Shown here piece after piece: positions 1-47,073 of a DNA stretch of 47,073 nucleotides. Position numbers and translations under genes: made by a program. Source of the stretch: an uncultured bacterium (GTDB lineage Bacteria; Patescibacteriota; Minisyncoccia; Phycocordibacterales; GWA1-40-21); NCBI GenBank assembly GCA_903831595.1, contig CAIKXY010000001.1, positions 1 to 47,073 of the forward strand, written 5' to 3'. Numbering within the stretch: position 1 is the stretch's first letter; the number at the start of each line of letters is the position of its first letter. The notes beneath the pieces are model-generated. The model saw only the letters and a list, made by a program, of their open reading frames with translations. It had not been told where the DNA came from and searched no databases.

Positions 1-38
1 GCCCCGCCTTTTTAATTTACTTTTTTCTGCTATTATAA

Positions 39-740
39 ATGATAATGAAAAGCTTAAATTTACCAAAAATAAACAAGAATTTACACCATGCTTATTGTAT
101 TTTAGGTAATTCCGAAGGTATTATAAATGAACTAAAAACATTTTTACTGAATGAACTAGATTTTCCAACAGTAGATAACCCAGATTTTTGGCATGGAAAT
201 TTTGAGGTTATGGATATTGAAGACGGAAGAGCAATAAAAAACTCACACCAAAATAAACCAATTAAAGGTGATAAAAAAATATTTGTAGTTTCAGCAAACT
301 TTATTACAGAAAAAGCTCAAAACGCAATGTTAAAACTTTTTGAAGAACCAAGAGGCGATACACATTTCTTTTTGGTATTACCATCGTTAAGTAACATTAT
401 TCCGACTTTTCGTTCAAGACTTTTTATTATTGACACAAGTGAATCTGCCGACTCAATTATTAATCCTAAAGAATTTTTACAGATGTCATATGGAAAAAGA
501 ATGGACGCCGTCAAAAAGATTTGCGAGAACGTTTCTGATGAAGAAAAAAGTAAAATTGAAATAATTAAATTTATTAATGCTATTGAAGCAGAGATTTTTA
601 CGCATCAGTCAGTTTTAAGTCCGCGTTTGTCTGCGTCTTTGGAAGAAATTGAAAAAGTGCGACAATATGCAAGCGAACAATCTCCATCATTAAAAATGCT
701 TTTGGAGCATTTAGCTATAATTTTGCCTTTAACAAAATAA
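39..740 (+). CDS. holB: DNA polymerase III delta-prime-like clamp-loader subunit (short CPR type)
   Basis: Motifs HHAY, AQNAMLKLFEEP and IIPTFRSR are typical of HolB; Walker A and the Zn finger are degenerate. Confidence 0.8.
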   Translation: MIMKSLNLPKINKNLHHAYCILGNSEGIINELKTFLLNELDFPTVDNPDFWHGNFEVMDIEDGRAIKNSHQNKPIKGDKKIFVVSANFITEKAQNAMLKLFEEPRGDTHFFLVLPSLSNIIPTFRSRLFIIDTSESADSIINPKEFLQMSYGKRMDAVKKICENVSDEEKSKIEIIKFINAIEAEIFTHQSVLSPRLSASLEEIEKVRQYASEQSPSLKMLLEHLAIILPLTK

Positions 741-762
741 TAATTTTTGATATAATACTCCT

Positions 763-1314
763 ATGTCATACGATTTTAAAAAATTAAAAGATAGTATAAA
801 AGGTTCTGAAGAATGGTTAAAGAAAGAATACTCAGGACTTAGAACTGGTATTGCAAGTCCATCTATTTTGGATGGCGTACAAGTTGAAGTTTATGGTTCA
901 AGAATGCCGATAAATCAAGTTGCGAACATTGGTATTGAGGATGCGCGAGTTATCAGAATTACTCCTTGGGATAAATCACAATCAAAAGCAATTGAAAAAG
1001 CAATTACAGTTGCCAATCTTGGAGTGTCTGTCGGTATTGATGATAAAGGTGTAAGAATATTTTTCCCAGAGTTAACAGGTGATAGAAGATCTTTACTTAT
1101 AAAAACAGCAAAAGCCAAGCTTGAAGATGCAAAAGTAAATATTAGAGGATTTAGAGATGTTGCATCTACAGAAATAGATGCACAAGAGAAAAAGGGTGGA
1201 ATGGGAGAAGACGATAAATTTAGATATAAAAAAGAAATGCAAAAAATTGTTGATGAAGGAAATGCATCCCTTGAAGCGCTGCTTGCTAAAAAAGAAAAAG
1301 AAATTAATTCTTAA
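763..1314 (+). CDS. frr: Ribosome recycling factor
   Basis: LRTGIASPSILD, VEVYGSRMPINQVANI, FPELTGDRR, KKEKEI. Confidence 0.97.
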   Translation: MSYDFKKLKDSIKGSEEWLKKEYSGLRTGIASPSILDGVQVEVYGSRMPINQVANIGIEDARVIRITPWDKSQSKAIEKAITVANLGVSVGIDDKGVRIFFPELTGDRRSLLIKTAKAKLEDAKVNIRGFRDVASTEIDAQEKKGGMGEDDKFRYKKEMQKIVDEGNASLEALLAKKEKEINS

Positions 1315-1967
1315 TGATTTATAAAATTAAAGAATATAAAAATAAGCTAATCGAGAAAGCTTATAGAGAAGGAATGAAGGAATTCAATAAGTTTTTTGGT
1401 ATTAATCTTGAATATAACAAGGAGCCAGATATTTGTATTTTAAATAGTAGAAAAGAAATAGACTTATTAAAACGTTATAAAAGTGAAAGATGGGTTAATG
1501 CTTTTGTTATTGGAGGAAAAGGTAATATTGTTTATATTCTTGATAATAATCGGATGGAAAAAGAAAGTAGTCATAAAAAGCATTCTGATAATGAATATTC
1601 TGCACTTATTAAACATGAAATTTGTCATCTCTTTGAACATGTAGTATCAAAAAATTGTTATAAACCTTTATGGCTTGGAGATGGTCTTGCTGTATATTTA
1701 TCAGGACAATTAAAATTTTATAATAAAATTAATACATTTAGTAATTTTATTGAATCTTACGATAAATATAACAAATCAACCTATACTGAGGGTGGTAATG
1801 CTTGTATGTTGTTAATAGAAAATTTCGGTAAGAAAAAAATTCTTAGACTCATTTCTCGTTCCAGTGAGGTAAATAATAAAAATGATTTTGCAAAATTATT
1901 CAAGAAAATATACGGATTTGATTTGAGCTATAAAAATTTTAATAATTTACTTAACAAAAATATATAA
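1314..1967 (+). CDS. Putative zinc metallopeptidase-like protein (peptidase MA-like)
   Basis: HEICH (HExxH) followed by PLWLGDGLA, matching P.W..EG.A with Asp in place of Glu. Confidence 0.6.
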   Translation: MIYKIKEYKNKLIEKAYREGMKEFNKFFGINLEYNKEPDICILNSRKEIDLLKRYKSERWVNAFVIGGKGNIVYILDNNRMEKESSHKKHSDNEYSALIKHEICHLFEHVVSKNCYKPLWLGDGLAVYLSGQLKFYNKINTFSNFIESYDKYNKSTYTEGGNACMLLIENFGKKKILRLISRSSEVNNKNDFAKLFKKIYGFDLSYKNFNNLLNKNI

Positions 1968-3061
1968 TGACTATCGTTTTATTTTTAATTATACTTGCCG
2001 TACTTGTTTTTGTGCATGAGCTTGGGCATTTTGTTACAGCAAAACTATTTGGTATTCGAGTAGATGAATTTGCAATAGGTTTTCCACCTAAAATTTTTGG
2101 TTGGAAATCTGGTGAGACGCAGTATAGCTTAAATTTGATTCCGCTTGGCGGGTATGTGAAAATATTTGGTGAAGATCCTAACGATGAGTCAATCTCTGGA
2201 CCCGATAGTGTGCGAAGTTTTGTTAATGCAAAAAAATGGAAGCAAATTGTTGTATTACTTTCAGGAATTTTTATGAACTTAGTTTTTGCATGGCTATTAA
2301 TTTCAGCTTCATTTAATTTTGGTTTGCTTACATCTATCGAAGACCAATACACAAGTAATGCAAAAAATATTTCTGTCATTGTTTTGTCTGTTATGAAAAA
2401 TTCTCCAAGCGAAATAGCTGGACTTAAAGAAGGAGATAAAATTCTAGCAATTGAATCTGGAAGCAAAAAAATTACTACTCCGCTTGTTGCAGATATTCAA
2501 AATATTATTGAAAATAGTAAAGAAAAAATAAGTATTGAATATCAAAGAGTCAATGCCACGGGGACAGTAAGTATTTTGGCCAAAGATGGAGTCGTAGAAG
2601 GAAGAAAGGCAATCGGAATATCCATGGCTTTGGTTGGGACAGTTCGTTACGGCTTTTTTCAATCTTTTTTTGAAGGTGCAAAAATGACTGCTATTGAAAC
2701 CTCAAATATTGCAAAAGGGATTTTTGATTTTATTGTTGGTGCATTTAAAGGCCAAAGTGGACTGCTTTCGCAAATTGCAGGGCCAGTTGGAATTGCTGGA
2801 ATGGTTGGGCAGGCAAGTAGTATGGGACTTTCATATTTGTTTGGTTTTATTGCAATGATTTCTATAAATTTAGCAATGTTAAATCTTGTCCCATTTCCAG
2901 CACTTGATGGTGGAAGGGTTTTGTTTGTTCTAATTGAAGTTGTGATAAGAAGAAAAATTAAACCAGCAATTGCAAATTGGACAAACATGATTGGTTTTGG
3001 ACTTCTGATTGCGCTGATGCTTTTTATAACTTATAAAGATATTTTAAAGTTGTTTAAGTAA
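1967..3061 (+). CDS. rseP: RIP metalloprotease RseP (M50 family with PDZ domain)
   Basis: HELGH, LIPLGGYVKI, PDZ-like segment, NLVPFPALDGGR. Confidence 0.95.
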   Translation: MTIVLFLIILAVLVFVHELGHFVTAKLFGIRVDEFAIGFPPKIFGWKSGETQYSLNLIPLGGYVKIFGEDPNDESISGPDSVRSFVNAKKWKQIVVLLSGIFMNLVFAWLLISASFNFGLLTSIEDQYTSNAKNISVIVLSVMKNSPSEIAGLKEGDKILAIESGSKKITTPLVADIQNIIENSKEKISIEYQRVNATGTVSILAKDGVVEGRKAIGISMALVGTVRYGFFQSFFEGAKMTAIETSNIAKGIFDFIVGAFKGQSGLLSQIAGPVGIAGMVGQASSMGLSYLFGFIAMISINLAMLNLVPFPALDGGRVLFVLIEVVIRRKIKPAIANWTNMIGFGLLIALMLFITYKDILKLFK

Positions 3062-3154
3062 AAAAAGCTAGTTCACTAAATAGACAAGAACATAACAATT
3101 GACTATGAGTCAAGGGTTTTGTTTTATTATAAAATAATGTAGTATTTAAGCCAT

Positions 3155-4411
3155 ATGAGACAATCAATGTTACTAACAAAGACCCGTAAAGAAGGTCTTA
3201 AAGATGAAGTATCTAAAAATGCAAATCTCCTAATCCGTGCTGGTTTTATTAATAAAGAAATGGCTGGTGTATATTCCTATTTACCACTAGGATTGAGAAC
3301 ATTAAATAAAATTTCAAATATCGCCAGAGAAGAAATGAATAAGATTGGAAGTCAAGAACTTCTTCTTACGGCGTTACAAGATAAAGAGCCATGGGTAAAA
3401 TCAGGAAGATGGTCTGATGATGTTTATGATATTTGGTTTAAAACAAAATTAAAAAATGGGACTGAAATTGGACTTGGTAGTACACACGAAGAGCCTTTAG
3501 TCACACTTATGAAAAACCATATTAGATCATATAAAGATTTACCTGTAAGTGCGTATCAAATTCAGACGAAATTTAGGAATGAAGTAAGGGCTAAAGCTGG
3601 GATAATGCGTGGCAGAGAATTTTTAATGAAGGATATGTATTCTTTTTCTAAAGATGAAAAAGAACATGAAATATTTTATGAAAAAGCAAAAGTTGCTTAT
3701 TCTCACATTTTTAAAAGATTGGGTATTGGTGACAGGACATATTTTACCTATGCTCTAGGAGGAACTTTTAGTAAGTATTCACATGAATATCAAACTTTGG
3801 CTATCAATGGAGAAGACACAATCTATTGTTGTGACGAATGTATGGTTGCAATAAACAAAGAGCTTATCGACGAAATAAAAGAATGTCCTTCATGTAAAAA
3901 TAAAAAATTGATTGAGAGAAAGTCAGTTGAAGTTGGGAACATATTTAAATTGGGAATAAAATATTCTGAGCCGCTTGGTCTTATATACATAGATGAAAAA
4001 GGGGCAAAAAAATTTGTTTTTATGGGATGTTATGGTTTCGGGCCTTCAAGGACGATGGGAACAATTACAGAAATTCTTTCTGATGAAAAAGGCTTAGTGT
4101 GGCCGGTGTCTGTTGCACCTTTTAAGGTCCACATAGTTGAAATATCTTCTGAAAATAAAAAAGTTAGAGAGACTTCAGAAAAACTCTATGATATATTTAC
4201 AAAAAATGGTGTAGAAGTATTGTATGATGACAGAGACGCTCGTGCCGGAGAAAAGTTTAATGATTCTGACCTTATAGGTATTCCACTTAGAATTGTAATT
4301 AGTGAGAAAGGTTTAGAAAAAGGTGAATTTGAAATTAAACAAAGAATTGATGGAAAAGTATTTAATATAAAAGAAAAAGAACTTATGGATTTTGTAAATA
4401 AATATAATTAA
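3155..4411 (+). CDS. proS: Proline--tRNA ligase (short form without INS editing domain)
   Basis: LIRAGFI, THEE, QIQTKFRNEVR..GIMRGREFLMKDMYSF, EVGNIFKLG, anticodon-binding domain. Confidence 0.96.
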   Translation: MRQSMLLTKTRKEGLKDEVSKNANLLIRAGFINKEMAGVYSYLPLGLRTLNKISNIAREEMNKIGSQELLLTALQDKEPWVKSGRWSDDVYDIWFKTKLKNGTEIGLGSTHEEPLVTLMKNHIRSYKDLPVSAYQIQTKFRNEVRAKAGIMRGREFLMKDMYSFSKDEKEHEIFYEKAKVAYSHIFKRLGIGDRTYFTYALGGTFSKYSHEYQTLAINGEDTIYCCDECMVAINKELIDEIKECPSCKNKKLIERKSVEVGNIFKLGIKYSEPLGLIYIDEKGAKKFVFMGCYGFGPSRTMGTITEILSDEKGLVWPVSVAPFKVHIVEISSENKKVRETSEKLYDIFTKNGVEVLYDDRDARAGEKFNDSDLIGIPLRIVISEKGLEKGEFEIKQRIDGKVFNIKEKELMDFVNKYN

Positions 4412-4412
4412 A

Positions 4413-5474
4413 ATGTTTAATGATTTAAGAGCAAAAATATATAAGCGTTTTTCTAATGATATCGGGATTGATCTTGGTACGGCCAATACTCTTGTCTATG
4501 TTTCTGGAAAAGGAATTATTATTAACGAACCATCGGTTGTTGCACTTAATCAAAAAACAGGAAGAGTTGTAGCGGTTGGTACTCAAGCAAAAGAAATGCT
4601 TGGCAGGACTCCTCCACACATAGTTGCAATAAGACCACTCGTTGATGGAGTCATTTTTGATTTTGAAGTCACTGAAGAAATGATTGCATATTTAATAAAA
4701 AAAGCTGAAGAACTTTCTCCCAAAATACTTGGGCCAAGAGTTGTTGTTGGCGTACCAAGTGGTGTTACAAACGTTGAAATACGAGCAGTAAGAGATGCTA
4801 CGAGAAACGCTGGTGCAAGAGAAGTACATATTGTTGAAGAGCCAATGGCAGGAGCAATTGGAATCCGTTTACCAATAAATGATCCCGTGGGAAGTATGGT
4901 GATTGATATTGGTGGCGGGACAACAGATATTGCAGTTATATCTCTTGGTGGAATTGTGAAATCAAAAAATTTGAGAATTGCCGGAGATAAACTAAATAAC
5001 GATATCATCAGTTATATTAGAAGTGAATTTAAAATTTTAATTGGAGAAAAAACAGCTGAAAATATTAAAATTGCTATTGGTAATGTTGTACAGGGTGAAC
5101 ATATGGAAGCTCCAATAAAGGGCAGGGATTTAATCACCGGCCTGCCAAGAGAGGTTATTTTAACTGATTCTGATATTAGAGAAGCAATATCTCTTTCAAT
5201 TGAAAGTTTGGTGGACGCAACAAAAGAAGTTCTTGAGACGACACCGCCAGAAATTCTTTCAGATATCATGAAAAGAGGAATTTATCTTTTTGGTGGTGGC
5301 GCACTTATAAAAGGACTTGATGTTTTATTAAGCGATTATTTGAAAATTCCAGTTCATTTTGTTGAGGATCCATTGACTGCTGTTGCTCGAGGAACTGGTG
5401 TTATACTCGAAAACATGGATCTTTATAGAGATGCATTAATTCAAAACGAAGATGAACTTCCACCAAAGAAATAA
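4413..5474 (+). CDS. mreB: Rod shape-determining actin-like protein MreB
   Basis: DIGIDLGTANTLV, EPSVVA, DIGGGTTD, GGGAL, EDPLTAVARG. Confidence 0.97.
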   Translation: MFNDLRAKIYKRFSNDIGIDLGTANTLVYVSGKGIIINEPSVVALNQKTGRVVAVGTQAKEMLGRTPPHIVAIRPLVDGVIFDFEVTEEMIAYLIKKAEELSPKILGPRVVVGVPSGVTNVEIRAVRDATRNAGAREVHIVEEPMAGAIGIRLPINDPVGSMVIDIGGGTTDIAVISLGGIVKSKNLRIAGDKLNNDIISYIRSEFKILIGEKTAENIKIAIGNVVQGEHMEAPIKGRDLITGLPREVILTDSDIREAISLSIESLVDATKEVLETTPPEILSDIMKRGIYLFGGGALIKGLDVLLSDYLKIPVHFVEDPLTAVARGTGVILENMDLYRDALIQNEDELPPKK

Positions 5475-6258
5475 TAATTTTTTAATTAGAGAAAATGGTA
5501 AAAAAAATCATATTTTTTATATAGTTGCTGTAATTTTTTTTATTTTAATTTTTTCTCTACCTTGGACCAGGAATTTACTTTTTAGTGCCGGCTCTCCTTT
5601 GTGGTCCTTAAAAAATAGTATTGTCACTTTTTTTTCAAATAATATTTCCGTTTTGGATTCAAAAGTTAATTTATTAAAAGAGAATAGTATTCTTAAACAA
5701 CAAACTTTAACGGATAATAGAGAGCAAGCATTGCTTGGTTTATTAAAGAAGGAAAATGAGGACCTAAAAAATATTGTAAATCGAAGTAATTATGGTCAGA
5801 AATTATTGTTGTCCACTGTTCTAGTTAAGCCATTTTTATCAGCATACGACACTCTAATTCTTGATGTTGGCTCAGTAAATGGCGTGGTTGTTGGAAACAA
5901 AGTTATAGCTGATGGAAATACATTCATTGGCTATATTTCTGAGGTTTATGATGATACATCAAAAGTGATTTTGTATTCATCACCTGGTGAACAAGTGAAA
6001 GTTTTAATTGGAAACAATAATGTTGAGAAGAATGCAACAGGACTTGGTGGTGGAAATTTTTCCGCGCAGGTTCCAAAAGAAATTGATGTAAAAGAAGGTG
6101 ACAATATTGTTATTCCTTCGATTTCTGCAAATGTTTTTGGCATAGTTGAAAAAATTGAATATAAAGAAACTGATTCATACCAAAATGTCTTGTTTAAGAG
6201 TCCAGTAAATATCTCAGAATTAAAGTGGGTTGAGGTATTGTTATCAAATAAAAAATAA
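5452..6258 (+). CDS. mreC: Rod shape-determining protein MreC
   Basis: N-terminal TM, coiled coil, LILDVGSVNGV beta-domain; directly follows mreB. Confidence 0.88.
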   Translation: MNFHQRNNNFLIRENGKKNHIFYIVAVIFFILIFSLPWTRNLLFSAGSPLWSLKNSIVTFFSNNISVLDSKVNLLKENSILKQQTLTDNREQALLGLLKKENEDLKNIVNRSNYGQKLLLSTVLVKPFLSAYDTLILDVGSVNGVVVGNKVIADGNTFIGYISEVYDDTSKVILYSSPGEQVKVLIGNNNVEKNATGLGGGNFSAQVPKEIDVKEGDNIVIPSISANVFGIVEKIEYKETDSYQNVLFKSPVNISELKWVEVLLSNKK

Positions 6259-6259
6259 A

Positions 6260-6535
6260 ATGTTTAGGAAAAATAATCTTTACAGGATAATAGCTGATAT
6301 TTTTTTGATTTTATCTATTTTTTTGTTACCAAGTTATATTTCAATCACTTTAATCTTTGTCTCTGTTTTAATTTTTAATAATTTTATTGAGTCAATTTTT
6401 TTTGGTTTTATGCTTGATATGCTATACAGCAGTGGAAGAATTTTTGGATACCATTTCGCATATTTTTTCACATTTATTTCTGTTATTTTCTATATAATTT
6501 CATTTAAAATTAAAGAAATGGTTAGGGTCTCATAA
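6260..6535 (+). CDS. Small membrane protein in the mreD position
   Basis: Very hydrophobic 91 aa with GFMLDMLY; lies between mreC and mrdA; ATG at 6260. Confidence 0.6.
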   Translation: MFRKNNLYRIIADIFLILSIFLLPSYISITLIFVSVLIFNNFIESIFFGFMLDMLYSSGRIFGYHFAYFFTFISVIFYIISFKIKEMVRVS

Positions 6536-6539
6536 ATAA

Positions 6540-8243
6540 ATGTTTAAAAAAGTAAAAAAAAAGATTAAAGGTAATCCATATAAAGACAGAATAAAAGATA
6601 TCGATCCAGATGAAATCTTTTTAGATTCTGAAAATTTACCAAAATTTAACGTTGATCAGTTTGAAGGAAGGATAGAAAAGCCTATTTCAAGTAGGACTTT
6701 TGTGTTTTTTGGTATAGCTTGTTTTTTAATTTTTGCTGGTTTTATCATTCGTGCAATAAATTTACAAGTAACAAATGGTCCATATTATTTACAAAAAAGT
6801 GAGAATAACCGATTACGAAATACATTAGTATTTGCAAACAGAGGCGTGATTTATGACAGAAATGACAATAAACTTGCATGGAATGTTGATAGCGAGAGCA
6901 GTCCTGAGTTTTCGTTAAGAAAATACAGCAGTCAGTCTGGTCTATCTCATGTTTTGGGTTATATAAAATATCCATCAAAAGATAGTTCAGGTTTCTATTA
7001 CAGTGAAGACTTTGTTGGTAAGGATGGTGTTGAGAAATATTATAGTGATATTTTGTCCAGTAAAAATGGTTTAAGAATTGTTGAGGTTGATGCACATGGA
7101 GCTATACAATCACAAAGTGTTGTTCGCCCTGCCGTCGATGGTCAAGATATCAAACTTTCTATTGATTCAAATTTACAAAGTGAAATTTATAAAGTTATTT
7201 CAGATTTGGTAAATAGAGTGGGTTTTACAGGTGGTGCCGGAGTTATCATGGATGTTAACACCGGGGAGGTTTTAGCTTTAACAAGTTATCCAGAATATGA
7301 CTCTCAAACTTTAACTGATGGAACGAATTCATTAGCAATTAATCAATTATTAAAAAATAAAAATAATCCATTTTTGGATAGGGTAGTAAATGGGCTTTAT
7401 ACACCGGGTTCTATTGTAAAACCTTATATGTCGATTGCTGCATTAAATGAAAACATTATTGACCCTAATACAAAAATTTTGAGTACTGGGTCTATCTCTA
7501 TTCCAAATATTTACGACCCTCTACATCCATCAGTGTTCAAAGACTGGCGAGCTCAAGGTTGGGTGGATATGAGGCACGCGATTGCTGTTTCTTCAGACGT
7601 GTATTTTTATGAAGTTGGTGGGGGATATGAAAATCAAAAAGGGTTAGGTATTTCTCTTATAGATAAATATATGCATCTATTTGGTTTTGGTTTTGATATA
7701 CCAAATGGTTTTTTTACAGGGACCAGCGGAGTAATTCCTGATCCACAGTGGAAGGCCGAAAATTTTAATGGAGAAAAATGGAATATTGGAGATACTTATC
7801 ACACTTCAATTGGGCAGTACGGTTTTCAAGTCACTCCTATTCAAACAGTCAGAGCAGTTGCAAGCATTGCAAATGGCGGAAAATTATTGGAACCATCAAT
7901 ATTGTCTGGCGGTAATCCTGATAAGTTTATTCAGTTGAATCTTGACCCAGCAGATTATAAAGTGGTAAGAGAAGGAATGAAGCTCGGTGTAGAAGAAGGG
8001 GTTGCCGTTGGTTTAAATACAGGATATTTATCTTTGGGGGCTAAAACTGGAACTGCAGAACTTGGTTCAAAAAAACAATTTGTGAACTCATGGGTTACAG
8101 GTTTTTTCCCATATGATAATCCCAAATATGCGTTCGCAATTATTATGGAAAAGGGTCCAGTTACAAACACTATGGGGGGCGTTTATGTTATGCGCCAAGT
8201 TCTTGATTGGATGCATATTAATACACCACAATATTTAAAATAA
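6540..8243 (+). CDS. mrdA: Penicillin-binding protein 2 (class B transpeptidase)
   Basis: PGSIVK (SxxK), SSDVYFY (SxD), KTGT; follows mreBC. Confidence 0.93.
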   Translation: MFKKVKKKIKGNPYKDRIKDIDPDEIFLDSENLPKFNVDQFEGRIEKPISSRTFVFFGIACFLIFAGFIIRAINLQVTNGPYYLQKSENNRLRNTLVFANRGVIYDRNDNKLAWNVDSESSPEFSLRKYSSQSGLSHVLGYIKYPSKDSSGFYYSEDFVGKDGVEKYYSDILSSKNGLRIVEVDAHGAIQSQSVVRPAVDGQDIKLSIDSNLQSEIYKVISDLVNRVGFTGGAGVIMDVNTGEVLALTSYPEYDSQTLTDGTNSLAINQLLKNKNNPFLDRVVNGLYTPGSIVKPYMSIAALNENIIDPNTKILSTGSISIPNIYDPLHPSVFKDWRAQGWVDMRHAIAVSSDVYFYEVGGGYENQKGLGISLIDKYMHLFGFGFDIPNGFFTGTSGVIPDPQWKAENFNGEKWNIGDTYHTSIGQYGFQVTPIQTVRAVASIANGGKLLEPSILSGGNPDKFIQLNLDPADYKVVREGMKLGVEEGVAVGLNTGYLSLGAKTGTAELGSKKQFVNSWVTGFFPYDNPKYAFAIIMEKGPVTNTMGGVYVMRQVLDWMHINTPQYLK

Positions 8244-8316
8244 TTATATTTCTTTGACTAAGTAACAATTTATTGCTAAAATACACCCAACTTTAATAAT
8301 TTAAATCATAAATAAT

Positions 8317-8784
8317 ATGGACGAAAGAAGAGAATATTTAACGAAAGAAAAGTATAACCAATTAGTAATCGAGCTCAATGATTTAAAAAATGTAAAAAGA
8401 AAAGAAGTTGCTGAAGCTCTTGACTATGCAAGAGGCTTGGGGGACTTGTCAGAGAATGCAGAATATCATGAAGCAAGGACAAGACAGGCTGATGTTGAAG
8501 AAAGAATTAAAAAAATAGAGGATATTTTAAAAAACACAACTGTTGTTGAGGATAAACACGGAGATCACGCAGTGATAGGTAGTACTGTAGTCGTAGAGAA
8601 AGCAGATGGAACAAAGAAGATGACTCTCATGATTGTTGGTTCTGCTGAGTCAGATATTGCAACAGGTAAAATTTCAAATAGATCACCAATCGGTGCCGCA
8701 GTTTTAGGTAAAAAGAAAGGCGATATTTTCCAATTTAATTCTCCAAGCGGAAAGATGGAATATAAACTTCTTGAAGTAAAATAA
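8317..8784 (+). CDS. greA: Transcription elongation factor GreA
   Basis: GDLSENAEY, ISNRSPIGAAVLG. Confidence 0.97.
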   Translation: MDERREYLTKEKYNQLVIELNDLKNVKRKEVAEALDYARGLGDLSENAEYHEARTRQADVEERIKKIEDILKNTTVVEDKHGDHAVIGSTVVVEKADGTKKMTLMIVGSAESDIATGKISNRSPIGAAVLGKKKGDIFQFNSPSGKMEYKLLEVK

Positions 8785-8794
8785 ACTAATAAAA

Positions 8795-10252
8795 ATGTCT
8801 TCTTTTGAAGAACTAAGAAAAACAAGAATCGAAAAAATAAAACTGCTAGAGAAAGCAGGAATGGAACCATATCCAGCAACATCGAAACAAGATTACTCAA
8901 TTTCAGAAGTAATTGCAGATTTTGATAAAATTGCTAAAAAATCATCCATAAATCTTTGTGGAAGAATTATGGCTATAAGAGGTCAGGGAGGTTTGATATT
9001 TATTAATATAAATGATGGTACAGCAACTTTTCAAGGTTTACTAAAAAAAGATGAAATGGAAGAAAAAGTTTTTGATCTTTTTCAAAACACTATTGATATA
9101 GGAGATTTTATTGAAATTAATGGAAAACTTTTTATAACAAAAAGAGGGGAAAAAACTCTTCAGGTTTCAGATTGGAAAATTTTAACAAAAAGCTTAAGAC
9201 CACTTCCAGAGAAATGGCATGGTATTCAGGATGAAGAAGAAAGATTAAGAAAAAGATATCTTGATATTATTTTTAATCATGATGTGAAGGAAATGATAGT
9301 AAAAAGAGCAAAATTTTTTGCTTCTGTTAGAATATTTCTTGAAAAAAAAGATTTTATGGAAGTTCAGACTCCAACTCTTGAAAACACAGCAGGGGGAGCT
9401 GAGGCAAAGCCGTTTATAACACACTATAATGCTTATGATACTGATGTTTATTTAAGAATTTCACCAGAACTTTGGCTTAAACGCTTGATGGTTGCCGGCT
9501 TTCCAAAAGTTTTTGAGATTGGAAAAGTTTTTAGAAATGAGGGAGTTGATGCAGAACATTTGCAGGATTATATGCATTTTGAATTTTACTGGGCCTACGC
9601 AGACTATAATATGGGGATGGAATTTGTAGAAGAAATGTACAAATATATAGCAAAAGAAACCTTTGGTACACTTAAATTTAAAATTAAAGGATTTGATATT
9701 GATCTTGAAACAAAGTGGCAAAAATATGATTATGTAGAAATAATTAAAGAAAAAACCGGGATAGATATTTTTGATACAAATATTAGGGAAGTTGAGAATA
9801 AACTTCAAAGTTTAAAAGTTGAATATGATAAGAAGGGTTTAAATTTAAATAGAGTAATTGATTCTTTGTGGAAATATTGTAGGAAACAAATAGCTGGTCC
9901 AGGTTTTCTTGTAAATGTTCCTGTTATGATGGAGCCACTTGCGAAAAGAATGAGTAAAAACAAAAATCTTGTTGAGAGATTTCAGCCAATTATTGCTGGT
10001 TCAGAAATGGGTAAAGGATTCTCTGAGCTCAATGATCCATTTGATCAAATGGAAAGGTTTGTTGAGCAAGCCAAGCTTCGCGAAGAAGGTGATGATGAAG
10101 CTCAAATGATGGATGGAGAATTTGTTGAAGCCCTTGAATATGGAATGCCACCAACTTTTGGTTTTGGTGTGTCAGAAAGATTGTTTTGGTTTCTCGAGGA
10201 TAAGTCTGGTAGAGATTGTCAGATTTTTCCATTTATGCGAATAAAAGGGTAA
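8795..10252 (+). CDS. lysS: Lysine--tRNA ligase (class II)
   Basis: LRPLPEKWHG, YLRISPELWLKRL, FRNEG, ELNDP, EYGMPPT. Confidence 0.97.
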   Translation: MSSFEELRKTRIEKIKLLEKAGMEPYPATSKQDYSISEVIADFDKIAKKSSINLCGRIMAIRGQGGLIFININDGTATFQGLLKKDEMEEKVFDLFQNTIDIGDFIEINGKLFITKRGEKTLQVSDWKILTKSLRPLPEKWHGIQDEEERLRKRYLDIIFNHDVKEMIVKRAKFFASVRIFLEKKDFMEVQTPTLENTAGGAEAKPFITHYNAYDTDVYLRISPELWLKRLMVAGFPKVFEIGKVFRNEGVDAEHLQDYMHFEFYWAYADYNMGMEFVEEMYKYIAKETFGTLKFKIKGFDIDLETKWQKYDYVEIIKEKTGIDIFDTNIREVENKLQSLKVEYDKKGLNLNRVIDSLWKYCRKQIAGPGFLVNVPVMMEPLAKRMSKNKNLVERFQPIIAGSEMGKGFSELNDPFDQMERFVEQAKLREEGDDEAQMMDGEFVEALEYGMPPTFGFGVSERLFWFLEDKSGRDCQIFPFMRIKG

Positions 10253-10272
10253 AATTATTTTAATAAAATTTT

Positions 10273-10302
10273 AAAAAGATTCCTTGCATTAGGAATTTTT
10301 TT
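10273..10302 (+). terminator. Intrinsic terminator after lysS
   Basis: AAAAAGATTCCT-tgcatt-AGGAATTTTTTT hairpin with T tract. Confidence 0.65.
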
Positions 10303-10420
10303 AATTTATTTTTTTTAAATATTTATATACTGTTGATAACTATTTTATTATGTTGAAAAAGGCATATTTTAAGCCATATTTTTATTTATTTATTAATGAA
10401 AATAATTGTGAGTTTTGTTG

Positions 10421-10473
10421 TTGCATTGTGGGATAAAGTGCTATAAAATATATAGTATGTGGGAAGAAGTGGG
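10421..10473 (+). promoter_or_regulatory. mraZ/dcw promoter with MraZ-binding GTGGG repeats
   Basis: GTGGG at 10428, 10459 and 10469 and GTG at 10438 (pairs 10 bp apart), overlapping TTGCAT-17-TAAAAT; matches known MraZ autoregulatory boxes. Confidence 0.8.
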
Positions 10474-10500
10474 ACTTAAAATTCTTCTCAAAAAACTACT

Positions 10501-10935
10501 ATGCTTATTGGAGAATATATACATACATTAGATGAGAAAAAAAGAGTTTCACTTCCAGTAAAATTTCGTAAAGAAGTTGGTAAAAAAATAATTATTACTG
10601 CAGGTCTCGATAATTGTCTTTGGATTTTTACGCAAACTCAGTGGAAAAAAATATCAGATAAACTTTCAGATTTTTCTATGCTACAGGCGGACAATAGAAG
10701 TTTCAACAGGTATATGTTTGGTTCAGCAACTGAGGTTGAAGTAGATACAATCGGAAGAATATTATTGCCAGAATTTTTGGTTTCTCGTGCTTCTCTAAAA
10801 AACAAAATAGCGGTAGTTGGAGTTCAAGACAGAATAGAAATTTGGAATGATTCAGCATGGAAAGAATATAAAAATGTAGTAGAAAAGAAGGCTGATCAGC
10901 TCGCAGAAAAACTTGGACAGGCGGGAGCATTATAA
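10501..10935 (+). CDS. mraZ: Transcriptional regulator MraZ
   Basis: GEYIHTLDEKKRVSLP, DTIGRILLP, GVQDRIEIW. Confidence 0.97.
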   Translation: MLIGEYIHTLDEKKRVSLPVKFRKEVGKKIIITAGLDNCLWIFTQTQWKKISDKLSDFSMLQADNRSFNRYMFGSATEVEVDTIGRILLPEFLVSRASLKNKIAVVGVQDRIEIWNDSAWKEYKNVVEKKADQLAEKLGQAGAL

Positions 10936-10939
10936 AAAT

Positions 10940-11827
10940 ATGATACACAAGACAGTTCTTTTAAATGAATCAATAGATAACCTTAACCTTAAACCCGGAG
11001 CAATATTTTTTGACGGTACTTTAGGTGGTGCTGGGCATAGTTTAAAAGTTTGTTCAGATTTTGGTGGAAAAGTAAGAATTATTGCTACGGATAGGGACAA
11101 TCTAGCAATAAGAAATGCCAAAGAAAAACTTTCTAACGATGGTTGTAATACAGATTTGATTCTTGATGATTACAGAAACATTGACAAGGTATTAACAAAT
11201 TTAAATGTTGAAAAAATTGATGGAATATTGCTAGATCTAGGACTTTCTTCAGACCAATTGGATGCATCAGGAAGAGGGTTTACTTTTAAAAACAATGAAC
11301 CGTTACTTATGACATTTTCAGAGGATGACCAAAAGGTAAATGCAAAAATAATTGTAAATAATTGGAGTGAAGAAACAATAGCAGATATTTTGTACGGATA
11401 CTCAGATGAAAGGTACTCAAGAAAAATCGCAAAAGCAATTGTTGAAAATAGAAAAATTAAGGCGATAGAAACGACGTTTGACTTAGTGAAAGTAATAGAA
11501 AATTCAGTACCAGCAGGTTATCGAAGAGGAAAGACACATTTCGCCACAAAAACTTTTCAAGCACTCAGAATCGCAGTTAATGATGAAATTACAGCACTTA
11601 AAGAAGGAATGAAAAAAGGTTGGGAATTTTTAAAAAAAGAAGGGCGAATGGCAATAATTTCATTTCATAGTGTAGAAGATAGAGAAGTAAAGCAGTATTT
11701 TAAAGAAAAATCAAAAATAGGTGAGGGCAGATTAATAAATAAAAAACCAATAATTCCAACCGACGAAGAAATAAAGCAGAATCCAAGAGCAAGAAGTGCA
11801 AAATTAAGAGTAATAGAAAAAATATAA
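10940..11827 (+). CDS. rsmH: 16S rRNA m4C1402 methyltransferase RsmH
   Basis: HKTVLLNE, DGTLGGAGHS, DLGLSSDQLD, FQALRIAVNDE, NPRARSAKLR; ATG at 10940. Confidence 0.97.
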   Translation: MIHKTVLLNESIDNLNLKPGAIFFDGTLGGAGHSLKVCSDFGGKVRIIATDRDNLAIRNAKEKLSNDGCNTDLILDDYRNIDKVLTNLNVEKIDGILLDLGLSSDQLDASGRGFTFKNNEPLLMTFSEDDQKVNAKIIVNNWSEETIADILYGYSDERYSRKIAKAIVENRKIKAIETTFDLVKVIENSVPAGYRRGKTHFATKTFQALRIAVNDEITALKEGMKKGWEFLKKEGRMAIISFHSVEDREVKQYFKEKSKIGEGRLINKKPIIPTDEEIKQNPRARSAKLRVIEKI

Positions 11828-12165
11828 TGGTCGCACAAATAATAAAAAAACAAATAGAACAAATCGAATATCGAGAAAAGAAAATTTTCTGGGTTCTTTT
11901 CTCGTTGTTTGCATTTTTAATTGTTTCTTATGGAATATTAGTTAATGATATTTTTTCTAATGGAGTTTCTCAACAAAATATGGAAAAAAGTATTGTTTCC
12001 TTAAATTCTGATGTAAATACTCTAGAATTTCAATATTTAGGCCTAAAAAATAGTATTACTTTGGCTTTAGCAGAGTCCAAGGGGTTTGTTTCAGTCGCTA
12101 CAGATAAATTCGCAGTAGTAAATTCAGTTCAAAAAAATCTATCTTTGTCTGTAAATGAAAACTAA
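11827..12165 (+). CDS. FtsL-like cell division protein
   Basis: Single TM plus coiled coil ending A...GF; canonical position between rsmH and ftsI. Confidence 0.65.
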   Translation: MVAQIIKKQIEQIEYREKKIFWVLFSLFAFLIVSYGILVNDIFSNGVSQQNMEKSIVSLNSDVNTLEFQYLGLKNSITLALAESKGFVSVATDKFAVVNSVQKNLSLSVNEN

Positions 12166-13897
12166 TCCTTTTCAAAAAAAAGTCAGGTGGATATTTGGTA
12201 TTATAGTGTTTTTTGCATTGATAATGGTCACAAGACTGTATTTTTTGCAAATTGTTCATGGTCAAAATTATTCTGACAAAGCAGATAGACAATATACAAG
12301 CATTTCAGTTGATACTTTTGATAGGGGAAGTATTTTTTTTGAAAATAAAAATGAAGATTTAATATCCGCTGCCAGTTTAAAAACAGGATATATTTTAGCC
12401 ATTAATACTAAACTCATTGCTACTGATACAGAAATGTATTATAAAAAAATTTCAAGTATCATAACTATTGACCCAGGAACTTTTTACTCAAAAATATCAA
12501 AAGTAAATGATCCTTATGAGGAAATAGCAAAGCAAATACCTGAAGAAAAAATAAAACAAATTAATGATCTAAATCTTCCAGGATTAATAATTGAAAAAGA
12601 AAAATGGAGATATTATCCTGGTGATAGTTTGGCGTCGAACGTCATAGGTTTTACAGGATACGATGATAGTGGAGTAAACATTTTGGGAAGATATGGTCTT
12701 GAAAAGTATTATGAGGACAATTTAAAAAGAGATAGTAGTACTCTATATGTAAATACATTTGCTGAAATTTTTTCTAATATTAGTAATAATTTTATTCAAA
12801 ATAAAAATAGAGAAGCAGATATTGTCACGTCTATTGACCCTGAAGTGCAGGGTTATGTAGAAAAGGTAATTTCAGATACAAATAACAAATGGAGCTCGAA
12901 TCTAACTGGAGCCATTGTGATAGACCCAAATACCGGAGAAATTTATTCTATGGCTGTAACCCCAACATTTAATTTAAATAATTTTAAAGGAGAAACCAAT
13001 GTAAGTGTTTTTTCAAATCCACTAGTGTCTGATTCCTATGAAATGGGATCAATTATTAAACCACTTACCATGGCTGCTGGGCTTGATGATGGGGATGTGA
13101 CTGCAAAAACAACTTATAATGATAAGGGCAATATCCAATCGGATGGTTATACAGTTTACAACTTTGATAAAAAAGGTAGGGGAGTTGTCGACATGCAGGC
13201 AGTACTAAATAATTCCTTGAACACTGGTGCTGCTTTTGTAATGAATTCTCTAGGAAAAGATAAGTTTTTACAATATTTTAAAAACTATGGTATAGGTTCG
13301 GAAACTGGTATTGACCTTCCTGCAGAAGCAGCTGGAAATATAGGCAACTTATTAAATAATTTAAATAATAATAAAAAAATTGAGTACATCACAGCATCTT
13401 TTGGACAAGGCATTTCAATGACACCAATAATAACAGCCAGAGCACTTTCAACATTGGCAAATGGAGGAAAACTAATAATACCCCACGTTGTTAAGACAAT
13501 AAATTATAAAGTTGGCCTTGCAAAAAATATCTCTTATGTTGATGAGGCAAAACAAGTTTTAACTAAACAAACTTCAGAGGAAATTACTCGAATGCTTGTA
13601 AGGGTGGTAGATGAAGCTCTTGCTGGCGGAACTATGAAAATGAAAAATTATAGTATTGCTGCAAAGACTGGTACTGCTCAAATTTCAAGACCAATAAAGG
13701 AAGGTGGTGGATATTACCCTGACAAATGGCTTCACTCATTTTTTGGGTATTTTCCAGCATATAAGCCAAGATTTTTAGTGTTTCTTTACACAGTTGATCC
13801 AAAAAATGTTAATTATGCATCGCAAACTCTTACTTCTCCATTTTTTGACATAACAAAATTTCTAATTAATTATTATGAAATAGTACCTGATAGATAA
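12155..13897 (+). CDS. ftsI: Division penicillin-binding protein FtsI/PBP3
   Basis: RGSIF, RYYP, GLEKYY, YEMGSIIK, SLN, KTGTAQ; in dcw cluster. Confidence 0.92.
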   Translation: MKTNPFQKKVRWIFGIIVFFALIMVTRLYFLQIVHGQNYSDKADRQYTSISVDTFDRGSIFFENKNEDLISAASLKTGYILAINTKLIATDTEMYYKKISSIITIDPGTFYSKISKVNDPYEEIAKQIPEEKIKQINDLNLPGLIIEKEKWRYYPGDSLASNVIGFTGYDDSGVNILGRYGLEKYYEDNLKRDSSTLYVNTFAEIFSNISNNFIQNKNREADIVTSIDPEVQGYVEKVISDTNNKWSSNLTGAIVIDPNTGEIYSMAVTPTFNLNNFKGETNVSVFSNPLVSDSYEMGSIIKPLTMAAGLDDGDVTAKTTYNDKGNIQSDGYTVYNFDKKGRGVVDMQAVLNNSLNTGAAFVMNSLGKDKFLQYFKNYGIGSETGIDLPAEAAGNIGNLLNNLNNNKKIEYITASFGQGISMTPIITARALSTLANGGKLIIPHVVKTINYKVGLAKNISYVDEAKQVLTKQTSEEITRMLVRVVDEALAGGTMKMKNYSIAAKTGTAQISRPIKEGGGYYPDKWLHSFFGYFPAYKPRFLVFLYTVDPKNVNYASQTLTSPFFDITKFLINYYEIVPDR

Positions 13898-13933
13898 AGT
13901 GCTAAAGTAATAAAAATATGTTAGTTTTGGTAT

Positions 13934-15232
13934 ATGAAATTAATATTTAAAAAAATAATATCATTGATAATTACGTGTGAAGCTATTTTAATTATAAAAA
14001 AATATAAACCAAAGATTATAGCAGTCACCGGAAGTGTTGGAAAAACATCCACAAAAGATGCAATTTTTGCCGTTATGTCCTCCTCATTTTTTGTCAGAAA
14101 AAGCGAAAAAAGTTTCAATAGTGATATCGGAATTCCGCTAACTATTTTAGGTTGCCAAAATGCGTGGTTTGATCCAATTAAATGGTGCAAGAATATTTTT
14201 CATGGGTTAATGTTGATAATATTTAAAAACAAGTACCCAGAATGGTTGGTTTTGGAAGTCGGTGCCGATAGACCAGGAGATATAAAAAATGTGACAAAAT
14301 GGTTAAAGCCAGATGTTGTCGTTTTGACTTCTTTCGCAAAAGTACCAGTGCATATAGAGTTTTTTAAAGATAGAGAAGCAGTTATTAGAGAAAAAAAATA
14401 TTTGGTTGATGCGCTAAAGAAAGATGGAATTTTGATTGTTAATGGTGATGATGATGATTCATTAAAAATTAAGGAATCAACAAAAAATTTATCAATAATA
14501 TATGGTACAAGTAAAACTTCTGATTTGGTTGCAACTGACATTAAAAATTATTATGGAGAAGATGAAAAAATAGAAGGGATTACATTTAAAGTTGTTTACC
14601 AAGAAAATATTGTCCCAGTGATAATAAGGGGTGCACTTGGGGATAAAAGTTTATATTCTTCCTTGGCAGCTATTGCCCTTGGAATTAGTCAAAAAATTAA
14701 TATTGTTAAAGCTGGTGAAGCTCTAATAAATCTTGAAGCATCAAAGGGAAGAATGAGAATAATTAAAGGCATAAAAAATACCGTAATAATTGATGATACA
14801 TATAATTCATCACCCAAAGCTTTGGGCTCAGCTTTGAATACTTTAAAAGATATAAAAAAAATTAATAGAGCCAGAAAAATTACGGTCTTAGGAGATATGC
14901 TTGAACTTGGGAAGTATTCTTCTGAAGAACATTATAAAGCTGGTAAACTAGCCGCTGGAGTTTCTGATATTTTGATTACCGTGGGGATTCGTTCTCGGAA
15001 AATTGCTGAAGGCGCCCAAGATGCACTATTGAATAAAAAAGATATATATCAATTTGAAGACTCTTTTGAAGCAGGAAAATATATAAAAAATTTATTGAAA
15101 GAAGGAGATATTATATTAGTAAAAGGTTCACAATCTATAAGAACGGAAAGAATTGTTGAAGAGGTTATGTTAGAGCCAGAAAAAGCTAGAGAATTACTTG
15201 TCAGACAAGAAAGTGAATGGAAGAACAAATAA
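13934..15232 (+). CDS. murF: UDP-MurNAc-tripeptide--D-Ala-D-Ala ligase
   Basis: VTGSVGKTSTK, DDTYNSSP, LGDMLELG, LVKGS; the N-terminal domain is replaced by a short hydrophobic helix. Confidence 0.92.
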   Translation: MKLIFKKIISLIITCEAILIIKKYKPKIIAVTGSVGKTSTKDAIFAVMSSSFFVRKSEKSFNSDIGIPLTILGCQNAWFDPIKWCKNIFHGLMLIIFKNKYPEWLVLEVGADRPGDIKNVTKWLKPDVVVLTSFAKVPVHIEFFKDREAVIREKKYLVDALKKDGILIVNGDDDDSLKIKESTKNLSIIYGTSKTSDLVATDIKNYYGEDEKIEGITFKVVYQENIVPVIIRGALGDKSLYSSLAAIALGISQKINIVKAGEALINLEASKGRMRIIKGIKNTVIIDDTYNSSPKALGSALNTLKDIKKINRARKITVLGDMLELGKYSSEEHYKAGKLAAGVSDILITVGIRSRKIAEGAQDALLNKKDIYQFEDSFEAGKYIKNLLKEGDIILVKGSQSIRTERIVEEVMLEPEKARELLVRQESEWKNK

Positions 15233-15262
15233 AAAAAGCCGAAGTTAATCCTTCGGCTTTTT
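15233..15262. terminator. Bidirectional intrinsic terminator
   Basis: AAAAAGCCGAAG-ttaatc-CTTCGGCTTTTT between convergent genes. Confidence 0.85.
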
Positions 15263-15379
15263 GTACAAATACCTGCAATCATCGCTCTCTTTCATTTTTT
15301 TAATTATAATGTACCTGTCATATAAACCAAGTACAATAATAATTAACAGTGCTATTACAATAAAGACTAGTATTCTCAT
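15245..15379 (-). CDS. 44-aa single-TM protein not in the ORF track (MRILVFIVIALLIIIVLGLYDRYIIIKKMKESDDCRYLYKKPKD)
   Basis: GGAGGAGG SD; ATGA overlap with the stop of 15376..15585; ends inside the terminator. Confidence 0.65.
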   Translation of the reverse strand: MRILVFIVIALLIIIVLGLYDRYIIIKKMKESDDCRYLYKKPKD

Positions 15380-15585
15380 GCCTCCTCCTCAATTTTTTTT
15401 GTATCGCTTTTACTTAAAATATAATCTTTAACCACAAAATGTAATGTGGCACCTCCAAAAATAATAAAGACTATTAGTGTAGCAACCATCAGAACTAATT
15501 CTTGCTCAAAAATAGAACCTATAATAATGAATCCAATAAACGCAAATACAATAATAGGCAATAAAATGTTATTGTCATTATTCAT
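15376..15585 (-). CDS. Small two-TM hypothetical protein
   Basis: AAGGAGG SD; TTGACA at 15645-15640; two hydrophobic helices. Confidence 0.7.
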   Translation of the reverse strand: MNNDNNILLPIIVFAFIGFIIIGSIFEQELVLMVATLIVFIIFGGATLHFVVKDYILSKSDTKKIEEEA

Positions 15586-15665
15586 ATTTCCTCCTTGTGT
15601 ACGAACTTTCTATTTTAATAATATATGTAAATAATACAATGTCAATCAACACTGAATTATATTTG

Positions 15666-16205
15666 TTACTTAATTATATAAACATAGAGTGTTTTGCACA
15701 TTTTATCTTTGTGTTTAGGTAGGTCAATTATTTCATCTGGATTTAACCCCGAAAACTTAAAAGAACATGAAACAATACGTGTACCAGGTCTGCACTCATA
15801 ACTAATTTTAGCAATCAACTTATCCATTATTTTAGGAAAAAGATATAAATATATGTGAGTTGCATCTCTAAGAGAAATATTCTCAATATCGCTACAAATT
15901 ATTTCTATGTTAGTTTTTCTAGTAAAAAATTTTGTTAAAATATAAACAATAAAGTTTTTTTCTACACCTATAGCACGAATATCATTATTTTTTATTGCTT
16001 CTAACAAAACTCTTCCATCACCGCAACCCAAATCATACAAAACACTATTATTTTTTAATTTTAATGACTCTATGATTTTTTTAATAACTCTATTTTTAAC
16101 TGGTACATATGGTGCATCAGTAAAAAAAGAATTAATCAAATATATTGAATAAATAATTATAGATACAAGCCAGATTATATAAACAAATAATAAAATATAT
16201 ATCAT
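15666..16205 (-). CDS. Membrane-anchored class I SAM-dependent methyltransferase
   Basis: APYVP, YDLGCGDGR, YLYLFP, RIVSCSF. Confidence 0.9.
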   Translation of the reverse strand: MIYILLFVYIIWLVSIIIYSIYLINSFFTDAPYVPVKNRVIKKIIESLKLKNNSVLYDLGCGDGRVLLEAIKNNDIRAIGVEKNFIVYILTKFFTRKTNIEIICSDIENISLRDATHIYLYLFPKIMDKLIAKISYECRPGTRIVSCSFKFSGLNPDEIIDLPKHKDKMCKTLYVYIIK

Positions 16206-16221
16206 AAAATTGTAAATTTTG

Positions 16222-16293
16222 TGACCTTACGGGGAATCGAACCCCGATTCCAGCCTTGAGAAGGCCGTGTCCTAACCGTTAGACGATAAGGCC
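16222..16293 (-). tRNA. tRNA-Glu(CTC), CCA not encoded
   Basis: GGCCTTA/TAAGGTC acceptor stem; anticodon arm CGGCC-TTCTCAA-GGCTG; T arm CGGGG-TTCGATT-CCCCG; 72 nt. Confidence 0.96.
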
Positions 16294-16403
16294 CTAAAAC
16301 ATTTTGTAGTCAAAATGTTTGGGCTAACAATTTTTAATAAAATCGTTTTAGCCATAACTAACAAGCATAATATATCAGTTTTTAATGTTTTGAACAAATA
16401 AAA

Positions 16404-16432
16404 GGGGACGAGTCAATGTTCTGACCGTCCCC
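16404..16432 (-). terminator. Intrinsic terminator of the 16438..16653 unit
   Basis: GGGGACG/CGTCCCC and GTCA/TGAC stems followed by a T tract on minus. Confidence 0.75.
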
Positions 16433-16437
16433 ATATT

Positions 16438-16653
16438 TTAAAAAATATTTTTTTTGACATTCCATTTTCTTCTACCTTTTGCTTTGCTTTTTCTCCTCGT
16501 CTCTCTCATTCTTTTTCTCCAGTACTGAAAGTTTTCTACATTCAGCCCTGGAAATTCCTCACATACTATCTCTAATGCCCGTTTATTTCCTACAGTAGAC
16601 TCAAGTAAAATTATCCTGGCCAAAACTTTAAAAAATAAATCATTCAGTTCCAT
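16438..16653 (-). CDS. Small basic HTH-like hypothetical protein
   Basis: GGAGGTGA SD; similar to 17310..17546 (VCEEFPGL vs VCKEFPQL). Confidence 0.7.
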   Translation of the reverse strand: MELNDLFFKVLARIILLESTVGNKRALEIVCEEFPGLNVENFQYWRKRMRETRRKSKAKGRRKWNVKKNIF

Positions 16654-16681
16654 TTAGATGTCACCTCCATCTGAAATAAAA

Positions 16682-16705
16682 TGGGGAGCGGTATTTTGCT
16701 CCCCA
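16682..16705 (-). terminator. Hairpin/terminator after 16711..17160
   Basis: TGGGGAGC-ggtatttt-GCTCCCCA followed by TTTTATTT on minus. Confidence 0.75.
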
Positions 16706-16710
16706 AATCT

Positions 16711-17160
16711 TTAAAATAATCCATCCGGATATTCTTTAACCTTTTTCTTGTTATCAGCTGAATAAAGGTGGGGGAACATCCTCTTTCTTTCATTTTCTTC
16801 CAAAATTTTCTTTTCAATGAAATCCCTCAAACTCTTTGTATTTCTGATACTAGAAAGTTTTGCCGCCATACATATTGCTTCATCCTTAGGGAAGCATTGG
16901 CGTTCAGACAAATCTTTGAACTTTTCATACACTGGTGCTAACTTTTTCCCCAAATCTATCTCCTTTTGGATTTTGTTAATTTCTGCTTTCTTTTTGTTTG
17001 TTTTTGCTGCTTTCAGCGCAAAAAAATGTGCTGTGGAGCCAGTAGTATATCCGTAAGCATTATCTGTCTTAAGATATGCTAATCTGTGCCCAAAACCTTT
17101 TTTATATACTAGGTTTTGAGCATAACTAACTGCTTCTTGCGAGATATTATCATAACCCAT
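16711..17160 (-). CDS. Hypothetical helical protein (HTH-like segment)
   Basis: AAGGAGG SD; TTGACA...TGGTACAAT promoter at 17290-17261. Confidence 0.75.
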   Translation of the reverse strand: MGYDNISQEAVSYAQNLVYKKGFGHRLAYLKTDNAYGYTTGSTAHFFALKAAKTNKKKAEINKIQKEIDLGKKLAPVYEKFKDLSERQCFPKDEAICMAAKLSSIRNTKSLRDFIEKKILEENERKRMFPHLYSADNKKKVKEYPDGLF

Positions 17161-17294
17161 AATTCCTCCTTGGAATCATTGAATTTACTATAAAGTTTTG
17201 TAGTTATTAATGTGCTCAAATCTAATTATTTTATTGAATAGCTAGATCACTCTATATTAAATTGTACCATATAAACATGTTATCTGTCAAACAA

Positions 17295-17322
17295 AAAGGG
17301 AACCTAGTTTCAGGTTCCCTTT
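17295..17322 (-). terminator. Intrinsic terminator
   Basis: AAAGGGAACCT-agtttc-AGGTTCCCTTT; its T tract runs into the next TTGACA. Confidence 0.8.
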
Positions 17323-17546
17323 GAACTTATTTTCTCAAAATCAGTCCAACACTTTTTTCTTTCCTCCTTATTATTATTTGTTGCTCTAATATACCACCTT
17401 AAAATATCAGGATCTAATTGCGGAAATTCCTTGCATACATTTTCAATAGTATATTCGTTACCATTCTTTTTATTTTGTTCCTCATAGTACTTCATCCCAA
17501 TCAGATACTTTATTTCAGGTGATTTTTGCCTCTTTCCCGTAGGCAT
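17310..17546 (-). CDS. Small HTH-like hypothetical protein
   Basis: AAGGGGG SD; TTGACA at 17607-17602; apparent paralog of 16438..16653. Confidence 0.7.
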   Translation of the reverse strand: MPTGKRQKSPEIKYLIGMKYYEEQNKKNGNEYTIENVCKEFPQLDPDILRWYIRATNNNKEERKKCWTDFEKISSKGT

Positions 17547-17634
17547 TTTTATACCCCCTTTTTAAGAACATTTGTTAAAATGATAAACAAAATAAATATA
17601 TTGTCAAACAAAAAAAGAGACCATTTGGCCTCTT

Positions 17635-17910
17635 TTAATCATTATTTTTATATGTTTCATAATCACTTGGTCTATTCCTTTGTTGCTCTGCTTCCTCTTG
17701 TCTCCATTTATCCTCAAGAATTTTTCTATCTTCTAAGTAAGTTACTAGCTTATCTTTTGCAACACCAAATTTTTCTGCTGTTTTTTCTATCAACTCTTTG
17801 TCTCTATTTGAGCCCAATTCTTTCATTGCCTTAAAACACAACGAATTATTTATTTCATCAAAAAAATCTGTTTGTTCATTTTGTCCACTTGGAATACTTT
17901 CTTTTTTCAT
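17635..17910 (-). CDS. Small HTH-like hypothetical protein
   Basis: IEKTAEKFGVAKDKLVTYL pattern; starts 4 nt after yqeY; followed by a hairpin at 17613-17636. Confidence 0.7.
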   Translation of the reverse strand: MKKESIPSGQNEQTDFFDEINNSLCFKAMKELGSNRDKELIEKTAEKFGVAKDKLVTYLEDRKILEDKWRQEEAEQQRNRPSDYETYKNND

Positions 17911-17914
17911 AATT

Positions 17915-18367
17915 TTATTTTACTAATTCCTCTAAAATTTGTTTTACTAACATACCATCAGCTTTTCCTTTGAGCTCTTTCATAATACCGCCCATAAATT
18001 GACCAAGCTTTGCTTTATCTATAGTACCTGCTTCAGCTACTTTAGCTTTAACCACCTTTTCAATTTCTTCTTTGTTCATCATTTGTGGCAAAAATGCTTC
18101 AAGAATTTTCATTTCAGCTTCCTCGTTTTTAACCAAATCTATTCTATTACCCTTAGTAAATTGCTCAATAGAATCTTTCCTCTGTTTTACAAGTCTTCTT
18201 ATTATTGTAATGGCATCATCATCCGACATTTCAGGAGTAGTGATTTTCTTAGCTAGCATTTCATTTGTAAAAACAGCGGAGATGTTACGAAGCACAGTAA
18301 GTCGTAATGTATCTTTTTTCAACATTGCATCTTTTATTCCATCTTTTATTTGTTTGTGTAGTGACAT
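17915..18367 (-). CDS. yqeY: GatB/YqeY domain protein
   Basis: IKDAMLKKD, KQRKDSIEQF..GNR.DL, FLPQMM, MKELKGKADG. Confidence 0.93.
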   Translation of the reverse strand: MSLHKQIKDGIKDAMLKKDTLRLTVLRNISAVFTNEMLAKKITTPEMSDDDAITIIRRLVKQRKDSIEQFTKGNRIDLVKNEEAEMKILEAFLPQMMNKEEIEKVVKAKVAEAGTIDKAKLGQFMGGIMKELKGKADGMLVKQILEELVK

Positions 18368-18470
18368 ATTTTTACAAATTAACGAATTATACTAATAATA
18401 CAAATTGTTTCGAATAATCTAATACATAAGCTATATTATCATATTTAAAATTTATTGGTATAATGTATTT

Positions 18471-19505
18471 ATGGAATCAATAATCTTATTTATTTTGTTA
18501 GCAATCGTAATATTATTACTTCTTTGGATAGTATTTGCTAAGAAAGGAAACAATGAAAATAGTTTGATAATAAATCAGATAAACGATTTGCGTAGGACTG
18601 TCGATGACAAAATGAGCGAAAGTACCAAGCAAATGACCGAGTCTGTGAGAAATCAGTTTACTGAGTCGGCAAAGCTTATCAAAGATGTTACTCAAGGTCT
18701 TACAAAACTCGACGAAACAAATAGGCAAGTTGTTTCTTTTGCAGACCAACTTCAGTCACTTCAAGATATTTTAAAGAATCCTAAACACCGAGGAATCTTG
18801 GGTGAATATTATTTGGAAACATTGTTGCAAAATGTTTTGGCTCCCACACAATATAAAATGCAATACGCTTTTTCAAATGGTGAAATTGTTGACGCGGTTG
18901 TATTTGTAAAAGATAAAATAATTCCAGTTGATTCAAAATTCTCTTTGGAAAATTATAATAAATTAAGTACTGAACAAAACCCACAAGAAAAAGAAAAGCT
19001 GGAGAAAGCCTTTGTAAATGATTTAAAATTAAGGATACAAGAAACCTCTAAATATATAAGACCAAAAGAGGGGACGATGGATTTTGCATTTATGTTTATT
19101 CCTCACGAAGCAATTTATTATGATTTGTTGGTAAATAAAATTGGTGCTATGGCTGAAGAAACAGACAACCTTATTCAGCGCGCAGCAAATAAATATAAAG
19201 TAATAATAGTGTCTCCAACATCTTTCTTGGCATATTTGCAAACAGTTTTGCAGGGTTTGAAAGCGATGCAAATAGAGGAATCAGTTAAAGGTGTTATTAA
19301 AAATGTAGAAGGGCTTCAAAAACATTTTAAGAGTTTTGAAGAATATCAGGAAAAACTCGGTAATTCTCTAGCCACAACTGTAAATCACTATAATGCTTCA
19401 AATAAAGAATTTAAGAAAATTGATAAAGATATTGTAAGGATTACAGGAAAAGAATCAGACATTGGACTTTTGGAAGTCGCGAAACCAGAAAGGGAAGATG
19501 AGTAG
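18471..19505 (+). CDS. rmuC: DNA recombination protein RmuC
   Basis: N-terminal TM, RGILGEYYLE, IPVDSKFSL, TMDFAFMFIP, VSPTS. Confidence 0.94.
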   Translation: MESIILFILLAIVILLLLWIVFAKKGNNENSLIINQINDLRRTVDDKMSESTKQMTESVRNQFTESAKLIKDVTQGLTKLDETNRQVVSFADQLQSLQDILKNPKHRGILGEYYLETLLQNVLAPTQYKMQYAFSNGEIVDAVVFVKDKIIPVDSKFSLENYNKLSTEQNPQEKEKLEKAFVNDLKLRIQETSKYIRPKEGTMDFAFMFIPHEAIYYDLLVNKIGAMAEETDNLIQRAANKYKVIIVSPTSFLAYLQTVLQGLKAMQIEESVKGVIKNVEGLQKHFKSFEEYQEKLGNSLATTVNHYNASNKEFKKIDKDIVRITGKESDIGLLEVAKPEREDE

Positions 19506-19537
19506 AAAATATTAAACATTTAAGGTAGTATAAAAAT

Positions 19538-22261
19538 ATGAATAATAAGACAAATAAACCAGCAGAATATAATCACACAAAAATAGAAAAAAAGTGGCAG
19601 AAATTTTGGGAGAAAAATAAATCTTTTGTTGTAAAAGAAAACCCTAAAAAGAAGAAGTTTTATGGCCTCATTGAATTTCCTTATCCATCAGGAGACGGTC
19701 TTCATATCGGACATGTAAGAAGTAATACCGCGATGGATATTATTTGTAGAAAAAGAAGGATGGAAGGCTACAATGTTTTATATCCGATAGGCTGGGACGC
19801 CTTTGGGTTGCCAACAGAAAATTCTGCAATAAAAACCGGTGTCCATCCAACTATCTTAACGAAAAAAAATACTAATACTTTTAGAAAACAACTTAAATCA
19901 ATTGGATTTTCATTTGATTGGACTCGAGAGATAAATACTTCTGACCCCAAATATTACAAATGGACACAGTGGATATTTTTACAATTTTTTAAAAAAGGAT
20001 TGGCATATAAAAAGAAAATGCTTATCAACTGGTGTCCAAAATGTAAGATTGGACTTGCAAACGAAGAGGTTGTTGATGGAAAATGTGAAAGATGCGGAGC
20101 GACAGTTGAAAAGAGAGAAAAAGAACAATGGATGCTCGCTATCACAAAGTATGCTGATAGGCTCGAAGCTGATTTAGCAGAAGTGAATTATTTAGAGAAA
20201 ATTAAGTTGCAACAGAAAAATTGGATAGGAAAAAGTTATGGTGCTGAATTATGGTTTAATATTAAAAATTCAGAAGAAAAAATTATTGTTTTTACAACAA
20301 GACCAGATACTTTTTACGGAGTTACTTATGTTGTTTTAGCTCCTGAGCATAGACTGATAAAAGAATTAGAGTCACAAATTCAAAATTTTGATGAAGTTGC
20401 TCAATATGTGAAAAATGCAAAAAATAAGTCTGAAATAGAAAGAACAGCTGAAAATAAAGAAAAAACAGGCGTTGAATTGAAAGGAGTCATTGTAAAGCAC
20501 CCAATAACTAAAGCAATAATTCCAGTCTATGTTTCCGATTATGTTTTGGGACACTATGGTACTGGTGCGGTAATGGCAGTGCCAGCTCATGATGATAGAG
20601 ATTATGCTTTTGCGAAAAAGTATAATTTACCGATTACTGAAGTAATATCAGATAAAACAAAAATATTGGTTATTTCAAGATCATTAAAGCCAGAATTTTA
20701 CAAAAAAATTGAGAAACTGGGAACTGTGGTAAAAAAAGATTGGCTCATTGAAGTATATACAGAAAATATTGATGAAGTTTTTGAATTAGCAAAAAACAAT
20801 TTTATTGGTGGGCCATGGTATATACACTCTGAAGGAAAAATTAAAAAAATATTATTTCATTCAGAATTAGAAAATAAAGTTTTTGATTGGAATTCTGAAA
20901 ATGATATTAATAGCGCAAAAGAATATGGAAGAAAAATTGGAATTAAAGAAGAACAGCTAGACTTCAGTGATATAAGACAAGCTTATGTTAATGACGGAAT
21001 TATGATAAATTCCGGAAAATTTAATGGCAGAAAAAATACAGAAATAATGAAAGAAATTACTGAGTATGCTGGAGGCAAAATGGTTACCACATATAAATTG
21101 AGAGACTGGATTTTTTCAAGACAGCATTATTGGGGTGAACCTATCCCAGTTGTTAATTGTCCAAAATGTGGACTTGTTGCATTACCAGAAAAAGACTTAC
21201 CATTAAAATTGCCAATGGTAAAAAAATATCAACCTACAGATAATGGAGAATCTCCTTTAGCATTAATTTCAAAATGGGTAAATACAAAATGTCCGCAATG
21301 TGGTGGTAAGGCAAAAAGGGAAACAGACACAATGCCAAACTGGGCAGGCTCATCTTGGTACTATCTAAGATATACTGATGTAAAAAACAGCAAAAATTTT
21401 GCTGGAGAAGATAAATTAAAATATTGGACGCCGATTGATTGGTATAATGGTGGAATGGAACATGTTACATTGCACCTTTTGTATTCTCGTTTCTGGCACA
21501 AGTTTTTGTTTGATGAAAAATTAGTGCCAACTAGTGAACCATATTTAAAGCGAACAGCTCATGGTTTTATACTTGGTGAGGATGGAGAAAAAATGTCAAA
21601 GTCTAGAGGAAATGTTATCAATCCAGATGAGGTGGTAAAAAACCTTGGGGCTGATTCTTTAAGAATTTACGAAATGTTTATGGGGCCATTTGACCAAGCT
21701 ATTACTTGGAGCACAGACAATATTATTGGTTCTAGAAGATTTATTGAAAGAGTATGGAAATTGCAAGAAAAAGTCGCCAAAAATTATTCAGATAGTGAAG
21801 ATGTTGTTTTGCTATTAAATCAAACAATTAAAAAAGTAACTGAAGATATAGAGAATATGAATTTTAACACAGCAATATCTGGGATGATGATTTTTACAAA
21901 TTGTTTAGAAAACCAAAATAAAATAAACAAAGAAACATATTTGAAGTTTATAACAATCCTTTCGCCTTTTGCTCCACATATTTGTGAAGAGTTGTGGCAA
22001 ATCATGGAAAATAAAAAATCAATCGTTTTAGAAGCATGGCCAAAATACGACGGAACGAAACTAATTTCTTCAAAAGCTAAAATTGTTGTCCAAGTTAATG
22101 GTAAGGTGAGATCTATGATTGAGGTAAAAATGGATTCGTTACAAGGTGAAGTTGAAAAAGAGGCTTTAAAAAATGAAGATGTTGTCAAGTGGACTCTAAA
22201 CAGTAAAATTATCAAGACAATCTTTGTTAAAAACAAAATAATCAACTTTGTTGTTGTTTAG
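19538..22261 (+). CDS. leuS: Leucine--tRNA ligase with an inserted domain of about 110 aa
   Basis: FPYPSG..HIGH, TTRPDT, GTGAVMAVPAHD, KMSKSRGN, VVQVNGKVR. Confidence 0.97.
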   Translation: MNNKTNKPAEYNHTKIEKKWQKFWEKNKSFVVKENPKKKKFYGLIEFPYPSGDGLHIGHVRSNTAMDIICRKRRMEGYNVLYPIGWDAFGLPTENSAIKTGVHPTILTKKNTNTFRKQLKSIGFSFDWTREINTSDPKYYKWTQWIFLQFFKKGLAYKKKMLINWCPKCKIGLANEEVVDGKCERCGATVEKREKEQWMLAITKYADRLEADLAEVNYLEKIKLQQKNWIGKSYGAELWFNIKNSEEKIIVFTTRPDTFYGVTYVVLAPEHRLIKELESQIQNFDEVAQYVKNAKNKSEIERTAENKEKTGVELKGVIVKHPITKAIIPVYVSDYVLGHYGTGAVMAVPAHDDRDYAFAKKYNLPITEVISDKTKILVISRSLKPEFYKKIEKLGTVVKKDWLIEVYTENIDEVFELAKNNFIGGPWYIHSEGKIKKILFHSELENKVFDWNSENDINSAKEYGRKIGIKEEQLDFSDIRQAYVNDGIMINSGKFNGRKNTEIMKEITEYAGGKMVTTYKLRDWIFSRQHYWGEPIPVVNCPKCGLVALPEKDLPLKLPMVKKYQPTDNGESPLALISKWVNTKCPQCGGKAKRETDTMPNWAGSSWYYLRYTDVKNSKNFAGEDKLKYWTPIDWYNGGMEHVTLHLLYSRFWHKFLFDEKLVPTSEPYLKRTAHGFILGEDGEKMSKSRGNVINPDEVVKNLGADSLRIYEMFMGPFDQAITWSTDNIIGSRRFIERVWKLQEKVAKNYSDSEDVVLLLNQTIKKVTEDIENMNFNTAISGMMIFTNCLENQNKINKETYLKFITILSPFAPHICEELWQIMENKKSIVLEAWPKYDGTKLISSKAKIVVQVNGKVRSMIEVKMDSLQGEVEKEALKNEDVVKWTLNSKIIKTIFVKNKIINFVVV

Positions 22262-22345
22262 TCAATAGGTAGTTGACTCTATTATCAATGTATGATAATG
22301 TACTTATATAAATATTAGTGCAAGGTTTTTTAATTTTATTAAAAT

Positions 22346-23380
22346 ATGAAAATAACATTAGGTTTTAAACCAAAGCAATCAGTGAAGAAGCTTCTTCTTG
22401 CATTGCCAGAAAGATCAAGAGATATAATTATTAAAAGATATGGATTGGGTAAGAACCCAGATTTAATGACACTTGATGCTATTGGAAAATCTTATGGTAT
22501 TACTCGTGAAAGAGTTAGACAAATTGAAAACCACGCTATAGCAGCTATTAGAAAATCAAAGAATTATTCAGATGAAAAACCAGTTTTTGATGAGATTGAA
22601 AAAATAATTAACGGCCTTGGTGGAATTGTTGTAGAACAAGATTTACTTGATCATGTTTCAAAAGACCCTTCAATACAGAGTTGCATAAACTTTTTACTTG
22701 TTGTTGGGCATCCTTTCAATAAAATAAAAGAAGATGATGATTTTAAACACAGATGGTTTATTGATAACAACCTCGCTATAAAAATTCAAGGATCACTTAA
22801 AAAATTATATGAGAATCTAAAAGATGATGAACTTATTTCTGAACAAGAAATGATAAAAACATTTTTAAGCTATATTGAAGATGTTTCTGAACAATATAGA
22901 ACAGAAGAGATCGCAAAAAGATGGCTTAACTTATCAAAGAAAATCTCAAAAAATCCACTTGGCGAATGGGGTAAAACAGCTTCAGCAAATATTAGTATTA
23001 AAGGTGTAAGAGATTATGCATATTTAGTAATTAGAAAGCATGGTTCACCTATTCACTTTAAAGAAGTCGCAAAAGCAATAACAACTGTATTTAATAAAAA
23101 AGCGCATATTGCTACTACACATAATGAGCTTATAAAAGATCCAAGATTTGTCCTTGTAGGAAGAGGTTTATATGCACTTTCAGAATGGGGATATATAAGC
23201 GGTGTTGTTAAAGATGTTATAAAGAAAGTATTAGAAAAAAACGGACCAATGACAAAGAAAGAGATAGTGGAAAAAGTTATGAAAGAAAGATATGTCAAGG
23301 AGAACACTATTGTTATCAATCTCCAAAATAAAAAGTACTTTACAAAAAATAAGGATGGAAAATACGAGGTTGTAAAATAA
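22346..23380 (+). CDS. Sigma-70 region-4-like HTH plus HARE-HTH (RNA polymerase delta-like) protein
   Basis: TLDAIGKSYGITRERVRQIE at the N-terminus; HNELIKDPRFVLVGRGLYALSEWGY near the C-terminus. Confidence 0.8.
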   Translation: MKITLGFKPKQSVKKLLLALPERSRDIIIKRYGLGKNPDLMTLDAIGKSYGITRERVRQIENHAIAAIRKSKNYSDEKPVFDEIEKIINGLGGIVVEQDLLDHVSKDPSIQSCINFLLVVGHPFNKIKEDDDFKHRWFIDNNLAIKIQGSLKKLYENLKDDELISEQEMIKTFLSYIEDVSEQYRTEEIAKRWLNLSKKISKNPLGEWGKTASANISIKGVRDYAYLVIRKHGSPIHFKEVAKAITTVFNKKAHIATTHNELIKDPRFVLVGRGLYALSEWGYISGVVKDVIKKVLEKNGPMTKKEIVEKVMKERYVKENTIVINLQNKKYFTKNKDGKYEVVK

Positions 23381-23391
23381 TATCATTAAAT

Positions 23392-23434
23392 AAACAAAAG
23401 GGCGGGCTCGCTAAGTGAGCCCGCCCTTTTGTTT
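23392..23434. terminator. Long GC-rich symmetric terminator hairpin
   Basis: AAACAAAAGGGCGGGCTCGC-taa-GTGAGCCCGCCCTTTTGTTT. Confidence 0.88.
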
Positions 23435-23473
23435 TAATTTGTAATTTTGCTATAATATTAATACAATATTATT

Positions 23474-24760
23474 ATGATTAGTTTTTTATCGAATACATTA
23501 AATTCAGGTTTATATTCTACAACTATTAGGTATTTATTGATTTTGCTTCCAATAGCTTTACCGATCATTTTATTGGTCCTATTTTGGATTGTAAGATTTA
23601 GATGGATCACAATGAATTATATTTATAAGTTGAAGCCTTTTATTATTGAAATAAAATTGCCAAAAGAGATATTAAAATCCCCAGCTGCAATGGAAATATT
23701 TTTTTCATATTTTGCACAGAGAGGTGCTGAAAATTTAAATGAAGCATTTTTAGATGGTAGAACCCGCCCATGTTTCTCTTGTGAAATTGTTTCTACGGGT
23801 GGAGTAGTTAAATTTTTTATTTGGTGTAGTGACTCAAAATGGAAAAATTTAATTGAAACGCAACTTTATGCTCAATATCCAAACCTAGAAATATTTGAAA
23901 CTGAAGATTATACAAAAGATTTTTATTTTGATCCAGATAAATATCCAATGTTTGCGACTCAATATGCACTTGTAAAACCAGATCCGTTTCCAATTAAAAC
24001 TTATATAGATTATGGTTTAGGTTTAGGAGAAGATCAAAAAGAAGAATATAAAATAGATCCATTAACTTCTGTTATTGAGTATATGGGGTCTTTAAAAAAA
24101 GGTGAAAATGCTTGGATTCAAATTCTTATACAAAAACATGAAAAACCTACTATTTTTCACGGCAAGTCTTCGGTTGATAAGATCTTAAAAGATGAAATAA
24201 AAGATGAAATAGAAAAAATAAGAAAGGAGGCAATCCCAGAAGCAGACAAAAAAGATGACAAAGCATTTAAATTTCCAAACCCCACAAAAGGACAAGTGGC
24301 TATAATTTCTGCTTTAGAACGAAGTTCAACAAAAACACCTTTTGAATGTATGATAAGAAGTATTTATATTTGTGAAAAAAATGCATTTTTTCCACCAAAC
24401 ATAGGAGGTTTAGTTGCTGGTGTAAAACAATATTCATCTGCAGATTTAAATGGCTTTAGACCTGATACCGTAACAGAGGGGGATCCTATTAATAGAGATT
24501 TTGCAAGAATATTTCCTTTTTACAAAAAAATATTGGAAAGAAATGTTTTAGATAGGTCAAGAGACCTATTGTATGCATATAAATTAAGATCGTATTTTCA
24601 GCATCCATATAAACATTATGGGAGAAGTCGACCTTTTATTTTAACTACAGAAGAGCTAGCCACGATTTTTCATTTTCCAAGCGGTTTGGTTTCTCAAACA
24701 CCAACTTTGCAAAGAGTTCCTTCTAAAAAGTCAGAAGCACCTTCAAATTTACCTGTATAA
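23474..24760 (+). CDS. Conserved CPR-type membrane-anchored hypothetical protein
   Basis: N-terminal TM; motifs EIKLPKE, SCEIVS, LYAQYP, PIKTY, WIQILI, ILTTEELATIFHFP, EAPSNLP recalled from a CPR family often linked to type IV coupling ATPases. Confidence 0.7.
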   Translation: MISFLSNTLNSGLYSTTIRYLLILLPIALPIILLVLFWIVRFRWITMNYIYKLKPFIIEIKLPKEILKSPAAMEIFFSYFAQRGAENLNEAFLDGRTRPCFSCEIVSTGGVVKFFIWCSDSKWKNLIETQLYAQYPNLEIFETEDYTKDFYFDPDKYPMFATQYALVKPDPFPIKTYIDYGLGLGEDQKEEYKIDPLTSVIEYMGSLKKGENAWIQILIQKHEKPTIFHGKSSVDKILKDEIKDEIEKIRKEAIPEADKKDDKAFKFPNPTKGQVAIISALERSSTKTPFECMIRSIYICEKNAFFPPNIGGLVAGVKQYSSADLNGFRPDTVTEGDPINRDFARIFPFYKKILERNVLDRSRDLLYAYKLRSYFQHPYKHYGRSRPFILTTEELATIFHFPSGLVSQTPTLQRVPSKKSEAPSNLPV

Positions 24761-24772
24761 AAATATTTAAAT

Positions 24773-25777
24773 ATGCCTCTAGAAGAGCAAAAAATAGAAA
24801 CTTATCATCCATTTTTCATAATAGATAATAAAAAGATAATAGTTGTTTGTACAACTATTATTTTACTTTCGATATTATTTTACCAGTTTATTTTGAGTGC
24901 ACCTATAAACTTTCCAGCTGGTCAGATATATGATTTAAAAGATGGTCAGACCTTACCTATTGTTTCAAACAATTTTGCTAGTTCTAATATAATTAGATCA
25001 AGTTTCTTTTTTAAAGCATTTGTATATGTATTTTCAAAAGGAAAGGCTACCCTTATTGAAGGAGATTACGCATTATATAAAAAACAAAGTGTTATTTCAT
25101 TAGCTTGGAGAGTCACTCATGGGTTGCTAGATATTGTGCCAATAAAAATTACTATTCCAGAGGGAACAAATTCATTTGAAATCGCCAATATATTGGCTAA
25201 TAATTTTCCTTCATTTGATAATCAGATATTTTTAAGCATTGTGCAGTCAGAAAAACTTGAAGGGTATCTTTTTCCAGATACATATTTATTTATGCCGAAT
25301 ATGAAAGAAACGGAAATGATTAAAATGATGACTGATAATTACAAAAGAAAAATTGCCGAGCTTGAACCGCAAATAAATAAATTTGGAAAGTCAGAAAGTG
25401 ATGTTATTAAAATGGCTTCGATAATTGAAGAAGAAGGACGAACAACTGAAACTAGAGAAATTATCGCGGGAATTTTATGGAAAAGATTATCGGTAAAGAT
25501 GCCACTACAAGTTGATTCCTCATTTAAATATATCAATGGAAAGACAACTGAAACCCTTACTGCGGATGACCTTAAAATTGACTCACCTTACAACTCTTAC
25601 ACAAACAGGGGATTACCACCTACTCCTATATCAAACCCCGGTCTTGAGGCAATAAAAGCCACAATAAACCCAATAAAAACACCATATTTCTATTTCCTAT
25701 CTGATAAAGATGGGAATATGCATTATGCTGCGACTTTTGATGAGCATATTGCTAATAAACTAAAATACATTAAATAA
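24773..25777 (+). CDS. mltG: Endolytic transglycosylase MltG
   Basis: ITIPEG, LEGYLFPDTY, ASIIEEE, PLQVD, SPYNSY..GLPPTPISNPG. Confidence 0.95.
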   Translation: MPLEEQKIETYHPFFIIDNKKIIVVCTTIILLSILFYQFILSAPINFPAGQIYDLKDGQTLPIVSNNFASSNIIRSSFFFKAFVYVFSKGKATLIEGDYALYKKQSVISLAWRVTHGLLDIVPIKITIPEGTNSFEIANILANNFPSFDNQIFLSIVQSEKLEGYLFPDTYLFMPNMKETEMIKMMTDNYKRKIAELEPQINKFGKSESDVIKMASIIEEEGRTTETREIIAGILWKRLSVKMPLQVDSSFKYINGKTTETLTADDLKIDSPYNSYTNRGLPPTPISNPGLEAIKATINPIKTPYFYFLSDKDGNMHYAATFDEHIANKLKYIK

Positions 25778-25779
25778 AA

Positions 25780-25806
25780 TATCCCCGAGGTGGAGCCTCG
25801 GGGATA
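25780..25806. repeat. GC-rich inverted repeat between convergent genes
   Basis: TATCCCCGAGG-tggag-CCTCGGGGATA. Confidence 0.75.
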
Positions 25807-25811
25807 ATATT

Positions 25812-26387
25812 CTAAAATGGAAGTGTAAAAGTCATTTTTGAATCTTCTTTCTTATCCCAATTTGTTGTATCTATTTTTATCTCTTTAATCTCTTTTCCAT
25901 CTAAATATTTTAATGATTTATTTTTTTGTGCATATTCATAGATTTCCTTTGTAATTTTTACGTCTTCAATACAGTAATCAATAACTTTTTGCTTCTCTCC
26001 ATTTCTCCACCAAACAATGGCCTCAAGGCCATGCCCACTTTTATTTCTACCCAGTGTCGCTTCAGCTATTATGTCTAACTTTATTCTTCTTCCTAGAGAA
26101 TCCTTCACTTCTTTCAATAAGTCTAAACTTTTTATCTTTGTTAAATCCCCAGAATAATATTTGTTCAATATTGGAATATCAAAATGGTCACTATTAAAGC
26201 CAATTATCATATCTGCTTTTTCAAAAATAGGCCAAAGTTCACTTAAAGTTTCTCTAGTAAAACTACTATATTTATCAGTATCATAGTCATAAATACAAAC
26301 AACAGATAAATCTAGTGCAGCTGGGTCAGTAGAAGCCACATCTTGAAAAATATTACTGGTTTCAATATCAAAAACGATTTTTTTCAT
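25812..26387 (-). CDS. RNase H-like DEDD 3'-5' exonuclease domain protein (YprB-like)
   Basis: FDIET, GFNSDHFDIP, YCIEDV. Confidence 0.88.
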   Translation of the reverse strand: MKKIVFDIETSNIFQDVASTDPAALDLSVVCIYDYDTDKYSSFTRETLSELWPIFEKADMIIGFNSDHFDIPILNKYYSGDLTKIKSLDLLKEVKDSLGRRIKLDIIAEATLGRNKSGHGLEAIVWWRNGEKQKVIDYCIEDVKITKEIYEYAQKNKSLKYLDGKEIKEIKIDTTNWDKKEDSKMTFTLPF

Positions 26388-26437
26388 TATATTTACTGTA
26401 TATATTTAATTAAATTATGCTAGTATTCTATCAAATT

Positions 26438-27190
26438 ATGGAGGTAAAACAACAAATATTAGCTTTATACAAAAATATGGGAGAAACACCACTTGAATGT
26501 TTGGAGCGGTTTAAAATTAATAATCCAGAATACAAAAATGAAAAAATGACTTATGCGGGGCGACTTGATCCACTTGCTGAAGGGTTGCTTTTAGTATTAG
26601 TTGGTGAAGAATGTAAAAATAAAGAAAAATATTTGGGATTAGATAAAGAATATGAAGTCGATGTGCTTTTTGGATTTGCGACTGATACCTATGATGTTTT
26701 GGGACTTGTAACTGAATACGAAAAAACTGACAAGGAAATTATCCAACTTGAAAAAATATTAAAATCTTTTGTTGGTAAGTTTACTCAAAAGTATCCAGCA
26801 TATTCATCAAAAACAATAAATGGAGAAACAATGTTTTCCTTATCTAAAAGTGGAAAGTTAAATGATGATGAGATTCCCAAAAAAGATGTCGAAATAGATA
26901 GTATTGAATTACTAAATCAAAAAACAATATCTAAAAATTATTTAATGAAATATATTAATGATTCTATTGCTCTAGTAAAAGGCGATTTTCGTCAAAACGA
27001 AATTCAAAAAGAATGGGATACTGTAATGGCAAGGTCAGACCTTGACGAATTCAATATTATCTCAATTAAGATTAATTGCTCCAGTGGAACTTATATGCGC
27101 ACTTTAGCAAACTTAATTGGAGAAAAGGTTGGTATTCCGGCTTTAGCTTTAAATATAAAAAGAACAAAAATAGGGAAGTTTAGTATATAA
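26438..27190 (+). CDS. truB: tRNA pseudouridine-55 synthase (no PUA domain)
   Basis: AGRLDPLAEGLL, KEY, TDTYD, YPAYSS, CSSGTYMRTL; start could be 26417. Confidence 0.9.
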   Translation: MEVKQQILALYKNMGETPLECLERFKINNPEYKNEKMTYAGRLDPLAEGLLLVLVGEECKNKEKYLGLDKEYEVDVLFGFATDTYDVLGLVTEYEKTDKEIIQLEKILKSFVGKFTQKYPAYSSKTINGETMFSLSKSGKLNDDEIPKKDVEIDSIELLNQKTISKNYLMKYINDSIALVKGDFRQNEIQKEWDTVMARSDLDEFNIISIKINCSSGTYMRTLANLIGEKVGIPALALNIKRTKIGKFSI

Positions 27191-27230
27191 ATAAAAGGGG
27201 GGTTCGCGAAGCGAACCCCCCTTTTATTTA
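27188..27230. terminator. Bidirectional terminator between truB and typA
   Basis: TAAATAAAAGGGGGGTTCGC-gaa-GCGAACCCCCCTTTTATTTA. Confidence 0.9.
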
Positions 27231-27233
27231 AAA

Positions 27234-29015
27234 TTATCCTTTTCTTTCGTTTTTATCCCTCATCGACTTTGTTAAAAGTTTTTTTCTTAGTCTTACTGTC
27301 TTTGGTGTAATTTCTAGATACTCATCATTTTGCATTGTCTCTAATCCTTTCTCAATATCCATTCTCATTGGTGGGACAAGATACAAAGCTTCATCAGAAC
27401 CAGAAGCACGCATATTTGTAAGAGCTTTATTTTTTGTTGGGTTAACTTCCAAATCTTCACCGTTAAGCACATGTCCGATGACCATTCCTTCATATATTTC
27501 AACTGCTGGGTCAATGTAAAGCACACCTCTTTCTTGAAGATTCCAAAGTGAAAATGCCATTGTTTTTCCTGTGACCATCGAAGTCATTGAGCCAAATTCT
27601 TGTTTTTGTATTTCGCCGGCATAAGGTCTAAAATTTATAAATCTTGAACAAAGAATTCCTAAACCTTTTGTGTCCACAATAAATGCACCCCTGTATCCAA
27701 GAAGTCCACGGGTAGGAATTTCAAAAATCATCCTGACTTGGTTGTCGCGGATTTTCATATCTTTCATAATCCCTTTTCTTTTACCTAGTTTTTCAATAAT
27801 AGTTCCTTGGAATTCTTCTGGGACATCAACTGTGACTTCTTCATAAGGCTCCGACATTACGCCATCAATTTCTTTTACGATTGCGTGCGGCTGGGAAACT
27901 TGAAGTTCAAAACCTTCTCGTCTCATATTTTCTATCAAAATTGCAATGTGAAGCTCACCTCTGCCATAAACAGTTATTGGCTCGCTATTAAAATCTATTC
28001 TTAATCCAACGTTTACTTCAAGTTCTTTTTCAAGTCTTTCTCTTATTTGTCTTCCAGTAACAAATTTACCTTCGCGTCCTGCAAAAGGCGAATCGTTAAC
28101 AAGAAAATTCATAGAAATAGTTGGCTCATCAATATTGATAGCTGGAAGGGGATTTTGCTCTGCATTTTCACAAATTGTTTCTCCAATAAATGCATCAGAA
28201 ATACCGGCAATCATCGCAATATCTCCAGCCGTAGCTTCTTCTACCGCATCTTTTTGAATTCCCTTAAAAGTATAAAGTTTGGTGATTCTTGTGCTTCTTG
28301 TTTCGCCGTTTGGCATTTTTAGGAAAATAGTTTGGCCATCTTTTACTTTTCCATTATAAATTCTGACGATAGCAAGTCTGCCAAGAAAATTATCATAAGC
28401 AAGATTAAAAATCTGTGCTTCGAGTGGTTTTGTAATATCGTTTTTTGCAGGTGGTACTTTTTCAAGAATCATATCTAAAAGGGGAGTCAAATCTTTTTGC
28501 TCATCTTTTGGATCAAGCATTGCTACTCCTTTTCTTCCAACAGCATAAATAACAGGGAAGTTTAGCTGTTCATCATTTGCACCAAGTTCCATAAATAATT
28601 CTAAGACTTCTTCGTGTGCTTCTTCTGGTCTTGCTGCTGGTTTATCAATTTTATTTATAACAACGATTGGTTTTAGCCCAAGTTCTAGTGACTTTTTCAA
28701 AACAAATCTTGTCTGTGGCATAGGACCTTCTTGTGCATCTACGACAAGTAGCACTGTATCTATAGAACGCAAAACTCGCTCAACTTCAGAGCCAAAGTCT
28801 GCGTGACCAGGAGTATCAACGATATTTATTTTTGTTCCTTTATAAAAAATGGAAGTATTTTTTGCATAAATAGTAATACCTCTCTCTTGTTCGAGTTTAT
28901 TACTGTCCATACTGACGCCTTCTTCAACCATTCCTGTTTGTCTAAGAATTGAGTCTGTAAGACAGGTTTTTCCATGGTCAACGTGAGCTATAATTGCGAT
29001 ATTTCTAATTTCCAT
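27234..29015 (-). CDS. typA: Translational GTPase TypA/BipA
   Basis: NIAIIAHVDHGKT, ERGITI, DTPGHADF, GRGELH, PTRGL, NMRASG, LEITPK..RLRK. Confidence 0.97.
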   Translation of the reverse strand: MEIRNIAIIAHVDHGKTCLTDSILRQTGMVEEGVSMDSNKLEQERGITIYAKNTSIFYKGTKINIVDTPGHADFGSEVERVLRSIDTVLLVVDAQEGPMPQTRFVLKKSLELGLKPIVVINKIDKPAARPEEAHEEVLELFMELGANDEQLNFPVIYAVGRKGVAMLDPKDEQKDLTPLLDMILEKVPPAKNDITKPLEAQIFNLAYDNFLGRLAIVRIYNGKVKDGQTIFLKMPNGETRSTRITKLYTFKGIQKDAVEEATAGDIAMIAGISDAFIGETICENAEQNPLPAINIDEPTISMNFLVNDSPFAGREGKFVTGRQIRERLEKELEVNVGLRIDFNSEPITVYGRGELHIAILIENMRREGFELQVSQPHAIVKEIDGVMSEPYEEVTVDVPEEFQGTIIEKLGKRKGIMKDMKIRDNQVRMIFEIPTRGLLGYRGAFIVDTKGLGILCSRFINFRPYAGEIQKQEFGSMTSMVTGKTMAFSLWNLQERGVLYIDPAVEIYEGMVIGHVLNGEDLEVNPTKNKALTNMRASGSDEALYLVPPMRMDIEKGLETMQNDEYLEITPKTVRLRKKLLTKSMRDKNERKG

Positions 29016-29031
29016 AATTTTAAATTAAAAG

Positions 29032-29051
29032 GCCTGCCTGCGCAGGCAGGC
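29032..29051. repeat. Perfect 20-bp palindrome in the typA leader
   Basis: GCCTGCCTGC|GCAGGCAGGC, 16 nt upstream of the typA ATG. Confidence 0.9.
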
Positions 29052-29122
29052 GCCTAAGCACCTTGCTGAATATTTATACCAATTTTTTTACTAAATGTAA
29101 AGGATTTTATAATTATAAATGG

Positions 29123-29154
29123 AAAACCCCTTAGCTTTTTGAGCGAAGGGGTTT
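29123..29154 (-). terminator. Terminator of the large ncRNA candidate
   Basis: On minus AAACCCCTTCGC-tcaaaaa-GCTAAGGGGTTTT, immediately after the RNA closing stem. Confidence 0.75.
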
Positions 29155-29159
29155 GTTTT

Positions 29160-29552
29160 GGGGTAAGTCACCATCGAATTTGCCGCGTTGGAATGTTATC
29201 TTTCCCAATGTTGGACAGATTTTCCGTATGGCAGGTAGTGTCTCAATTAATTGATAATGAGCGGCTCAGTTCTACCGAAATAGAACTATCATAGCCTCCT
29301 ACCTACGCTTTGTGCCAAACGTCAATTCACATGGCCTATAAAGGGGAATTCAACCCTCTAAAAGCACAACCCTCAAACCTGCATACGACTAGCTGATGCC
29401 ACCCAAATTGGCTATCTCTAGTCTAAATGCAGAAGCCAAAAGGCTTAATGTCATGTTTCCACGGCTAGAAAGGCATATAATGCTCACCTCTAGACTATGG
29501 GAAACAAGCATGTTTGCAATTAGCGTTGTCTTCATTATAGTTTGACTACCCC
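29160..29552 (-). ncRNA. Unclassified structured RNA of about 390 nt containing a 23S rRNA L1-stalk-like module
   Basis: Promoter and terminator flank it; 5' GGGGTAGTCA pairs with 3' TGACTTACCCC; more than 10 nested stems with G-U pairs on minus; GC richer than its flanks; no credible ORF. Confidence 0.8.
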
Positions 29553-29558
29553 AAATAT

Positions 29559-29586
29559 ATTTTACATATAAATAGTAATTTGTCAA
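29559..29586 (-). promoter_or_regulatory. Sigma70-type promoter for the ncRNA
   Basis: TTGACA (29586-29581), 16-bp spacer, TAAAAT (29564-29559); the first G of the closing stem is 7 nt downstream. Confidence 0.75.
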
Positions 29587-29636
29587 CTATACATAGACTT
29601 TCTTAAAACGCAGTAACTTATTTAATAATATATTAC

Positions 29637-30200
29637 TTAATTCATTACTCCTTCAAGCACGCCAGCTGGTGTTACTTTCAAATATAAAGTTGCGCCTTGA
29701 GATGGTCGCGCAGTCATTGGCTCACCAGATTTTCTTTCCGCATAATTTACATAAAGTTCTTTTGCACTTGTATTTATTTGTGTTGTCTGTGGTGCAATTC
29801 TGTCACCAATAAAAAATGCATTTGTTGTTTTATAACCAGTTGAAGTTTTTAGTGCGACTACTACATAATAAAATATTCCACTACCACCCGTCTCTTGGCT
29901 GACAAGAAAAGCTTCATCTTGTAATCCATCGTCATTCAAATCTCCGTAAGATTCATTTCCAAAATATCTCGTAACTATTTTCGACGCCGATCCCACAGTC
30001 ACTGCTTTTTCTGATACTCCGTTTTTAAGTGTTACACTTTCTCCGTCAAGAATAAATGAGCTATTTTTACCATCAAAAGTATTTTGTGTTGTTATATTGC
30101 TTTTTGTTTGTAAATTATTGACTCCAGTATTTTTTATTATTGAATAGACAATAAAACCTAATAAAATAATAAGCAAAATAATTATTAATTTCTTTTTCAT
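29637..30200 (-). CDS. Membrane-anchored extracytoplasmic hypothetical protein
   Basis: MKKK plus hydrophobic anchor; GDLNDDG.QD and GGSGIFYY, IGDRIAPQ motifs. Confidence 0.75.
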   Translation of the reverse strand: MKKKLIIILLIILLGFIVYSIIKNTGVNNLQTKSNITTQNTFDGKNSSFILDGESVTLKNGVSEKAVTVGSASKIVTRYFGNESYGDLNDDGLQDEAFLVSQETGGSGIFYYVVVALKTSTGYKTTNAFFIGDRIAPQTTQINTSAKELYVNYAERKSGEPMTARPSQGATLYLKVTPAGVLEGVMN

Positions 30201-30290
30201 AAATCAATTGTAGCATAGCTAAGCATTATTGGTAGTTAAATATACGTTTTTTTATCACTTTTTTAGTGTATAATAGTGATTAAATATTAA

Positions 30291-31559
30291 ATGATTTCAA
30301 TTAGCAAATTAAAGGAGGATGCTTTTTTAAGGCACTATGTAATATATTTTATAGGCTCTATGATAGTCGCTGTTTTAAATTACCTTTTTTATCCTATTCT
30401 CGGTAGATTATTAAGCCCGTCTGAGTTTGGAGACATACAGGTTCTTATTTCACTGATTACACAAGCTGGCATTATTTTTGGAGCCTTTTCTCTCATATCC
30501 GTAAACATAACAGCCAATACAGAGAGTCCCCATGAAAGAAATGCTATTTTAAGTGAGCTACGAAAGATTTGTTATTATATTATTTTAGCAATCGTTTTAT
30601 TTTTATTAGTTTTTATTTTTAAATTAGAATCTTTTCTTAATCTAAGCACCGTATATCCCATAATCGGCCTTGTTATATTATTATTACTAAGTTCTACTGC
30701 CACTTTTCGAAGCGCTTTTCTTAATGGTAGTAAAAAGTTTGCCGAATTATCTATAAGCGGAATAATATCTTCTGGTGGTAGATTGGTATTTGCAATAATT
30801 TTAATTTTTTGTGGTTTGGGTCCAATCGGTGCAATTTTTGGAATTGTTCTAGCCCAAATCGCTACACTTCTTTTTCTTCATTTTCGTACAAAAGATTCAT
30901 TACAATTAGATACAAAAGCAAATCTACACACATTAGAAAAGGGTAGTATCAGAAAAGAAATCATTTACGGCATACTCATACTATTTTCTACAGGCTTAGT
31001 TACTTTTATATATACTTCTGATGTTTTAATTGTTAAACATTTTTTTGATGCGCATGATGCTGGTATATATAGCGGAATATCGGCGATAGGTAAGATAATA
31101 TTTTTCTTATTGTCACCAATAACAGCTATTATTATGGCCTCAATTAAGATAAAAAATACAGTCAAAGAAAACGCCTCAATTCTAATAAAATCAATATTAA
31201 TTTCATTAATACTGGGTATATCCGTACTACTTGCTTTTTTCTTATTTAATGGTATAGTAGTAAAAGTACTTTTGGGGCAAAATTATATGAGTTATTCATA
31301 CATTCTTCCAAAGGTCGGTATAGTGATGTTTCTCTCGTCTATAGTAAACGTTTTTGTTTACTATTTCCTCGCTCTTCGCAGATTCTTTCTAATAGGTATA
31401 TCCTGTATCGGCATATTAACACTCGGAGCACTTCTAATGTTTTATCACGGTAGTATTAATGCCGTATTAAATAGTCTTATCATTAGTCTTATAGTAATAA
31501 TATTCTTATTTTTTATATTTTATGTCAAAAATTATTTCAATCGTAGTACCAATATATAA
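30291..31559 (+). CDS. Oligosaccharide flippase (Wzx/MOP superfamily)
   Basis: About 12 TM helices; GRLLSPSEFG, SDVLIVKHFF..DAGIYS; upstream of a GT2 gene. Confidence 0.85.
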   Translation: MISISKLKEDAFLRHYVIYFIGSMIVAVLNYLFYPILGRLLSPSEFGDIQVLISLITQAGIIFGAFSLISVNITANTESPHERNAILSELRKICYYIILAIVLFLLVFIFKLESFLNLSTVYPIIGLVILLLLSSTATFRSAFLNGSKKFAELSISGIISSGGRLVFAIILIFCGLGPIGAIFGIVLAQIATLLFLHFRTKDSLQLDTKANLHTLEKGSIRKEIIYGILILFSTGLVTFIYTSDVLIVKHFFDAHDAGIYSGISAIGKIIFFLLSPITAIIMASIKIKNTVKENASILIKSILISLILGISVLLAFFLFNGIVVKVLLGQNYMSYSYILPKVGIVMFLSSIVNVFVYYFLALRRFFLIGISCIGILTLGALLMFYHGSINAVLNSLIISLIVIIFLFFIFYVKNYFNRSTNI

Positions 31560-31830
31560 TGAGGAAAAAAATATTCCGCTGATTAGCGCGGAACTTTTGA
31601 ATGTATTTTCTTCACTAAAATATGATTACGAAATTATTTTTATAAACGATGGATCCAAAGATGGTTCTCAACAAATAATCGAAAATCTAGCAAAAAATAA
31701 TGATAAAATTAAAAGTATAGAATTTTCTAAAAATTTTGGAAAAGAAGCCGCTACTTCAGCCGGCCTCGAATACTCGGCCGGCTCCGCTGCCATTATTATT
31801 GACGCAGATTTACAACACCAGCTCCAGTAG
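31522..31830 (+). pseudogene. 5' fragment of a family 2 glycosyltransferase (GtrB/DPM-like), truncated after DADLQH
   Basis: ISIVVPIYNEE, INDGSKD, SKNFGKEAA, IDADLQH, then a stop 3 codons later. Confidence 0.85.
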
Positions 31831-32210
31831 GACAAGTCTTGGGTGTATCTACATTCAATTTTAATTCAGATTTAAGATCTGGTATCTCAGGTGATGATGT
31901 AAGACAATTACAAACACAATTAAAAGCACAAGGTTTGTTTAATGGTCCTATTACAGGAACATTTGGTCCACTTACTTTACAAGCTGTAAAAGCTTTTCAA
32001 TTAGCTAACAAATTGCCACAGACAGGATTTGTAGGACCTTTGACAAGAGCTGCATTAAATAATTCAGCATCAACATCAAATGTTCCGTCAGTAACACCAA
32101 GTGGATCAAATCTAACAAACATGACACTAAAACAATTTGTTCAAATGTTGATTGATACAGGTGCAATTTCTCAGGATAAAATGGATGCAGCAAAAAAGTT
32201 TGTTCAATAA
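31812..32210 (+). pseudogene. 3' fragment of a surface protein with a peptidoglycan-binding domain
   Basis: Frame reads TTPAPVGQVLGVST-FNFNSDLRSGISGDDVRQLQ..ITGTFGPLTLQAVKAFQ..TGFVGPLTRAALN; no signal peptide or credible start. Confidence 0.8.
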
Positions 32211-32286
32211 TCTATAGATAGATAAACAATCACAAAAAACCACTTAAAAAGTGGTTTTTTGTTGGTATATTTTATATAATAGACTT

Positions 32287-33105
32287 ATGAAAAAAGCGCT
32301 GTGTTTTTATAAAATATTAATTATTGTTTTATTGTTGGCAACGCCAGCTCTTAAGCTTTTTGCACAAACTGCTTCATCTACTACACAAATAAATGCCGAA
32401 GTGCTAACTAACATTTGGTATTCCACCACGACGATAAATGAAAATGACAATATAAGTATTTATGCTGGTTTTCAAAATCATTCTATAAAAAATCTCTCAT
32501 TAACCGCTGGATTCTTTATAGACGATGTTCAGATTTCAAAGGCAGATTATGTTGCTAGCCCAAAAAGTTTGATTAAGCTATCAGCGACATATACAGCAGT
32601 AAAGGGAGGTCATACAGCACAAGCAAAAATACTTGATATAGCAGAAGTTGGTGGTAGCACAATTGATAAATTATCAGTAGAAAATTTGCTGGCAAAAGAC
32701 AGTGAAAAAAATAGCTTTAATGTCGTTCACCAGATTACCCAGCAGGAAGTAATTAATACCGCAAAAGATATTGCAAATACTGTTGCTGACACGGTTTCAA
32801 AAACTACAGACAGCGTTGTGAGGACGATTGATACACAAGCGGAAAAACTCGCTACATATGTTGAAAGTTTAAAACAACCAACATATCAAACTCCAAATAA
32901 CTCTGCAAAAACAATTTCGAAAACAACAGGGAAGGTCCTTGGTATTAGTACAGAAAATACACACAGCGCTTCATCTACTGTTAAAAACGCACAAGGTTTT
33001 TCAATAACAAACATATTACTTGATGCTTTGGCCTTTATAATTAGACACTGGATTTGGACATTGATTGTAGTTGTTGTAATTGTGCTCATTATATCTTTTA
33101 GATAA
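32287..33105 (+). CDS. Secreted protein with Ig-like N-domain, GKVLGIST motif and C-terminal TM anchor
   Basis: Signal peptide ending LFA-Q; C-terminal hydrophobic helix; TATAAT 6 nt before ATG 32287. Confidence 0.75.
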   Translation: MKKALCFYKILIIVLLLATPALKLFAQTASSTTQINAEVLTNIWYSTTTINENDNISIYAGFQNHSIKNLSLTAGFFIDDVQISKADYVASPKSLIKLSATYTAVKGGHTAQAKILDIAEVGGSTIDKLSVENLLAKDSEKNSFNVVHQITQQEVINTAKDIANTVADTVSKTTDSVVRTIDTQAEKLATYVESLKQPTYQTPNNSAKTISKTTGKVLGISTENTHSASSTVKNAQGFSITNILLDALAFIIRHWIWTLIVVVVIVLIISFR

Positions 33106-33160
33106 TTTTAAATAAAAAAAACACCGCGCGATTGCTCGCGCGGGTATCACATTTATTTTC

Positions 33161-33361
33161 TTATCTTTTAGTCAATGTAATCAGCCCCAAAAATCCTGAC
33201 CACACGATTGAAACTACCATCCATATCTTATAGTTATTTAGATATAGATATGTCCAACCGTTGGGACTTGTTGGGTGAACGATCAAATCAATTTTCACTA
33301 CCAACATAAGAATCATAAAAACAACTACTGCAACCGCCAAAAATACTGCTATTTTCTTCAT
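33161..33361 (-). CDS. Small two-TM hypothetical protein
   Basis: GGAGG SD; TTGACA-16-TATAAT at 33429-33402; CCGCGCGA/TCGCGCGG terminator downstream. Confidence 0.75.
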   Translation of the reverse strand: MKKIAVFLAVAVVVFMILMLVVKIDLIVHPTSPNGWTYLYLNNYKIWMVVSIVWSGFLGLITLTKR

Positions 33362-33489
33362 ATGACCTCCATGTCATAATAATAAAATCTATTGCCATAT
33401 AATTATATCATATTGCAATAATTTGTCAAATGATATACAATAATAGCAAATAAGTATTTTACTTTTTTATATAAAAAGCATAAAATATA

Positions 33490-34281
33490 ATGGTAAAAAA
33501 TATGTTTAATAAAAACAGAAATAAAAATAAATTTATTTGGCCAACAATCTCGGTAGTAGTTATCGTGTTGATTGTATCTGTATTTTTTATGCCATTTTCG
33601 CAGAAATTTTTAAAATATATTTCTGCAAAAATTTCACAGTTTGCCACAGTTATTTCTTCATCACTTGTATTGGGGACAAATGAATTTAGAGTCACAAATA
33701 ACGAAAGTGCCCTGAAGGAAAGTTCATTACTTAATCTCGCAGCACAAATGAAGGCAGATGATATGGCGGGTAAAGGATATTTTTCTCACGTAGCACCAAA
33801 TGGAGATTTGCCTTGGGTTTGGTTTAATAAAGTCGGTTATGATTATAGCTATGCCGGAGAAAATTTGGCAATTGATTTTACTGAGTCTTCTGATATTACG
33901 ACCGCTTGGATAAATTCTGCAAAACACAAAGCAAACTTATTGAATGCAAACTTTACTGAGATAGGTATTGGTATTGCTACTGGAACATATGAAGGTCACG
34001 CTACAACTTTTGTAGTGCAATTTTTTGCAAAACCATATATCAACACTGATGTCGCCACAGTTGGTTCTATTATTAAAACAGAAAAGCTTTCTACGACAAC
34101 AAAATCTGATGTCGCCGTAGTAACAAGATCTGACTTACCAAGCGGTGAAGTTCTCGGCGCCACCACAGAAAATAACAATCAAAATGGAGCGTTGCTGATC
34201 TCTGGTGTGCTTGTACTAATTATAGTAGTTATCAGCTTAAAACTTTTTTCAAATAGAAAAGAAAAGCAAAAAACTATTTAA
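33490..34281 (+). CDS. CAP/SCP domain protein with N- and C-terminal TM segments
   Basis: TNEFR, AAQMKADDM..GYFSH, AGENLA, WINSAKHKANLLN..FTEIGIG, VVQFF. Confidence 0.92.
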   Translation: MVKNMFNKNRNKNKFIWPTISVVVIVLIVSVFFMPFSQKFLKYISAKISQFATVISSSLVLGTNEFRVTNNESALKESSLLNLAAQMKADDMAGKGYFSHVAPNGDLPWVWFNKVGYDYSYAGENLAIDFTESSDITTAWINSAKHKANLLNANFTEIGIGIATGTYEGHATTFVVQFFAKPYINTDVATVGSIIKTEKLSTTTKSDVAVVTRSDLPSGEVLGATTENNNQNGALLISGVLVLIIVVISLKLFSNRKEKQKTI

Positions 34282-34284
34282 GTA

Positions 34285-35571
34285 TTAATAATCAAATTTC
34301 TCAAAATGAAGTTGTTCATTTGTGATACCAACTTTTTTTAATTGTTTTACCAAATTTGTCGTCATTTGGCTTGGTCCACAAAGATAATAATCTCTATCTT
34401 TATAATCAAGGCAAATTTCAATAATTTTTTCTACACTAATTCTATTGTGAACACCAAGGCTTGTATTAAAAAAATGGCTTTCAATTTGGCTTTGTTTTAT
34501 CTCATGCCAAAAATTTGTATCCTCTTCAGATTTATTTGAATAAAGCAAAATACCCAAGGATGTGTTATGTATTGATTTTATCATTGATAAGATAGGTGTA
34601 ATACCAATACCACCAGCAATAAATACATACTTATTATTTACTGAGTTTTTTAATGTAAATACTCCAAATGGGCCATCTATCCAAACTCTTGTACCAGCCT
34701 TGAGCTTTTCAATTTTAGAAGTAAAATCACCGGAAGCTTTTATTGTGAATCTTAAATGTTTTCCATTATATGTATCTGAAAAAGAGAATGGATGGTGAAA
34801 CATCATATTTTTCTGCAAAAAAATTAAATTTGCATATTGGCCACTTTGAAACATGTACTTAGCCATGTTTTTACCAGTAATATATATCGAATAAACATCT
34901 TCATTTTCTTGCACAATTTTCTCTATTTTAAATGAATGCACAAAATATAAATATATTGGCCGCAAAAATCTATAAATAATTAAAACGCCTATTGAAATAG
35001 TATTTATCAAAAACCAATAATACATTGCTCCACCGGAAGACATATCACCAGTCTTTATCTGGTGTCCAAGTGCAATTGCAATAGCGATATAAAGTGGTAA
35101 ATGTAAAAAGTACCATACCTCATAGCTAATTTTTACACGATATTTTTTAATAGATATAACCGCCACAAAAATTATAATCAGTAGCGCAAGTGTGGCACCA
35201 ACAATTCCTTCCCACCTAGTAATAAAATTTATAAATTGATCAATTAAACCGATATTTTTTGATTGTGCATAACCAATTGTGAGAAGTAGTGGATGACTGA
35301 TTAAAAAAACTCCCAAGAAAAACCCAATCTTTTTATGAATACTAATAAGTTTGTCAAAACCATATTGTTTTTCTATAAAAGTAAACCTACTAATCAGTAG
35401 CAGTTGAATTAAAATTAAAAATTCGCTCAAAAGACCAGCAAGTCTTCCGAGAGCAATAAATATGTCTCCACTTTTTGCACCATAAATTAAATAGCCAGAA
35501 TTTGTAAACCAAAAATACAAAATTATATAGAAATTAATTATTAATACAGCATTCCAAAATACTTTTTTCAT
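34285..35571 (-). CDS. Ferric reductase-like transmembrane domain fused to an FNR-type FAD/NAD(P)-binding oxidoreductase
   Basis: TM His residues (IHKK, SHP, FLHL, LGH), GQY, HPFS, GPFG, AGGIGITP, YLCGP, HFEKF. Confidence 0.92.
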   Translation of the reverse strand: MKKVFWNAVLIINFYIILYFWFTNSGYLIYGAKSGDIFIALGRLAGLLSEFLILIQLLLISRFTFIEKQYGFDKLISIHKKIGFFLGVFLISHPLLLTIGYAQSKNIGLIDQFINFITRWEGIVGATLALLIIIFVAVISIKKYRVKISYEVWYFLHLPLYIAIAIALGHQIKTGDMSSGGAMYYWFLINTISIGVLIIYRFLRPIYLYFVHSFKIEKIVQENEDVYSIYITGKNMAKYMFQSGQYANLIFLQKNMMFHHPFSFSDTYNGKHLRFTIKASGDFTSKIEKLKAGTRVWIDGPFGVFTLKNSVNNKYVFIAGGIGITPILSMIKSIHNTSLGILLYSNKSEEDTNFWHEIKQSQIESHFFNTSLGVHNRISVEKIIEICLDYKDRDYYLCGPSQMTTNLVKQLKKVGITNEQLHFEKFDY

Positions 35572-35581
35572 AATATGTTTA

Positions 35582-36019
35582 TTATTTTAAGTTACCCACA
35601 AAAACGTTTGATAGTCTGGAAACATCATGAGCTCCGACACGGCCGTACATTCTTGTCGCATCGACACCGCATCCTTGCAATATTCTATCAACACCTGCTG
35701 GGTGAGAATAAATGTAACTAGTAATATCATAAATTTTTCCGCTAACTACAGTCCAGCAACTTGTTTCGTTATTGTGTTGTGATACCTCAGCCAAAGAATA
35801 AGATGGGGTAGTCGATATAGTATTATTTTTAGGTGCTATATTTGTGTTGGTATTTGTTGATATAGAAACTTTTTTTGTTGGTAAGCTTTTGGTGGGTTGA
35901 TTTTTTACTGTTACTTTCGAAGTATTCTGAGTAGAATTGCTGTTTATTACAAAATATAAAATTATTGCCCCAATAAGAGCAATATTTATTGTCCATAAAA
36001 TTATCTCTCTATTTTTCAT
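35582..36019 (-). CDS. Membrane-anchored cytochrome b5-like protein
   Basis: YSLAEVSQHN..SCW....IYDIT....HPAG...CG.DAT......H. Confidence 0.9.
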   Translation of the reverse strand: MKNREIILWTINIALIGAIILYFVINSNSTQNTSKVTVKNQPTKSLPTKKVSISTNTNTNIAPKNNTISTTPSYSLAEVSQHNNETSCWTVVSGKIYDITSYIYSHPAGVDRILQGCGVDATRMYGRVGAHDVSRLSNVFVGNLK

Positions 36020-36079
36020 ATAAAATATTATAACACAACAAAATATACGTTTTTGAATATGTTTTGGGTGCTACCAAAA

Positions 36080-36970
36080 TCAATTTGGTTCAATATGAAC
36101 TAAAATTTTACCTAATTCAGGAATTTCTTTTTTTAAAATATCGTTAACTTCATGTGCTAGTCGGTGACCTTCTTTGACTGTTGTATTCGCGTCTATTGTA
36201 ACGTGTAAATCAACATGATATCTCATTCCGGCTTTTCTAACAAAACATTTTTCTGTATTTATTATGCCTTTAACAGTTAAAGATACATTATTAATTTTTG
36301 CTACTAAATCATCATGTATATCTTCATCCATTAATTCACTGATCGCTGGTCGAAAAATTTTGTAGCTATTATAGATAATAAAACAAGCTGCAAAAATTGC
36401 TGCAATATTGTCTGCAATAGCAAAATTTTCACCAAAAATAATAGCAATTGAAATCCCAATAAATGCTGCAACTGATGTTATTGCATCGCTTCTGTGGTGC
36501 CACGCTTCAGCTTTTAGTGAAGAGCTTTTTGTTATTTTACTTTTTCTATTTATTATTTGAAATATAATTTCTTTCCAAATAATAATTGGTGCAAGTATAA
36601 GTAATGTCCATGTGTGCGGTACTTTGTGCAAAATAAATATACCTACAATATTGTTTTGGATTATAAGTATAGCTGAAGCAAATAATATAAAAGAAACGAT
36701 AAGCGCTACTAATGACTCTGCTCTCCCATGCCCATATGGATGGTTTTCATCAGCTGGTCTACTTGAAAATTTTAGACCAAATAATACAAGAAAGGAGGAA
36801 AAAACGTCAGTTGTTGATTCTATCGCATCAGCAATTAAGGCATATGAATTACCAAAATATCCAGCAGCACCCTTTATAATTGAAATAAAGATGTTACCAA
36901 TAACGCTAAAAATCGCTGTTTTTTCAGCAATTTTTTGATTTTCTGAGGCTTGCACTGATATGTTATCCAT
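36080..36970 (-). CDS. Cation diffusion facilitator transporter (FieF-like)
   Basis: ALIADAIES..D, HPYGHGRAE, AWHHRSD, VHIEP. Confidence 0.94.
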   Translation of the reverse strand: MDNISVQASENQKIAEKTAIFSVIGNIFISIIKGAAGYFGNSYALIADAIESTTDVFSSFLVLFGLKFSSRPADENHPYGHGRAESLVALIVSFILFASAILIIQNNIVGIFILHKVPHTWTLLILAPIIIWKEIIFQIINRKSKITKSSSLKAEAWHHRSDAITSVAAFIGISIAIIFGENFAIADNIAAIFAACFIIYNSYKIFRPAISELMDEDIHDDLVAKINNVSLTVKGIINTEKCFVRKAGMRYHVDLHVTIDANTTVKEGHRLAHEVNDILKKEIPELGKILVHIEPN

Positions 36971-37121
36971 AAATTCATATTAAATATACAATTTATAATT
37001 CCTTATTGCAATTAATATAAAATATGCTATTAAATACATGTAGCAGGTATCCCAATCGTCACACTCCGAGTAATACCTCACCCAAGTAACAAAACAAAAA
37101 TGTTACTAAGGAGTGATTGGG

Positions 37122-37202
37122 ATGAAAATCTACTACGCAACACAGGACGGGTTGATATACTCAACTCTTGCTGAGGCACAAGAAGCCAAGGCATCAAGGT
37201 AA
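37122..37202 (+). CDS. Putative 26-aa peptide MKIYYATQDGLIYSTLAEAQEAKASR in a structured transcript
   Basis: AAGGAG SD 8 nt before ATG; upstream promoter-like TTGCAA..TGCTATT; downstream terminator. Confidence 0.5.
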   Translation: MKIYYATQDGLIYSTLAEAQEAKASR

Positions 37203-37213
37203 AACTTGGTCCG

Positions 37214-37253
37214 AAGGGCGACCCTATATTTTGTGAGGTGGGCGCCCTTTTTT
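37214..37253 (+). terminator. Intrinsic terminator
   Basis: AAGGGCG-A-CCC...GGG-CGCCCTT-TTTT. Confidence 0.8.
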
Positions 37254-37276
37254 AATGTAAACGATATTGGTCTAAG

Positions 37277-37783
37277 TTAAACTACTAGTAAATCATTAAT
37301 TTCTTTATAAGATTTTAGTTTTATGGTTTTGTGAAGGTGTGGCTCTAATAGTGCTTTATTTGTCTTTTCTTTATCATTCGCTATCCCAAAACGTTTGCGA
37401 GTGACATATATTAACATTTTTAATAAATCAGCAATCGATTCATAATCTCTTGTTGTTTTTCTTTTAATTAGAGTAAACCACTGAGAAAAAATATTACTCC
37501 ATTTTAAATGGATGATAACATCGGCTTTATCAAGGGCAGATTTATATAAGTGTGAGCTTGATCCTTCCACGATCCATTCATCAGTCTGGTACACCAAATC
37601 AATTTTCTTAATACTTTCTTGTCTGTCATGGCGCTCTGTAAATTTCTTTTTCCACAGAAAATCATCAGTTGAATATAGTGGAATATTCAATTTTTCTGAC
37701 AGTGCTTTTGCCAAAGTAGTTTTTCCACGACCAGATTCACCTATAACTAATATTTTTTTTGATTTAAATATTTTATCTTTCAT
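37277..37783 (-). CDS. P-loop kinase-like protein (adenylate kinase/FlaR-related)
   Basis: KILVIGESGRGKTTLA, TDDFLW, WIVEG; ATG at 37783. Confidence 0.85.
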   Translation of the reverse strand: MKDKIFKSKKILVIGESGRGKTTLAKALSEKLNIPLYSTDDFLWKKKFTERHDRQESIKKIDLVYQTDEWIVEGSSSHLYKSALDKADVIIHLKWSNIFSQWFTLIKRKTTRDYESIADLLKMLIYVTRKRFGIANDKEKTNKALLEPHLHKTIKLKSYKEINDLLVV

Positions 37784-37802
37784 ATTTAAATGTATAGATA
37801 TA

Positions 37803-37958
37803 TTATTTGAACGCAAAAGACAAAAGGACGATAGTTAGAGCGTTAAGAATGACCAGTGCTAAAACCATATGAAATTTTGATGGAAGGGGATTCCATAAAA
37901 TATATATTGTGTAAATTATTGCAACAATAGCCGCACCTATAAAATTTCCTTTAATCAT
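37803..37958 (-). CDS. 51-aa two-TM protein not in the ORF track (MIKGNFIGAAIVAIIYTIYILWNPLPSKFHMVLALVILNALTIVLLSFAFK)
   Basis: TGTTATAAT 6 nt before ATG (leaderless pattern); ends 19 nt before the kinase start. Confidence 0.65.
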   Translation of the reverse strand: MIKGNFIGAAIVAIIYTIYILWNPLPSKFHMVLALVILNALTIVLLSFAFK

Positions 37959-38135
37959 ATAGACATTATAACATAATTAGGCTTACTAGATATAACTTAT
38001 GCATAATACATAATTTATTGCCATGTCTATTTAAAATATTCAAAATTAATAGTGTAGAATGGATAATTGACATTTATTTTACGACAGAATACAATTATTA
38101 TGTTGAATATTTATTAGTTAATTTATTAAAAAAAT

Positions 38136-38459
38136 ATGATAGATAAAAATGGTGGTTTTGGAGGTGGAAATGAAAATCCAAATATAAATGAAACTGGTGT
38201 AAAGAAAGTAGAAAAGGCAAAAGAAAAAGAACTAAAGATTGAGTGTCCAAATAAATGTTCTAGCAAGGTTGAATTTGATGTAGGTAATGAAACAACAGAA
38301 TGTCATTGTCCAGATTGTCACTGGACAGCAGTGATTAAGAATTATAAAGACCCCAAAAAAATAAAAATATTAAAAACTGTTTTTGAAGGAGTCAGTGAGG
38401 TAAAAATTGGAGATGGCTATGAAGGAAAAAGATTAGAATCAGATGAAAATGAAGACTAG
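38136..38459 (+). CDS. Small zinc-ribbon protein
   Basis: CPNKC and CPDC cysteine pairs; TTGACA..TACAAT upstream. Confidence 0.7.
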   Translation: MIDKNGGFGGGNENPNINETGVKKVEKAKEKELKIECPNKCSSKVEFDVGNETTECHCPDCHWTAVIKNYKDPKKIKILKTVFEGVSEVKIGDGYEGKRLESDENED

Positions 38460-38487
38460 AAAATAAGTATTTTACTAAGAAAATAAG

Positions 38488-38519
38488 AAAGCGCCATACT
38501 CACTTAGGTATGGCGCTTT
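38488..38519. terminator. Bidirectional terminator
   Basis: AAAGCGCCATAC-tcacttag-GTATGGCGCTTT. Confidence 0.85.
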
Positions 38520-38527
38520 TATTATGT

Positions 38528-39073
38528 TCATTTTGGGAGTGGTTTATTCCACACCCCATCGAGGAAACCAAAAGATATAGCTTCATCGATAGTCATTGGT
38601 TGATCTTTTGCGTATTCCGACTTAACTTTTGAAAGACTCTTTCCAGTCCTTTTTATGACTATGTCATAAATTTTATTCTGGATTTTTTCCATATTTTCAA
38701 TTAGCTTTGTTAATTTTTCTTTATCTCTTAGGTCGTCTAAAGACAGACGACGACGAATATTGTGAACCAGTATACTTGCATTGACTGTCCCATACCTTTC
38801 GTCACAAGCTTGCAAAATAACAGTTGCCATTGAAGAAGCTTCATTACAGACAATTGCAGTCTTTTTTCCTGGATAAAGGGTTAGTAGATCATAAATGGCG
38901 AAACCACAATCTACTGATCCGCCCTTGCTAGAAATTATCACTGTAATATCTGGTGAACCAGCAAGATAAAACTTGGTTAAAGAATTTTGAACATACGATA
39001 ATTTTTTTTCATTAACTTCACCAATAATCGCAACGATTTTTTTCTTCAAAAAACTTTTCTCAGTATTTTCCAT
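38528..39073 (-). CDS. Divergent ClpP-family serine protease
   Basis: ISSKGGSV..GFAIYD, ASSMA (Ser), ILVHN (His), KDQPMT.DEAI.FGFLD (Asp). Confidence 0.88.
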   Translation of the reverse strand: MENTEKSFLKKKIVAIIGEVNEKKLSYVQNSLTKFYLAGSPDITVIISSKGGSVDCGFAIYDLLTLYPGKKTAIVCNEASSMATVILQACDERYGTVNASILVHNIRRRLSLDDLRDKEKLTKLIENMEKIQNKIYDIVIKRTGKSLSKVKSEYAKDQPMTIDEAISFGFLDGVWNKPLPK

Positions 39074-39089
39074 AAGGCCTCCATAAGTT

Positions 39090-39182
39090 ATTTTTTAAAG
39101 ATCAATAATAAGTGCGAGTGGTTTAAACCACATATGTATTTTCTAAATACATAGTAAATTAAAAATACCGTTTAGTCAAGTC
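39090..39182 (-). promoter_or_regulatory. Promoter/leader module, copy 1 (hairpin plus boxA-like motif)
   Basis: About 80% identical by manual alignment to 44124..44214; TTGACT-17-TACTAT, GTGGTTTAAACCAC, TGATCTTTAAAAA. Confidence 0.8.
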
Positions 39183-39321
39183 GAATAATAATTTGCTCAA
39201 GTAAGTATGAATAGTAAAAAATGATATATAAAATCTATAAAATAAATTGGTTATAAAAACTTGTATGGATATATTGAATATGATAACTTTATAAGGCAAA
39301 TAATTTACTTAAAATATAAAT

Positions 39322-39984
39322 ATGATAAAGGTTACTATAGATGCAGGTTTGCAGTCACTTATACCAAAATTAAATCTTGGGATAGTTCAAGCTAAAGTAG
39401 AAGTGAGTAAACACAACGAAGAGCTTTGGAAAGAAATAAATCAATGTGTTAATAATATTTCCAAATATAATATGGAATCTTTGTATCATATCGAAGGTAT
39501 TGAAGCACTAAGAAATGGCTACAAAGCGATTGGAAAAGATCCCTCAAGATATCGTGGGTCCGCTGAAGCACTTGCGCGTAGAGTTATTTTGGGTAAGGGT
39601 TTATATAAAGTAAATACGATTGTTGATATCAATAATCTTATATCGTTGGAAAGTATGAATTCAGTTGGGTCATATGATTTAAGTCATGTCGGCAAAAGTG
39701 TTTTGTTTTGTATCGGAAAAAATGGAGAATCATATAAAGGCATAGGTAAAGAAATGATTAATATTGCTGAGTTGCCAGTTTTTACAGACGAAAACGGTCC
39801 TTTTGGAAGTCCAACAAGCGATTCTGAGCGAGCGATGATTCTTGAAAGCACAAAAGATTTAATGATGATAGTCATATCATTTACAGGAAAGGAATCGCTA
39901 AATAAATATCTTAAAAGGATTTCTAGTCTGCTAGTTCGCTACGCAAATGCCGATGAAAAGCAAATTGAAACTGCTATTATTTAA
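39322..39984 (+). CDS. Standalone B3/B4 (PheRS-beta-like) domain protein
   Basis: GKDPSRYRGSAEAL.RR, VNTIVDINNLISL, GSYDL, GPFGSPTSDSER. Confidence 0.92.
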   Translation: MIKVTIDAGLQSLIPKLNLGIVQAKVEVSKHNEELWKEINQCVNNISKYNMESLYHIEGIEALRNGYKAIGKDPSRYRGSAEALARRVILGKGLYKVNTIVDINNLISLESMNSVGSYDLSHVGKSVLFCIGKNGESYKGIGKEMINIAELPVFTDENGPFGSPTSDSERAMILESTKDLMMIVISFTGKESLNKYLKRISSLLVRYANADEKQIETAII

Positions 39985-40051
39985 AATACATTTTGAGCAA
40001 AAGAAAAACCTGCCCTCCTTATAGGTATGAGCAGGTTTTGTTTTTCCTCCC

Positions 40052-40540
40052 TTATGGAATTAGGTGAAAAATTTTTCCAGTCGGTGAAGGTGTTTTCTTT
40101 ATGCTAGCCTCTTTTTTTTTCTCTGACAGTTGCTTAATTTTTCTTCCGGTGCAGGACCTCAAATCAAAGTCCCGTTTATGAATCGTTGTCTTAGTTTTCA
40201 TATTAACACCTTTCGGTTGAATCATAATATGAAAGCATCCATTAATGTATCTGACAAACTCAACGGCCATACCGGTATAGCCACTTGGCTTGTCTGTAAC
40301 CGTACTGCCGATGATTTCAAACGGCACTTCAACCGTTTCAAAATCATCTTCCCTGACGTTCAGCCGTTTTTCACATAAATAAACTGCTTCTACCGGCTGT
40401 CCATCCTCATCAAGGCCCTTGGGCTGGAATAGGTAATTAACAAACCCGTCCATATTCAGTACCCAGTGGGTGAGTGTTCCCTTGAGTTCCGTCGCTTTGT
40501 CAGTACATACTATCCCCAATTTCAATACCTTCAACTTCAT
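40052..40540 (-). CDS. Hypothetical protein with an internal tandem duplication
   Basis: GAGGAGG SD; TTGACA at 40612-40607; two G...TDK....G..........G......QPKG units. Confidence 0.8.
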   Translation of the reverse strand: MKLKVLKLGIVCTDKATELKGTLTHWVLNMDGFVNYLFQPKGLDEDGQPVEAVYLCEKRLNVREDDFETVEVPFEIIGSTVTDKPSGYTGMAVEFVRYINGCFHIMIQPKGVNMKTKTTIHKRDFDLRSCTGRKIKQLSEKKKEASIKKTPSPTGKIFHLIP

Positions 40541-40859
40541 TTTCCCTCCTCAGGGCAAGATTTGTAGAACTTATTCATTATGCAATTTACACTGAGTTAT
40601 GCTTTTTGTCAAGCCTAACAAAATTAAAAATTAATATTTGATTTATTAATATACATTGAAAGTTGCTCAATTTTTTTAGTTTCCATATTAAAAGTATAAC
40701 AAATTTATAAAACTTCCGCCTTAATTAGTGGTAAAAAATAATATAGACATTATCAACATTGACAAAATCAAAATCCTTGTTATTATATTTACAGAAAAAT
40801 ATGGAGACAAATGTCTCTTTTTTGTTATTAAAAAACTGATATCACTAAAAGGAGGATAT

Positions 40860-41492
40860 ATGAAAAAAATTCTTTTGGTTGTTTTTTTTGTATTTGTACT
40901 GACATCAATTTTGATGTCAGAGGAAAACATATTTATGATTGGATATGAAAGATATTGGTTTCCAAGAATAGATATTGTCCACGATACGCACCCAGATGAT
41001 TGGTTTCTTCCAAACGCTAGTGTTCCAGGTTCTGCTGGAACAACCTCATTGGGGGGTGAGTCTTCGTACTTAGCATTAGGAGTAAGGTATGAAGTGATAA
41101 AGGTGTTGCCGTATACAATAAATTTAAAGGGAGCAATACTAATTGGCGATATTACAAATTCTATGCAAAAAAACGCTAATGATCCAAGACCAGATCAAAT
41201 TGCTGCATTTGTATATTCAAACAATCATTACGGTTTTTATCTAGAAACTGGTTGCTCATATTATCTTTTTGATATAATTGGTATAGGAGCAAACGTTAGA
41301 TTTACTGGAATTTACTCAGAGTGGGGGTGGAGCAGATTTAGCTCCAACCAAGCTGTGGGGTCAAAGTGGGATTGGGACACATCATTTGGTCCAAATCTCA
41401 TTGTAAAAATTTGCAATAAACTAAAAATTGAAATCGGTTTGCAATTAAAGGACGGGAGGCCTTTAAATGCAAACATTATTTTTTGCGAGTAA
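40860..41492 (+). CDS. Secreted beta-strand-rich protein (beta-barrel-like)
   Basis: AAAGGAGG SD before ATG 40860; signal peptide; amphipathic aromatic-rich strands. Confidence 0.7.
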   Translation: MKKILLVVFFVFVLTSILMSEENIFMIGYERYWFPRIDIVHDTHPDDWFLPNASVPGSAGTTSLGGESSYLALGVRYEVIKVLPYTINLKGAILIGDITNSMQKNANDPRPDQIAAFVYSNNHYGFYLETGCSYYLFDIIGIGANVRFTGIYSEWGWSRFSSNQAVGSKWDWDTSFGPNLIVKICNKLKIEIGLQLKDGRPLNANIIFCE

Positions 41493-41499
41493 GATAGCT

Positions 41500-41530
41500 A
41501 GGGCTTGATTAGAAATTCTAATCAAGCCCT
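41500..41530 (+). terminator. Intrinsic terminator
   Basis: AGGGCTTGATTAGA-aat-TCTAATCAAGCCCT followed by TATTTT. Confidence 0.85.
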
Positions 41531-41610
41531 TATTTTATTGAACTATTATGAGCAAAAATAATTTAATAAAAAACCTCGCTACACCAATTAAGGCGCAGCG
41601 AGGCGTTGTT

Positions 41611-42372
41611 TCAAAACGTATATGCAACTCCTGTTGATAGAGCGATATTTCCGCTTTGTTTTCTTGGATCACCACCATGCACAAGAGTAAGCGGATAAAC
41701 CACAACAATGTCAAGGATGTTCCAAGTTAAGTCTCTAAAAATTTTTTTTTGAAAAGCAGACTCTAGCTGCAAAGTTAGTAACTCATTAAATTGTTCTATT
41801 TTGCTGTTCCATTGTAGACTAAAAACAATGGGAGAATTTAAATCAAAAACACTAATCTGACGATACGGACTAATTGAAATTAATGATACAATCACACCTC
41901 CATTATTAAAATTATTTGCGTAGTGCAGATATCCAATTCCAATTGAAGAAATATACACACCATCAAACGAATCACTGAAACAGCTCAAATGAACATTATA
42001 TAACAATATTTTTTTACTAACTGTGTTTGTTATTGGTAACATATCAAAATATTTTACAAAAATATTCAGAGATACATTAGAGTCAATTGAAAATGCCTTA
42101 CCAATAAAAATGTCAGTTTCATCGATTGTGTCAGCGTTTTGATTAATGTTATTTAACCAAGAATGATGAGTAATTGAGAAGCCTATTGCCCCAGGTAATT
42201 TTAAATACATAGAAACTTCTGTATTTAGCCCATCACATGTGGTAAGACTTAAATAATCGTTAAAACATTTATTTCCAATACTAAATGATAATTGATTGTA
42301 TTGATCTGTGTTGGCAATTGATGCACTAACAATAACTAGTATTGCTATCAAAACATAAAATACACTTTTCAT
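41611..42372 (-). CDS. Secreted outer-membrane beta-barrel-like protein
   Basis: AGGAGG SD; signal peptide; amphipathic strands; C-terminus STGVAYTF. Confidence 0.7.
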   Translation of the reverse strand: MKSVFYVLIAILVIVSASIANTDQYNQLSFSIGNKCFNDYLSLTTCDGLNTEVSMYLKLPGAIGFSITHHSWLNNINQNADTIDETDIFIGKAFSIDSNVSLNIFVKYFDMLPITNTVSKKILLYNVHLSCFSDSFDGVYISSIGIGYLHYANNFNNGGVIVSLISISPYRQISVFDLNSPIVFSLQWNSKIEQFNELLTLQLESAFQKKIFRDLTWNILDIVVVYPLTLVHGGDPRKQSGNIALSTGVAYTF

Positions 42373-42553
42373 TTGCATCCTCCTGTTTGTATAGTTATTG
42401 AATATTAGTAAAAAAATGAGTCCCTTGACTCAAGTTTGTTTTTGTAAGAGAACATAAAATCTTTAATTAAATTAGCATTAATAAAAAAAGAGTCAAGCAA
42501 TAACTTCACGTTAATTATTTTTGAAACTATGTCTGTTATTTTAAGTAATAAAA

Positions 42554-42581
42554 ATCCCCGCACTGTTTAAAGTGCGGGGAT
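42554..42581 (-). terminator. Intrinsic terminator of the GH17 gene
   Basis: ATCCCCGCACT-gtttaa-AGTGCGGGGAT followed by a T tract on minus. Confidence 0.85.
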
Positions 42582-42587
42582 GTAAAA

Positions 42588-44105
42588 CTATTCAAACTTT
42601 ATTTCATCAACAAAAATTTTAAAACTTCCTGAATTAAACCATTCATTGGTTACCCAACAAAATCCCCCAATAACATTTGAAAGGTCTTTACCTTTCAAGT
42701 CAATTGAGTATTTCTTCCACTCTTTTGTAAGTGTGACAACATGCATTATCTTTTCAAAAGAGTCATGATAGGGAAGCGATGGATCAAATATGCCCCCACT
42801 TTTAAATAGTGATACCTCACCACCATTCTCTCCTCTAGCCCAAAAAGTAAGTGCAGTAGCGCCATCTTTAATTTTATAACCAGGATATTTACCCCAGTTA
42901 TTAGATGGAAATTGCAGGTATAATCCTGACCACATATAGATTGAAAACTGACGATTGGGCGATTTACTATCACTTAAAAGTTTTGGATCGGTATACGAGA
43001 TGCAAATGCATGTCTTTCCTGAGTGAGGATTAACATTGCAATTGCTATCTACTTTGACAGCATTTGTATTTCCAATATACCCTGAAGGAAAGAAGTTGTT
43101 TTGATAATCTTTCGCGTCATCATAAATATAGAATGGTACTGAAATTTCTGTTGCGTAGAAAGGTCTGCCCATCAAATTTTCTGGTAATTCTGGAACAAGT
43201 TTTTTAATCTTTGGCTTTATATTTCCATTTGATTCATAAAGCCCCCAGCAGGCGCCAACCTTACCTTCAAACTTTTCTTTCCAAGCTTCATCAAAAACTT
43301 CAAAATATAAATATTTGATATTGTTTGACTCAGCAAGTTTAGTGAATTCTTTGAAAAACCTCGCTTGATTTTCCTCAGATGGCACCGCATCCCGATTTGT
43401 TTTTCCATCAGATGGCCACCCAGTCTCTCCAATCATAATTTCTTTGCCAGGAAAATATTTTGAAATATTGAAGAAAGAGTCAATAACGTATTGAGCACCA
43501 TTTTCAATGGAGACGCCTTCCCAATAAGAGTATATGTGAAGCATAATTATATTCACTGACTCCGCTACTTTTGGGTGATCTAGCATAACGCCACCTATTT
43601 CCGCGTAAGCAATTTTAAAACTCGGAATATCTTTTGTTCGTTCTTTTACTTCGTTGATATAAGCAATGAGCTCGTCCTCGCTTAAATCTTTACGTAAAAG
43701 AACTTCGCTTCCAACAATCATTGCTCTTAGACTCTTGTGCCTTTCGTGAGTAATTTTGATGCCGGCTTCAATTTCTTTTCTGTTATCTTCTTTATTCTTA
43801 CCCAACCAAATCCCCAAATAACACTCCATACCAATCTGATCACAAATTTCTGGTATGTATCCTGGAGTTTGTCCTGAACCATATGTTCTGATAACCCCCG
43901 TCAAGTTCGATATAAATTTTATATCTTCTTCCATTTCTTTACGGCACGGAAATATCCCAATGTCTGGATCATGATTAGCACGAAACGGCCCATAACAAAT
44001 TCCAGAGAGTTTACCGTCTGATGCTTCCAGTCTGGTTGGAATGTTCCAATCGATTGATAGCATCAAACAAAACGCTAGTACTACCATTTGCAATATCTTT
44101 TTCAT
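42588..44105 (-). CDS. Secreted GH17 (beta-1,3-glucanase/glucanosyltransferase-like) with a C-terminal carbohydrate-binding-like domain
   Basis: CYGPFR, IRTYG, VGSEVLLR, HIYSYWEG, IGETGWPS, FEVFDEAWK..EG.VG..WG; C-terminal LTFWARGENGGE..LTKEWKKYSIDL. Confidence 0.9.
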   Translation of the reverse strand: MKKILQMVVLAFCLMLSIDWNIPTRLEASDGKLSGICYGPFRANHDPDIGIFPCRKEMEEDIKFISNLTGVIRTYGSGQTPGYIPEICDQIGMECYLGIWLGKNKEDNRKEIEAGIKITHERHKSLRAMIVGSEVLLRKDLSEDELIAYINEVKERTKDIPSFKIAYAEIGGVMLDHPKVAESVNIIMLHIYSYWEGVSIENGAQYVIDSFFNISKYFPGKEIMIGETGWPSDGKTNRDAVPSEENQARFFKEFTKLAESNNIKYLYFEVFDEAWKEKFEGKVGACWGLYESNGNIKPKIKKLVPELPENLMGRPFYATEISVPFYIYDDAKDYQNNFFPSGYIGNTNAVKVDSNCNVNPHSGKTCICISYTDPKLLSDSKSPNRQFSIYMWSGLYLQFPSNNWGKYPGYKIKDGATALTFWARGENGGEVSLFKSGGIFDPSLPYHDSFEKIMHVVTLTKEWKKYSIDLKGKDLSNVIGGFCWVTNEWFNSGSFKIFVDEIKFE

Positions 44106-44123
44106 ACTTCCTCCTTAAAACAG

Positions 44124-44214
44124 ATTTTTTAAAGATCAATAAAAAGAGCGTGGATTAATTCCACATTGTATTTTCTAACAACACTGTAGATTATTATTAC
44201 TATATAGTCAAGTC
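44124..44214 (-). promoter_or_regulatory. Promoter/leader module, copy 2
   Basis: Homologous to 39090..39182; TTGACT-17-TACAGT, GTGGAATTAATCCAC, TGATCTTTAAAAA. Confidence 0.8.
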
Positions 44215-44287
44215 TAAAATCTTTGCACAAAATTGATAAAAAAATTTATACTTGTTTATGTTCTCAACTATATGATAAGATTCAAAA

Positions 44288-44887
44288 ATGATTAAAACAA
44301 TTATTTTTGATATTGGTGGAGTTATTACAAATTACGATTTTGATACATTATATTCAAATTTTGCCGAAAGATTGGGAGTTCCAACCAAATTTATAACAGA
44401 ATATATTGATAAAAATATTGACGATATATTTTGTGGTAAAAATAATTGGAAAGATTTTGAAAATGAAATTATTAAAGTTGGAGCTGACTCAAAACTAGAT
44501 ATTAAAAAAATTTGGATAGAAGAAGGATTAAAATCGGTTAGTGTAAATAAAGAGTTGCTCCAGATAATAGAAAAATTGAGCAAAAAATATTCAACAGGAA
44601 TATTATCAAATGTTTCTGAAGCCCGAGCATTTATAGATAAAAAATTAAAACTTTACGATAAAGTTAATTATAGAGTATTGTCTTACGAGGAATTTGTTCA
44701 AAAACCTGACCCAGCTTTTTACAAAAAGGCTTTATCAATTGCTCATGTAAAGCCAAACGAGGCCGTTTTCATTGATGATACAAAAGAGCTAATTTTTGCC
44801 GCAAAAAAAATAGGTATAAATGGTATTGTCTATTTAAATAATAATGATTTGATAGAAAACCTTAGAAAACTTGGAGTTGAAATATAA
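44288..44887 (+). CDS. HAD-family phosphatase (YihX-like)
   Basis: IIFDIGGV, LSN, KPDP, FIDD. Confidence 0.92.
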   Translation: MIKTIIFDIGGVITNYDFDTLYSNFAERLGVPTKFITEYIDKNIDDIFCGKNNWKDFENEIIKVGADSKLDIKKIWIEEGLKSVSVNKELLQIIEKLSKKYSTGILSNVSEARAFIDKKLKLYDKVNYRVLSYEEFVQKPDPAFYKKALSIAHVKPNEAVFIDDTKELIFAAKKIGINGIVYLNNNDLIENLRKLGVEI

Positions 44888-45009
44888 TAAAAATATTATA
44901 TTTTTCGGCAATATTTTTTTAATAAAGTTTGAAATTAATTAAAAGGGGAGTTGATATTGAAATAAAAAAATACCCCGCGCCTATTTTATAGGACACGGGG
45001 TTTTAAACA

Positions 45010-45237
45010 TTAAATCTTTATCTCCTCTGATATCTCCGGCTGAATGACTTTAACGAGCCGAATATTAAATATCTTTGAGGAAAATGGACTGCCCGAGCAC
45101 TTCATTTTTTCTTCTAGCTGTTTGCTAATCTCTGCTACTTTACAAACTGCTTCCTTATCTGTTTTTGCTTCAATGTCGCGTGTCAACTTTCCAGCCAGTT
45201 TTGATTCAGAATAGCTATATTCTAGTCTGTATTTCAT
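45010..45237 (-). CDS. Small hypothetical protein
   Basis: AAGGAGG SD; TTGACA at 45347-45342; terminator at about 44972-45001. Confidence 0.7.
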   Translation of the reverse strand: MKYRLEYSYSESKLAGKLTRDIEAKTDKEAVCKVAEISKQLEEKMKCSGSPFSSKIFNIRLVKVIQPEISEEIKI

Positions 45238-45441
45238 ATTTAAATCCTCCTTTTTTCAAATTTAAATTTTATAATTAAAACAAAACAAGAAATTAATTTC
45301 TCGCTTTTAATCTAAAAATATATTATCAGCAATATGCGCCCTGTCAATGTGATAAAAAAATTGAATTTTGTATAAAAAAACAAGCCTGTTCACCCCTACC
45401 ACTTTAGTGATCTGAATGAACAGGACTGTTTTGATAATACA

Positions 45442-45882
45442 CTAGACAATTACAATTGACGGGCTATCGTCATGCCAGCCAACATTGAGCCAAATACTGC
45501 CCCAATCCCACTTAATACCGTTCCAGTGGAGATAGCGGGTACAAAGCCGACCGCTCAGGTCGATATATATCGTTCCCCAAAAAAAGATGCATTTTCCTTT
45601 GAATTCCTCGGGAATGAGGTTTTGGTTATTCAAAAGGTATTCCAGCACATTGGCAGGTAGCACGCCCTTTTTTATCATTTTCTTACGAAGTTCATTTCCT
45701 TCAATACCTCCTTTCTTCTGTTTTTTGACCAAAAAAAGTTTTGTTCGAGTGAAGTCAAGCTTGTATTGACCTTTCACTCTATTCTGCAACTGCTCACTCT
45801 TGGGAAGAACCGACCAACCCAATGGGACGAATGGCATTTCGTTGCAGTTGACGATATTCTCAAATACCTTTTCACTTTTCAT
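45442..45882 (-). CDS. Hypothetical protein with a Trp-rich C-terminus
   Basis: AAGGAGG SD before ATG 45882; TTGACA at 46033-46028; LIPEEFK..IFFWGT..RYLHWNGIKWDWGSIWL. Confidence 0.8.
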   Translation of the reverse strand: MKSEKVFENIVNCNEMPFVPLGWSVLPKSEQLQNRVKGQYKLDFTRTKLFLVKKQKKGGIEGNELRKKMIKKGVLPANVLEYLLNNQNLIPEEFKGKCIFFWGTIYIDLSGRLCTRYLHWNGIKWDWGSIWLNVGWHDDSPSIVIV

Positions 45883-46037
45883 AGTAGGCCTCCTTTTACT
45901 TTTTGGCACAATGTTATCTTTGCCACAGTAGAAAATTTTATATATAAATAAAAAACTATCTGCTGTAGCAAAAATATGTAATATATAAAAGAACTATTAA
46001 ATATATAATAAACCTTAATTTAATCTTTGTCAAACCA

Positions 46038-46056
46038 TGCTCCAGAGACAGGACTT
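46038..46056 (-). other. Apparent 3' fragment of tRNA-Asn (positions 57-73 plus CA): att-site remnant or 3' exon
   Basis: AAGT-CCTGT-CTCTGGA-G-CA fits a T-loop half, T stem, acceptor strand ending GGA and G73; the 5' part is absent from the window. Confidence 0.5.
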
Positions 46057-46059
46057 CTT

Positions 46060-46520
46060 CCATTATATGGACTGTATACCTTTTAAAAACGAGACAGGGA
46101 ATCGACCCTTACAGGGTCAGTACCCCGATTGGATATTTTGTTTCGTTATGCTCACAAAATATACTCAATCGGGCTTCGATCCCTGACATAAGCAAAGACT
46201 TTTGCTTATTTCTCCGGAGCCTAAAAATCAAAAAGACCCAAACAATGGGTCTAATGATTTTTGGCTCGCCCTTCTCCAAGACTTTCGAACATTTGACTGG
46301 GCTGACGAATACAAGTATCCGACCGTCGTTCTCTCCCAAATGAACCAACTGCTGGCCGAATGCAAAGAGGGATAACCCCAATTTGCCACTTGTTTGCCCC
46401 TGTGGCGAGCGGTTGAGTCGGAGTTAGAGATTTGCACCGATCAGAAACCCTGAACCGAACGTAAACCATTTTTGCGACCGTAATGAGATTTGCTTAAGTT
46501 AAGCAATGTTAAGCAAATAT
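46060..46520. ncRNA. Unclassified highly structured region of about 460 nt
   Basis: Many long stems (e.g. CCCGATTG/CAATCGGG, GAGCC-AAAAATCA-AGACCCA hairpin, TCCGAC/GTCGGA); GC richer than flanks; only implausible overlapping ORFs. Confidence 0.6.
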
Positions 46521-46529
46521 GACCGATTT

Positions 46530-47072
46530 CTAATTTGCTAACAAATCGCAAATTTGAAGATATCTATCAAATAACTTTCTACACATCTCCTTGTTACCAA
46601 TCTCGGCATAGACCTTGATCATGTTTTCAAAACCTCCATGACCAGTATTTTTATATAGGTGATGCACACCCTCCATTTTCATTTTTGGATTATCAAGCAC
46701 AATCGCTAAGCCTAAGTGGAAATATCTGGAATTAGAAGTAAAAAAGTCTGTATTTGGGTAGTTATTATTCTTAAGCAGATTAATAAACAAGGAAATGTTA
46801 CCGCATAATTCTTGGGTTTTAATTAATAAGGCATTCCATGATGACTTCTCAGTCAAAACAATATTATTTTTATAATTTGAAAGTTTTTTATAAAGCCCTC
46901 GAATTTTAGCAGGAGTATTTGCTTTTTTGATGTTTGTTGTAAAGATCTGCTCTAGCTTTGGGTCATATTTATATCCATTCTCTTCTGGCTTTTCTATGGC
47001 CACATTGGCATTTTTATTGAATTTCTTACAAAAATCTAGGTAGCGTTCTTTAAGTTCACGGAAATCTGAATC
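46530..47072 (-). CDS. Hypothetical protein, 5'-truncated by the window edge
   Basis: The frame stays open upstream of 47003 to the window end (DSDFRELKERYLDFCKKFNKNANVAIEK...). Confidence 0.7.
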   Translation of the reverse strand, partial: DSDFRELKERYLDFCKKFNKNANVAIEKPEENGYKYDPKLEQIFTTNIKKANTPAKIRGLYKKLSNYKNNIVLTEKSSWNALLIKTQELCGNISLFINLLKNNNYPNTDFFTSNSRYFHLGLAIVLDNPKMKMEGVHHLYKNTGHGGFENMIKVYAEIGNKEMCRKLFDRYLQICDLLAN

Positions 47073-47073
47073 A

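Follow-up and report, generated by a model that had tools for sequence, protein, structure and literature searches.

Stand-alone bacterial RNAs such as OLE, ROOL, GOLLD, and raiA represent families of hundreds to thousands of members, the structures of which are supported by covariation. Typical base-pairing sRNAs are several times smaller, and far less structured, than the RNA candidate described here, which is ~390 nt long and has ~139 predicted base pairs. The candidate lies upstream of typA in a stretch of 47,073 nucleotides that was analysed as a whole (hereafter the window), belonging to a 726-kb genome (G000; 15 contigs, 96% complete).

A preliminary description of the window had presented this locus as a large structured RNA class that a reduced genome had retained beside the gene of a ribosome-associated GTPase. 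According to the data reported here, the observation was largely correct and its interpretation is partly supported: the locus harbors a candidate structured RNA gene, and it does not represent a conserved class tied to typA. In the literature searched, including PMC8321541, neither such an RNA nor a typA-adjacent RNA is described. The explanation that we prefer, with moderate confidence, is that of a structured RNA gene that is young, confined to one species, transcribed on its own, and unrelated to typA.

Promoter, Closing Helix, and Terminator

The candidate transcription unit at 29118–29586 comprises the following elements:

29581–29586, minus strand: −35 hexamer TTGACA (promoter scan and sequence)
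29559–29564, minus strand: −10 hexamer TAAAAT (promoter scan)
29160–29552, minus strand: predicted RNA core, 393 nt, 43.3% GC (fold and composition)
29544–29555, minus strand: 5′ strand of the closing helix, pairing with 29157–29169 (probability 0.90–0.99)
29157–29169, minus strand: 3′ strand of the closing helix (fold)
29118–29154, minus strand: terminator-like hairpin (9 + 3 bp) with a U-rich tail (fold, probability 0.95–0.98)

The promoter TTGACA-16-TAAAAT (29586–29559, minus strand) is present as it had been described; it matches the consensus at 11 of 12 positions and is the top-scoring site between 28900 and 29800 in a consensus scan. Sites with at least 11 matches number 74 on both strands of the 726-kb genome, this one included; those with exactly 11 of 12 number 57, versus about 55 expected by chance according to our own genome-wide estimate from base composition. 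A GGGG run starts seven bases downstream of the promoter, on the strand (29555–29544) that forms the 5′ side of the closing helix. The transcript is predicted to start at the first G of this run, at about 29552, the +1 being deduced from the promoter spacing. The ends of the RNA pair as had been proposed, 29555–29544 with 29169–29157.

Immediately 3′ of the closing helix stands the hairpin 29154–29124, followed by TTTTCCATTT. The terminator previously placed at this point is thus confirmed as far as the hairpin and the U-run are concerned, but the hairpin was not called by the consensus terminator scan, whose sole call is the typA-leader hairpin (29051–29032). The segment 29118–29154 can also be read as a hairpin with a T-run on the plus strand, and it is the plus-strand image of the hairpin that weak Rfam matches align as the terminator of unrelated families. 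What carries information is not the 11/12 promoter match alone but the fact that it falls in register with the closing helix and the terminator. With its own promoter, a longest ORF of 65 aa, a strong fold, and a terminator-like hairpin, the unit agrees with the idea of a stand-alone, non-coding, and heavily structured gene.

Predicted Fold and Its Stability

The closing helix encloses three parts:

29361–29533, minus strand: 5′ domain, multi-branched (helix probabilities 0.74–1.0, outermost 0.41)
29339–29360, minus strand: central hairpin of 7 bp with an 8-nt loop (probability 0.95)
29170–29335, minus strand: 3′ domain, multi-branched, with uncertain outer helices (0.34–0.60)

In the minimum free energy (MFE) fold, about 70% of the bases of the core are paired. 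The inner hairpins of the 3′ domain are mostly firm (0.75–0.99, with one inner helix at 0.38), and one of them has a UUCG loop. Twelve of the fourteen stems that had been drawn by eye recur in the MFE fold, whereas CGTTTGGCA/TGCCATACG and TTGGGA/TTCCAA are superseded by alternative 3′-domain pairings. Reading the predicted fold, we found no GNRA tetraloop among the seven hairpin loops of the RNA body and recognised no tertiary motif; a k-turn in the hairpin at RNA nt 260–293 was considered and rejected, its register breaking the helix.

The minus strand (416 nt) has an MFE of −133.4 kcal/mol and a z-score of −3.93, with none of 100 dinucleotide shuffles being as stable; the values for the plus strand are −124.1 kcal/mol and −4.32. 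The minus-strand MFE is about 11 kcal/mol lower than that of the plus strand, despite the stronger z-score of the latter. It had been argued that G-U pairs favour the minus strand; this does not hold, with 11 such pairs on the minus strand versus 12 on the plus strand. Since neither G-U counts nor z-scores pick a strand, the strand assignment rests on the promoter and the terminator.

As a background, 400-nt windows taken from the genome itself (726 in number) were folded and their energy was regressed on GC content. The residual of the candidate is −2.43 sd, with 16 of the 726 windows equal or lower (top 2.2%), and the residuals of the RNase P RNA (−1.35 sd) and tmRNA (−0.8 sd) of the genome are weaker. 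Fold stability is good, then, and not exceptional against the genome's own background; the energy is suggestive and not decisive, because a protein-coding stretch (C2:43950–44450) folds far better still.

This coding stretch (L089) lies within a 279-codon open frame with no internal stop and with a signal-peptide-like MKKLL... about 30 codons in. Its fold energies of −205.5 kcal/mol (plus) and −135.4 kcal/mol (minus) represent an unusually large strand asymmetry, and its residual is the second most extreme in the genome sample. The most extreme of the 726 belongs to an intergenic region (L088, G000:C3:10060–10330) with three long perfect hairpins (15–22 bp) and a 12/12 promoter.

The GC content of the core also stands out from the 31.8–34.9% of the contigs. 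Twenty ORF-free gaps were scanned, and those with a GC content of at least 0.40 mostly hold tRNA or rRNA; the long typA spacer of a neighbouring genus member is plain AT-rich sequence. Two further GC-rich, strongly folding stretches of 300–350 nt are found just downstream of tRNA genes (L073 and L074, G000:C2:16270–16600 and C2:25760–26020); one of them contains a 16-nt direct repeat whose copies are separated by about 230 nt, and their Rfam matches are tRNAs only.

Presence and Absence of the RNA Segment Upstream of typA

The RNA unit and the genes on its two sides are arranged as follows:

27234–29015, minus strand: typA/bipA (GTP_EFTU and BipA_C domains)
29016–29100, minus strand: typA promoter TTTACA-17-TATAAA and leader hairpin 29032–29051 (sequence, scan, and relative)
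29096–29636, no strand assigned: 541-bp segment carrying promoter, RNA, and terminator (comparison with the relative and with metagenome contigs)
29637–30200, minus strand: gene for a 187-aa protein with an N-terminal hydrophobic segment and without a Pfam family (domain search)

The neighbours in the window are housekeeping genes (LeuRS, a sigma-like protein, YceG, an RNase H-like protein, TruB, typA, and a polysaccharide flippase), and no mobile or defence genes were found near the RNA.

The nearest relative (G007, locus L014) shares 97% identity in typA and 79% in the 187-aa protein. There, ~27 nt separate the stop codon of the 187-aa gene from a typA promoter and leader that align with 29100–29016 of the window; the same two flanking genes lie ~107 nt apart, without the 541-bp block. 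A contig from a pond metagenome (run X3) joins 29095 to 29637 via 31 unrelated bases. Contigs of runs X2, X3, and X4, from two studies, contain the RNA with 0 differences. Because the contigs of these three further runs bridge both junctions, the RNA segment is not an assembly chimera; and because contigs exist with and without the block, the latter is real DNA, polymorphic between close lineages. By parsimony, it would represent an insertion or a replacement in this lineage. The 0 differences among the X2–X4 contigs imply that strain variation gives nothing to analyse for covariation.

The gene typA was found in 24 of the 25 other genomes of the genus, and the gene order upstream of it varies widely within the genus. 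Five loci with a typA upstream region carry a homologue of the 187-aa protein upstream, with spacers of ~90–130 nt. Probing the typA upstream regions (25 regions, blastn and nhmmer) did not retrieve any sequence resembling the RNA from the 24 other genomes, the window matching itself only. The proposed synteny with typA is therefore not seen at any of the 24 loci, and the suggestion that the RNA is kept next to typA in a reduced genome fails, since it is absent at this site from the closest relative and from the pond-metagenome contig.

In two genomes of the genus (G010 and G006, loci L016 and L017), the homologues of the 187-aa protein upstream of typA are 304 and 316 aa long and possess an extra, cysteine-containing C-terminal domain of ~120 aa, absent from the protein of the window.

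Search for Homologues

BLAST retrieved the RNA from none of the 25 other genomes of the genus, whereas the same method, in a positive control, retrieved RNase P RNA from 24 of them, with 94% identity in G007. Only short matches were obtained from wider sets: 25 and 27 nt among 40 relatives, one of ~30 nt among 400 genomes of the order, and one of 22 nt among 400 genomes of the phylum. Two short matches were rejected as chance: they lie within protein genes, and what they have in common does not go beyond the codons of a five-residue peptide; a tblastn search with a 149-aa protein revealed no wider similarity. Phage and plasmid collections gave no match. Within the genome itself, short-word BLAST found matches of 18 nt at most, and Tandem Repeats Finder reported a single 12-nt, two-copy repeat, outside the RNA.

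Moreover, 12 degenerate peptide seeds from the (presumably non-coding) 65-aa and 51-aa frames were used as fuzzy DNA probes on metagenome, genome (185,579 species), and viral collections. These seeded scans returned 378 and 444 pattern matches from metagenomes, 227 and 319 from genomes, and 26 and 26 from viruses, none of which was confirmed. Single-sequence covariance models were built for the inner 5′ domain (R1, 29374–29516) and the 3′ domain (R2, 29170–29335). R1 matched none of 150 relatives and none of 150 further genomes of the class; R2 matched 3 of 150 relatives at E-values of 0.04–0.1 per genome, which is the noise level for 150 genomes. Neither model detected a paralogue in the genome itself.

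The term "class" used in the preliminary description consequently does not apply to what is a single sequence, with no homologue by BLAST, seeded scans, or covariance models. As far as these searches reach, there are neither homologues nor covariation; since nothing searched yielded a homologue, neither covariation nor a sign of selection can be read from the sequence. The collections were sampled or seeded, so that more distant homologues may yet turn up.

A pseudogene origin was also considered and rejected: 10 proteins whose genes precede typA in relatives, among them the longer homologues (304 and 316 aa) of the 187-aa protein, were used as tblastn queries and retrieved nothing at E < 0.2.

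Search for Known RNA Families

At the gathering threshold, Rfam 15 detected one tRNA and nothing else in the whole window. A permissive scan of 28950–29750 with all 4227 Rfam 15 families (E ≤ 10) retrieved 12 weak matches, all within 28962–29162 (terminator and typA leader) and none in the RNA body, so that no known family matches the latter even at this threshold. The families tested include OLE, ROOL, GOLLD, raiA, HEARO, and other large ncRNAs, the five named ones being, as we take it, among the 4227. Riboswitch and T-box models gave no match in the Rfam scans.

The earlier exclusion of tmRNA, RNase P RNA, SRP RNA, 6S RNA, and introns was borne out by the lack of any Rfam model match and by ARAGORN, which found no tmRNA in the window. 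In particular, the candidate body is unmatched by the RNase P RNA models (RF00010/RF00011) at the gathering threshold and at E ≤ 10, and by that of tmRNA (RF00023); the genuine RNase P RNA (G000:C13:68250–68589, 112.3 bits) and tmRNA (G000:C5:5189–5597, 100.4 bits) are located on other contigs. The models of SRP RNA (RF00169/RF01854) and 6S RNA (RF00013) are unmatched both in the region and throughout the genome, and the predicted fold is multi-branched and not rod-like as in 6S RNA. Group I and group II introns gave no match in the full Rfam scan, and the element is intergenic with its own promoter. Since the genome lacks Ffh and FtsY, no SRP RNA is expected, and a hidden SRP RNA is therefore unlikely.

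The SRP targeting pathway as a whole was undetected in G000. Besides the two SRP RNA models, neither the Ffh M domain (PF02978) nor the SRP54-type GTPase domain (PF00448) was found, nor were ffh or ftsY by NCBIfam models, and RF00169 was matched in none of 26 genomes of the genus. Among 61 genomes from 25 families of the order, PF00448 yielded short N-terminal partial matches (model positions 3–83 of 196) in 9 genomes, and the controls gave matches in all 14 reference genomes. Unless a lack of sensitivity accounts for these negatives, a whole order would be without a near-universal machine; the parts of the literature searched report nothing on a missing SRP pathway in the order.

As a separate observation, a match to LOOT RNA (RF03000) was obtained at positions 370–493 of locus L086 (G000:C2:91269–91392), with 73.5 bits, well above the gathering score.

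Other Promoter–Terminator Units in the Genome

The architecture of promoter plus terminator recurs in the genome, because other unannotated units with a consensus promoter and a terminator (C4:78588–79230) share this layout. On the plus strand of locus L077 (G000:C4:78400–79400), consecutive units lie at approximately C4:78683–78860, 78862–79040, and 79044–79215; each has a TTGACA-type promoter (11–12 of 12) and a terminator hairpin, and none has an Rfam match at E ≤ 1. In the nearest relative, a match (79% identical) was obtained for the middle unit alone, and the remaining 24 genomes of the genus gave none. These units may represent fast-evolving genes for sRNAs or small proteins.

Alternative Explanations

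In principle, the following scenarios can be depicted besides that of a young RNA gene.

According to the main one, which we judge somewhat improbable, the 541-bp segment would be incidental or decaying foreign or rearranged DNA, with unselected signals and an unselected fold, maybe still transcribed. The status of a singleton without detected relatives, the presence/absence polymorphism, and the rearrangement-prone site, as judged from the differing gene order upstream of typA among genus members, are all consistent with it. So are exact 11/12 promoter matches, which are, by our estimate, about as common as base composition predicts, and background windows, coding ones included, which reach an equal or better fold energy (16/726). 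Against it stands the coincidence in register of a promoter, a closing helix, and a terminator, as does a GC content 10 points above that of the genome, since decaying DNA in an AT-rich reduced genome is expected to drift to AT. No protein-gene remnant was detected (tblastn, 10 proteins, E < 0.2), and the sole word common to another genome in the search of 400 genomes of the phylum is the 22-nt chance match. Streamlined genomes of 726 kb, moreover, seldom retain 0.5 kb of junk, which also counts against this scenario. On its side, two of three other sRNA-like units in the genome are without a match in the 25 other genomes of the genus, and the third is matched in 1 of them; since these promoter–terminator units are also barely conserved, a rapid turnover of intergenic units is suggested.

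It is rather unlikely that the candidate represents the first example of a hitherto unseen class of large structured RNAs with self-clamped ends, horizontally mobile among ultra-small (Patescibacteria-type) bacteria or their phages. Its acquisition would then be recent, and its relatives would be too rare or too divergent for sampled or seeded searches.

Slightly less probable still is a cis-acting element, that is, either a long structured 3′ UTR and terminator of the 187-aa gene (maybe also the source of a 3′-UTR-derived RNA) or an upstream leader or attenuator feeding typA. The 187-aa gene, the RNA unit, and typA are all on the same strand, and no terminator was called between the stop codon of the 187-aa gene (29637–29639) and the RNA promoter; read-through from this gene would therefore end at 29154–29118. 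Yet the RNA has its own strong promoter, and the homologue of the 187-aa protein in the nearest relative (79% identical) functions without the RNA. As for typA, its own promoter and the position of its leader hairpin are common to this genome and to the relative devoid of the RNA; since both species retain a separate promoter and leader for typA, there is no link of the RNA to this gene. A riboswitch, a T-box, or a typA leader was likewise rejected, the typA promoter being downstream of the RNA terminator and the element being absent at the 24 other typA loci of the genus, in agreement with the lack of riboswitch or T-box model matches.

The leader hairpin of typA itself (29051–29032) is GC-rich, is followed by a T-run, and lies ~16 nt before the start codon; in the nearest relative its place is taken by another hairpin. 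It may act as an attenuator or as a structure occluding the ribosome-binding region.

We consider it highly improbable that the unit encodes one or more small proteins, e.g., one of 48 codons that would begin at an ATG ~20 nt downstream of the predicted start and share the frame of the 65-aa ORF. The RNA region does contain open frames of 65, 51, and 49 aa, with no ORF above 65 aa, but frames of such length are expected by chance. The 65-aa ORF (29389–29586) starts inside the −35 box, and no suitably spaced ribosome-binding site was recognised on reading the sequence. Neither of the two longer frames has a credible homologue: protein databases gave no match for the 65-aa frame, and the 51-aa frame obtained two marginal, multi-stretch matches (E ~7e-4) among 1.84 billion proteins, treated as noise. 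More than half of the transcript would, in any case, stay non-coding.

Finally, a very divergent member of a known family (a second RNase P RNA or tmRNA, an SRP RNA, a 6S RNA, an intron, or an OLE-, ROOL-, GOLLD-, or raiA-type RNA) is extremely improbable, for although the size, the paired ends, and the multi-domain fold resemble those of stable RNAs and neither SRP RNA nor 6S RNA was found elsewhere in the genome, the body draws no Rfam match at E ≤ 10 even under permissive filters, the genome has its RNase P RNA and tmRNA at other loci, SRP RNA is not needed without Ffh and FtsY, and an essential RNA would occur in the sister species, where the candidate is absent.

A Possible Model

If the locus is a young, species-restricted RNA gene, as we favour, a sigma-70-type promoter would start a minus-strand transcript near 29552. 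The ends of its core (~393 nt) would be clamped in a 12-bp helix, enclosing the 5′ domain, the central hairpin, and the less certain 3′ domain, and transcription would stop at the hairpin and U-run (29154–29118). The 541-bp segment would have entered the short stretch that separates typA from the 187-aa membrane-protein gene, or wholly replaced it, presumably from outside and after the split of this lineage from its nearest sequenced relative. The RNA would most likely act in trans as a stable accessory RNA, outside typA control and outside the core translation apparatus.

If real, the gene would imply that even a symbiont-type genome of 0.7 Mb can gain and express a sizeable new structured RNA, and it would represent a lead to RNA biology in a phylum with almost no characterised ncRNAs. 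Its present value is that of a candidate single sequence and not of a discovered class, and the tie to typA and ribosome function that had been suggested is removed by this analysis.

Comparison with Known RNA Systems

The candidate is similar to OLE, ROOL, GOLLD, and raiA in being a stand-alone gene with a multi-domain fold of several hundred nucleotides, no adjacent protein partner, and a patchy occurrence. It differs from them in that it is a single sequence without an Rfam model match, with no GNRA loops in its predicted fold and no prophage or tRNA-cluster context; furthermore, it is shorter than OLE, ROOL, and GOLLD.

With RNase P RNA, tmRNA, 6S RNA, and SRP RNA it shares ends paired in a terminal helix and an own strong promoter, and its size is like that of the RNase P RNA and tmRNA of this genome (340–410 nt). 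None of the models of these housekeeping RNAs matched it, and their conservation is of another order, BLAST having found RNase P RNA in 24, and the candidate in 0, of the 25 other genomes of the genus.

Lastly, the candidate resembles the lineage-specific (orphan) sRNA genes of bacteria, with which it has in common the organization as an intergenic unit of promoter and intrinsic terminator and the occurrence in one species.
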